NCBI GenBank assembly: GCA_000934665.2
Contig: JYFJ02000451.1
Coordinates: 1-64,000 of the forward strand
Direction of reading: 5' to 3'
Source of the DNA: Catajapyx aquilonaris
Taxonomy: Eukaryota
Length of the DNA: 64,000 nt
Shown one piece after another: positions 1 through 64,000 of this stretch. The notes under the pieces are model-generated. The model saw only the letters and a list, made by a program, of their open reading frames with translations. It was not told the origin of the DNA and ran no database searches. Position 1 is the stretch's first letter; each line of letters begins with the position of its first letter. A program made the position numbers and the translations under genes.

Positions 1-574
1 CGCCGGCCGGGGTTGCCAGGTAACGCACTACAACATAAGCAGCTTAGGCCGAATTTGTCAATAGCTGTTCGGACAAAAAAGTTGGACCACCCTGTATATA
101 ACCTGTGATCGTGCCACTGGGTGTCAGCAACATACTGTAAAGGCCAGGCAGATGGCGGCACAATTGATATTAATTTAGTTTCATGATTTGGTTCACCATA
201 ATCTGTGCCTCTCCCTTCTCACTTGATTTGCGTGTACCCTCTCCTGCTTACCTCATCATACAAATGGAGACTCGGTATATAGTCTGGGTATCCTTTTACA
301 TATGCTGCCATGGTGATTGCCGCCGGGCAAGCTTACCCGGGGTCACCAGACTAGGGGCCTAAAACATAGCTGAACTTAATTGTGTAGAATGGAGGGTCAC
401 TAAGCAACGGTTAATAGGGCCATCCTCAATCTGTTGATTTCCTAGTTTGTTCTAGTATCAGTGCTGTTGAACTCGTGGTGTTCCATTATATCAGCGTTTT
501 ATCACTTCGTTCCATTTTCCAGGCAGCTTTTGTTTTAGTGACTCGTGTTGGTGGAAACAAGTTAGCTGACCTAA

Positions 575-3500
575 ATGGCAGACCCAGAGAAGGCAATGGA
601 TGCGGGTGGAAATGACGCAGACACTGAGGAGGTGGAAGAAGAGGAGGTGGAGATGGTGCAGAACAAGATTGCCAACCAGCTCCTGAAGAACCCTGACATG
701 CTGGCTGCCCTGCAGGGGAAGCTGCATGCCATGACCCTCCCCCCACCTGTGAAGCGCCGAGTGAAGGCCCTCAAGAAGCTGCAGCTGGCCTGCACCCATA
801 TAGAGGCCAAGTTCTATGAGGAGGTGCATGCCCTGGAGTGCAAGTACCATGAGCAGTATTTGCCTCTTTATGAGAAGAGGTCACACATCTCCAATGGTAA
901 GGAACAGCTGGCTCGCAGCACTTGAACCAACTTGCTCAGTGGAATATGTCATTTGTTAGGGAGTGGGATGATAAAAATAGGTGTGGACCGATACACTCAA
1001 ATTTATTCTGCATTGAGGAGAGAACTGAACGATTGTTCAGCTCGTGACAGGACAGCTTGACTGTTTCAGATGCAGTCAGGTGGTGTTACTTATTCCGATG
1101 GCGCTTCTGTCCTGGTGTAGCCATGCCCATGCTGCTAAATTCGATGTCACTTATCAGCCAAGTTTCATTTGTTATTCCCAGGATGTGGCTCAGTGTTATG
1201 AAGTTTTCTTTCATGGATATGGATGTTGTGCAGAAAAAGTACTGCTATAGCCCAGATAAATATTTATGGATATGAAAAATTTGAAATGAATTAGGCAGAT
1301 GTGGCTAGTGATAAAACAGTCCATTTATATTTTCTTGTGCATGTGCATGGATTGAGCCTCCACTAGTGAATGAATTATTGCGTTCTGGATGACTCAGGGC
1401 ATGTGGTCAGCAGCTGATAAGGTGATAAGCTTGGATAAGGGTAATAATGACAATGGATACCTTGTGATTGGCCTGCATGGCCTTTTAGGACATCTTAGGA
1501 CATCAAGTGTCTGACGACGATGGATAACATGAGAAAACCGGTAACATGGAGAGAAATCAAAACTTTTCTGGGTGATAAAATTCTCTTCTCCAATCCAGGG
1601 ATCAAATGCATGACCTCAGGTGATAATGGCATCGTCTAAACTACTACATCACTGTGCACAGTGGTTTGAATAACCAATTGGATATGAACATAGATTTTTA
1701 ATATCTGATGTACTCACATTACCAAAACAATGAAGGCGGTCCATTTTGCGAAACTGCAGTTTTCCTGCAAACCACTCTTGACTAATGCAAATACAGGTTA
1801 GAATAGTCAATAGAGGATTCCATAGGGGTTGAAGTCCACTACTGCATATTTACTTTGGAGAAGAGATATCAGCGGCTCCCAACCTTGCAATGTGAATAGC
1901 CATTATCTTTTTGGCCATGGATTATGAGAACATGTTTACAAGTCACATCTATTGAATGCATGTGTAGTTAAAACCTGATTCACATGCTTTCTAGGTATTT
2001 TAATTCACTGACTGTTGCAAAATATTCCAAATATAGTTTTCAAGTCATTAAAATATCAAGAGCTGATGATCACGATCTGGATAAAAATTGTAGAGCATAT
2101 TTTAACATTCCTTTCATTCAAGGTGACTATGAGCCAAATGATGACGAATGTGAGTGGCCATCTGATGATGAACTCTCCGAAGAGGTGAAGTCTAAGCTGA
2201 AGCTGGAAGACAACAAGACCACAGAGGGTGGCGATGGAGAGAATCAGCAGGACCGGGGTATCCCAGATTTCTGGCTGACCATATTTAAGAACGTGGATAT
2301 GCTGGCCGAGATGGTCCAGGAGCATGATGAGCCTATCCTCAAGCACCTTACTGATGTCAGGGTCCGATTCACTGAGGCCAACCCTATGGTATGGAATATT
2401 GTCCATAAACCTATTTGAATTTCAAATACTGCATCTCAATTGTTAAGTGATTAAGTAATAACTTGTAATTTGCCTAAACTTGAATTATCTAAAGATTCTA
2501 AACTAAGTAATCTGGTCACATTCTAGTGTGTGATCAGTATGGAGGAGGAAACTTGGATTAAAATGGCATGATATAACATCAGAGTGAAGTCTATTTTCAC
2601 CTTCAGGGATATGTTCATGTTCTTAGTAGTGTAATGGTAGCTTGAGAGTTGATGGATGTAATGTCTGGCCTTATGTGCCTACCTCACTCAATGTAAATGT
2701 ACATACAGGGTGTAACAAGACCCCATGCATAAATTTTAAAGGTGGGTAGGGGACCCCAAAACAAACATTTTTGACCAATGAACCCACCCTCTAAAAAAAT
2801 CAGCAAATTTACTGAAATTGCTAACTGGTTAGTACCTGTAGTAACAGTTATGTGGTTGATGCTACTCAACAGGAGCGTTGTCATGGTATAGTGTTGACAA
2901 TTTAGTATACAGTACTGTAAAAAGTCATCACCACCACAAATCAATGAAAGCTGACATGAAACTCACCACCACCTTTATTGCACCCAACACAAAACTGTAA
3001 TTAAAGGAGCTGCTAAAAGTGTCCTCCAGCCACTTGTACACACAGCCTACAACGACGCACAAGAGATTCCCGAGTTGATTGGAACAACACTGAATTGTTT
3101 ATTTTCCAGACTTTTACTTGTTGTGTTGTACCAGACAATTACTTGTCAACACTACCATGACAACGCTACCATAGAGTAGCAGCAAACCACATAACTGTTA
3201 CCGTGCCACAGGTACTAACAAGTTATCAATTTCAGTAAATTTGATGATTTTTTAGAGGGTGGGTGATTTTTTTAGAGGGTGGGTTCATGGGTCAAAAATG
3301 TTTGTTTTGGGGTCCCCTACCCACCTTTAAAATTTATGCATGGGGTCTTGTTACACCCTGTATACAGGGTGGACGGAAAGTTTTGGACCCCCCCAGGTTT
3401 TTTAACCCTACTTTTCACAGCGTCTTTTCGCATCTTTTGAAAGTCCACAAGCAGTTCTAATGTACACTATCTTTTGAAGCATAATCTTGAGAACATCTGA

Positions 3501-6500
3501 GCACCTTTGCTCTCGCAATTCCATTAATATTCGCCTCTGTGACTCATCTAAACATCCTATCTGTTTTGCGTTTATTTTGCTTGTTGCCTTGGAGGACCCC
3601 TGGTCATATTCTGCCTCAGATAAGGTTTTTATGACCCTTTTCCATGAGTTCCCCTTCATGCAAATGTTGTGAACTCACTCCTGACCTTATTTTTTGCATT
3701 GGTCCATAGCCTGGTCCAATAAAAATTTGAAAGGAATGCATGAAATGGCGGACCCGGATGCATTACTTTCGAATTCTCACATTGGTGCCATCACATTTGT
3801 CTCCACTTTTACGTTAAAATAATTTTTTGGTGCGAAAGGACACGAACGAAAGGATGTGTCATGTTGATTAATTTACCAAGGTAGGACTGTTTCCTGTCCT
3901 TTCCCACCAAAAAATTATTTCAAAGTAAAAATGGAGACAAATGTGATGGTACCAATTTTAAAGTAATGCATCCGGGTCCGCCATTTCATGCATTCCTCTT
4001 CAAATTTTTATTGGACCAGGCTATGGACCAATGCGAAAAATAAGGTCAGGTGTAAGTTCACAACATTTGCATGAAGGGGAACTCATGGAAAAGGGTCATA
4101 AAAACCTTATCTGACGCAGAATATGACCAGGGGTCCTCCAAGGCAACAAGCGAAATAAACGCAAAATAGATAAGGATGTTTAGATGAGTCACAGAGGCGA
4201 AGTTATTAATGGAATTGCGAGAGCAAAGGTGCTCAGATGTTCTCAAGATTATGCTTCAAAAGATAGTGTACATTAGAACTGCTTGTGGACTTTTAAAAGA
4301 TGTGAAAAAACGCTGTGAAAAGTAGGGTTAAAAAACCTGGGGGGGTCCGAAACTTTCCGTCCACCCTGTATATTGTGATGCAGCACAATTTTAGCCGGCA
4401 CTCTCACATTCCTGGGGTATAATAGTTTATAATTTTGTGTAATACATTCTATATGTTTCAAAGTGATGTAGGAAACAATTGATATGATGATGACTTCTTT
4501 TACATTTACTAATGGATTGTGCGTGGGTATTGGGTATATGGGCGTTGCAGGGATTCGTGCTGGACTTCTGCTTCAGCTCAAATGATTACTTCACCAACCA
4601 AGTCCTGACCAAGGAGTATGAGATGAAGTGTGTCCCTGAAGAGACTGACCCTTTCAGCTTTGAGGGGCCTGAGATATACAAATGCAAGGTGAGTAGCGGC
4701 TGGAAAGAAATCTTGAGAATGGAAGAGGACATTATAACTGTCCGCGATACGATGTAATTGTATAATTGGAGGAAAGCTACTGTTTTGAATCTCATTATTT
4801 AAGTCACAGTGGCTCAACGCCAAAAGGTTGCCAACACTTGAGTGAAGCAAGGTGGTGAGCCAGTTTCTTCACCGATGCCTGTAACTTATAAGCATGAAAG
4901 CTTGACCCTAGTTGAGGACAACCTCTCTTCATCCCCCTTTCTGGCAGTTCAGATTTGTGACCAGAACTAGGGCAGTATAGAGAGGGATAGCAAACTCCTG
5001 TCATTTGGGATCCAGCCTTGATTGGTATCATTTCTGGGTTGCTGCATGTTTTGGCAGGAGACAAACCATTCCTTAATTTCTTCTCTCATCTGCTTATCAT
5101 TTTGACAAACTGAACTCACACCTGTTCCCTACACCTAGGGCTGCACCGTCGATTGGAAGAAGGGCAAGAATGTGACCGTGAAGACCATCAAGAAGAAGCA
5201 GAAGCACAAGTCTCGAGGGTCTGTCCGGACAGTCACCAAGACTGTGCAAAACGATTCATTTTTCAACTTCTTCAGCCCTCCCAGTGGTGAGTGCTCATTG
5301 CCACCCACATTTCATGGCCACCGTTACATGGAATCTTCATAAATGAATGTATCAAAGGATGAGTGAGGTTGATTGTGTCATTGATAGGCCATTAGTGGGG
5401 CTGTGTCTGGCATTTGGTATCAATAGTTTGCCCATCACTTCCTATCTCCCATCCCATGTCCTCCTATACCAGCCCCCAGTCACTCACCCTCTTTTCATGT
5501 GAGCTTAGGATTGGCCACGCTCGGCTCTAGAGGCAACTGCCTAGATGGTCACACCTTACCTAGCGGGGCAATTCTGAACCCTTTGGGTCGACTCCAATTG
5601 GCTGGAGTCTGAAAGGCCTCATGTGAAGTGCCATGTTGTGGCCCAAGGAGGCCAGCCAATCGGAGTCGACCAAAAGGGTTCAGAATTGCCCCGTTAGGTA
5701 AGGCGTGACCATCTCGGCAGTTTACTCTCGGGCTGACCGTGGCCAATCCCCCTCGGTGGGGGAGATTAGCTAAGCTCACTGGGGTAGCAATGTACTGGTA
5801 TAGGGAGTGACCGGGGGCTGTCCTGTACCCTTACATTTCATCTGTGGCAAAATGTTTTAAAAATACCCCATGGAAGTAGTATATGAAGTTTGCCTTCCAG
5901 TTCATAGTACATCATGTCCAATATTGTTCAAACCTCTCTTGTGGTTTGGAATGTTAAGCCTCTGTCTCCCGCTTGATAATGCACTCTTTGGGTGGGAGTT
6001 TAAAAAGAGCACCTTAGGTGAATATCACTGGATCTGGGACTTTTGGTTTTGCTCTCAATTCATGCACAAGAGGGGGCTGAACGTTGCGAGACATAAAAAG
6101 GCATATCAAGAGAGAGCATCAACCGCCTCATATACTATGCACAAGATGGTGGCGTCATCCTATTGCAACATGTATGCGTTTTTTTAGGCGGCTCCCACCC
6201 CTCTAAAAAATCCGAGATAATTATATATGATTTCCTAGTCTCTCTGATGAATTATGAAAACAAAAGTGCCTGGTTAAAAATATTTAAAGGTCCTGTTTAA
6301 GTGGAGGTAATGTGATCTGCCAGGTGCATAAAAAGACAGCTCATGTCAAGTGGGCAATGCCTAGAACTCCGAGCAGTCCGCCAATTAGGAGCAAGGACAC
6401 TTTACAACCCAAATGGCACCGGGGTAGTTGGCCTACCCTTCACAGATCATTCTGATTTTTTCCCTGGCAAAGAGTAAGTCGCAGAATCTCGGGAATTTTA

Positions 6501-8066
6501 AAATGGTTTCCAGCAGCATGTCCATATACCGGGAAATATGCAGCAGGGTGCTGCATGTATTTAGATTCAGGCAGTAAGTGTTTGTTTCATTTTGTTTACA
6601 ATGAATGAGAACTTTGGCCCATGACGTGCCATTAAAAATACCATGCGAGTGGTGGAAAGTAACACTTCTAGTTTCTATGGTGAAAGAAATTTCTGTTGGG
6701 GTCATACCAGTGAATTGAAACAAATTTTAAAACCAAAATGGGCTGCGGGAGACAAAGGGTTAATAGCTGAAAATACGTGACCACTCCCATGTGAACTTGA
6801 CTAATGTGCAACCTCTTATCTCGAGCAGTGCCTGATGACCCCGAAGCAGATGTGGATGAGGAGACCCAGGCCCTTTTGACAGCTGACTTTGAGATTGGCC
6901 ACTACATTCGTGAGAGGATCATCCCCCGAGCCGTGCTCTACTTCACAGGTCGGTGCAGACTAGACTCATATTGAGAGTGAGGGTGTCATTCACCCCCTTC
7001 GTTTCTTGCCTTGTTAACCAGTGCTCACGTGGTCCGTTGTACAGTCCCGAATTACACGTGCCTGTGGTCTATTCAGTTGGGATTGTAGAGGAATATTGTG
7101 ACCGAGCTGAGGCACTCCCAAATTTATTTATCATAAGTTGACTCTGGGTGTCTGTCTTAAATAGATCGTGTTGTAAGTGAATTTTGTTGTGCTGGGTGCT
7201 GGGTAATTGTCACCCATCGTGAAGGTGCTTGCAATTTCATGGATCACTTGAAATGCAGGTTACTTTGTTTACACTATACGAGGGTTATCCTCTTGTTAAT
7301 GTGTTGAGATGACTACATTTGTAGCGTAATGTTAGAGGCTGTGAGCTTGAGATATGTGGGAACTACTTCACATTGAAAGTGTTTATACTGAGGCAGTGAA
7401 GCCTTTTGTTGCTTGACAAGGTTGTGGAGTACGTGTAAGTTGAACGTAAGCGAAATTTCTATTGCCTAGTTTTTGGTGGCTGGGGCTGAAGGGTTTGACC
7501 GGGTGGAATGTTTCACTTTTGGGTTAGTGATGAGTATAACCAGATTTAATTCAGTTAAACGGAAATGTAGCTTGAATTACATTGGAATTGGGCATCAGTA
7601 ACATGCCGTCGTTATTCACTTGCCACATTTGAATCTACTTACGGCAGACATCCTTCCAGACTTGGCCTCAGTTTTGTCACAAGCGGATTCCATCTCGATT
7701 GACAGGACGGGTGCTCAAAATGTTGTACAGTATTGTGTGAGAATGTGTAGGGGAGATGTGTGAGTGGTCTATTTATTTTGCATATTAAGAACAGGATTAA
7801 AAAGGAAGCCATTGCTTGGAAGTCGTGGTGTTTATTCGTTCACCCCACACCTCTTACCTCACTTGTGATTGATTTTAGGGGAGGCTCTGGAGGAAGACGA
7901 GTTTGAGGAGGAGGAGGAGGACGGGGAGGAAGGGGAAGAGGGGGAGGAGGAAGACGAAGAAGAGGAGGACGATGCCGACTACAAGCCCAAGACACCCGCC
8001 AAGGGGACGGGTGGGGGGCAGGGACAAGGTCAGGGCCAGAACCCAGCAGAATGCAAGCAGCAGTAG
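575..8066 (+). CDS. NAP1L1: Nucleosome assembly protein 1-like histone chaperone (~393 aa, 6 coding exons)
   Basis: Exons 575-896, 2123-2388, 4551-4688, 5139-5286, 6829-6948 and 7879-8066 are joined by GT-AG introns and keep frame (1182 nt). NAP family motifs: VKRRVKALKKLQ, GIPDFWLTIFKN, FTNQVLTKEY, GCTVDWKKGKNVT, DSFFNFFSPP, DFEIGHYIRERIIPRAVLYFTGEA. Acidic tail and C-terminal CKQQ. It is a co-orthologue of NAP1L1/NAP1L4; a 5' non-coding exon probably lies upstream (acceptor AG at 521-522). Confidence 0.96.
1443..1660 (-). mobile_element. Degraded tRNA-derived SINE, related to the copy at 19428-19693
   Basis: The minus strand starts with a tRNA-like head (GTGATGTAGTAGTTTAG...GCATTTGATCCC). 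It ends with CCTAAAAGGCC...AGGCCAATCACAAGGTATCCATTG-(ATT), similar to the 3' tail of the 19.5-kb copy. Confidence 0.55.
2706..3360 (-). mobile_element. Tc1/mariner-derived non-autonomous element (long-TIR MITE) with a transposase C-terminal remnant
   Basis: TA-flanked; roughly 190-bp imperfect TIRs starting CAGGGTGTAACAAGACCCC and ending GGGGTCTTGTTACACCCTG. The minus-strand interior (~3096-3001) reads ...RESLVRRCRLCVQVAGGHF*QLL*, matching the GGHFEQLL-type transposase terminus, followed by AATAAA. Confidence 0.85.
3365..4368. mobile_element. Nearly fully palindromic ~1-kb Tc1/mariner-type MITE (foldback)
   Basis: Ends CAGGGTGGACGGAAAG and CTTTCCGTCCACCCTG, flanked by TA. The arms are about 470 bp; the mirrored ORF-track peptides (3487 + / 4058 -, 3263 + / 4273 -) result from this inversion. 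Confidence 0.9.
4921..5066 (+). ncRNA. Candidate intronic box H/ACA snoRNA in the NAP1 intron 4689-5138
   Basis: Hairpin 1: CCTCTCT/AGAGAGG with upper stem CCCTTTCTGG/CCAGAA-CT-AGGG. H box ATAGCA at 4987-4992. Hairpin 2: CTCCTGTCA/TGGCAGGAG. ACA at 5061-5063 followed by 3 nt. About 146 nt, sense to the host gene. Confidence 0.7.
5499..5779. mobile_element. Palindromic MITE-like element in a NAP1 intron
   Basis: GTGAGCTTAG...CTAAGCTCAC ends with roughly 100-bp inverted arms (GATGGTCACACCTTACCTAGCGGGGCAATTCTGAACC versus GGTTCAGAATTGCCCCGTTAGGTAAGGCGTGACCATC). Extra outer inverted blocks AGCCCCCAGTCACTC / GAGTGACCGGGGGCT. Confidence 0.75.
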
Positions 8067-8437
8067 ATGACGAAGCACAATTACCGTTATTTTTTGTGGG
8101 GATAGGGAGGGTACGAGGAGGATGACGACAGGTGGGGGAATTGAATCACATGGGGCGAATCAAGAGGGGGAAAAGATGAGGGAGACGTTCCTTTTTTTAA
8201 AAAAAAATTTTCCTCTCCCGATGACGTGTGGACCACACAACCACCTCTTGTTAGTCCCGCCCCTCCCTGAAGCCCAACTCGTTTATTATTTTGGTTGTAT
8301 GACTACTACCAGCATTGGATCTGACATGGTGGGCCCTGTTTCATTTTCGTTTGCAGCTGAACCACTCAACGTACCCACTTCCACAGTTTTTGTTTCACCG
8401 ACTTCCCCCACCAACCCCTCTCAGTCCCACCTCTTCC

Positions 8438-8520
8438 AATAAAAAGAATGTTTTGAGCTTGCATTTTTGCTGATGCCACCCACAAACAGTTACTGCTGTG
8501 CTTTGATTTTTGTTAATAAA
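8438..8520 (+). terminator. Two AATAAA polyadenylation signals of NAP1
   Basis: AATAAA at 8438-8443 and 8515-8520, about 370-450 nt after the stop codon, each followed by GT/T-rich sequence. Confidence 0.6.
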
Positions 8521-8616
8521 AAAAGAAGTTTTGTAATGAATTCAGTGTTTTCATGTCGGCTAAAGTGTCGCGAGGTCTAGTTGCACCGGCTCCAGCTAAT
8601 TGTGTTAAAGTTATCA

Positions 8617-8747
8617 GGCCGTGTTTACATAAGAGCGATTTGCGGAACAAATAGACCAACAGTTTGGGGCGAAAATCGATTTGTTACTTTCGCCCGAAAC
8701 AATATCAGTTTCGTTGCTCAGCGAAACGCTCATATGTAAACTAGGCC
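8617..8747. mobile_element. PIF/Harbinger-type MITE, family copy 1
   Basis: GGCCGTGTTTACAT...ATGTAAACTAGGCC TIRs with a 3-bp TCA duplication on both sides. The internal GGGCGAAAATC...TTGTTACTTTC core is shared with 46827-46971 and 49869-50021. Confidence 0.7.
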
Positions 8748-9582
8748 TCATTCCAAATGCTGTATCCTTGGTTGCTATTGAGGCAGACTTTTCCTTTCTC
8801 AGTATTCTCTCCCCCCCTCCTTTGATAGGCAAATAATGAGAAAATACACACCATTTTATCGTCGGAAGTGCCATTTATTACAGTAATTTGTATTTAGGGA
8901 CTTCATAAGATCAGTACAATTGTCTATATAAGAACACTTTGTGTTGACGACGTCGACGCATTTCCCCCCCCCAACATTCCCCCCCGCCCCAACCCAAAAT
9001 TTCCCGAGAGTTTGTAGTGCATTTCCCAACCCCCCCTCCCCACATTTGGAAAGGACCAACGACTAGAAGCAACATTTCCTTTCCCAAAAACCTGACAAAA
9101 TTTTGATAGAAACGAGTATTACATCAGCAAGGAAGGAACCAAATGTAAATGTGACAAAATCTGCCGCGAAAATTAATAAATAGAATCAATAAATTATCTT
9201 TGGTAGCAAAACAAGAGAATAGCATGCAACAGTAATCTTTGGTTCTGTGGCCTTTTAAAGAGTGGGCATGGAAGTCTATGGCTGACGAGACTGTCCGTAA
9301 CGAGGTTGTCAGTGGTTAAGTGACAAGCCCTGCACTGACCGCAGCTTACAAACCAGCCAAGGAATGGTGTGCCCACCTATCGGCCATTCCAGTAAAAGAA
9401 GAGCCGCCTATTAAATTTCTTCAATTACGCCTGTCTGCCGCGCGAAAGACAGTCACGAGTATAAGCAAGAGTGGAAAAGCGTTTACACCCCAGCTGACTG
9501 CCATGGAAAAGGTGAAGAGGAGGACAGCCAAACCAATGGTGGCTCCGACAGCTGGGGAAGGTGGGGTGGGGGGTGGGAGTTG

Positions 9583-12500
9583 TTATCTCTTGGATGACTT
9601 TGGTCTGACCCCTGACTGGCTACGGGGCCTCAATAATGCTGACTTGGCCCTCGCTGTGCGGGGACGCACTGGACTGGTCACGCCTTCGCTCGAATAGCTC
9701 AGGTACACGCTACACATGTCTGTCTCTGGGTACTGGAAAACCAACAGATGATAAGTGATGATGATTACTAATACGAGTAATACTTTGCATTCTTCACCAT
9801 ACCTCAGTGTCATGCCCCTGGTCCTCTTCATTGTCCTGCTTCCGCATGTTGTTGCCGGTGTAGGCCACACATTTCAGCTGCCATTCTCCAACATCTTCAT
9901 TCCAGCGGGCATGCTTCTCTATTTGATCCTGTTTGACGGACAATACCATTTCAATACATTGTGTGTCTGCACATACTGTACGTAATCATTGTACACTGTA
10001 CGTCCGATTATCCGGGCTAATGACTCCATGGATGTCACTGGATAAACGGAAAACACAGATAATCCGAAAAGGTCATAGATACTGTAAAAATGAAGCTATT
10101 CAGAGATTTTAAAAATGTACTACTGTATGTACTATATCGCTCAAAAAAATGGACGATTTTGCATTTCACTCAAGTGCAGCCTGAACTTGAATCGAATGCA
10201 AAATCGTCTCTTTATGTTTTTGAGTGATATAGTACATAGTGTAGGCTTAATCAGTATAATGAAACGTAACATACATTGTTAGGGCCGGTTTCACCAAGCT
10301 CTGTATATGATAAAACCAGGTTTCTTTAGGAAAATCCATACAAATATGTAGGGATTTTCAGAAAGAACCTTGGTTTTATCATATACCGAGCTCGGTGAAA
10401 CCGGCCCTTAGTTTGTCTCCTATGAAAATATGCTATATTCCATCGACGGCTGCAATTGTTAATCGTATTTTTTGGCAATGCATGGATAATAATCGGCAAC
10501 ACGGATAATCGGGAGTCCAGTGTATATTCGTGGTGTTAATTCTGTGTACCGACTTCATCCACCTTCTTACCCACCTGGTAATGCCCGGGCACAAAGCTGT
10601 CAATGATGAGGGACTGTAGCCTGATCTCCCGAGTGAGCTGGCGAATGTTGTCAAGCAAACCTTCCATCTCTCTCTGCTGCTCCTGCTGCAGGTCGGCCAG
10701 CTCTCCCTTTGCGCTCTGTAGCAGGCCATGCACTCTCTTCAACTTCTTGGTCTTTCCCGCTGCCTCCTCCTGGAGGGAGGAGTACCTTTCCTCTATGTCC
10801 ACTCTCTCGGCCTCCTTCTTCTCAATGGCCACCTTGAGGGCTAGCTCCTTCTCCCGTCGTTCCTCCAGCTCCTTTGCACTTTCTTCCAGCAACCGCTCCT
10901 GAACCTCCGCCTTCTCCAGCAGGTTCTCTCCTCCCACAATTATTTTCTTCTCTAGACCTTGCAGTTTCTCCATCATCTGATCGAACTCTGTCTCTGCCAA
11001 ACGCAACTCCTCCTCACGTCTCTGCAATTGCCGAGCGGCCTCATCACGCTCCGATTGTTCCATGTCCTTCTGCTCTTCCAGTTTGCGACGCTCACTTTCA
11101 ACCTTTGCTTTCAACTCCTCCAGTTGCCTGCCTGAAAGGTTTATAGTGAAAAGTTACTGTAATGAAGGTTCCTCATGTGTGTTGTAAAGAAGCAGAATAT
11201 TTTGTTGGGGAAAAGCCTTTTGTGGGAAAAGTAAATTTTCACTGCAATCAAGGACCCAATCATTGCAACAGCAGATTTATGCAAGGATTCTCTTATGATT
11301 GGGTCAGAAATAAAGTAGGAGCCATAAAATATTCAAGTGAGTTTTTTTCAGTATTTGCTTAAGAGAAATTTAATCTAGTTAAGTCTTTCAATTCAACATG
11401 TAATTTCATTAATTACCTTTGCCACGGGTGGCCTTGGTCTTAACGGCGACAACTTCATCCGAGTCGGTGTCCCCACTTTCATCATCGTCTTCAGAGTCCT
11501 CTTCACTCCCTTCCTCCAATAAACGACGAAGTTCTTTGATTTCGTTTTGAAACTGTCGCATCAGGGCATCTTTTGGATCCTCATTGATTCTGGCTCTGTT
11601 CTTAATATTCTTGGCTCGATTGGCGTAACGCAAAGTGCTTATAGACTCATCATAGTTATATTCAGCTGGACCAATGTTAGCACACTGGAAAGGAAGGCTA
11701 GGTATTAGTAAATGTACGACTGAATTGTTACCATGTTCATGATGGTAATATTTCAATTACACTATTGATTATGATCAGTACACACCATAACAGTCTTTGC
11801 ATTCCCCCCAAGGGAGTCCTGCAGCAGGCGTGTGAGTTTTGAATTTCTGTAGGGAACGTGCGTGCTCTTCCCATCTACCAGAGCAGATATCACATTGCCA
11901 AGGGTGGAGAGAGAGAGGTTGATCTTGGTTGCCTCTTTTAAGCGTTGTCCTGTTGCTCCTGACTTGCTTTGCCGTTCTGATCCCTGGAAGATCAACAAAT
12001 CTGATCGGCAAGCAGTACGGGAAACATGAAATCTAATGAGATTATGTGATACTGACAGCAAGATCGACTAAATGGAGCTTTCCCATCCGTACATGCTGCT
12101 GCCCGTCCAGCCCCTTATCACTGCACTCCACTGTTATGGTGAATATGGCGTGGGACCGACTACTATGAGCATTCATGTTTGTCGCGCCCACAGATCCTGG
12201 CGATTTAAACATTATTAATGGCTACTCACATTTCCTATTCTAGTCATTACTACGATCAAATAACAAGCAATTAAGCCATACTGTTTTTGTTTCCGAGGGT
12301 CATAATCTTATCCATGTCATCGGCGGTGTTGACAACGTATCCAGAAAGGTCCTTGACATACACTCCAACATCAGGCCTCTCTTTGACCTCAAGGCGGATG
12401 TTCTGGTCCTTTCCCAGCAAGTCTCTGACCTCCTCATTGTATATCTCCAAGTACGAGACACGGACTAAGAAGTTCTTGGTCTCCCCGGCCTTTGCTATCT

Positions 12501-13508
12501 GGCCAAATACGTGGGCAAAAGCATTGGGTATTATTCCCTTCAGTTTTGGATCCGAGCGGTCACCCGCCATGGTAAACGTCTTTCCAGTTCCAGTCTGTCC
12601 GTAGGCAAATATGGTGCCATTGTAGCCCATCAGCACATTTTCAATTATGGGTCGTGCACACAGATTAAACACATCCATCTGGAAATCAGTGAATATGGTA
12701 AATACAATGAATTAATTGCATTATTTTCACTAAAAATGGCCTTGTTTTGCTAACACTACGGCCACATTGTTATTAAAGGCCCAATATAATTATGGAATGT
12801 GTAGTTTCATACTTCTGAATAATTAAAACAAATTAATTTAATTTATTAATAAATTTCCGTTTATCAATTAATTTGAGTCTGCCAATTTCAGTCTGTCAAT
12901 TAATTTTGGTTTCATTTATGAATATTATTTTCATTTATTTATTTCAATTTCACTGATTTAACATTAATTTCAATTTCACTGATTTAATATTATTTCAATT
13001 TCACTGATTTAATATTATTTCAATTTCACTGATTTAATATTATTTCAATTTCACTGATTTAATATTATTTCAATGTCATATATTTAATACCAGTAATTAA
13101 TTTGTTCATTTCATTTACTTATTTTATTTATTTATTTACTTATTTATTCATGGCATCCCCTCGAGAAGGAGGAGCCCTTTTAGGAGGAACTTCTGAATCA
13201 TGTTTCATTCGTGGCTTTCAAACTTACTGCTAATGTATACCACCGATGACCTTTGACTCTTTGAGCAGCATAAATACATAAACCACATGATAAACCATTA
13301 TTATCACCTGCTTGGTGTCAATCCCAAAAACAGTGTCGAAGGTGAATATTTTGGGTGGTTCGGCATCATTTGTGTTTGGGTTCTTCACCAACACGCTTCC
13401 GCTGATGGGGTCCACTTCCACGATGCTCCTGTACCCTGCAGCGACTTCCTTTTCGTTCAGCGGACGAACACGCACCACAACCCTTACGTTCTCCACCTCC
13501 CCCGACAT
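9583..13508 (-). CDS. KIF3A: Kinesin-2 motor subunit KIF3A / Klp64D orthologue (~678 aa, 8 coding exons)
   Basis: Exons 13508-13308, 12678-12282, 12196-12057, 11983-11786, 11684-11417, 11131-10575, 9928-9803 and 9732-9583 (2037 nt, in frame). Motifs: VRVRP, P-loop [48 protein letters not shown]3A-type stalk [13 protein letters not shown] and tail [20 protein letters not shown]. Confidence 0.96.
10132..10232. mobile_element. Small hairpin MITE (CTATATCGCTCAAAAA TIR); second copy at 23028-23094
   Basis: CTATATCGCTCAAAAA...TTTTTGAGTGATATAG with an internal GACGATTTTGCATT/AATGCAAAATCGTC inversion; flanked by TA. Confidence 0.65.
10282..10407. mobile_element. PIF/Harbinger-type hairpin MITE
   Basis: GGGCCGGTTTCACC...GGTGAAACCGGCCC, palindromic throughout, with a TTA duplication on both sides. 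Confidence 0.85.
12941..13089. repeat. AT-rich minisatellite, 25-bp unit ATTTCAATTTCACTGATTTAATATT, about 6 copies
   Basis: Directly visible tandem array in the KIF3A intron 12679-13307. Confidence 0.9.
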
Positions 13509-13619
13509 CGTGTCTCTCCCTGCAATTAAACCAACTGTAATTACATGAACCTCTCAACAATCCAGCAGTTCTCTTGGGCACCCCAGTGAATATGAATGAT
13601 CCTGGAATAGAACCTCACC

Positions 13620-14130
13620 TTCGTCCCACTTCCCTTATGTTCACTCGTCTTCAGCCTGCTGCACTACCACTATAAAATTTTATCCGCCCAATAAATACTT
13701 TTAAAACATGTAAATAGTCGGGCCTTTCCCAATATGCGGGAGTCGTGCGCCTCACCCTCCCCCGTCCGTCGTCGGGTCGGTTCCCAGGAAATTTTCCCCA
13801 CCTCTTCGCAGCAGAAGGTCGATTTTTGCGTGACTGACGTGAGGGTAATTCAAGGAGGGCGCGTTCAGTCGACAGGAAAAGTCAGGGAATGTGACGTCAT
13901 CCTTGAATTTGGATATGATGTTGTAGGGGGTGTTACTTCAAATGACGTATAATTAGTGAAGTACTGAACACCGTGCAAAATATGTATGATTATTTTAAAG
14001 TAATATTGTGCAATAATTTTGTTACAAATAATATTAAGTGTAAATACACTGTTTAACGAGGTATATTTTACATAAATTGTTCTTTAATATGCTGAATGTG
14101 GTAACTTGTAAACATGGCCGCTCCCATGTG
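13620..14130. promoter_or_regulatory. Probable bidirectional promoter between KIF3A and the FASTKD1-like gene
   Basis: Lies between divergent genes; CpG-rich; perfect CRE TGACGTCA at 13892-13899; YY1-like AACATGGCCG at 14111-14120; minus-strand donor AAG|GTGAGG at about 13619 for a non-coding KIF3A exon. Confidence 0.55.
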
Positions 14131-14539
14131 GTCGTATATTTTTTTTGTGTGTGACAAACTGCGGCATGTTTTTTGGACATTAATTTGAACCAGGATAATT
14201 GGTAATATAAAACTGTCAGATATAGTGGGTTATAATTACTCTAATTACTTTACTCCAATAGTAGACAATGAATTTAACAGAATGCAAATGATGCGATCCA
14301 ACTGCAACTGTGTGTTGGTCTTATTACTTTGTGCAATTTACATATTAGTAGCTCAAAAATAATGCATCAGCTGCCACTAACTTATTTGACACACTAATTA
14401 TTTGCTTATTAGTCTTGTAATGTCATTGGTACTGAAACAGGGTTTAATTTGTGGATGTCGTAATAATTATAATGCCATTTTTGGGGGGGTCCATTTCTAG
14501 GTGCTTTGAAATGATGACGAGCGTTTTTTGAGAAAAGAA

Positions 14540-17500
14540 ATGCTTCGGTCGTGCAGCAGACCACTCCTTGTGAGAGCCCTGGCGTTGCCGAAGAGCCTGA
14601 GAAAATTGCAGTCGTCGATGAATATGCAGCTTTTGTTGCCACGTGTGTGCCTGCCTCATCCGAGGCTCAGGAGCACCGAGTCTGATGGATATGACAGTGA
14701 TCGGGAACCTTTCACGGATGTGGAATTGACCAAGGATGAGACCGAAATCCCTCGGTTGAATCTATATCCTGGGGCGGACGACTCGCTTCTTGCCAGTCTA
14801 ACATCAGCAGGTTCATTTCAGAATGTTTTTGATCTGATCCAGGCAAACCAAGACTGCCTCGATGAAAGACATGCTAGCCAAGCAATTATTACTCTGTGGG
14901 ACTTGCAGAAGATTTTGTATCGCATTGGAGTTGCATACGGTCCTGAAGTACTAGTGCAAGACTACATACATCAAGTCAGAAGTCATGAAATGTTTAAAGT
15001 GTTACTAAACAAGTTGAATGAATGCCACCAGAAATTGACTGACGATGCTTTAGTGTGTAGTGTGCTCTATCTGGACAAGATGGGGCTGGACATTAAGAAT
15101 GATGTGATGCAAAACTTGATTAGTGCAGCATCCGAAAGGTTACCACATTTGCCACTGACTGCACTAAGCAGGTTTACAGTAATTTTCCGAAACAAAGGCT
15201 TGTACGGTGCCATGATGTTAGCACCTGTAATGCCGATAATTTCATCCCGTCTTGAACAGTGTAGTTCAGACGTTGACCTGCGCTTGGTGACCATATGTCT
15301 TAATAATACTCACTCTTTTATCAGTTCTGCACTTGCCCGTGCATATTTTAGGAAGGTTGAGGAACTGTCTGACAACATATTTGACCCAATGACAATGGCA
15401 AAAGTGATGTGCTTTTTGACTCGATATCAGTGGATCCAGAGATCTAAAACCAGTCAGTTGATTAAAAAGCTGGGACGTAAATTGGAGGGAAATGTAGGCA
15501 AACTGGATATATTTGATCAGGTAATTCTGCACAAGGTTTTAGAACTGCAGATGGAGCCTGCAGGCTTAATGGAAGCCCTTCAGAGTCACATGGCCCGAGT
15601 CGTTGAGGAGGAGACGGAGGGCCTACCAAGAGCTGATGTTCTCTATTGCGTGGTGTGGAACAGTGTGTCTGTAGCCCAGAAAAAGAAGCTGGAGTCTGTT
15701 TTCCAGATGTATATGAAGGACATGGACATTTTTGCACAGTACCTTCCGCAGCTCCTGAAACTTATCAGGTATTGTTCTCTGCAATATGTAGTAGTCGCTC
15801 TGACTAATAATGTTTTCCTATTTTTAGAGTTCTCAAGATCAAAAATAAGGACTTGTACAAAGAATTCTGGGACAAAGTGGTCGTGGCCATGGACAGTTCA
15901 CCGACAATCACTGATCACCTGGCTGCTCATCACTACCTTCATTTCTTGGCTGGCTCGATGGGCCAGTTCAGACACAAATCTTTTGAAAGTCACCTCAAGA
16001 ACATCCTTCTGAAGGAACTCAAGTACGACTCCATCATGAGTCCGCATCGGTTCTTTAGGATTGCTTCCTTCTTCATTGCTTGTTCAACGGAAGGCATTCC
16101 GGACATTATCCTGCACAAGCTGAGAGAACTTGTTTCGCAGATCAGCGTCAGCGATACTATGGCATTGTCGAAGGGAGTCCAAGTGGCACTGCAAAGGCAC
16201 AGGAACAGGGGATTCCAATCTAACCACGTTTTGGACCAGATCACTGGGGTTGTGCAAGTCTTGAACGATTGTGCGCTGGACCACATTACATCTTCTGAAA
16301 GTGTTTTCCACCTTGCCACTGTGGGAAAAGCATACCTGAATCGCAGGGGAACTACAAACACTCTTCTGTTTGAGACCCTGAACAGCAAGATTGCAAGCAT
16401 TATCCAGGATGATCTATTATCGTCTCGCACTATGTTGGACTTGGCTTACATATACTCATCCACGAGTTATTTAGTAAAGCCAATCATGGATCACCTTGTG
16501 TCGCAAGTGGTGGATAATGCAGAGTGTCTTATGCCTGAAACGCTGGAGAAGTTTCTGAACTTATTTTACGTGCTTGGATACAGACCAAAGTGCGAAGAAT
16601 TTCTTACGGAATGCCTTAGGGTTCTGGAAAGGTAAATTAAGTTAAAGGAAATTGAGAATGATTAACACGTGTTACAACATTACATAATATCCACAAAAGA
16701 TAGTCAGTCATAGTGCAACAATAATTTCAGGCTTGCTTGTCATTGAAAAATATATTAACTGCACCATATGAGTTCTGGATCAGTTCAAAATTTAACAATA
16801 AGTGACCATTCATGTTAGTCATTTGTTATTATTTTCTTTTCTTTCTTTCGCACACAGCGTGTATGATGTTATGTTGTTCCCTGTGGCATGAGAGGCTAAT
16901 ATATATGTGCTTTTATGTACCACAGGCACCATGAGAAATTACCATGCATCACCATTCTGCAGGCCTCACTTGCACTTTGCTTCTTCCAATGTGTCAATGA
17001 GTCATCACTTCAGTCAATTTTTAATGTGGACTTTCTGGACCGGATTGAAGAGGAGATAAATGCACAGCCAAAGGTTGCAAAATTTAACGAACAAATATGT
17101 CGTTTCTGTTGAAATGAAGGAGGAACTTACAAGGATTCATATTTTAGCTCAAGTATTCTGTAAAACTTCGTCAGCTACTAATGGAACTGAATAGATGTGT
17201 CTGCATCGAGTATCCTGAAGCTAACATACCCTGGTTTCATGAAAAATATTGTCAAGAAATGACATGCAAAAGTAAGTCTGTAAACACTTCAAAATTTTTG
17301 CTGTTGAGTTACCAATTGCATTTTTTTGCAGTACATGTGAACAGGTCGGTATTTCAAGATGAAGTTCGCAATATTTTGTGCAGAGTGGCAGGTAGTGAGA
17401 AGTACATCAAGGACAACGTGTATTCGCCATACTATCACTACATAGGTAATGTGCATTATTTATCAGGTAATCTTTGACATTTTGATATTATCTAATGCGT

Positions 17501-17997
17501 TTTGTTTCTTTACCGCAGATTTTGAAGTTTTAGTGGACAAAGAGGGAAATCCTATTCCTAATGTTCATTCGAATCCACTGGCTGCACTGGTACCTTCACC
17601 TGACAGAAGTAAAGAGTTTCCGGGCCATCAAAAGTAAGTGAAATCTTCAAGAATGCAATCGGACAGTCCTAATGATAGAATTAAATTAATTAAATTAGTT
17701 TTATGGTCATAAAGAGTAGCTACGCTGTACATCTTGGCAAAAAAGAAACCCAGTGAGCGATATCTTCAATGTCACTTTGTGTTTATTTCTAGAATTGCAA
17801 TACTTCTCCTTCACGATGATGCCTATTGTGCCAATGTCCACCACCTGAAAGGACCATACCAAATGAAGCAGCGTCATCTTGAAATTCTCGGTTACAAAGT
17901 GATGGCAGTTAGTAATCACCTGTGGAATGCAATGTACATGTCGGAACCAGGTGCGAAGCGCAAGTATGTGGAAGAAAGCCTTTTTGCCGAAGCATAG
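14540..17997 (+). CDS. FASTKD1: FAST kinase domain-containing mitochondrial RNA-binding protein, FASTKD1-like (~912 aa, 7 exons)
   Basis: Exons 14540-15768, 15828-16631, 16926-17073, 17148-17271, 17332-17445, 17519-17633 and 17793-17997 (2739 nt, in frame). Arg/Leu/Ser-rich presequence-like N-terminus, helical repeats, FAST-type IFNVDFLDR and LMELNRCVCIEYPEANIPWFH, and a C-terminal RAP domain (LKGPYQMKQRHLEILGYKV...W). The paralogue assignment is less certain than the family. Confidence 0.85.
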
Positions 17998-18372
17998 CAG
18001 GAATTTATCATCCAAACCATTAAGATATGAGGCAAAAAAGAGCCGGTGAAAAATAAGTGCGCATTATTTTACTATCAGAGTTGACTATCAAGTCATATCT
18101 GATAGAGTCGAGAAGTGTCACCTCATGTTCTGGAGAGCTCTCAATAAATTGACATCCATTGATTAGAGGTCAGGTCAGATCATCTTTCTTCATTTGTAAT
18201 GTTTAGTTCCGCTTATGTCACCGTCACTTACACCACTAGTAATAAACACACTCGAGTGTGAAATAAACAATACGTTTTGCAGTACTTGTACATGAGAGAC
18301 AACACTTAGAGGTACATGATTTCATACTCACTGCATTGGTTCCTGCTGCTTAGAAAGTTAAACAGTAATATC

Positions 18373-18419
<47 letters not shown>
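18373..18419. repeat. (TAA)n microsatellite
   Basis: Directly visible. Confidence 0.95.
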
Positions 18420-19423
18420 TAATATCATACCCTTGCTGCATAACATTGTAAAAAGCAAGTTATCTACAAGTTGTTAGGGATTTAAAAGGCAAGTTGTTTG
18501 GCATTGCTTTTGCACATCGCACAAAAAATTACATACGTGGGGGGAGAGTTATGGTGATAATAATGGAGAATTAATTAATAACTGGTTACTGCTATCAGAA
18601 TTGACCTTAAAAGATGTCATAGTCCTTGCCAAGATTGCAATATTATGTTTTTGCATGAAAAAATGTGGCTGTTGACACTATAGTGATATAACTGATGGCT
18701 CATTATGTCATGTGTTATTGTGTGACTTTACCACAATGCAGGGAAAGGGAGCACAATGATTGCCAATATTATCTCATGCACTGTACCCAAAGTGAGAATT
18801 TGTGCCTCCACTAAAGAGGTCACCCTGATTACCGATAACAATTCCCAGTGCGTAAAAAAACAAACAGCTCAGCGAGGGAGTGACTTACAAAGGGAAATAC
18901 GCACCTGGATTATGCCAGCCATCTGTCAGTTTTCTATGCCTGGCAGATGGCTGTGTTTGTCAACACTTATCTTATTTTGAGAGAGTATCAAAATTATGCT
19001 CAGTTCGTTACAATTATTGTATTATGTAATACCAGTTTCAGTAAAGGCTTGCTTACAATTTACACCTCATCTAGAAGTATAGTAAACTCTGCTGAAGTAA
19101 TATTGGTGGACAACGTTTCCCTGAAAAGGGATTGTCCGGGATTGTCATTGATAAGGCAAGGGAAGGACATCAAATGCACAAAGAGAGCTACAGTCTAAAG
19201 CAGTTATAGAATAGTCTTAGTAACGTGTGCCCACTTGCACTTGTCTCAAAACAATTTAGCATAAACATTCAAATGCTAACAGCGAGTGATAGCACCACTA
19301 GATCTTCTCAACTTCTCCATACTGTACTAGCAGCACAAAAATGGTCCGTACACTTGCGGATATTCTGACCATTGATAAGTGTCCAGACATATCCGTGCCT
19401 ATAGTACATGTTCAGTAACAAGG

Positions 19424-19427
<4 letters not shown>

Positions 19428-19493
<66 letters not shown>

Positions 19494-19693
19494 TAATGGA
19501 TACCCCATGATAGGCCTTCTTGGGCCTCTTAGGGATCATCTTTTAATTGGCGGTCTTTATTCATTGCTTGTCATGTGATGGGTTTTGATAGTGGGAGGAA
19601 ACGGGAGAACCCCGAGAAAACCCACGTGAACATGGACAGAACCCATAGAAACTCTTTCCACATGGCACTAACCACTACACCACCATGTTGCCC
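19428..19693 (-). mobile_element. tRNA-derived SINE with a V-domain-like core, (ATT)n tail and 17-bp TSD
   Basis: Minus strand: GGGCAACATGGTGGTGTAGTGGTTAG (A box), core GTGGGTTTTCTCGGGGTTCTCCCGTTTCCTCCCAC, and (ATT)n tail at about 19426-19492. TTCAGTAACAAGGATTA is duplicated at 19411-19427 and 19694-19710. Confidence 0.85.
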
Positions 19694-20696
19694 TTCAGTA
19701 ACAAGGATTATAGGGATGTAATTTAACATGGAGAACAAAATTTCCTAGTGGCATAATAACATTAAAAGGAGACAAAATATGCACTAAACCTTGCACTAAA
19801 CTTTACCCAGTGCACTGCCAATGGTGAACTTTTGTGTAAATTTCTTAGAGGATGACTCCTTAAAATTGTAGTAATGCTGTGGCAATCATGGCAATTTGTA
19901 GTTTCAACCTTGATGTTTGCAAAAACAGGCAAATTTTCCCTCAACATGAAAGGTAATTATCTGCTTATCAGGCTTCAAGTGCAAAGTCATGGTGTAGTAA
20001 TTCTGCCAAGATAAATCATTTCATCCAGCTCTTTTTTGGCACCCGCCATAGTTTTGAGTGACAAAAACAAGAGATAACCAAATGACTGTTCCCTACCCAA
20101 TCCCCCGAAGAAAGATAAGAGTTTTTATCAGCGAGAAACACAGATTCTTGAGCTTTCCTTGACGTCACTTTTCTGGTATTGCCACAATAAATTGTATAAT
20201 GCGTAGTGAACTCTCAAATTGCGTTTGCATTCAAACTGTAACTAGAAATTTGATTTGTGCATTAAAATGTAATGCCAGCCCTACATTGGGGAGTAGTATG
20301 TAAGTTGTTGAACAATCGCACTCATTGAATTGCACAGAAGTGCAACAAGCGCATCAGTGCAATGTTCACATGATAAAGAGATATTAACTATTATTCCTTA
20401 ACACTGATGAATGACTTGTTTTATTTGGTGTACAGTAATGAATGCAACATGCTGAAGAGATGAAACAAATACTACGCATTTTTTCATGGCTTTTGTTGCA
20501 TAATAATAGCCCTCAAGAAATTGTAAGTGGGTCGTACGATGTGGTTTATCGCATTGTAGTAATCTCACCAAGGACATGTACACCAAGTGCACGTATAATG
20601 TGCCAAGTTATTTACACTAGGAGAGTTTGACTTGCCTTCCGCGTTGTATGTTATCAAAATCTGTTGCTCAAGATTTTCAGCATCGATCATGTGGCT

Positions 20697-21800
20697 TTTA
20701 TTATCTGGGTCAAGGACACAATAACTTAAACAAAACTTGCACTTGAAGAAGCGATTAGGGTACACTGCATATTTCCCCAGGATGTCAATCACTGTTGCGA
20801 TTAAGGCGTACACAAGCAACAGCGCCAGATCGCACTTCCGTAATCTCCAAACACTTATTGAAACTTACCCAATGCCGTTGATTTCAACATGTAAATCCCC
20901 CATAGTTTCATTAGTAGTAATTTTGTTTAGAAATCACTTGCGTCTGACCTTTTTATAGTTCTTCCGCAACTCTGAAGCGGGTTGCTCACTAATTTGTTTT
21001 TTAAAGTTAATATTTACGCCACTAATATTACTCAGCAAGTACAGCCATTGCTGTAACATATTGTAATGCGCATACGTAGGTAAGTGCAGGCATACACTTC
21101 ATTTGGTGTGGTGTTTATTATCTGGGTGAAGGACACAATAATTTAAACAATACTTGCACTTGAAGAAGTGATTAGGGTATAGTGCATTTTTCCCGGGATG
21201 TCAATCACTGCTGCAATTAATTGTACTGTACACATACAAGCCATGGTGCCAGATTGCACTTTCGTAATCTCAAAACACTAGTTCTGAAACTTACCCAATG
21301 CTCATGATTTCAAAACAACGCGTACCGCAAATCCCCTACAGTTAATTGGTGTAGTAATTATGCTTAGAAATCACTTGCGTCTGACATTTTTTTTATAATT
21401 CTTCCACAACTCCAAAGCGGATTACTCACTAATTGTTGTTTTTTTTCAAGTTCATATTTACATCACCAATATAACTCATCAAGTACAGCACTTGCTGGAA
21501 CAAATATTGAAATATGGTTTTTAAAAATCTGATATTTACATCCACAATATTGTAATTAGTCAACAAGTACAGCAATTGCTGGAACAAATTGAATTGAAAT
21601 ACGTGTGTTTTTTTAAAATCTAATATTTACGTCACCATTAATATTGTAAATATTACAATATTAATGAGATTCAAAAAACCACATTTCAATTTTTTTCCAG
21701 CAATTGCTGTACTTGCTGACTAATTAGTTATTACAATGTGTAATTACTAATTAGTCAGCTAGTACAGCGATTGTTGCAACAATTTGCAATGTATTTATGT
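20697..21800. repeat. Complex repeat: ~417-bp tandem duplication followed by direct and inverted ~80-bp subrepeats
   Basis: TTTATTATCTGGGT(C/G)AAGGACACAATAA starts at 20697 and 21114. AAGTACAGC(A/C)..TTGCTG recurs at about 21038, 21481, 21565 and 21761 and is inverted at about 21697-21715, around the palindrome TAATATTGTAAATATTACAATATTA. Confidence 0.85.
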
Positions 21801-22139
21801 AAGTGCATATGACCAGAGATATTAAAGGCCTCTAACATTTATTGGTATGACTGACCATACGTATGAAAGGCTTCTTATACTTATGGGTATGACCTCAACG
21901 CACATCTCACACTGCATCTAGTCAACACGTAAATCAACGTAACATCATGCCCATAAAACTGCAGCTGGCCCAGTGCCCCGTTTTTTGGCATTTTAAATCA
22001 GCGTCCTTCAACCCTGGCTAGGCGAAAGTGAAACCTACGTATCAGAATCGCAAAATTTAATATCCAGTTTTTGAACACAAACCGGACTAAAAATGGCGCC
22101 TTTCCCCCTTCCGAAATTGTCATAACCTCAAGGCCGCTT

Positions 22140-22345
22140 AGGAACCAATCAGAAGTGACAATGTTGGCCAATAGGGGCTTAACCACCTGGTCCCAAATTA
22201 GGCCAATTGAAGCTAAAGTTGCGAGTCGACGCATGCGTACTGTGCCAGGCACTGCTCGTGTAATCCGCAACACACCACACAACAGCTGACCAATTAGAAG
22301 CCTGCGCGCAGTGTACGTCATCAGTTGCGCAAGCTCCAATTGGTC
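22140..22345 (+). promoter_or_regulatory. PNPLA2 core promoter: CCAAT-box cluster and initiator
   Basis: CCAAT at 22145, 22168, 22203, 22290 and 22336; CRE-like TACGTCA at 22314-22320; arthropod-type Inr TCAGTT at 22321-22326, about 195 nt upstream of the ATG. Confidence 0.6.
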
Positions 22346-22517
22346 CCCCGTGATTATTCAAGCCGCCAGCCGTGCGATGCGTTCAGATTACTCGAGGCGG
22401 GAGACTGGATCAGACGTCGTCGTGTCCCGTTACTCTCTCCCTCTGCTACGGATTCTGATTATTGTTATTGTTCGATTGACCTGACCTGCCACGACCCCGT
22501 TCACCCTGGAGGGCAGC

Positions 22518-25500
22518 ATGAACCTGTCGTTCGCCGGGTGCGGCTTCCTGGGCATCTACCACGTCGGGGTGGCAGCCTGCTTCAAGAAGTACGCGCCGCA
22601 CCTCATCGTCAACAAGGTGTCCGGAGCATCAGCTGGAGCCATCGCGGCCTGCTTCCTTCTATGCGACGCACAGCTCGGTAAGGAACGCAATACACTGTAC
22701 TTGTAGGGACATGTACAGAGGGCTTTACTTCGGGACGAACGAACGTTATTGCGGCTTTGCCTCGGTCGTGTAGTATCAATATATAGTTGGTGCGGAAGTA
22801 AGTCATGAATAGCACCTGCCTGCTGGAAATGGGCTGTATTCAGTGGAGCGTGATACTGACAGCCAGGGCGTAGCCACTCCTTTCATTCAACAAATTTTTG
22901 GAACAAAAATTGTTGGAGCAGACCTGAAGCTCAAATTAGCCTCCAAGAGAGGCCTCATCACAACTCCATGAGGAGGAGGCTAATTGCAGCTACAGATCTG
23001 CTACCTTACTCATTTCCCTGTACTGTACTATATCGCTCAAAAATTATTTTGCATTTTTGGTTTCACTGCGTGTCTATCTTTTTGAGAGATATAGTGTACA
23101 TAGCAGACATTTTCCCATAACAGGGTGTTTCATAACTGATTGGTCTCTTCAAAAGCAATATTGCACAGTCCGTGAAGGTTGTTGTCTTTGGACTGGTGAC
23201 TGGGGCAGTGCACCGCCCTGTAGGTGCCATGTATAATCTGATTGTCGACAGTAAAATTCCACGGATTGGGAAATCCCATGGGCAGCTTGCGGTCATGTAC
23301 ATTGTACAGTACCCTACAGGCAGGATTATAAGCTTTTAAAAGGCCTGGCGACATGAGTCAGACAGAGGGGGCCAGGTCAAAACCGGGGCAGTGACTGAGT
23401 AACACCCACATGATTCAGGTCAGCTCGGGAATTTTTAACTGCGGGCTAAAATTTTTGGGAGAGAAAGAGACGAGAGAAAGGTCCCAGGCCAGCGCAATTG
23501 ATGCTGGTCAGCAGGGCGTGTAGAAAAAGTGCTTGGCGAAGGTTACGGGACAAGGACAGGCTTGTGCGGCAAGGCCCACCAAAAAAAAAATCCAATTCTC
23601 GTGTAGCGGTACTTACAGCAGCATCGCCAAGGATATTACGCACGTGTTGTTGTTTTGTGACGTCATGTAGGACCACAGTCTTTTTATCGCGTCATTGGCA
23701 TAAATATTGGCGATTTGTACTAGATGCTATGGACCTGCAATATGCAATTGCTGTAATGCATATATACCCTCGGGCGACACATGTTGTGCCATACCGGCAC
23801 GTGCAGGGAGGTTGCGCACAACTTCAATCTCACTGTCAGTAATTGCAGTATGTCAAAACATAATTTGCAAATCTCCCTTCGCCATTATTAAATCCCTCAC
23901 GTTTTTTTTTCAAGGACTGGCTGCTTGTAAATCCTGTACGTACTACACATATGTATGAAATACACATGAGCAATACAATGAATATTCTGATGACTAGCCA
24001 GGTCACTCAGAGGACAAAATTACGTAAAAAACCCACGAGTTTATTGCACTAAAAGACTAATGCGCATTGTCAAATTATGAGGTGATCAATCATTATTTTT
24101 TTTCGGCACGTGTAGACAATGCGGTAAGAGTAATTAGGCAATTTCCGGAGTGATTGGCTTTTTTGCGCTATTTTTGGCAAGGTGAGTTTGGTTATTTGCA
24201 AGTGACGTCACTTAATTTATGGGGGGGTTAATAAATTGCGACGTACACAGCACACACTTGGCATTTTCCTTTCAATCTCGAATCGCAAAAGTTTTGCGCT
24301 GGGAGGTCATCAAGTGGGGGGTCGCCTCGAAGGGTCATCGAGATCTGGACGCGTTCCAGGACGCATTCCTGGCCACGGATCAGCCACCTCGGGTTTCCAA
24401 CACAACATATGTAACATGGTCCATTCTTTCCATTGTCCCTGGTTGCGGTCAGCATCACAACAATAACATGGTTGCGTCACATTTGTGACCACATGGGTGG
24501 TCATCTCTGAACTTTTTATGGGCTTTAAAGGCGAGTTGGGTTAGGTAACTAGTAGGAGAGGTTGTGGCCTTTTGCAAAATAAGGCTGAGAGAAATGCCAG
24601 ACGAAAATACTGGTGGTAAATGTGGGAGTTGCAGCTGATGGCCTTGTCCAGCCAACTGGATTCGTCAGCACCAGGGCAGAAATTATTATCTTCACGGATT
24701 GGGGAGGCCTTGGAGGATTCGCTAGATGAATGTGCATCAATGCTTACTGTCAGATGCACTGCGCGTTTAATTACCTTGGGCAAATTGAGTTGTTTTGGGA
24801 AATGAAAATGTTTAGCAATTACCAGTTATTGTGTAGAAAGTACAGTATGTATACATTGGCACAACTACTGACTGCAGGATTCGATGAATGAAGTGTCCCT
24901 GAAAATGAATCTTCAATGTGCTCGGCAGTATCGTAACATCACTTTTTAACTATTGGATGTGAATATATTGGCTTTTGCATGTTTTCCTATATGTGGTGTG
25001 TGTTCTGCTGTTATCGCACCTGTTACAAAATTATCTGGAAGTTCATAGAACTTGCATGTCACTGGCCCCAAATCATCAGCGTATACAGCATATAATTATC
25101 TCGTCAAGGGTTGAACTGTAACTAATTCAAACCACGAAAACCTTAGTAATGTGAGAAGTGAGTTGTCAACGGCTGGTCAACTTGTAACTATTATACTAAA
25201 TAATGAGAGATAACTCATGCACAATCTAACAGTATGTACAATACACGCTTCACATTACTAGCTCTGTACATGATGCACCGCACTATGTAAAAACTAGCAG
25301 TAATAAGGTGGAAAATGTTTGTTAGTATGTGAAATGGCCTTGATAGTATGGGAACTACATATCTGGTTTGACAAAAGGTCTCCTGAGTTTTGATAAGAAG
25401 CTGTGTTGCCCGCAATTTTTGATGTTGAGGACTTAGCAAGGCTTTAACAAGCCGAGCCGCTTTGTAGGTTTGTGGCGCAAAATGTCCTGGGAGTAAAAGT

Positions 25501-28500
25501 AATGCGACTCAATATTGATGTGTAAAATAAACAGAAATTCTAGTGCATGTAGCCTGATAACTCAAAGTTTTGCTTATTGTGGATTCACAGGTCAGATCAC
25601 AAGTGATGTGCTCCGAGTGATTACGTTAGCAAGAGCAAAGACCTTGGGACCATTTAGCCCTTCTTTTAACATTCAGAGAGTTCTCCAGGAAGGTTTGATG
25701 AAGGTTGGTGGGAATCGCTTTGGTCTTCATTTATTATCACTTCACACTGGCATGCACCTAACATGTACATAGTATATGGCACTGTATATTTTGTGTAAAT
25801 AAGATAACAGGAAGATTACAAAGAGTTGCAGTGACCTTGTTGTAAAAATACAAGTATGCCATGTGTGTGGGATAAAAAAAGGGTGAGAACTCAGGGAAAA
25901 TAACCTACAGTTTTTTTGTTTTCCCTAATGTTCACAGAACCTGCCTGAAGATGCTCATCTTCGTGTGAACGGAAAGCTTCACATTTCCATGACCCGGGTG
26001 TACGACCACAAGAATGTCATCGTGTCACAGTTCAACAGCCGAGAAGATCTGATCCAGGTGAGGTGGACAGGTCAACACAGAAGTTGAACCCCCCTCCCCA
26101 CACAACTTTGTTGTAATCAGTTTTGTGATCCGTGTAATAAGTGCGGCATTGTTTGTTTGATAATGTCTCAAGAGGGAGGTAATGCTCCTCCCTAACCAGT
26201 TAGTCATGAAAGTTATCCTGGTTTTTGCAATAATCTCTTCTATCTGAGACCAGCTGATGACTCTGGACCCAGTGAGTCACTCAGTTACCCAAGGTTAGCT
26301 GCTGGCTGACCTTTTGCCAAGTGCACTGCAGTTCGGACAAAATTCTTGCTGAACATTTCATTTAACAAGTAATTCAGAAAAGTGCATGTGAAATTTTCAA
26401 TATGATTTAGTTCAGTGTAGAAATGAAATATTTTTTATGCCATCAGGCACTCCTGTGCTCAGCGTTCATCCCAATTTTCTCGGGGTTCTTTCCCCCGAGG
26501 TTCCACAACGTCCCTTACATGGACGGTGGCTTCACCAACAACCTGCCCTTGCTGGACGAGCACACTGTAACAGTTAGTGCTTTTTCGGGCGAATCAGACA
26601 TATGTCCGCTAGATGATTCCGACCACCAGTATTATGTAAGTCAAAATGCAGGCTTAGGGCATCTTTCTCAATCTGTATGCTGGTGTAGGCTTGACACTAA
26701 TTTATTTTCCCCCTCTCCTTCGTTGTTTCAATTTCTTGTTAACCCAATTATACTCAAAAGCATGCTTTTTCCCTTTTTTTTCTTTTCTGCATGCAGGCAC
26801 TTATGTGCAGTAGCTTCATTCCTTTCTTCTGCGGATGGTTGCCTCCAAGGTTCCGAGGCATCCGCTACATGGATGGGTGCTACAGTGACAACCTGCCCAT
26901 TCTTGATGAGAACACTATTACTGTCAGTCCTTTCTGTGGCGAGAGTGACATTTGCCCTCGTGATAGTGCCTCTAGTCTCCTACAGGTAACAAACTGTTTT
27001 CCTACTTTTTTGGCATCTTGCTGTGACACCTTAAGACTTGGTTTACTAATGACTAATGTACTCGTGGCATTCCATCTGAGCAATCAAATCTGTCCAACAA
27101 GTAGAGTGATTGAGTTATGTAATCTTAATTTGTACCATGCTAAGTTCAAGGCTCGAGATACTATTAAGAAGACCACCTTGGATCAATTCATTTCATCATA
27201 TGCCAGCAGCGAGTTTAGATAAATTTGAGTTGGACCATGTAAATTAACGTTATCAAGAGCTAATAACTGTTATTAGCTCTTGACGTTATTGAGCAAGAAA
27301 TTTGTTGCCAGGTTTGGACATGACCACTCTGAGAAAATGTGTACAGATCATGCTAATTTCATAATTTTTAACTTCCTGGTACAGATCAACTTGTGCAACA
27401 CCAGCATTGAAGTGTCGCATCAAAACCTCTACAGGTTTACCCGTATCCTGTGGCCGCCAAAACCGGAGGTAAGAACCGCTTTTTATCAGCTGTGGTGTGT
27501 TAATCAATTGACATATTATCGTTCATTTTGCCTGGGATGTTGTACGTAGGGTGGCGGGTCAAAACATGTGCCCTTCTCATTGGGGTGAGTTTCTTGTCAA
27601 GGTAGATAAAATTAGGATCTCTCTACACGTGTGGTGACTCAAATGTTACTGTACAGGGATACGGATTTTTAGCTGCTGCTATCTTGTTCCTGCTTGATAC
27701 AGCGCAACATTTTTCTAATTGCTACACATTGTGGCGTTAACCATTGTAGTACATGGCATGATTATGGAAAGTTGATTCAATCAGTTTGACCGATTTTGCA
27801 GCATGTTTTGTGAACAACTAGTGTGGAAATTGTTAGGAAATGTGGCATAATGACAATATAGCAGGTAAAATAACAGGGGAGAGAAAATCATAAGTTCCTT
27901 GTAGATTTAAGTACAGAAAGGATCACATTAAATTATTTATTACCAGAGGTGTGCTTGTATGTTTTCACAGCACATCCCATATTAGTTGAAGTGGGTTGCC
28001 AAAGGTGCATGATACGTGTGTGCGATTTAATAATATGTATTGTTTTATGCTAATGCAATATTTCGTGCATGCAGGTCCTGTCGAAGATGTGTCAGCAAGG
28101 ATTTGACGACGCCCTCCGCTTCCTTCACCGAAACAATCTCATCAACTGCACCCGTTGTTTGTCAGTCCAGTCCACCTACCGCCTCTCAGAGACGCTGGAT
28201 GATAGCATGGACTACGATCCAGATTGCACCGAATGCAAGCAGCAGAGGCAGGAAGCTCTGCTGGATGGCCTTCCAGAGACAGTGGTCAACTGCCTTCAAG
28301 ATGCCATCGAAGCAACCAACAAAGGATTGGTTAACTGGGTCTTCAAGCACAACACAGTCAAGCTGCTGTCCATCCTCTCACTTCCATGCATCGTGCCAGC
28401 AGACATCCTCTATGCAACCTTTCTTAAGTGAGTTGTATGCTTGTTTTTGACCTGTTGTGGTGCTTCATTATCTACTTTTTTGGCCTCATGAACAAGTAGA

Positions 28501-30396
28501 ATCAAAATCATTACTGAAAAAAATATAATTAGACATCAATAAGTTTCATTGCTGACGAGCGTCTTTTTCTTCAGGTTCCTAGAAGCTGCACCAAAGGTTC
28601 GAAAGAACATCCAGATCTTGGGTGAAGCCCTCGTTGAGTTCCTGGTCAACATTGTGTCGAAGGTGACTCCAGCCAAACTGTACTCTGCCAAGTTCACCTG
28701 CCAGCTCGCCATCACCGAGTATGGAGATGGTAAGCTACACCTTTTGTACTCTCTCATTTATACGTTACCGTTCAAAAAAGGGAGGCTTACTGTATTTGAA
28801 AACTGCAATGTCAGTAAGGGAAGGTATAGGAGTTTCATTCTCTACAGAGCAGCCTTTTGTGCTATCGTAATCTATCATGTGTACGGCCTTGGTTCAGGTG
28901 CACGTAATCTGGAGGAAAAGTACACTTCATTCCACTTCAATAAGACACAGAAATTCACTTACTCATCTTTAAGTGGATTTTAAGTTCAGCATGACAATAT
29001 GATTTAGAGGTGATGAGAAATATGACTTTGTTGTCCTTTGAATTTTGATCAGCCTCCGATTTTTATGCCAAGGTGCCGCAACATTTGCATTATGATAATG
29101 TACTGATCAGAATTAGTCAATTTGCTTCGTTCAGGTTTATGGTGAACTACCTCAAGGATTTTAAGTAATTTTTTTGATGTATTGCTTGTTACATTTGATT
29201 TACTGCATGATTTACAGCCAGATACGATGTTGAAGCAGTTAGGGAGCTTCCTCCTCGCCGCCGCCCATCTGTGATGAACAAGGTGAACTTTGGCTTCACG
29301 CTCAATCTGGACAACAGTGCGCCTGAGGCAGCTATGGAAAACGGCACCTGCGGAGAGGGAGACGACACCTTTGACCGCATCCTGGATGCCGCCACCAATC
29401 ATGACGCACTCATGGCTTACTATTACCTTGATGAAAACAATCAGGTAAAATAACCAGTATTTAGGGGGAAAAGTATTGTCAAATATCTCTCTCACCTGGT
29501 TACAAAACTTGCAATCTTATCAACCACACCTGATTACGCTCGTGGTGGGTGGTGATTGGAGACAATGGCCTCCTATCAGCTAATCTCTTCTTTTTTTTTC
29601 TACTGCAACATGGCTCGTTGGGTCCATGAACTCTGAAGAGAGATGTTTCATGCTCAATGAAGCTTCTTTATCTTAAATTATATGTTCCATCTGCCATGAG
29701 AATGAAGTCTTTATGGTTGTGGTAAAAAACAGTACAGATGATTGCATTGTTGTGGGAACTCAATTATGTTAGCTCTCAACTAATTCCAAGTGACTTCTCA
29801 TTACAGGTTAAGGTCACTCAGATCTACGATGTGACTGAGGCAGACACTTCAGCCGTCTTGAGTGCGGAGGAGAGAGCAGCAAATGCACAGCTTGAGTTTG
29901 ATGGTAACTGGCCAGGGCTGATCAAGAAGGCAGCCTCGCAATGGAGCCTTCAAAACTCCCTCCTGGATATGACGGGTTAGTTTTCTCTCTTGCGAGTAAA
30001 CCATGTCACTCGCATTAGCTTGTACATGTTCTAAATGCATTTGACAAGTATTCACCTCGAAACATTAATTTGCTTTTATCTTTCTCAGAAGGAGACGAAA
30101 TAGGCAAACCTCTGTATGGCCATTCGCCCCTCTCTTCGCTTGACCTTTCGGGAGACCACGATGGCGCCACCTTCTGCTCCGACCCTGAGAGCGAATGGAA
30201 CCATAGAGACATTCCAGAAGCTTTCGTCACCCCGATGCCTTCTTCAAACCCTACAAGCATTTCTGGCTTCCAATCTCCTGGATTCAGGAGCATAGGAAAC
30301 TGCAGCCCCGAGTCAGACCGGAATCAGATGTCCGATTCACCGAGTCCAATCCAGAGGAAAAATTCCTTCGTCATTTTTGAAGACGAACATTCCTAA
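22518..30396 (+). CDS. PNPLA2: Patatin-like triglyceride lipase, ATGL/brummer orthologue (~625 aa)
   Basis: Exons 22518-22677, 25591-25703, 25938-26057, [26447-26635 or 26797-26985], 27385-27468, 28075-28427, 28575-28729, 29218-29444, 29807-29975 and 30089-30396 (1878 nt with one exon-4 variant). Motifs: [17 protein letters not shown] oxyanion loop, GASAG nucleophile, MDG catalytic Asp, [19 protein letters not shown]. Confidence 0.95.
23028..23094. mobile_element. Short copy of the CTATATCGCTCAAAAA hairpin MITE
   Basis: CTATATCGCTCAAAAA...TTTTTGAGAGATATAG, the same termini as 10132-10232. Confidence 0.55.
26447..26635 (+). CDS. PNPLA2: PNPLA2 exon 4A (189 nt, DGG variant)
   Basis: CATCAG| acceptor and |GTAAGT donor, phase 0/0. 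Encodes [63 protein letters not shown]. Confidence 0.88.
26797..26985 (+). CDS. PNPLA2: PNPLA2 exon 4B (189 nt, DGC variant)
   Basis: Long pyrimidine tract with TGCAG| acceptor and |GTAACA donor, phase 0/0. Encodes [63 protein letters not shown]. Confidence 0.9.
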
Positions 30397-32074
30397 AGTT
30401 CAGACCAAAATTTCCTGTGTATCCTCCCCCCAAGTATTATCATGCAAGACTGCATCTGGACTGTCATCCATATTTAAATAATCGAGTCAAGTTTTAATTT
30501 TTGCCAAATATTCGTGGGACTGATTTCGCATCGCAGTAGTGTTTAACAGGTTGGGACCTTGTTCTTCCATTCAAAGCTGACAGGAATTTGTCGAATCTCT
30601 GGAAAAAAAAAAGTTGTACAGTGTTTTTTTCACCCAAGAAAACCACAGAATTCCTGTTGACTTTTGCAGCAATTTGCCAACATTCCTTTTATTTCTACCG
30701 AAGGCCATTTTTTGCACATATTTTTTTTTCTCCATTTGAATCACATAGTTGACAAATTGTGGCCACGTTGTACAGTATGTATATCGCTTGTACAGATTTT
30801 TGTTTCATCATTTTAACAAAAAGTGCAGATGTGATTGCTGCCAATTTGTAAAGATGTAAGGGAGAATTAAAGAGGTTTTAACATGTACCAATTTTTAAAT
30901 GACCTTGATCACATAAGCACCTATTTACATTGTATACTGTATATACATTAGAACTAAAAATTATGACCATGTACAGGGAATTCTAAGTTCTTGGATGTTG
31001 GAATATATTATTTTGGGTATCTGTGATAAATTTTGACAAGGGTAAACAGTGCTTCAGGTGGACTGCTTTCTGCCAAAATTATTTTGAAGTCTAATCAGGG
31101 TACAGTTGTAATACAATTTATCTAATTCTACTCAAGGAGCTGCCTGATGGTTGATCATGTATTAAATATTGGCATGCGTTTAACAAGAGCACTATGGTTT
31201 AAGTTGCATTTCCATAAGTAGGTTAATTAGTGAATGCAAATCGCATGATTCTGACGACTTGCACATTATAATCAACCTGTAACAAGTTGTCACCACTTAC
31301 TAACCCCTATGTAGGAAATTGCTGTGATAATCATGTTGATTTGGAAAGCGTCACATCAAGAAATTAATAATGACCATAGGGAATTCACGTAATAATCAAA
31401 AGGAGGGAAAAAAATCCAAGGTTAAAGGCAATGGATTTCTTAAAGTGAACTGCTGGGCCCGTGGCCCCGCCCCCAAACAAACTTCTCTCCTCCCTCCTCC
31501 CTCCTCCCCAACTTCTCCCCCCACCACTTTGGCACCATGACAACATGTATCCCTCCGCCAGAGGGACACCTTATTCCGATGGTGCTTATGCGCGCCGAAA
31601 AGAAGTGAAAAGAAGAGATTCGAACACCGTTTCCTTGGATTCGGAACAATGCCACGACAATGCTTCGAAATTACGCGGGCACGGATCCCGATGCTCTTTT
31701 GTCTCTCGCCTTGAAAGTAGTCCCCATGTGGCAAGGTTGCTGATTTTAATTTTTTTATTACGCTATTCTAAATAATGCTTTAGTGTTCATAAATTATGTC
31801 AGAACCAAATAATTGATATCGGCTTGATATCGGTCGAATTCCTTTTTAAAATACACCATCAATTACATTTATGTATTTTCACCTGACAACCTTACTGTGA
31901 CGCACGGTCGTACAAGCGACCCCATTGGTTCGCCCGGGGGGGCGTGTCTGTTCACTCTAAGAAATCCGTTGCCTTTACCAAATGATTCTACCATTCACAG
32001 ATGACCCCTTTATTGCCCAAAATTAACGTAGTAGACACTGCCACTGAGACAAGTGACTTGGCTGCTTTTAGACT

Positions 32075-32300
32075 TTTTCTCATCATCGAAAAAAAGTCTT
32101 ATAGAACGCCACTGTCAGTCCGTCTGTCTGTGGACAGGTATCGGGCCTCAAGCGCAAAAGATAGCAGCAATGATTTTCACATTCGGATTAAGTGTGACCC
32201 AAATAGGTGTCATAGTCAACTTCCAGTGACCTGCCACTTCCAGTTTTCCTCTATCCGCACAAGTCTACTTGAAAGAATGAGAAAAAGCCTATTCTAATCA
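32075..32300 (+). mobile_element. Possible DINE-1/HINE-like (Helentron-associated) element fragment
   Basis: Short (GTCY)n run GTCAGTCCGTCTGTCTGT near the 5' end after a T-rich site, a layout typical of such elements. Termini not resolved. Confidence 0.3.
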
Positions 32301-32449
32301 CGCTCACGTGATTTGCCAATCTTGTTTCCAAGTTACACCTTGTTTTGAGCCTTGCTAAATCTTGCGGCAAAGTGGCAATTGCTCAGAGGGCAGCCATTTT
32401 AGCGAAGGTTGCAAAAGGGGGAGCTACAATACTGATTACATTAGCACAT

Positions 32450-32706
32450 TAACCGAAGCAGTTTGGAGGAGGGGATATGGTGTCCGACTGCTAATCGGGA
32501 GGTCCGGGGATCAAATCCTCTGACTCTGACTGTGGTTTTCTGTGGTTTCCCATGGTCCTTCCAGGAAAATTCAGGAGTTGCTTCCGTAATTAATAGGCCA
32601 CAGCCGCTTCCTTCCGTCCCTATCCTATCTCAAAGAGCACAGAGTTCCAGGCAAAACAAACTTCCCCCCTACAGAGCCGATGGCTGATTAACGGGGTATG
32701 AATTAC
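32450..32706 (+). mobile_element. tRNA-derived SINE (second family) with 12-bp TSD
   Basis: tRNA-like head with a B-box-like GGATCAAATCC, followed by a GTGGTTTTCTGTGGTTTCCC...TAGGCCACAGCCGCTTCCTTCC body. ACATTAGCACAT is duplicated at 32438-32449 and 32707-32718. Confidence 0.8.
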
Positions 32707-33094
32707 ACATTAGCACATCGCAAATTGCACATACGTTTTATAGCTCTGAATCCATTTCCTTGCCTTTGTGATATTAGCAGAATTCCATATGTTCAATTTT
32801 ACTTTTCAGAATAATTTTTTACCAATGACAACATTTCTTTTTAAAAGCATGCCACATGATGAACCTTTCTATCCATCCTGAAATACCTAGCCATGTTACA
32901 AATTATCATACCCTGCCAGAAACATTCTTCAAAAATTACAAGAACTCTGGAACACCCTGTACTTCTCTCAATCTGAATAAAATTACTTAGCAATACAGCT
33001 ATGATCAAAAAATAATTATTAAACTGAGTCTCCCACTCCCCATGAACCCTTTTACCATGCAAATACTTGATCATGTATAAAAATATTGGAATAT

Positions 33095-34394
33095 TTAGTT
33101 AGACCACATGTACGAATAAATTTTCTGCCACTCTGGAATGCCATTTGCAAGTGGCCGGAAAATAATGCCCACAAGTGGAAGAATGTCGGATGTTCTCAGA
33201 AGAGCGTTTGTAAGCCTATTCTTTGTGTAGGTGTCATAGCATGGTGAGCGCAGCAAGTAAAATACAAGGCCCAGGGTTCGGCTGTTGATCTCCCTCCTCT
33301 CTTCCAGAGTCCACCTAGGGCTGCTGGCCTTTGACCTGAAGCGAGCTGATGTCAAGTCCATCCCCAGGCTTAGGAGCCATGGCTTCCATGATGCGGTACC
33401 ACAAGCCGCCATACACGACAAGTGCAACAATGGGCGCATTATGTGGATTAGCTGCCAAAACAAGGACCACGAGTCATCAGTCTCATTATGCTTGGTAATT
33501 ATTACACTTGTTCTCAATTACCTCAGCAGTTAAATCCTTTCCAAGAAGTGTGCCTCTGAGCTTGTAGACTGACTCTTGATCCTTCAAGAACTGTGCCGAA
33601 GGAAGTTTCCATGTCCGGCACGGAACTGGAACTCCAGCTTCCACCTTCCTCACCACCTTCCCCGAGCGTTTCAACGTAAAGACAAGGTCCGAGGGAGATG
33701 ACGGCTTTGGTGGACCCGATGGCTGTCCGTTCTGCTGTGGGGCATCCTGTCTCCTAGCTTCCTCCAACCTATCTTTGCCAAGAGGTGGAATTGGAGGCTT
33801 GGCCAAAAGGCCAGCCTTGTAGTACAGCAGTAGTGTCAGTCGTCCAACAGCCCTGCGCGATAAGAACATGTTAACTGTTGTAAAACTAACTGACAGGTGC
33901 AGAAACCTACTTCACAAGCTGTATAATCCAGACGGCAACCCATCTTCCCCGTTCACCCCACAATGAAGTTGCCATCACCTCAACGAAAGCCTCGGAATAC
34001 TCCAAGATGGTGAGCCATACTTTCATCCTAGACTTTCCGTCGGTGGGCAGAAGCTTCTTTGAGTTGCATATCACTTGGTCATGGAAGAACGCCAGCAGAT
34101 TCGACGTGCAGTACATCAACTCCGAATACACCGGTGATTTGGACTTGGACTGCACTGTACCAACAAAAGACCGTAATTAGCATCAAGAGTACATGTGCAT
34201 GTGTATGAGTATCTCCACAGCAGTTGAGCTGCATGTGTGCTGCACTGCACCGTACCTCCGATGAGGAACGAAACAAATTTGCAGGTGCTCTCCAGGTTCT
34301 GCGCGTACTCCGGATTCTTGCAGATCCATCGCCGGTACTGTTCGTAATACCTGCCGACGCCCGACGCCGAAGACGGACCCTCGAACGACGACAT
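33095..34394 (-). CDS. PEX16: Peroxisomal membrane biogenesis factor 16 (~356 aa, 4 exons)
   Basis: Exons 34394-34256, 34154-33911, 33852-33522 and 33451-33095 (1071 nt, in frame). PEX16 motifs: YRRWICKNP, SELMYCTSNLLAFFHD, WLTILEYSEAFVE, WGERGRW, PPIPPL, AELIHIMRPLLHL, SWKPWLLSL, YLLRSPCYD, WQKIYSYMW. Confidence 0.94.
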
Positions 34395-34715
34395 TTCAGA
34401 CAGGAAATCTCACGCCAATGACTGTGCGTGTGCGACTAAATTGCAAAACAAACAGCCATATTACTGCAGGCAGGTTTGACTACATCCTTCAGCACCTCCT
34501 GGCGGGCAATAGTCGAAGTGACTGCTCAAAACAAATCGTCATTGGCCATTCTGAGCAGAGTCCTTGCGCGGATCGGACGTTCTATTCATCTCGTGTCGTC
34601 TCCGGCTGCAATACCGCCGTACTCCAAGGGTGACAAGGGCCGGTGCCTGTTTAATTGAGGTGTACTGTACTGTCTTGCTGTGTTCGGTGCATCGCTGTAC
34701 GGACCGGGAGACCAG

Positions 34716-37700
34716 ATGGCTTCGCCTAAGCAAGTGGTAAGCAAGAATGTCATTAAAGTAACGATCCGGTCTTGCAACCGAAAAAAAAACATTAATTCTG
34801 CAGCATTCGTACATCTCGTACACCGTACCGTGCAGAGAACGTACTGATCGGACCATAAATAATATTCTGAAAGTCATGGGTTTTTTTTTGTGTACGTGTG
34901 TACCGATACTCATCTATCGTGCAAACCCAATTTAACCTTTCGATCCTTTTAATGGTTAGTAATAAATTATTCGAAAGTTAAGAGGTTAAGAACAGCATAA
35001 AAACTGCGGGGAAGCACAACTGAGGTTGTCCGAATCAATATCTGGCGGGGCTGGAAAAGTACGTGCTACGTACAGTGCCCTAGTACACTGGACATATCTC
35101 ACTCGAATTTTAATGGTGAGATCCACTGAATGATGCATAAGCCAGACATCTGTCCATATATGTGCACTATGCATGCACGAGTATTGTACGAGGGGAATCA
35201 CCATGAATTTGCATATTAAGTGACAAAAAATTACATTAAAATATTTTAGGCTGTTTAAATGTGTAGATGTTCTATTGCTTTACTCTCCTTTTAGCTTTGA
35301 TATTTTTTCAATCAGCCTATTTAATAAATATGTATTCTATTTTTAGCTTATTGCATTGTCCTGAATTAAGTGGTGACATACTCCTACATCTCACTATTAC
35401 AGTAGAGATTATTAACTATTAATAATTCTGCATTGAAGTGAAGCGTTTTCGTGGTATGACCTGTTTGTTACATTTACGTCTAAAGACATCAACCGGAAGA
35501 CGGGAAAGTTGCGCACTTTCTAACTCCACTATAATGAAAAATGATAATTAATGATGGCAGTTCGTTCGTCGAATTCATCAGCGGTGAAAGCTGCGGTTTT
35601 CCTCTATGAGCAGCCTTCAATCGTAGTACTACTGCTTTTAGTCGAGGACAAAATAGTTGGCTTGGGTACACACAAAACACAAACGCCCACGACATACGGA
35701 GTGACGAGCCTTCAAAAACAACCCTAAACTACGCTTCAAGGCGCCAAACTCAAACGCGTGACGTAACACACACGACGCACTACCGGTGCACCATACTGAA
35801 CACCGCTGAGGCTCGAACACTATCGTAGTTGGTCTTCGAGGGGGGGGGGGGGGGTGGNGGGGGGGGGGGGGGGTGGAGCAGCCAGAAGGTCAGACAAACA
35901 GGTCGAGTTGCGTATCATTTAGTGCGAGTGCCCTGAGGACAATGCAGGGGAATTGCCAAGGGAATTGCACCCTCATTGTTCAGGCGCAGTATATGGCTGG
36001 GGGGGGATTGCGTAGTAAATACCGAGGGAAATTCTGAGCCGAACAATAAGGGATGAGTCGGAGTGTAATTAGGGTGCAGCACGGATGCCTCACTTGATTA
36101 TCCACACGCATTTGGCACGGATGTCTACAACCAGTCAGAAGCATACCGGGCGTTGTGGTCGACTACGACAATGTGGTTTATGTCCATATGCACGATTTTT
36201 CACAACAAAAAATAATAATGGCGTGTGATGTCACGGTCCGTCACACCGACCGTGACAGGTGTTGCTAAATCGGTGCAAATCCAGTGATGATCCTTCTGCG
36301 GTGTTATCACAGCCATACGGCACTTGAGACGTCAACGGCATAAATACGGCCTGTATTGAAAGGTTGTAAGGTACACTTGTACTGACGAAGATGCGGGGGG
36401 TTCCGACAGCACGCTATTTTATTTCAATGGCACTTCGCGTAACACTTCCTGAGCGGTACGGTCAAACGTGACAAAGATTGATCACGCACGTCTGATTAGG
36501 GGCGCTTTTCATGATATGTGACCGGGCTACATTAAAAAGTGTATAGTAACGGCATCGTAAATTGCCGAGTGCCGGAAACTTATTGGAGTGGGGTTGTAAA
36601 GTTTTGGCACTTATGCGAACTCCAGTTTCTTTTGTTGATTGTTCTCCCCTCCCCCCCCNCCCCCCCAAAAAAAAACAATGGGGCAAGATCGTGTCACAAT
36701 GATAGGGGAAGGTCACTGTCTTTGATGTAGAACCGATGATGTGTGAAATGTCGACTGTTCCGACCGGTTCCGACAGTTCCTGCTACTAGTCTACGTGTAA
36801 CAACAGTTTGGGGCCAGAATGGTTTTAATTAAATTTAAACTAAATTAATTTCCAAGTACTTTTGGTCAACAAGGTTTAACAAATGCAGGCAGTTTGGTTC
36901 ACCCTGTGGAACCCGGTTTGTGTTTTCTATGCACGAAACCGTAACCCTCTCGAGACAACCTCTGAAATTACGTACCGTGATTACGAATAAATTACGGATA
37001 ATTCATACACGCGAGCCACACTTTTCCTCCAAAAACTGGCAGGGTGGAAACTGTACAGTGTAATCATAAATCTGTACTTAACCGACCCTGTGTAATTTAA
37101 CCCACATCTAACTAACGACCTTTTTTTCTTCCCAGCTGAAGAGCATAGGGCCCAAGTTGGTGCCGTTCTTCAAGACGGTGGCCATCTACTTCGTGCTGTT
37201 TATACCAGTGGACAGGCCATCATGGTTCAGCATGCTCCTCAAGTGCCTGCCCATCGTCAGTCTCGTTGTGTTCGTCCTGCTGCATGGGATGAGCCTAGGC
37301 GATGAGTACGTACATGGTGTTTTAAAGCTGGGTTCAGACTGGCGTCGTTGGTCGTTGTGCCGTGTTGCACATATAGTGTACAATTAATATTCAATACTAG
37401 ACAAACCATCGCTTCTCTCACTGGCTGCAGGTGGTAGAGCCGGACCGATGTAGACACTCCGGCCGACAGCGAACGAATGGGTGGTTCCTCCTGCCATCCA
37501 CCAGAGGTGCTGCCTCCACCCCCATTGCGCCTGCGCGATTGGGGGAGGCAGCGCCTCTGGTGGATTTGAAACTATAAATTCATAATTCAGCGAAAATCCT
37601 AATCAAATGTTGGACGACGTCATCACCGACGACACAAAGACAACGACCGGTATGAACCCAACGCATGGGTGATGCCCTCGGGGATTGTTGAGTGACATCG

Positions 37701-40700
37701 GAAGTTGGGTGTACCCCAGAACTCGCCGTGTAAACATCGCGTGACCTCGTGGTATGCAGTAGCCCAGCGGGTTATCTTATATTCTGGTGCAGCAGCGGTG
37801 TCAACAATTCTCAAGGACCGAATAGGGGCAAATTAATGAGAGCTAGGAAAAAAAGAGGGGCCCAGCACATAGATTCGCTCATTGAAATGGCTTCGACTTG
37901 ATTAATAACGAGGTGAGGCGTATAGGTCACCTTGTCATAAAAGTCAAAGGTTCAGCTGATAGGGGTTTGTCAAAGGGCGTGGGGGGTATAGTGCCACTGC
38001 GGCATTTCCAAACTTTTTGGCTTCCGTATGCCCTCGAGGCACGGTATATGGATCGACATGGGTTCACACGGCGGTCGTTATAGTCGTTTATGGAGCTAGG
38101 ACCAATCACGCTGTTGCATGGGAGTCACTGTCAATAGTCCGGAAGTGGGTTATGTATCCCGGACATACAAACTTCCTACTTGATATATACAGAGATAATA
38201 TTGTAAATACAATATGCGGTCCATACTTTCGGTACTTTTTTTTTTGTGCCTAGATACTATTTGTAGGAGACTCGGCTAGCTCCAGGGGCCAACGATCGCT
38301 TAGAGGATAACTATTTGGTCTAGCCGCATCAATCGATAGTTTTGTCCCATTTGGGTCTTTGCAAAGTGCAGGAAATTGTTGCATTGCCTGCCTCGACAGC
38401 CATTCGTGACCATGGGGTGCCTAATTATACGTGCAAATTTTTTAGCCTAGTTATGTCAGGATGAGGCGACACGTGACCCCCCCCCTGTGGCCACGAGGGC
38501 AAGTGCACCGAGTGTCCTTAATAGGTCGTACTGATAGCACTTGCCAACTGGGGGGTCTAATTTTACGTCGTGGGTAAATATCGGGTTGTCACGGTGATAC
38601 GTAGGTGCCGAAATACTTGTAGGTGCAGAGAGAGAGAAATAAAATAAAAAAGATCGCAACGACCTTGTTATAGACGTTACGTCAATCGGCGCCCTTGAAA
38701 GTGCGGGTATTAATAGGAGAGCACATATTTTTTCAGGTTTTTTCGGAGGGAGTTGGTGCATAAGTGTGTTGACGTTTTTGAAAAAGTAGGGGTTGACGTC
38801 ATGACTCCCTGACGTGCTAATCGTAATTGACTTGGAGTAATGGTCAATTGGTGCTGGGTGGGGTTAAGGGTTAGATTCAAGGATGTGACAATAACACGGT
38901 CATTCCAGATGTAAATGCTGGGTGTGATCACAACAATAACAAATCACAATGAATTAAAATTAAACAATAATATACAGGGTGACCCACAAGTCTGGACACA
39001 TAGGCAATCTTACACATATTTCAAGACGTGTGTCTGTACGTTCCAGATGCAAATCAATACGGAGGCCCCGACATATGCCCCAGGTTGATCATTAGGGGTA
39101 GTTTTTAACGGGGAAGGTTTTTAGCACATTGGACTTGACCTCCGAGGTCAGCCTTGGCCAGAGGAGGCGAAAAGGCAGAAAAGCAGGCCTACCCTTTATT
39201 GTTACACCATGGAAACGCAGTCATTGTTGACGCTGTTACATCAATGAGTTACTACTATGGAAAAGTATTTCGTAACCCGAGCAACGCCGGGTATCCTGCT
39301 AGTAATATTATATTGTTGGTTGACACTTGGTATCCTGGCTGGAAACAATATAATATTGTTACCTATGTGTCCAGACTTTTGGGTCACCCTGTATACAACG
39401 ATCCGAAGCAATCAGTTAGATAAAAAATTAGTACATTTACAATTTCGTAAACGGAAATGCGTTGTGCATCTTGTCATATGGAAATGGGCCAGTGCAGGTC
39501 TCCTAAAGGCCAACATATTCAAAGATATAGATCATTCTCTAAAAATAATTTTATGATACCAGATACAGGAAGCACCTGTGCAAATTGCGGTTAATTCCAT
39601 TTTCCATTTTCCATTTTAATTCCTGCATTTTGCAACTGGTGAAATGTAGGAGGTTGGGAGTATTAACAGGGTTGTTGATTGGCGTGACTAAAAGTGATGC
39701 AAGTGTAGATGAACATCGCTGTAGCATTTGTATGTGTCAAAGTGGCACTTTCAGACACTTCCCTGTCTTGGTAGACATGTCATGACGAACCAGTCAGCTG
39801 TGCCGTACATCATCCTGTCATTGCTCCACAGCTCCTCTATAGTATAGACCAGAAGGTCAGCTGTAATTGAATTTGCTAATGTGCTGTCCTGGGATATTGA
39901 GTTTAATGAGCATGACATTTCACATCAGCTGGTAGGTACAGTCAGGCTAATGAGGGTTTGGCTTCCTCGTGGATGTGCCTGGAGGTAAGTGGGTAGCAAT
40001 TCAGTCATAATTGGATGATAGGAAGTGTTCAAGGGGTGATAATTGCATCCGGATTGTACTTGGTGCCACTTGCAGCTGCGATAGGCAGTGTTGATTAGGC
40101 AAGTGTCTCCCAATCTAGTTGAACTCCCACTTGCAGTGCATGACCCTTTATAAAGTATGCCACTTGAGAGGGCAATGACTGGAGTGCATCTTATTGCAGA
40201 TATGCCTTCTCAAGGAGGATTCTTCTGGGCTTGACCTTCTCCTGCCTGGGGGATGCCCTCCTGGTGTGGCCAGACTATTTTATCCATGGAATGGCGGCCT
40301 TTGGCTTGGCACAGGTGATGTACAGCTCAGCCTTTGGGATGCATCCACTCAACCTGCCACTAGGGGGGGCACTCTACTGCTTTGGGGCTGCAGGTTAGCT
40401 AAATTCATGCAACTTTATTTCGCCAAGTAAACCGTTATTGTCTCAACCTACTGGAACACACTTTCAGGTGTTACCTTCTTGCAGTAACCAATTCTGAAAG
40501 GGATGCAATATGACAACTGAATTACTTGTTCCAGCGGTTTACATTCTGATGCCAGGTCTGCCAGGTGTATTAACCATTGGAGTCCCTGTATACAGCATCC
40601 TGCTGATGTCAATGGTATGGAGGGCTACTGCCAGGGTACAGCTGTTTGAGGTAAGCCACTCTCTTCGATGGTGTCAATTCAAATTCTGTGCCCTGAATTC

Positions 40701-41754
40701 TACAATTTCTGCAGGAGCTGTGGACCTGGACCAAGTTGTGCTCCTGCGCTGGGGGTATCCTCTTCATGATGTCAGATGCCCTCATTGGATTCCACCACTT
40801 CCACAACCCCATTCCATACTCACAGGTCAGTGCTCCCTTGTGCATGACTATATACAGTGTATTCCTAGTATTCGGTTCCTTTTAGTTATTGCAAACTGCA
40901 CGCAAAGTTTGCTGTAACTACAAGTACTTGACACTTGGAATACACAGTGTCTTTCTAGATGGTTTATGCATAGTTATGCAATAATAATAATTCTGAATGT
41001 TTTGAAATGCATTCCCATCATAATCATAACAGCATTATTGATGCTGGAGATCTGAGCTAATGGTTCCTGAAAGCCACCAAGGCTTCTCTATGACAAGCCA
41101 AGACGATAATTTTATTGTAACTCAAACAAGATATTTTTCTGAATGGTAACAATTATTGCAATTTGGCATGTCATGTGGTGAAAGCAGATAATACTTTTCT
41201 CATTTTCAAATGATACCTTGCAGAACTTGTTTGCTACCTGTGATTCTAGCATTAAGCTGCTTCAGGTGTGCTCATGGTTGCAAATTTACAGAACAAGGCT
41301 AATGGGCAAACACCAGAATTCCTGCAATATAAGTTGGTTCATGGATCAATACGGTCATCCCAAGGAAAAAGCCATATCTACAAAACGTGGGGCAAGGGGG
41401 GGATGGGTGCAAGGCCTGCACGCGACCTTTGTCTTTACCAGTTTTGTAGATAGGGCTCTTCCTTGGGACAGCAAAATAGAGTAGTAGCCTTACTTAAAGG
41501 CATCATTAACTTGTGTTCTTCATGAACAGGCTCTGATCATGATTACATACTACGCTGCCCAGCTGGGAATCACCCTGAGTGTTGTGGACTCAAAGGCCAG
41601 CTACATCCAAGACCAGAAGGCGGCACTGTTGGCCAGTCAACTAGCCAATGGAAACAGTGTGTCAGCTGCAAGTCAGCAGAGGGTTACCAGGCACGCTATC
41701 CCTTTGTCCAATGGCCCTCCTTCCACCCAACAACCACTTCTGGTTGCTAGGTAA
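34716..41754 (+). CDS. TMEM86A: TMEM86/YhhN-family lysoplasmalogenase (~278 aa, 6 exons)
   Basis: Exons 34716-34736 (MASPKQV|GTAAGC), 37136-37305, 40200-40393, 40535-40650, 40715-40825 and 41530-41754 (837 nt, in frame). Motifs: KSIGPKLVPFFK, LKCLPI, GLTFSCLGDALLVW, GMAAFGLAQ, LFMMSDALIG, ALIMITYYAAQLGITLS. Confidence 0.93.
37496..37565. repeat. GC-rich 70-bp hairpin (inverted repeat)
   Basis: ATCCACCAGAGGTGCTGCCTCC ... GGAGGCAGCGCCTCTGGTGGAT. Confidence 0.8.
38975..39391. mobile_element. Tc1/mariner-type MITE (417 bp)
   Basis: TA-CAGGGTGACCCACAAGTCTGGACACATAGG ... CCTATGTGTCCAGACTTTTGGGTCACCCTG-TA; 30-bp TIR with one mismatch. Confidence 0.9.
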
Positions 41755-42257
41755 ATTCTAATACCGCATTAGTGCGAAGAAGAATTCACAGGAAGGTACA
41801 AATAATCTAAAGAAAAGCAAAAAGGGATAGTTACTGTACATGTCTTTCATTAAAGCATAGTGAGGTGTAGAGCAAGTGTAGTGCAAATGAGTAGAAGTTT
41901 TGCTGCAGCTGCATTCTACAAATGTGTGAACAAGTTCTCTCACTCATCATAATCACTTGTAATTTGTAGAGTGTAGGACTGAACTTGTGCACACCCTGTG
42001 TGAGGTGGTAGCAAAGTTTCTGCATGAGTGTGTGGGTACTGACGCTATACTTCCACGCATTTGCCAATCATTAGGATTTTCTTCATAGTCTGTCTCTGTC
42101 GGAGGGGTGGCAAGGAAGTCGTTTCTTGCATTTCACATGTGAAATTATTGTCTTTTCTGGTTGTTAGCAATCCCAGTGCTTTGACTGCTGATTAAACCAA
42201 AAGGTAAATTTTTTTTCTCTAGCTTGTTCTTTCACTGCATGGGTTTGTGGAAACCAA

Positions 42258-42493
42258 TCGGGTGAGATCAATATTATTGTAAGTCCTAAAAATTCGATTT
42301 CAGGGTAAGTCCACCACCATATTCTACGCCAAGAGACGTATCGGCTGAATCTTTATTTCAAGTCCACCTTCCACCATGTAACATCAATAGAATGAAATTA
42401 TTGTATGTTCAGCTGCACACAGCAGAAAACTATCAATATTTTTTCCTGTGAAACTACTATTTTGTGACTTGCAATAGTATTGATCTCACCCGA
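42258..42493. mobile_element. Inverted-repeat element downstream of the TMEM86 stop codon
   Basis: TCGGGTGAGATCAATATTATTG ... CAATAGTATTGATCTCACCCGA termini. Confidence 0.55.
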
Positions 42494-43842
42494 CGATAAT
42501 GTTTCCATACAGATATGGCCCCATGACTCTCTATGTCTATGTTATGATTTTTAAATGTTAAGCTTCATCTCTCCTTCTCACCACTCCACTTTTCCATTGG
42601 AATAACCAAGAGCATTATGATTTCAAGGAGAGATAGAAAACTGAGCTGACGTCAGCTTGTGAGTTTGTAACTTATTGTGGAATGTTTTGTGGTTCTCAGC
42701 TAGTCGAAATTGACAGCAGTTTGCTGTGAGCAGGAACATGATGCCAGACACTTGATCTTGGGTTTTTCCAGGCCTGTTTTGGCAAGAGTGTGCACCTTCT
42801 CGGGAAGTTCTGAAGGATGTGCCTCGGAACTTCCAGAGAAGGCACATGGTGTTGCCAAATCAGGCAAGGGAAAAATCCTAGGGTTGTCATGTTCCTATTC
42901 ACAGAATACTTGCATCTCTTCATGCACAAAGGTTGTTTCCTGCTGCAATAGGTAAAGTTGAAACAGAGAAGAAACGCGTTGTTAAAGGAAACGAACAGTA
43001 TTTGCTCATCTCAGAATAAGCGATAGTTTCTGGTGCTTCTGCACAGGCCAATGGACACTATTATGTTGTCAGTGATGATTGTTCCTGCTGCTCTTTTTTT
43101 AGGGTGGATACAGTGAAATGCAAGTCTAACAGCAAGGCAAACTCATAGTTTGTGGTTGGTTGTGATAGTTCTGATTTGTGGCTGTTGAATTTGATCTATG
43201 GATATTGTGTAGTAGCATGGTTTTTGGGCATGTCTCGAAAACATATCAAAATATTGTTGGATGGTACAATCACAATCTCTTCTCTAATCATAGCCATAGT
43301 TATAGGCGTAAGGAGTCTATTAATCTCCAATGTCTTCCCTCATAACATCAAGTATTACTTGTGCTACTCTTCCCATGAACTGGGATTGGTGGACCAGATA
43401 ATTATTAATAGGGCATAGAATGTCAAAAATAGCATAAGGGTTGAGATTTACTGTGCAAAGAAAAAATTACTGGAGTGTTTCATACTGAATGACAAGTGGC
43501 TCCGGTCTAGTTCAAAATACATGTTGCTGAACATTAGAGTGTCAAAACAAAAGCGACCAAAAAGGGGTGGGAATTTTGTAGTTTCCAACTGCCATAAGTG
43601 ACGTCACTGCCATTATTGAAAGTTCACACAGTCTGCGGAGTGTACAGGACAGGCATGTGCATGTGATTGTCAGTACAGGAAAGTGTTGGGAATAGAAAAT
43701 AGTATCTTGTATGTACAAAAATTTGTTTTTCTCTCTTTATTTGTTTTTTGGTGTAGTAGTACCTGAGGTACTTTTGTAGATACCAAGTTGATATATCTTT
43801 GTTTTAGAAGTTTCTGGCAGCAGTTTTGCCAGTTCATTTCTA

Positions 43843-44445
43843 CAAGAGCCTTTTGGAAAGTCTTTACACTGTATTTTTTTGCCACAAATACAAGTCCATG
43901 CAGGTCAGCAGATAGGCACATATTATCGATAGAACCCTCCTCTAGCCGAATGCACAGAAGTCATGGGTGTGGAACCCCTCCAGGCTCTCCTGGAACCACT
44001 TTATGGAAGTGCGGCGCACCTACCTAGGAGTAGGTGCGGCGCACCTACTCCTGGACAACTGCTCACAGTCAACAATGTCCTGGAAATGGCGTTGGTGAAG
44101 TTTTTTTTCTTTTTTTTCTGTGAATCTGGATTTGGGTGCTTCCACAACCCCCGAAATCCCCTGGCCTGGCCTCGTGTGACTTTCAGCAGTTTGGAGCCAT
44201 GAAAAAACCCCTTTGCCAATGCCATTTTGAGGACATTGTTGAACAAGAAGCAGTTGTCTGGGAGTGGGTACTCTGTCCCTCCAAAAAGTGGTTCCTGGAG
44301 GGCCTGGAGAGGTTTCCGTACCCGTGTGCCAGTGTATTTGGCTCCAGGAGGGTTCTATTGATAATGCGTACCTATCTGCCAACCTGCATGAGCCCTGTAT
44401 TTGTGGCAATAAAATAAAGCGCGAAGACTTTCTGAATGCCCCTTG
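43843..44445. mobile_element. Old mariner-type palindromic MITE (~600 bp)
   Basis: TA-CAAGAGCCTTTTGGAAAGTCTT ... AAGACTTTCTGAATGCCCCTTG-TA termini with diverged arms of about 260 bp (for example TGCAGGTCAGCAGATAGG / CCTATCTGCCAACCTGCA). Confidence 0.8.
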
Positions 44446-45631
44446 TATGTACTTGTTACACATGCACATATATTTTTTGTATATGGACTGTGATGTTTCC
44501 TATATTGTTGTATGCATTGAGCTGATCCTCATTTGTTATGATTAGGTAGGGTGAGGAGTGCAAGTGGTGCGCATTGGTAATGGGAGAGATTATGTACATG
44601 TCTTATTTTTCCCCGTTTTATTTCTTTAAAAAAAAAAAAGTCATGGGTCCAAGGAAGCCAACCATTTGATATGTAGAGAGAGAGAAAAACGAGCAAAAAA
44701 TTGGTGAGGACTGAGGATCCACAAAATGGAAGTTGTGATTCAGTGAAGGCTTCTTCAGATATACCAACCTTTTGATGACCATTTGTAATGTTTATTATTC
44801 TCATTGTTCACAAATCTTGTTTGTACGTCAGGTGGACATTCAAAGTGGAAAGAAAATGGTGTTGATACTGAGGTGTTTTTATTTATTTATTTCTCTTTAC
44901 AATTTTGCAGGTACTGTAGTGATTTTTTAAAAGGCGACATTCTGACAGCACTATCTACATTCAGTCATATGAAATTTTTATTCAAAATATTATTACAAAG
45001 AAAATTGCAGATTAAAATCTGATTGCTTTTTTTTTGAAATATACAGTACAAGATGTCTCTTACCTAAAACTGCACATGAAAAGAGTCCCATGGAGGGAAT
45101 AGATGCTGACATTAAACTTTTCCTATGTATGGCACCTTCTTGATTACTCAAATTTTAAAAAGGGCAGGTGCCTATAGCCTCAGGGAGAAATACTGTATGC
45201 CACACCACATAAAATAATTTCAAAATGTGCAAGGAACTGATTTGAGACATAATTCACACAAAGCATTTTTGCCATTGTAGATAATGGCATTATCTCCTCC
45301 CATACATGAATGATAATTGAGTTTAATTTTCTTTGGTGCAAATGTGAACCTCAGATTTCATAAATTCCTAGTCATTCATTCTTTAGTAAAGGCCCACAAA
45401 AGTGAGTCATCTTTTTTGATAATTTGTATATTTAAAAACTACCTTCTTGCAAGATGTCTGGGAGCATAAAAATGCTAATGCAACAAAACTTTTAAAAAGT
45501 GAATGACATCTGCTAGATTCAACTTTGACAACCCACTCGTATCAGTTGCTCGTAAGCAATAAACCAGTCTGAGATCAACGCAACTCTCACAAGGCACTTG
45601 GAGCATGCACAGTGTGTTTCAGAAATGTGTT

Positions 45632-46129
45632 TTAAGAGCTATCTTTGTCACTCTCTTCGTCATCTCCGTCATTACCTCTGTCACATTCAATGACCTTCTT
45701 ACTCTCCTTCTTTATCCCCCCACATTTGACCCAGTGGGGATAGATCTCAGGAACTGTCTCTCCGCATTCAGGGCATTTCACAGAATGCCTAAGACTGTTC
45801 AGGATACATTTGTTGTAGTTACCTTCCACTGAATCATCTTCCGAGTCAGAGCTGCTGTCAAAGTCCGATACAGAAGTGGAAGAAGAATCATCACATGACT
45901 TCCTCTTGCTATCAACTGCCCAGAGGGATCCATTGTAAGGTGGTGTAACAATTGGAAAGTTGGTCTGCTTTCCTGCATCAGAAGGGACCTTTCCATTTAA
46001 GAGCTCCTCCAATGAAGTTACATTGTTCCTCTGGCGAGGATAGGGTGCAGTGCGAAACACCGCACGCCAAGAAGGGGGGATCCTGCTGCTACGGGGTGAC
46101 GTCTCCTTGTTGTCTGAAGGTGCCGACAT
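45632..46129 (-). CDS. Probable orphan gene, 165 aa, Ser/Asp-rich with a C2HC (UBZ-like) finger
   Basis: The ORF starts at CAAAATG just after an acceptor (CACCAG| at 46135). Two ATG-free upstream exons are predictable (about 48120-47982 |GTGAGC; 47621-47539 TTGCAG|...|GTAAGT). Motif CPECGETVPEIYPHWVKC. No family recognised. Confidence 0.55.
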   Translation of the reverse strand: MSAPSDNKETSPRSSRIPPSWRAVFRTAPYPRQRNNVTSLEELLNGKVPSDAGKQTNFPIVTPPYNGSLWAVDSKRKSCDDSSSTSVSDFDSSSDSEDDSVEGNYNKCILNSLRHSVKCPECGETVPEIYPHWVKCGGIKKESKKVIECDRGNDGDDEESDKDSS

Positions 46130-46826
46130 TTTGATCTGGTGGTAAACCAGTACATGTTACATACAACATGCTTGACCAGCCAGAAAGGATTGTTACATGG
46201 TGCAGCAAGTTTTGCCCGTAGATTTTAACCATAAGAGGAAGTGTATCAGATCCTCTATGTGCAACCACAACAGAAAAAAAACGATTTCTACGAAACCAGA
46301 GGTTTGGTCCGAAAGTAATAAAAGTAATTCACTTTTCTACTATGCTCGAAAAAAGAAAATATTCAACCACAAAGTGTTGCATCAATTTAGGCCATGAGAT
46401 TTTCATAATGTCCTGCATTTTTGTCCAATGTTACAAAAAAAATACTGCAAAAATAAAATAAAATAAATAAACTGTTGACTTTAACCTCCAAATTTTGGCA
46501 TATAGAGCTTGCTACACGTGTAGGCCAAAAATTAACTGAACAGGCTGCCAACAAATACTTGGCATGGGATGAAAAACCAACCCTTTGAATCCAATTTCAT
46601 CCATTCCATGGCAATAACATGAGGCCATCATGGATTCCCCCCCCCCCNCCCCCCCCCTCCCTTATGCTTATCCTCCCAAAAATTTCCAACAAATATGAAA
46701 TGGTGCCCATTCCAAATCAAGAGGTATCATCACGTGGAAAATAACCAAAACTAAATGTTAATTAGCTGCAGGCCTACTTGTGTTCATAAGTTCGAATTTC
46801 AGCAACCAATGAAGATTTACCTCTTA

Positions 46827-46971
46827 AGCCGCATTCACATGTCAGTGATTCCCAAGCGATGAAACCAATTGTTTGGGGCCGAAAATAGAGTGTTACTTTC
46901 ACTCCAAACTATTAGTCTCATCAATCAGCAATGCTCATTGCTGAGCGTATGCCTCACATGTAAACATGGCC
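46827..46971. mobile_element. PIF/Harbinger-type MITE, family copy 2 (degraded)
   Basis: AGCCGCATTCACATGT...ACATGTAAACATGGCC termini and the shared GTTTGGGGCCGAAAAT...TGTTACTTTC core. Confidence 0.6.
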
Positions 46972-47759
46972 ACAGAGTATGAAGTATAAGTACAAGTACA
47001 TTTGAATCTGGATATAACAGACTTCAAGGAGCCATAGAAAAAAGTATGTTATAATTGAGGTCTGTTATACCCAAATCGTCACTTTTGCTGATAACAAAGT
47101 TTTCTGCTTTCCATGTATGCCTATAATACACACTACTACATATTAATTAATGAAATCCAGCAAAATGCAACATTAGCTCATCCGAAAATCATGCAGGATC
47201 AAAATAATTCTTAATTTTCTACTGCCATTCCCTTTTTGCCAATTTCATACCAGAAAAATGATATTTTCCCTTCAGGGGGCCAACAAATGGTCTGTTATGC
47301 CTCGTCATACGGAATTTAGTCTGTTATATCATGAGTAAACATACACAGGGACTTATAAAAGTATGTCAGGTCCAGCCTTTCGAGGCTGTTACATCCAGAT
47401 TCAGCTGTATAATGTGTGAGTATAATATTATCCTCTTTGAACGTAGCCTTATGCCTTTTAACCAGCTGGACAACACTCCGTTTCATTGCAGTTCCCAACA
47501 TACCTCCATGAAATGGTAACAAGTACTGCATCACTTACCTATATGCTATTGGCAGTTGAAAAGTTGTACAGATGATTCTCCTCTGGTGTCAGGGTTCGAC
47601 CCAGTCCAGTCCGCCTGCGAGCTGCAATAAAATTTTCATTGAATAAGTTTAAAGATGTGCTACCTTAGTGTTCTATTTACCTTACTACTGGCCCACTATT
47701 TAGAACACAAGAATGCTACTGGCTACCTAAGCATGATGAAGCTCTGAATACGCCAAAAA

Positions 47760-48370
47760 CCAGCCCTTGGGCCGCCCCAGCAGCCTTATATACCCGGTCA
47801 GACCCTAGTGTCGAGCCAATCGGCACTTAGCCGGTTGGATCCATCCAAGGCCTATCTAGAAGGCCCCGGCCCAAGCCATGAAGAAGCCACTGACCTCGTG
47901 CCGCGCGGCACGTAAACAATGGCCGCCCCTCCCTGCACTCGCCCCCTGCCTCTCCCGCCCCAGGTTTGGCCCCGAGCTCACCTCCGAACCTTTTCCGATC
48001 AGAATCCGGTCTCCTGCCCAGGTTCCAGCCCCGGAGAGACGCCCGGAAAAAGGTCAACAAAAAGGAAGGCTTCGGGTCCGAATTCGCACGCCGTTCTAGT
48101 GAGTGATCCGGTCGGCAGGGGGCAGACAAGGCGGATCGTTCGGGAACGTTCGGGAACATTCGGGAATATCCGGAATCAGACTGAGGGAGGGGGAGGGCTA
48201 AAATTTTAAACATTAAAACTAACTGAGGGGCGACATTTTAATATTGTGCAAGTTTATGTTAAATTATTTATTTTTTGTGGGGGTGGAACGCCGTCGACGA
48301 CAGATTCGCGCCGCTTTTATTTTTCCCCATTGAAGTTCCATTATGTAACAGGTGTACCGTACTTGGTAGC
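47760..48370. promoter_or_regulatory. GC/CpG-rich divergent promoter region (orphan gene / IMMP1L)
   Basis: Sharp local rise in GC and CpG immediately upstream of the IMMP1L ATG; short TTCGGGAAC repeats at about 48139-48170. Confidence 0.55.
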
Positions 48371-48371
48371 G

Positions 48372-48951
48372 ATGCTGCTGAGTTCAAGGTTGAAGAGGGC
48401 TGTGGTCAAGTCGGCCTGGTTCGGCGCGTATGTCGTGCAGTACGGGTGCATCACACACTGCGTGCTTGAATATGTTGCGGATTTTGTGGTCGTAAGTTTC
48501 AGGCTGGTTCGGAAAAGGTCATTTACACTGGAAATGGACCCGGTGCGGACCCGGTTCACGTTGTTACCGTCACGGACAGTGATGCCAACGTGTCAGTAAC
48601 ATACTGTGCAGGTTGGCAAAACTACAGCAAAGTGGACCGGGTTCATTTTTTGGTGCAGTGTAAATTAACCCGTTGATCCGGTGATAGTGGATGCATCACC
48701 AACTGTCACTTATTTTTGGTCTTTTGCAGTGCACGGGACCGTCGATGGAACCGACAATCTACTCACATGATGTGATACTCACGGAGCACATATCACCACG
48801 TATGCGGAAGTATAACAGGGGCGACATTGTTGTGGCTAAGTCGCCTACCAATCCAGAACAGAATGTGTGCAAGAGGCTTGTTGCACTCGCAGGGGACAAG
48901 CTCAAGAGAGGACTGTCATCTGAAATTGTGGGTTGATACATCGTTTGGAGC

Positions 48952-49007
<56 letters not shown>

Positions 49008-49619
49008 TGGTGAAACCTGCAAAGAGAACCTGTGGACGCATCTGGAACTTACCTATTACGGAACTTAGGCTTCAGCAAAAGATTTTTAATGAATTTCTAT
49101 GACACGCAATGGAAAATTTTCAGGCAGAAACTTTTTTTAAATTGAATCAAGTAACAGGTTTCACTGTAACAAATTGGAATACAGTAGTATATGAGTTACA
49201 CATGTGGATTGTAAAGATCAAAAGCCCATGTGACATATTCACATTGTTGTAGGTGAAATTTTGATGCCATAAGTAGCCTCAGTAAGAGAAGCATGTTTAT
49301 TTGCATGTGCGAAGGCACATGCAAGTTGTAGAAAGTAACATTACCATTTATAAGTCAAGTAAAATGATGTCAGTCATGGTGGTAGTTGGTTCATTCACCA
49401 AATGATGATTAGCCAGCGTCTTTCAATGCCAAAATTTATCCTGACTTCTAATTTCAGATTCCTCGAGGCCACGTTTGGCTAGAAGGTGACAATGCAAGCA
49501 ACTCGACCGACTCCCGCAATTACGGCCCTATCCCCGAGGCTCTCATAAGGGGCAGGGTGATCTGCAGAGTGTGGCCATTAAGTAACTTTCAAATGTTGAC
49601 CCACAGTGTAAAGGAATGA
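48372..49619 (+). CDS. IMMP1L: Mitochondrial inner membrane protease subunit 1 (159 aa, 3 exons)
   Basis: Exons 48372-48491, 48730-48927 and 49458-49619. Motifs: [17 protein letters not shown] (catalytic Ser), [13 protein letters not shown] (catalytic Lys), [30 protein letters not shown]. Confidence 0.96.
48526..48660. mobile_element. Small TA-flanked MITE in IMMP1L intron 1
   Basis: TA-CACTG-GAAATGGACCCGG ... CCGGGTTCATTTT...CAGTG-TA. Confidence 0.45.
48952..49006. repeat. (TAA)n microsatellite in IMMP1L intron 2
   Basis: Directly visible. Confidence 0.95.
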
Positions 49620-49868
49620 CCATCTGAAGCCAGGGTGCCCCCAAATCTATGTTCAGTTCAGAGGATTTGATAAAAAAAAGATGCGAAGAAAAAAAGGTAC
49701 CTGAAGTCGGACTATGTGTGTGTACTGTTCAGGTTTTGTATATGGTTTGTTATTTCAGTTCATGTTACGTGCCATAGAGTCAGCTCATTTTTGGCATCGC
49801 AGCAGTAAAATATTTAACCAACTGGTGATACATCTTTGTGTCGTCTTTTAAACGTTGCCGCCTCTTAA

Positions 49869-50021
49869 AGCCGCGTTTACGTGTGAGAGATTTGATCTGA
49901 GCATGAATCCAATTGTTTCGGGCGAAAATCAATTGTTACTTTCGGCTGCTTTCGAAAATTGTATTCATCGCTTACAATTAGTGATGAGATCGCTGATCAA
50001 ATCACTTACATGTACACGGCT
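49869..50021. mobile_element. PIF/Harbinger-type MITE, family copy 3
   Basis: TAA-AGCCGCGTTTACGTGTGAG ... CTTACATGTACACGGCT-TAA, with the shared GGGCGAAAATCAATTGTTACTTTC core. Confidence 0.7.
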
Positions 50022-53000
50022 TAAATGATATCTACAGGGTGTCCCTAAAGTCTCGTAGGTATTGTTGGGTGCAATACTTTTAAGCTGAAGGCCACCCTGT
50101 AGCAAGTTAAACTGTATTATGTTACATACCGTATCGCAGTCCCTGTTCGACCCCGCCGCCTGGTGACAATCCTATGTACTCTTTTCAGGCACGTGCGATT
50201 CCCTGTCTGGCCGCGAGATGTCAGCAGCGTCGTCCCAGTCCCCCCTCAGGCGCTGTCCTCCCGATTGTCCTGTGGGTTTCGGGCTCCTCTGGTTGACGGC
50301 CGTCTCACCTGGAACCGGGACCTGGCAGACAAAACCAGGAGCTGAAACCGGGACCGGTTCACCTGACACATCACCCTCAGGACAAGGCTAAAAGGTAATT
50401 CAAACACACTGTGAATCAAACAATCGGACTTGTCCAACTACCGCAATGTCGAGGCCTACCGTATGCAACTAGCGGTCAGTTCAGTCAGGTCAGAAAATTA
50501 AATTAAAATCCATTCCGTGCTAACTGACATGTTACGGGCGGTTTTTTTGAATGTAGGGGGGGGGGAAAGCTGCGAAAGTGACGTGATATCTGCGAAAGCG
50601 AAAACTGTATTCGGTAATCGGTCTGGCTAGTTATTCATTTTTGCGGACAGCGCAACATTTTCTCCTGTGGTTATGCCTCGGATGGCACGCACAACCAACA
50701 TCGCTTCTCACTGTCTGAACAGACAAAAATTGCTAGCTGTCAAAACAAGGGACATTATAATGGGCATTCTCCAAATCATCAGGCGGTCATAAGAGCGCAA
50801 AAATACGTGCTCGGTACGTGCCGGCATAAGCCAGTTGGTAAGTGTCATAGCATGTCATTAGTCACGGACCACGAAGCATTCCCAGATTAGTAGCTGCACC
50901 GTCGTTGCACTCGTAGTACATGTTTCCTTTTCCGTGCATGGTCAGACTTCCGTTTCTTGGCAAGTTTTTTTCGGGGGTACGACTACTCTCTTTTTTCCTG
51001 CATTTTCATTGTACTCGGTGCGGTGACGAAAGTTGGCGTAAATTCGTTGGAACTGCTGCCGTGACTGATTAATAGGTATTTACGTGCCAATTATTCGGCA
51101 TTGTCTTGTCACCGGCTTTTTTTTTTTTCCTGGAAACTTGTTTGTTTTGTGTGCTTTGTATGGGGTGGTGCACCTCCCCAAGGGGTGTTCAAGGGGAGGC
51201 CAAGGGGAAAAGTTGTGACCTGTTTACTCCAGTAATCATTTTTGGAGAAAAACAACTCCTTGGAAGAGTGTTTCTTGAGTACCGGTACACTAACAAAAGT
51301 GCGCCACAATGTTGATTGAATGTGACACATTCAAATCAGCTAGATCAGCATCTCAAGTGTCTGGCTTGCATATAATGTTACAGTTTTCAGTTAAGTGTCC
51401 GTTTTATCTTGAGAAATTTCATGACGTGTATAGTACGACGACATCCAGCCTCAGCACTTAATGAGTACTGTACCAGGTCCGTTGAACCCAGTGAAGCTGT
51501 GATGCAAGGGAAGACTTGTTGCCCTTTTTCAAACTGAGAGTCTGTGTAATTTTTTGGCACTGATTATCAGGAAGTGACAAACTGGAGGACCTGATGCTGC
51601 CAGAAACATTACTCGTGGGTTGCTAGATCATCCGCGTGGTTCCAAGGTCCCTTCCAGAGAGATAACTATATAATGATTGGCAGAAAGGGCTTCTAAAGAT
51701 TATTTTAATACCAGAAAAGGGGAAGATATATGGAACCACATCCAGATGGTGCTTGGTGATTGGTCGTTTTATTTTTGAAGCTGTTGTTTGCCTGCCAACA
51801 GGCTTAAACAGTACAAGGTGTTCTAAAAGTATCGAAGGTGAAGGATAATAGCAGGTGTTCTTATAATATTAAAAAAGAGAGCAATTTCATTCATTGCGTC
51901 ATACACAACGACCAATTATCTAATTTAATCTGCCCATTTGCGCTTAATGTATGCATGGAATTTTCACACTTGCTATACATATTACATAAGTTCGGATCAT
52001 ATTTTTTGTGGCGATTCTCATGGGGATTTACGTATTCATTTCTCCATCCAAGGTCTCCACTGAACCTTGCAAATCATCCTCAATCCCCATCCTCACCCTT
52101 GGAGGACCCCACCATCACCTCCCTACAGCACCCAACTCATCTGCCCGAATGGAGGCTATGCAGGAGAGGGGGGGGGGGGGGGNGGGGGGGGGGGGGTGAC
52201 GGTCCTTGGAATTAAAGGGACGGGTGCAAAACGGAATGTTCTGGCATAACACATTTTTTTTCTGATTCACTAAAGCCAACATGATCATAAACACGAGCTG
52301 TTTTGCAGACATCTTAAGTATTGGTGATGTGTGCACCAAATGACGTCACGAGTACACACCCAATTTTTCGCGATAAAAAAAAATATATTGTCGCGCGACA
52401 TTTACTCCGGAACATACACAGCCAGTGGCCGTCACGCAGAATTTTTTGTCACGGATCACCAGGTGATGAACCAACCAGATTGCCGTACACTTCCGCATAA
52501 GCACGCTCGAGGGAATGTGTCGCAATTTATTTTTTTATATATAAAAAAAGTCGCTCGTCACGGTACTAAGGTAAATATATCGCCACCTTGGCCCGCCTTC
52601 CCGGTTGTGACACACTTTTATTGTACGCAATATATCCGCAGAAATCGAGTAATAATCACACCTTGTGTTTAGTTACGTTTTCATACGCGTTGAATTACCA
52701 TTGTTGCGAACCGTTTCTGTAGAAAGCTGCAGCGGAATGTTGCCAATCACACACTTTTTAGGGCTTTTAGATAGGAATATATAGGCGAAAGTTGGTGAAA
52801 TGTACGGACGGATGGATATGCAATCAACAGGTCTTTTACCTCCGGTTTTTTTTAATTATTATTATTCGTGGGGAAATGACCACCTGCTATCCATAAGGAC
52901 CGTATGCATGGAGACATTTTTTTTTTTTCTGTCACTTTTTGTGTGTCGAACAGGTCACACGGACTTTTGTTGGCAGGGTTAAAGGAGTTTGATGACGCGG

Positions 53001-54547
53001 TGCGTGACGTCAACATGGGAATCACTTGGGCGAAACGATGCGCCGGAGTATTGCTCTTCGTCAGGAGACGCCCTCGGAGGAGATGAAAAAAAAAAGAAGC
53101 AAGGGCGTCGGTATTAGTTTTTGTCTAGAGTTATTGCCAAGTTATTTTGAGACAAATTGCGTTATTCATGGAGCGATAGTAAAATTATGTGGCAGATAAG
53201 TTTGGTATTTCTTGGGGGTTACGTAAGTACGTTTTTAGAATTTGTAACATTTTATAGCTGTACTGTAGACGGTGGCGATAACGGTACAATAAAGCACCGA
53301 TTAAAGTGATCCACCTGCTGACATTCAGCTCTATCACATTGCGAATATCAGCGAATCAACACGATGTTTCCTAATTCCATCGTTTAATATTTATCAGTTG
53401 CGTGAATGTTGGTGGCAATAACATGAGCTGTCACATAGCTATGTTCTATGCGGCAGAAAGGGTCACCTTGATACTCAGAATGTGTGTACTAGCATTATAG
53501 CATAATTAGATAATATTCGAGATCAAAAAAAGGTTACTGCTCGATTGCTCAGTTATCTATCAATTGAAAGGGTCGGTGGACTTCACAGGAACATAACTCG
53601 AGTATAGTCTTTTACCCGCCGAATATTGTGTGACCCCGATGCTTTCGTCACCTGCGAAAATCTTCAGCATCGATTTTCGCCAGTGACGTAAGCCCCCAGT
53701 TTTCTGGTACGAGTAGACAGATGGCTAAGGGGGGAAAATTTTGCACACCTCACCCTTCTTGACATATACACACACGTATAGTAAGATAGCTCAGATTATT
53801 TTCTTCCCACCTTCTGAACTGTCCTACTCTTCACCTTGAAAAGTGGGATGTATGTGAAGGGTATTTTTTTTTCATTATTTGGGAGCAGCATCCAGTTATT
53901 CGTCCTCTTGTACACAGAGGAATGCGAGCTGCTGATCCGTGCAATGGACACTGGGCACCACCGATGGACGAGTCCCATTGTTAGGGGCAGGAAGGACATT
54001 GTCTAGGAGGAATTTTCTTTCACCTCGTTTTCTTTTTATTGGGAGAAACAAGGGGGGGGGGATAGGAGAGGATTTTTTTTTTTTTAAAGGCTTTGTGCTC
54101 TTTTCACCTGCAATGGGCTTGGGGGGTTTAGGGCCATGTGAAACCGCCTTCGAAACCGAGTAAGCGGTTTTGGCGACGGCTTCTTGTTTTTGTTCTGAGC
54201 CAATGATGTTATAAAAGAAAAGTATTCTGGTAGAACGCTGACTCATGAGGAAAGCCCGAATAACGCACCTGCCAGCAGTTTTACGGTGTGGGACATTTAT
54301 CTCGTAAATGCCTTGGGAATTTGTAGTTTTTTGGAGAGAAAAATACCCCGGTATGTCAGATCCATTAAGGAGTTTTTTAGTTACAGTAGGCATCAACAAG
54401 AGATTTCCCCTTGAGCTCTTTCACATAAGTTCACATGAATACTGTAATAATAGTGTCAGGAATTAACCAGGCATCTTGTTTCCTCCTAATTAGCGCTAAT
54501 AGCCTTCCCATGAATGTTTTTTTTTTCTTCTTCTTTCTAAACTTAAT

Positions 54548-54742
54548 AAGGCACTGTGGTAGCACAGTGGTTTAGCACTCCAACTGTGATATCCCGCCTT
54601 CGATTTTTATTTGAGAAAGGTTGATGGATCGGTTCTCTATGTGTTCGCAAGAGTTTTCTGGGGGTCCACTCTCACACACATAATTCAGATAATTGATCAT
54701 ACGGATATGTAAATGACGATTATGTACAAGTCTACAGTCCTA

Positions 54743-54818
<76 letters not shown>
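54548..54818 (+). mobile_element. Degraded tRNA-derived SINE followed by (AAT)n
   Basis: A-box-like GTAGCACAGTGGTTTAG, a decayed GAGTTTTCTGGGGGTCC core, and (AAT)n at about 54747-54818. Confidence 0.45.
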
Positions 54819-54819
<1 letters not shown>

Positions 54820-55051
54820 TATATTATGAAGGCATGACGTCAGTGTAACTAAACGTGACTGATAGAAAGGCACTGTCCCTTTTTAACATTTACTTCTGTG
54901 TGTGACAAAGATTCGTCAGACGTTGAGCAAATGTTTGACCCCTTTTTTTTTCACCAGAATTTGCAACCGAACCAAGGTATTTCCGTTCCGCCCACGTTTG
55001 CAAATTTGCGCGACGTCTGAAAGAAGCGGGTCGGGTTAACAAAAGCGTACC

Positions 55052-55533
55052 GCGTGCACCTGTTTTTTTGCACACGTATCGAAACACCGTTTTTTTTTCA
55101 AATTTCTTTTTTTTTGTACAAGAGGTATTTCATGGCCGACTATTTTAACAAATTGATATAAAAAAACCAAGTGATATAGTCCTTTGGTATTACGTCGCAA
55201 TGAGAGCAAGTCTGAGATAAGGAAATGTTTTATTACGGGAAAACGTGCGTGTGTATGTGCTAAGCATGTCCGAGAGAGGGTTGGATAAAGTGTGCATGAA
55301 AAAAAAAAAAGTGTTTGAGGAGGGGGGGTGGTAGAAACAAAAGGTTGGCCCCTTGTATGATGAGGGTGTGGTGCGGCTGTGCGCCGGGGGGTTTTGCACT
55401 CGGCTCGTGTCGGGTTTTGCAGCAGGCACCACTGCTCCGGAGGGTTATCGACGGGAAAGAGCCGAGGCGCGCGCCTCTCTTTTTGTAGCTTCTCTCATCA
55501 TACGACGATCAGAACTCGATTCGGGTGTGTGCA
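55052..55533. promoter_or_regulatory. Cluster of five metal-response elements (TGCRCNC) upstream of ZnT1
   Basis: MRE cores at 55052-55058 (-), 55069-55075 (+), 55290-55296 (-), 55395-55401 (+, TGCACTCGGC) and 55527-55533 (-), within a CpG-rich stretch. Confidence 0.65.
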
Positions 55534-55697
55534 CATTACAAGTGTTGGCTGGTGGACATTCAGTGGACAGCTGCAGCAGCACGTGTGAGGAGAAAATCTC
55601 GGCGATACCGGAAGGTACGGTATCCCAGCAGGTGCAGACAGCGTGTCGTCCACTTGGGAATTCCCGCCTCTCTTGATCCGGGTTCGACTCCCGAACC

Positions 55698-55762
<65 letters not shown>
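55698..55762. repeat. (AAT)n microsatellite
   Basis: Directly visible. Confidence 0.95.
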
Positions 55763-57556
55763 GGGCAGTAGTTGGGTCGTTGCATTCGTCAGAATTTTTT
55801 AAGGTACATAATGTAACATAAATTGTTGTACTGCAATGACATGGAAATAACCGCCAGAAACCACCAAACTGCCTGGTTTTATTTTGTCAAAATATTTATG
55901 ATATGTTGTGAATGACTGAGCGGGAAATTTCGGATTGTAAATATTGGGGGTAACAATGCTGAAGTCCCATAAGATGTTTTGAGAGCGATTGCTTGGGCAG
56001 GGTTGGAGCGGTTTTAATAATAAGGACATGCGAGGTATCAGGAAGTGGTGGTTTCCGTTTCGTGATTAGTATTCGCTTGTCTGTTGGGTTTATCGAGTTA
56101 TTGGAGCTTGGGGGGGTTGGGTGGCAATATATCCGAGGACGTGATGCGTTTATGGATAGGGTTACAAGGCTTGTTGGAAGTGTAGGGGCAGCCTTATTGG
56201 AAGGTCTTGAGATTTTGGGTGTGTATAAGTCCTGCAGTTAGAGACACATTTGCAAGATTTTTGCTGGCAAGCATATTTACACGGTATAATAGCTGTGAAG
56301 TTTCAATGATGTTAACTACGGAGTGCTTAGGGAATGCCCTGTATTGTACACCGCACATCTATCATTCCTGCTTGATGGATGATATGTTGTGCAGGATACG
56401 TGCAATGGTAATGTGATCGAATCATCGTTGTTATTGCATGCTATAACTATGCTGCGTATTTTGCGCATAGAACAGGCTGAAGAATCACATTGCCTGAAGC
56501 AAGGGATTAGTGGCCATCCTGTAAATGAAGATGAAGGAATTGTGTGAAAGCTTATTATGACTCTGGGGAAGTGATGTACAGGCATCTCCAGAAGTGTTTG
56601 CGAACCTGTTGGTTTGGTTTAAAATTAGAATTGGCAAGCTTTCAGGTGGTTCGGGTAAAACTTCTGATAGGAAGGAAATAAATTGAAAGTTGCACTGAAA
56701 TAAGTAGAAGCCGCTGTCAGTAACTGTAATATTTTTTGGCCCACTGTTTATTTGACAGGTTGTCATATCATATTTTCTCATCTTTCAAACAGGATGTTTT
56801 TCTTGAGATTCAAAATTTGATTCTCCACCACACTCAGGGAAGTACAGTACATGGTTTTCTAATGTAACAGGAGACCTAAAGCAGTGAAATATTATCATGT
56901 ATTCGTTAATCTGGGAATGGGATAAATAAATAATTAAAATAAATAAATACATCGTATTTGTTTCACAGACACTATTAATTTGAATATTTTTCATAGCAAC
57001 CAGACAATAAACAAATGCCTGTTGTAAATAACAATAATGAGAGCTTTTAACAGATGGTGCAAGCTTGAAGGACAATTTTTTGTTGTCTGCTATGGATGTT
57101 ATTTCGACATAAATGACATCCACAAAATTCATTTGTCATTTTATATCACCAAGACAATTTTTAACAGTTCAGAACCAAGCAGTTCTTGTAGTCAGACTGT
57201 TCATTGAAGCATAATAGGTTGCAGTCAGGTGAGAGATTTTAGCCACATGTCAGAATTTATCGAAACCATTTTTTCCCCTTGTATGTTTGAGATAACCTAT
57301 CAGGAAAAACTGCTTGGCCTTCCCACAGCCAAGTGTGTAGCTAGGCTGGAGGTAAGGCTCACACATCAGCAGGTGATAATGAGAAGCTTAATATAGGTTA
57401 CTGGTACATTGTATGCACTACTAGTTGACACCAGTTGGTAATATCCAAAGATTAATTAGGCTTTGGAGGACATGGCCATGCCTCAGTTATGCTGAGTAGA
57501 GGTGAGGCTGATTAATCTTACTCTTGTACTTGTTCTCTTTGCAGTGAAAGAAGAAA

Positions 57557-60500
57557 ATGGGGCGCTACTCAGGCAGGAAGTGTCGCTTGGCGTCCATGTT
57601 TGGGCTGACCATGACTTTCTTCCTAGTGGAAATTATTGTTGGCCATGTAACTAACTCCATGGCCCTTATAGCAGACAGCTTTCATATGTTAAGTGACGTA
57701 GCAGCTTTAGTAGTAGCTTTTGTGTCTGTTAAGGTAAGTTGAAGTCTATCAGGTGCATGGTAACAGTTATGGTATTCAAACTGATTGTCAATGTTTTTTT
57801 TGTAGATATCACCTAAAAAGTGGTCCAAAAACACGTTTGGCTGGGCCAGGGCAGAGGTGTTGGGTGCACTCATCAATTCAGTGTTTCTAGTTGCATTGTG
57901 CTTCTCGGTCTTGGTTGAATCTATCAAGAGGTAAGTGGATATATGACCTTCATGCTATCTATGCCAAGTAGGCAGGCGCTGATATACAGTGCCGTTACCA
58001 AGTTGTTGTTTTTTTGCAATGAGACTTGCTCTGTAGAACATTTTGTATCACCATTCATTGAGATTAAATTTTACATGATAACCAGAATTTTATTGGTACT
58101 GTATTTCAGTGCATCAAACTTGTTGGTTGTGCATTATTTAAGAGATTTAAAAGTGATTAATGGTACTGAACTGTGGCATATTATCATTTCAGGTTCTACG
58201 AGAAAGAGACCATTCATAATGAAATCTTACTACTGGTAGTAGGCACTCTGGGACTAGTAGTTAATCTTATAGGACTCTGCCTCTTTAGGGGTGAGTGATT
58301 TATTATTATGGAAAAAAAAATCATGTAACATTCGCATTGACATAAGACGTAAAAGAAATAACACAGGCTGATTGGAATTAATTTCTTCTTCATTGCAACT
58401 GGAATACTGGAATTTGACTTTTATTCCACAAAATCTGCAGTGAAGAACACTGCAGATCAGTTAATGAGCAGGGTGTATATTTTGCTCAACGGTCCCAATC
58501 CTGGTTGTGTCTTATAATTTGACATTCATTATGTGTCATAATGAGAGCCACTTCCAAGCTGTGTTAGTGCCGCTTCAAAAAGAAAGTTTATTGCTTGAGT
58601 TAGGGTAGGTATGGCTGGGATTTATTATGATGGTGAGATTTTATTAGTTTCAGGATCCCAGAAAGTTAATTAATTCAAAAGCATATACTTCACTCTGTTC
58701 AGGTATAAGTGGAGTGACATGCCTGAGAGTTTGAGGCTGAGAATTATACATTGATCCAAGAGATGTATAAATAGGTCATAAATTTTAAGTGACACACAAC
58801 CCCTTCAACCTTGTAACGTCCCTTGAGGTTAAGACACCACTGGGAATGGTTAAAAACTTAATTGCAGTTGATAATTTTGTTTGTGGAGAAGATATTCTGG
58901 GCCAATTTTTGTGATCTTCTTAGACATTTTCCTGGAATTGAACACAGGAAAGTAGAGCAATCGTATCTAGGAGAGAGCCAGTGCCAGGAATCAATTATGG
59001 ACACTTAATAATACCTTACCAACAATGAAAAATGCTTAGGTGCAGACTGGTATGTTCCCATCCTTTGTGATTGTAATGAGCTCTTGTCCTTCGCCATTAG
59101 TCTCTTGAGGTCAAGAGAACAGCTTCCTGAAGTTGGCACATACCCAGCTATTGTAGCACATGAAAATCTTGATTAATCATCGCTGCTTGTGAGCACTCAA
59201 TTCTATTGGAACCAGCCTTACAATGGTATTGCTTGCATAAATTTCACATACTAAATCTGATGTCAAGGAGAGGTGTGTGGCCCCATTGTAATAAAAAGTA
59301 GTAATTTTACAAGCAGGATTTTAATTTTATTGGTACATGTGCACGTATTGAAAATATTTCATGTTTAATGCTAGATTAATATTGGAAGGGATCTTTAACA
59401 AGTGTTGTCCTGATTGTTCCAGAACATGGCCACGCGCATGGGGGCCATGAGCATTCCCACCAGCTATCAGTGCAGACCCGGTCTTCTCATCTGACCCGCC
59501 TGGTTGCAACTGATGCCAACGAGAACGATGAGACCTTCACTCCGCCCTCCCCATCAGGGGTGCCACCACCTTCCACAAACTCAGACACCAATGGCCGAAA
59601 GCCTGCCGCCCAGTTGAACATGAGGGGTGTGTTCCTTCATGTCATGGCGGATGCCTTGGGTTCTGTAATTGTTATCATCTCAGCACTAATCATTTGGCTG
59701 ACCGACTGGGAGTACAAGTATTACATCGACCCCGTGCTCAGCATCCTCATGGTCATGCTCATTCTCAGGTCCACCTGGCCATTGTGTAAGTTGAGTTTTT
59801 ATTATGACCAGGAACAGTGAGGCATGTTCACGGACTTGCTTTATATTGTAAGTGTCTTAAGTTTAATGTATAATAATGTGTGTTTTTTTTTCCTTCCAAA
59901 CTGTTGGAAGAAGTACTCGTACTTGTGCAATATTTATTGCCGCATGTGAATATCTGGTATTTTTCTTTGTGAATTTATTCAGTAGCACTTCAAGTAGCCC
60001 ATTGTAATTGTAATCAGGATAGCCTGGAGGAATTGAATGTTGTCGTCACAGGAAAAAGCTATTGGGCATAATATTGAGTGGACTTGTGTGTAATTTGAAT
60101 AGTGACTCTTAATTCTGTGTCGTTAGTAATACATTCCTGCTAGTAAAAGTGAAGAATGTGACATTGCTATCGTTGGTAACTTGCCTTGAATATGCATTAG
60201 ACTGATTAGTGCATGAGATGTTCATAAAGGAAGTCGTTTTTCCATACAACTTAATTATGTAATCCCAAATGGGCCTCAACTTGTCTCTTTCCAATCCATT
60301 TCTATAGCCACGAGAGATGCCCTGAGGGCTCAGTAGGACAGCCTTGAAAGCACAGGATTATGTCATTGCTGTGTTATTCTCAATTTAATGGCTCGATCTT
60401 CCTTGCAAAAAAAAAGTGATTCTCTCTTCAATGAGTCAACTTTACTATCAGCAGATGTATTTGAGGTCCACATATTTACTTGCATTAGGATCTGAGCATG

Positions 60501-63500
60501 AAATGTGTGATAAGATATTATGGTTACTACTACGCAGTTGGCTTGCACATGCACAATAACATGCTGAGCCATGTGTTTGTACAGGCACGTTTTGAATAGT
60601 CATATACTAAACTTGACCCTTGACCCTCCCCCAGTGCAAGAGTCGGCACTGATTCTTCTTCAGACCGTCCCCACCCACATCCAGGTGGATGCTATCCAGA
60701 AGAAGCTGCTGTCTCAGATTGATGGTGTCATTGCAGTCCATGAGTTCCATGTCTGGCAGCTTGCTGGAGATAGGATCATTGCCTCTGCACACATAAGGTG
60801 CAGGAATCTGCAAGACTACATGAAGATTGCAGAACAAGTCAAAGAGTTCTTCCACAACGAAGGGATTCACTCCACCACCATCCAGCCTGAGTTCATTGAG
60901 GTTAGTCCCCATCTAATTGCTGCAGTCAGTATAGCTTCAACACTTGCATGTTATGTGTACTGTACTGCACTTTATTTAAACTGTTGTACAGTACATGTTG
61001 TCTCTAACTCAAAACTCCCACAACTCGGAAGTTTCTTCTGGTCCCCTGGAGAGTCGAGCTATAGAAGTTTCACTGTGTTCGTCATTCTGAATATGAATGA
61101 CTCTTTACATAATACATTCTTGAGCCACTTCCAAAATGCATAGGAATGTGCGACTTTTACCCTTCCACTCCATTTTGTGATGGATGGGTGGATGGCCCTT
61201 TTCCAGAACTAAATGCCACATGCTATCCTGCACATTCCAAATGTCAAATGAAAATTAATGTGGTCTCAGTTTGGAAAATGTCACGTGGATTGGTCTCTCC
61301 CACTTGAGCCGCAGTGCTTGCTAATGAAGTAGTGCAAGATAGTTGTGGTTTTACAGCTCTGCTCATTTTTATATGTGAAATTTTCTGACATCTGGAAAGG
61401 ACTTTGACATCACAAGGACGCAAAATTTGCATCATATCAGTTATTACGTTCCCTCAATTTGTTTTGAACTTACATAACATGCAGCCGTAGCAATTGGGAT
61501 TGGACAGTTGCATCAGTTATGTTTTGAAAGATCATGCATGGTCTAAGAGTTTTGTTTAGCATGCTTTCTTTTTTAATGTGAGACCAATTGTGCTTTTCAG
61601 TAATGGATAATCTGGAAACTCTTGTAACCTTTTAAAAATAATCCCAGAAAGTAGTACATGTTGTCATTTGGCATGAACAAGTTTCCAAACGAAAGAGCTG
61701 CAGCACATGTAAAATGTAGATTAAATATCCGCAGTATTCAGACGAGGCCCTCCCAGTGACTGAATCGCAGGACGATTGTGTCTTGGACTGCCCAGTGACC
61801 AACGACGATCAGGACTGCCGCACTGCCACATGTTGTGGGGCATCGAAGCAGGTAATAATCGCCTTAGCAATTTATAATTTGCACTTTTTGTCACCTTTTG
61901 TGCTTACTTTTTGGGGGATTCTCTCCTTTTATATTAATTGTTATTATTTATCTCTTTTGTGTCCATTTCTGATTTTGCAAAACCTTGTCTGCCAAGGAAG
62001 ACACTTCCAACACTGTGCTGATTATTTATTGCCAGTATCTTCCACTAGCCCTGTTATTTTCTTAGACTAATTTTTCCCCTGTTAGTATGCATGATGATTT
62101 ACAGAATTTTCAAGAGTAATTGGTCATTGGCAATAACTTGATGCTCTTATCATGACAGGCTTTCAAATTCTTGGTTGGAAAAATATAGGTGCGTGACCTA
62201 CATAAAAAATTCATAGTTGCTTAATTTTTTAAAGTAGAACATTTAATGATATGTGCTTGCTTTTGCTTTATTTGCATGCACAGGTTTTGTAGATACAATG
62301 AATACAGGCTATGCTTTAGCGTATATTTTAACCCCCCATTATTTCATAAAAAGTATTACCATTAATTAAGTCTGCAGTGAGAAAATAGCATAGGTTTTAT
62401 TTTTCCAGTCTAGGTTAACGGGGAGATTTACATATATATTTTTAGTTCTTGTTTCATTTTCTTTCATTCCCTCTACTGGTGATATCATTTTTCATTTGGT
62501 GTTCCTTGTAGCATGTGCCTAAAAGTAATGGCGTCAAAAGTAATGGCATCGATAATAACGGCCTCGAATATAATGCCGACAAAAGTAATGTCGTCTGACT
62601 GAGAGTCCATGCCGCTTACGTCTGGTAAGCAAGTTGGCGTACAAAAAAAAAAGCATGACACGTATTTATTTTCAATTTCTCACTTTTATTTTCATTCATT
62701 CATTTTATGCATTGACTTCTACTGCTCTCTGCTGGTTCTTGGAAGAAAAAAATTGATCGACAAACAACTTCCTACTGAAATGGAGTTTGGGGCTTGCATT
62801 GCTGCTGTAGAGATATTTCCATTTCACTAACTGTTGAATTTATTTTTAAGTAGATCGTTGTGGGTATGCAATTAACAGGAGTCAGTGGTTTATTATTGGT
62901 GCATTTATTGGTGCATATTTTGTATGTGCTGCTGAAGTAATTCATATTGGTGCATGTTGGTGTACATGTGTGGCAAATAGATAAACAGTTTTTTTTTTTT
63001 TTTAAAGATGTCACATGGTAACTTGGGATTTAGAAAATGTGACATTTGTTGAAGGGAATTGAATGTGGAAAGCAAGAGTAGTTTTTACCTATCCTCTCAG
63101 TCCTACCTTGTTCAGTCTATTCCTTTTTCAGCGGCAATTGGCATTTATTAGATCACATGTTTTAAATGGTAAACTTGAAGAGCCACAAACAGTTCACGAC
63201 CTCTACTATATTCGGTAATGGTTACTTTTTAGTGCTGCTCATAAGGGAAATGTTTTAAATTGATACCTAGCGCTATAGGAGTTGCATAAAATTTGGGTGT
63301 CATATGGAATTGCGTCGCCTTTGTCATGCAATATAAAAATTAGAAGCTGAAAATTTTTAAATTCAGTTATGAATGGAAATAAATTGTTCAGCTCCTGAGC
63401 TTTACTGGGTGACTAGGATGGGAATTACATATATGCTACTTTCATTCGTGGTAAGCGACTCACAAAATTTATTGGACTGACAAAACTCCCACATCCCAAT

Positions 63501-63650
63501 ATCCATCCTTAGAATGTGAGCTCGAAAGTGACACAATCCTTCCAAGCCCAGGACTCGTCTATCCATACCCCCCTGGAGAAACCGTCACAGAAACAGGTCA
63601 GCTTCAAGAATGCACCTCCCAGGAGATCTTCTTCCAGTTGGAATGTTTGA
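57557..63650 (+). CDS. SLC30A1: Cation diffusion facilitator zinc exporter, ZnT1/ZnT63C-like (~427 aa with the distal last exon)
   Basis: Exons 57557-57733, 57806-57930, 58193-58290, 59423-59785, 60635-60900 and 61735-61851, then 63513-63650 (or 62512-62598). Motifs: SMALIADSFHMLSD, NTFGWARAEVLGALIN, His-loop EHGHAHGGHEHSH, NMRGVFLHVMADALGS, VHEFHVWQLAG, FHNEGIHSTTIQPEF, Cys-rich CVLDC...C...CCG. The choice of last exon is the least certain part. Confidence 0.93.
62512..62624 (+). CDS. SLC30A1: Candidate alternative ZnT1 exon encoding a short C-terminus (stop at 62596-62598)
   Basis: TTCCTTGTAG| acceptor, phase 0, encoding HVPKSNGVKSNGIDNNGLEYNADKSNVV*, then donor TG|GTAAGC at 62624. Confidence 0.5.
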
Positions 63651-64000
63651 CAGCAAGAACCTGAAAAGTATACATAAAAAACATAAAATATATACAAACA
63701 CACAACGAGTTTGTCAGTATTTACTCATCTCTCGTGTGAACAAGAAGAGAGAATGATGGCATTGTGGTTTAATTGTTCTTGGGGTATAAACCATTTAATT
63801 AATTTTTTTTATAGTGGAGGAGGTGACTGCACAAAATATGCATGTGTGTAGGTTGTGGAGGTGGATCTGACTTTTAACTGTTGACATTAATCACTTGTAT
63901 GAAGTTGGGGTGTCGCAAGTGTGGCGTTATTGTCAGTTTTAAAATGTGGCAAATTTGACCAAAGGTTCTTGACATTGACGGAAAAAAATGTATGCACCAC

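Follow-up and report, generated by a model that had tools for sequence, protein, structure and literature searches.

Does a single gene of Catajapyx aquilonaris make two lipases by splicing in one or the other of two neighbouring exons, each of which carries a catalytic aspartate? ATGL/brummer catalyses the rate-limiting step in the mobilisation of fat and serves as a model of human lipid storage disease, and the general view is that each such gene makes one enzyme; a preliminary description of the 64,000-nucleotide stretch analysed here (positions 1 to 64,000 of contig JYFJ02000451.1, hereafter the window) had proposed that two consecutive exons of such a gene, 4A and 4B, are mutually exclusive and supply swappable active-site halves. 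On the evidence of transcript-like contigs, gene models of other arthropods, metagenome contigs and substitution patterns, we consider it likely that 4A and 4B are a real, expressed, ancient and conserved alternative catalytic exon pair in ATGL/brummer, of which A or B is spliced in.

Gene layout and the two copies of exon 4

Four full-length homologues searched against the window by tblastn matched a single ATGL/brummer-type patatin lipase gene, on the + strand, and revealed neither a third copy of exon 4 nor a second such gene in the window. All full-length homologues listed contain the Pfam Patatin domain (PF01734), and the closest relatives are named brummer, PNPLA2, PNPLA3 or triacylglycerol lipase; judged from its sequence, the gene is an arthropod ATGL/brummer (PNPLA2)-type patatin lipase, with a predicted role as triacylglycerol hydrolase on lipid droplets. 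For splicing we used the contigs of one public run (X1; one study, run kind unrecorded; Logan contigs, 32 million letters, share 0.39), which we treated as transcript-like because they cover exons and skip introns at GT..AG between 22000 and 31500.

The coding part of exon 1 (22518..22677) begins with an ATG at 22518 and contains the serine motif GASAG (GXSXG); it was placed by tblastn of homologues, the open reading frame text and the contig joint 22676>25590 (cut offset +1), and X1 contig cover starts 5' of it, at 22429. Exon 2 (25591..25703) lies between that joint and 25701>25936 (cut offset +2), in agreement with tblastn. Exon 3 (25938..26057; tblastn and contig joints) is constitutive, ends in REDLIQ and is the donor for both copies of exon 4: the upstream 4A (26447..26635) and the downstream 4B (26797..26985), which are separated by an intron of 161 nt (26636..26796) that no X1 contig splices out. 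The constitutive exon 5 (27385..27468; tblastn and contig joints) is the acceptor for both. Exon 6 (28075..28427) follows from the joints 27466>28073 (cut offset +2) and 28427>28575 and from tblastn, with a best identity of about 72% among the matches listed, all of them insects; taken with the grouping of 4A among springtail copies (below), this gives the source a hexapod-like look. Exon 7 (28575..28729) was placed by contig joints, exons 8 (29218..29444) and 9 (29807..29975) by contig joints and tblastn, and the last exon (30089..31402), which holds the end of the frame and the 3' UTR, by the joint 29974>30088 (cut offset +1) and by a contig piece that stops at 31402. The remaining introns of the gene are joined in X1 too, with 11 joints listed in total. 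Elsewhere in the window, near 35850, there is a run of N.

Both copies are as they had been described: 189 nt, phase 0/0, stop-free over 63 residues and bordered by AG and GT, with cag before GCACTC and gtaagt after TATTAT in 4A, and cag before GCACTT and gtaaca after CTACAG in 4B. BLASTP aligned them with 36/58 identities (E 4e-29), a similarity far above chance, and comparison over all 63 positions bore out the 36 shared residues (36/63, protein identity 0.57; nucleotide identity 0.62). Either copy alone matches the final part of Pfam Patatin, where the Asp-Gly motif sits (profile positions 155-188 of 191; E ~2e-4), at 22 bits, below the whole-protein cut-off of 27.7 bits, as expected for 63 residues. 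Each has the aspartate in a patatin DGx motif, DGG in 4A (MDGGFT) and DGC in 4B, just as quoted; from knowledge of patatin and ATGL, we take this Asp to be the dyad partner of the serine.

Around this shared motif the copies, which we call type A and type B, differ in ways that are conserved by type. B has a Trp at exon position 14 (within CGW); Asp-Gly is directly followed by Gly/Ala-Phe in A versus Cys-Tyr in B; and the last six residues bear LFH in A versus LQ in B, the two exons themselves ending in HQYY and LLQ, respectively.

Splicing of the two copies

In X1, exon 3 is joined to 4A at 26054>26444 (cut offset +3; contig depth 14.6) and to 4B at 26054>26794 (cut offset +3; depth 14.2), and exon 5 is reached from 4A at 26635>27385 (depth 14.6) and from 4B at 26980>27380 (cut offset +5; depth 19.8); contig depths of 14.2-19.8 cannot rank the 4A form against the 4B form. 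All four joints are GT..AG after the cut offsets, with 0 mismatches on the contig pieces shown, and the four junctions whose counts had been proposed as a check on single use of either copy (26057>26447, 26057>26797, 26635>27385 and 26985>27385) are all present in X1 contigs. The shorter side of these joints measures 22-30 letters, under the 31 required to count as bridging; our reading is that no more fits into the branch piece of a 31-word graph. Neither the junction between the copies (26635>26797) nor one from exon 3 to exon 5 is among the X1 contig joints, where rare forms may be lost.

The pre-mRNA would then be spliced as exon 3 > 4A > exon 5 or as exon 3 > 4B > exon 5, yielding two lipases that should differ only in a stretch of 63 residues surrounding the catalytic aspartate. 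The earlier proposal of one gene making two lipases with a swapped segment therefore stands in its splicing part, from the four joints together with the conservation of both exons. Both single-exon paths occur in X1, and we infer that the A and B forms are normally exclusive, since co-inclusion would put a core strand of the fold in twice; strict exclusivity goes beyond what the evidence shows, given that contigs lose rare forms and that all Cherax models seen contain two copies.

Those models bear on a different, rather unlikely reading, that 4A and 4B are independent cassettes or are often co-included, such that transcripts with both or neither are common and 'mutually exclusive' is the wrong label. 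Each of the five models seen from Cherax quadricarinatus (P0005, P0006, P0138, P0139 and P0140) has two copies in series, which is either real co-inclusion in decapods or the product of wrong gene models. Every combination of the two exons is in frame, both being 189 nt and of phase 0; the intron between them has good splice signals, a gtaagt donor and a long, strong pyrimidine tract ahead of cag; an enforcing RNA structure was not found; and contigs show presence and cannot show the absence of co-inclusion or double skipping. Against this, the X1 joints include both single-exon paths but neither 4A>4B nor 3>5, RefSeq isoforms of the mayfly Neocloeon triangulifer hold one exon each, a spliced, transcript-like metagenome contig (L001) reads exon 3 > B > exon 5 with B alone, and the patatin fold should have no room for a second copy of the Asp-bearing core strand.

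As to how joining of 4A to 4B might be avoided, neither frame nor nonsense-mediated decay can police the combinations, since both exons are multiples of three. The introns between copies measure 161, 216 and 476 nt, lengths that would speak against steric hindrance of the kind found in exon pairs such as alpha-tropomyosin exons 2/3, where the first exon's donor is too near the second exon's branch point. Docking/selector RNA structure was considered and dropped, pairing being no better than chance: whole-intron duplex energies lay at z 0.1-0.4 versus shuffles, and the best 30-nt intron-intron duplexes were equalled or beaten by 31/40, 29/40 and 18/40 dinucleotide shuffles. A repeat search gave 21 inverted pairs, one of which matches 26362-26381 to 26723-26742 (20 nt, 80%), and an Rfam scan of 25900-27500 returned just one sub-threshold hairpin look-alike. 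Comparison of the exon-masked window with two metagenome loci (L002 and L003) by blastn gave just chance matches of 10-14 nt (E >=0.4), a weak test with loci so distant. Selection of 4A or 4B by trans-acting splicing factors would be our guess.

Conservation, age and selection

The tandem arrangement recurs in distant contigs. Metagenome contigs were scanned, and of the 35 loci recovered we examined the first 17. In a springtail-like contig (L002; A at 5336-5524, B at 6001-6189) and a mayfly-like contig (L003; A at 311-499, B at 716-904), A precedes B and all four exons are 189 nt with AG/GT borders, as in the window. Twelve insect loci (L004-L015) have one A exon each, and sequence reaching up to ~6 kb past A contained no B exon downstream in L006, L007, L009, L010 or L014; L016 and L017 gave no motif match.

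These contigs also bear on the idea that the duplicate is an assembly artefact, that is, two alleles or a collapsed repeat laid out in tandem. Nothing beyond the general possibility of such an error speaks for it, the run of N near 35850 sitting elsewhere, and the copies are just 62% identical in DNA, the same layout is present in the two independent metagenome contigs and in the gene models of several species, and each copy is found in RNA-like contigs, whose displayed pieces match it with 0 mismatches. We regard this idea as vanishingly improbable, and for practical purposes as refuted.

Searching a protein collection with 4B gave 622 matches, of which the 120 listed were classified, taking type A as segments that end in LFH and strict type B as those with Trp at position 14, DGC and a final Q. 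Among these 120 matches listed, 101 had a single type-A segment, 10 a single strict type-B segment and 3 a single B-like segment, and 6 contained two copies in series. A single B-like segment was also seen in the ostracod Darwinula. The two-copy models are those of Ephemera danica and Folsomia candida (A then B), Allacma fusca (A-like then B), and two Cherax quadricarinatus models and one of Notodromas monacha, whose copies fit neither strict type. Odonata and Neoptera proteins seen, including those of Drosophila, were type A only; in a separate search with exon 6, whose set is mostly Hymenoptera with Odonata, Orthoptera, Phasmatodea, Coleoptera and Trichoptera, 97 of the 98 segments were type A, the other belonging to a truncated model.

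Redox sensitivity of the Cys in 4B, which had been suggested, is weakened by these segments. The site after Asp-Gly is a small-residue position: among the 120 matches listed, the 103 type-A segments have DGA (57), DGG (43) or DGC (3), the last being the motif of all strict type-B (13/13) and B-like (3/3) segments.

A counterpart is found in Neocloeon, where RefSeq isoforms X2 (P0382, A) and X4 (P0016, B) of a protein named 'Pnpla3-like' exchange A for B at the corresponding position and are identical on either side of the 63 residues. Unlike the forms proposed here, X2 and X4 also differ in a 47-residue alternative segment further downstream, and they come from automatic annotation without comment.

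To place the copies, we built a tree from 50 exon segments hand-picked for taxon spread (63 columns; 5 further proteins were dropped because the motif pattern found no segment in them). A single change suffices to separate the A and B labels in every one of 200 bootstrap trees (100%). One A clade takes in all upstream copies together with the single copies of Odonata and Neoptera (support 90/83, branch not starred), and the window's 4A sits with springtail A copies (support 92/90); the Cherax copies are unplaced and the second copy of Notodromas sits on a long branch. Since copies group by type and not by species, we treat them as orthologous by type, and the sequence grouping puts the duplication before the divergence of springtails, mayflies and Catajapyx aquilonaris. 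Springtails and mayflies split more than 400 million years ago. The exon with the second half of the active site would have been duplicated in tandem by the time of that common ancestor at the latest; we do not claim a duplication older than hexapods, which would rest on one long-branch ostracod copy.

Comparison of orthologous copies gave pS of 0.56-1.05, which is saturated, versus pN of 0.04-0.29, with dN/dS of 0.08-0.31 where computable, and a stop was found in none of the 7 exons. Both copies are under purifying selection and neither is decaying, in the relatives as in the window.

A reading in which one copy, likeliest the more diverged 4A, is decaying or non-functional and its inclusion is splicing noise can draw on the longer end branch of 4A (0.47 versus 0.2) and on its 9 homologues in a word-indexed search, versus 622 for 4B; a full HMMER search with 4A gave 606 matches, with no close relative and a best identity of 72%. 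Yet 4A has no stop and departs from none of the 26 invariant columns of alignment A1 (to which 4A itself belongs), its pN against the springtail-like orthologue is 0.18 with pS saturated, its contig depth is about equal to that of 4B (14.6 versus 14.2-19.8), and type A is the sole form seen in Odonata and Neoptera (97/98 segments). Decay is very improbable on these counts, and largely refuted.

The swapped segment, its parallels and its possible meaning

We located the exon in the B isoform of Neocloeon as modelled with AlphaFold (34 sequences; block pLDDT ~76-96 for residues 1-160 and 57-92 for residues 161-250), in which it corresponds to residues 132-194. It supplies the last part of helix 126-137, the FIPxFSGW loop and strand 153-157 with the Asp at its end, together with a short Cys-Tyr turn beside a low-confidence loop (161-163), the strand at 171-174 and the GESDICP loop. 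The best structural matches of the model were the patatin-fold proteins PlpD, CapV/CapE, VipD, patatin and iPLA2-beta; a PDB search by sequence gave 0 matches, so that no closer solved structure was found there. The isoleucine of FIP is presumably the PNPLA3 I148 position, and the exon-4 segment would then include the counterpart of the site altered in the human fatty-liver variant PNPLA3 I148M as well as, we assume, several ATGL disease mutations.

Mutually exclusive exons born of tandem duplication are known in arthropods from Mhc, Dscam and 14-3-3 zeta. The present pair resembles that class in having neighbouring homologous exons, equal in length and phase, between the same flanking exons, in the long conservation of both copies and in isoforms that differ in one homologous segment; it differs in that docking/selector pairing was not detectable and frame cannot enforce exclusivity, and in that the swapped ATGL/brummer segment carries a lipase catalytic residue. 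Enzyme switches by exon substitution include pyruvate kinase PKM exons 9/10, ketohexokinase exon 3A/3C and ATE1 exons 7a/7b. There, too, one gene gives two enzymes with alternative versions of one structural segment, whereas the ATGL/brummer segment includes the catalytic Asp itself and the pair was seen just in some arthropod lineages. Drosophila brummer and human ATGL (PNPLA2) are orthologous to the gene, with the GXSXG serine and the DGx aspartate and with a 63-residue segment 68-80% identical to the window's exons, but the proteins seen from Diptera, Hymenoptera, Coleoptera, Phasmatodea, Orthoptera and Odonata have the type-A segment only.

The preliminary description did not recall such a pair in ATGL/brummer, and our search of the full texts of articles found no description of one; novelty is qualified by RefSeq, which already lists both mayfly isoforms. 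Within the scope of that search, the pair is apparently undescribed in print and implicit in one RefSeq annotation; it is otherwise an ordinary example of a well-known splicing device.

It is plausible that the A and B forms differ in catalytic or regulatory behaviour. A bolder proposal, which we offer tentatively and hold to be possible but on balance doubtful, is that the pair is an ancient regulated A/B switch in the main fat-mobilising lipase of early-branching hexapods, possibly also of some crustaceans, with A and B differing in substrate, in the balance of transacylase and hydrolase activity or in dependence on a co-activator, with the invariant Cys-Tyr beside the catalytic Asp of type B as the functional key, and with only A kept in Odonata and Neoptera. 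If this were true, the brummer enzyme of the textbooks would represent one of the two isozymes of an older system. The type-A-only proteins suggest that insect model species lost one isozyme.

A conserved exon swap around the catalytic Asp also amounts to an experiment by nature, from which one could learn what residues set activity, substrate choice or regulation. It further points to corrections of public gene models that read through both copies, namely those of Ephemera, Folsomia, Allacma and Notodromas, and perhaps Cherax.

Donor sites and the residue after Asp-Gly

The two alternative catalytic exons, 4A (26447-26635) and 4B (26797-26985), differ at their 5' splice sites, and the contrast was the same in three of three loci: the window, the springtail-like metagenome contig L002 and the mayfly-like contig L003. 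The last exonic base ahead of the gt is T or C in A exons (TAT|gtaagt, CAT|gttagt and CAC|gtgaga, respectively), whereas B exons finish with CAG, followed by a weaker intronic part (gtaaca, gtttgc and gtacgc). This contrast is linked to the last codon, His as against Gln.

The DGC motif, in which Cys follows the Asp-Gly of the catalytic Asp, also occurs outside type B: the Pogonomyrmex proteins P0066, P0068 and P0069 have type-A exons that carry DGC, as in type B. This DGC is independent of that in type B and shows that Cys is tolerated after Asp-Gly in type-A exons too.

Gene models with the segment in series

Both alternative exons are read through in the public models of Ephemera danica (P0003), Folsomia candida (P0004), Allacma fusca (P0007) and Notodromas monacha (P0008), which are probably mis-annotated; in P0004 the two copies are separated by an unrelated stretch that we take to be intron-derived. 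The 63-residue segment likewise occurs twice in series in all five Cherax quadricarinatus RefSeq models seen (P0005, P0006, P0138, P0139 and P0140), where both copies are DGG and fit neither strict type A nor strict type B. The Cherax arrangement is either genuine co-inclusion in a decapod or a recurrent gene-model error.

The intron between 4B and exon 5

The intron that separates 4B from exon 5 (27385-27468) contains a near-perfect hairpin at 27245-27288, about 100 nt upstream of exon 5. Its perfect arms are 15 nt each (27253-27267 and 27269-27283), and the region 27235-27300 folds at -22.5 kcal/mol (z -5.8), with none of 200 shuffles folding equally well. The arm sequence has no second occurrence anywhere in the window, and an Rfam search of 25900-27500 returned nothing above threshold for the hairpin, only a sub-threshold look-alike.

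Separately, one contig from the single public run found, X1 (transcript-like Logan contigs), of low depth (3.3), spans 26956-27281; it starts in the last part of 4B and continues into the downstream intron, which suggests unspliced or intron-retaining RNA.

Other features of the window

An open frame of 500 residues on the + strand (14510-16009), which gave no match in a Pfam search, looks like a real coding exon, helical and Leu-rich. A long AAT/ATT microsatellite at about 19430-19500 shows up in every reading frame as strings of N, I, L and Y, and a short stretch of N in the assembly at about 35850 appears as X in translations. Exons of neighbouring genes, also on the + strand, encode a nucleosome assembly protein (NAP; 1972-2415, domain match E 1e-21) and a zinc-transporter dimerisation domain (ZT_dimer; 60568-61140, E 3e-10).
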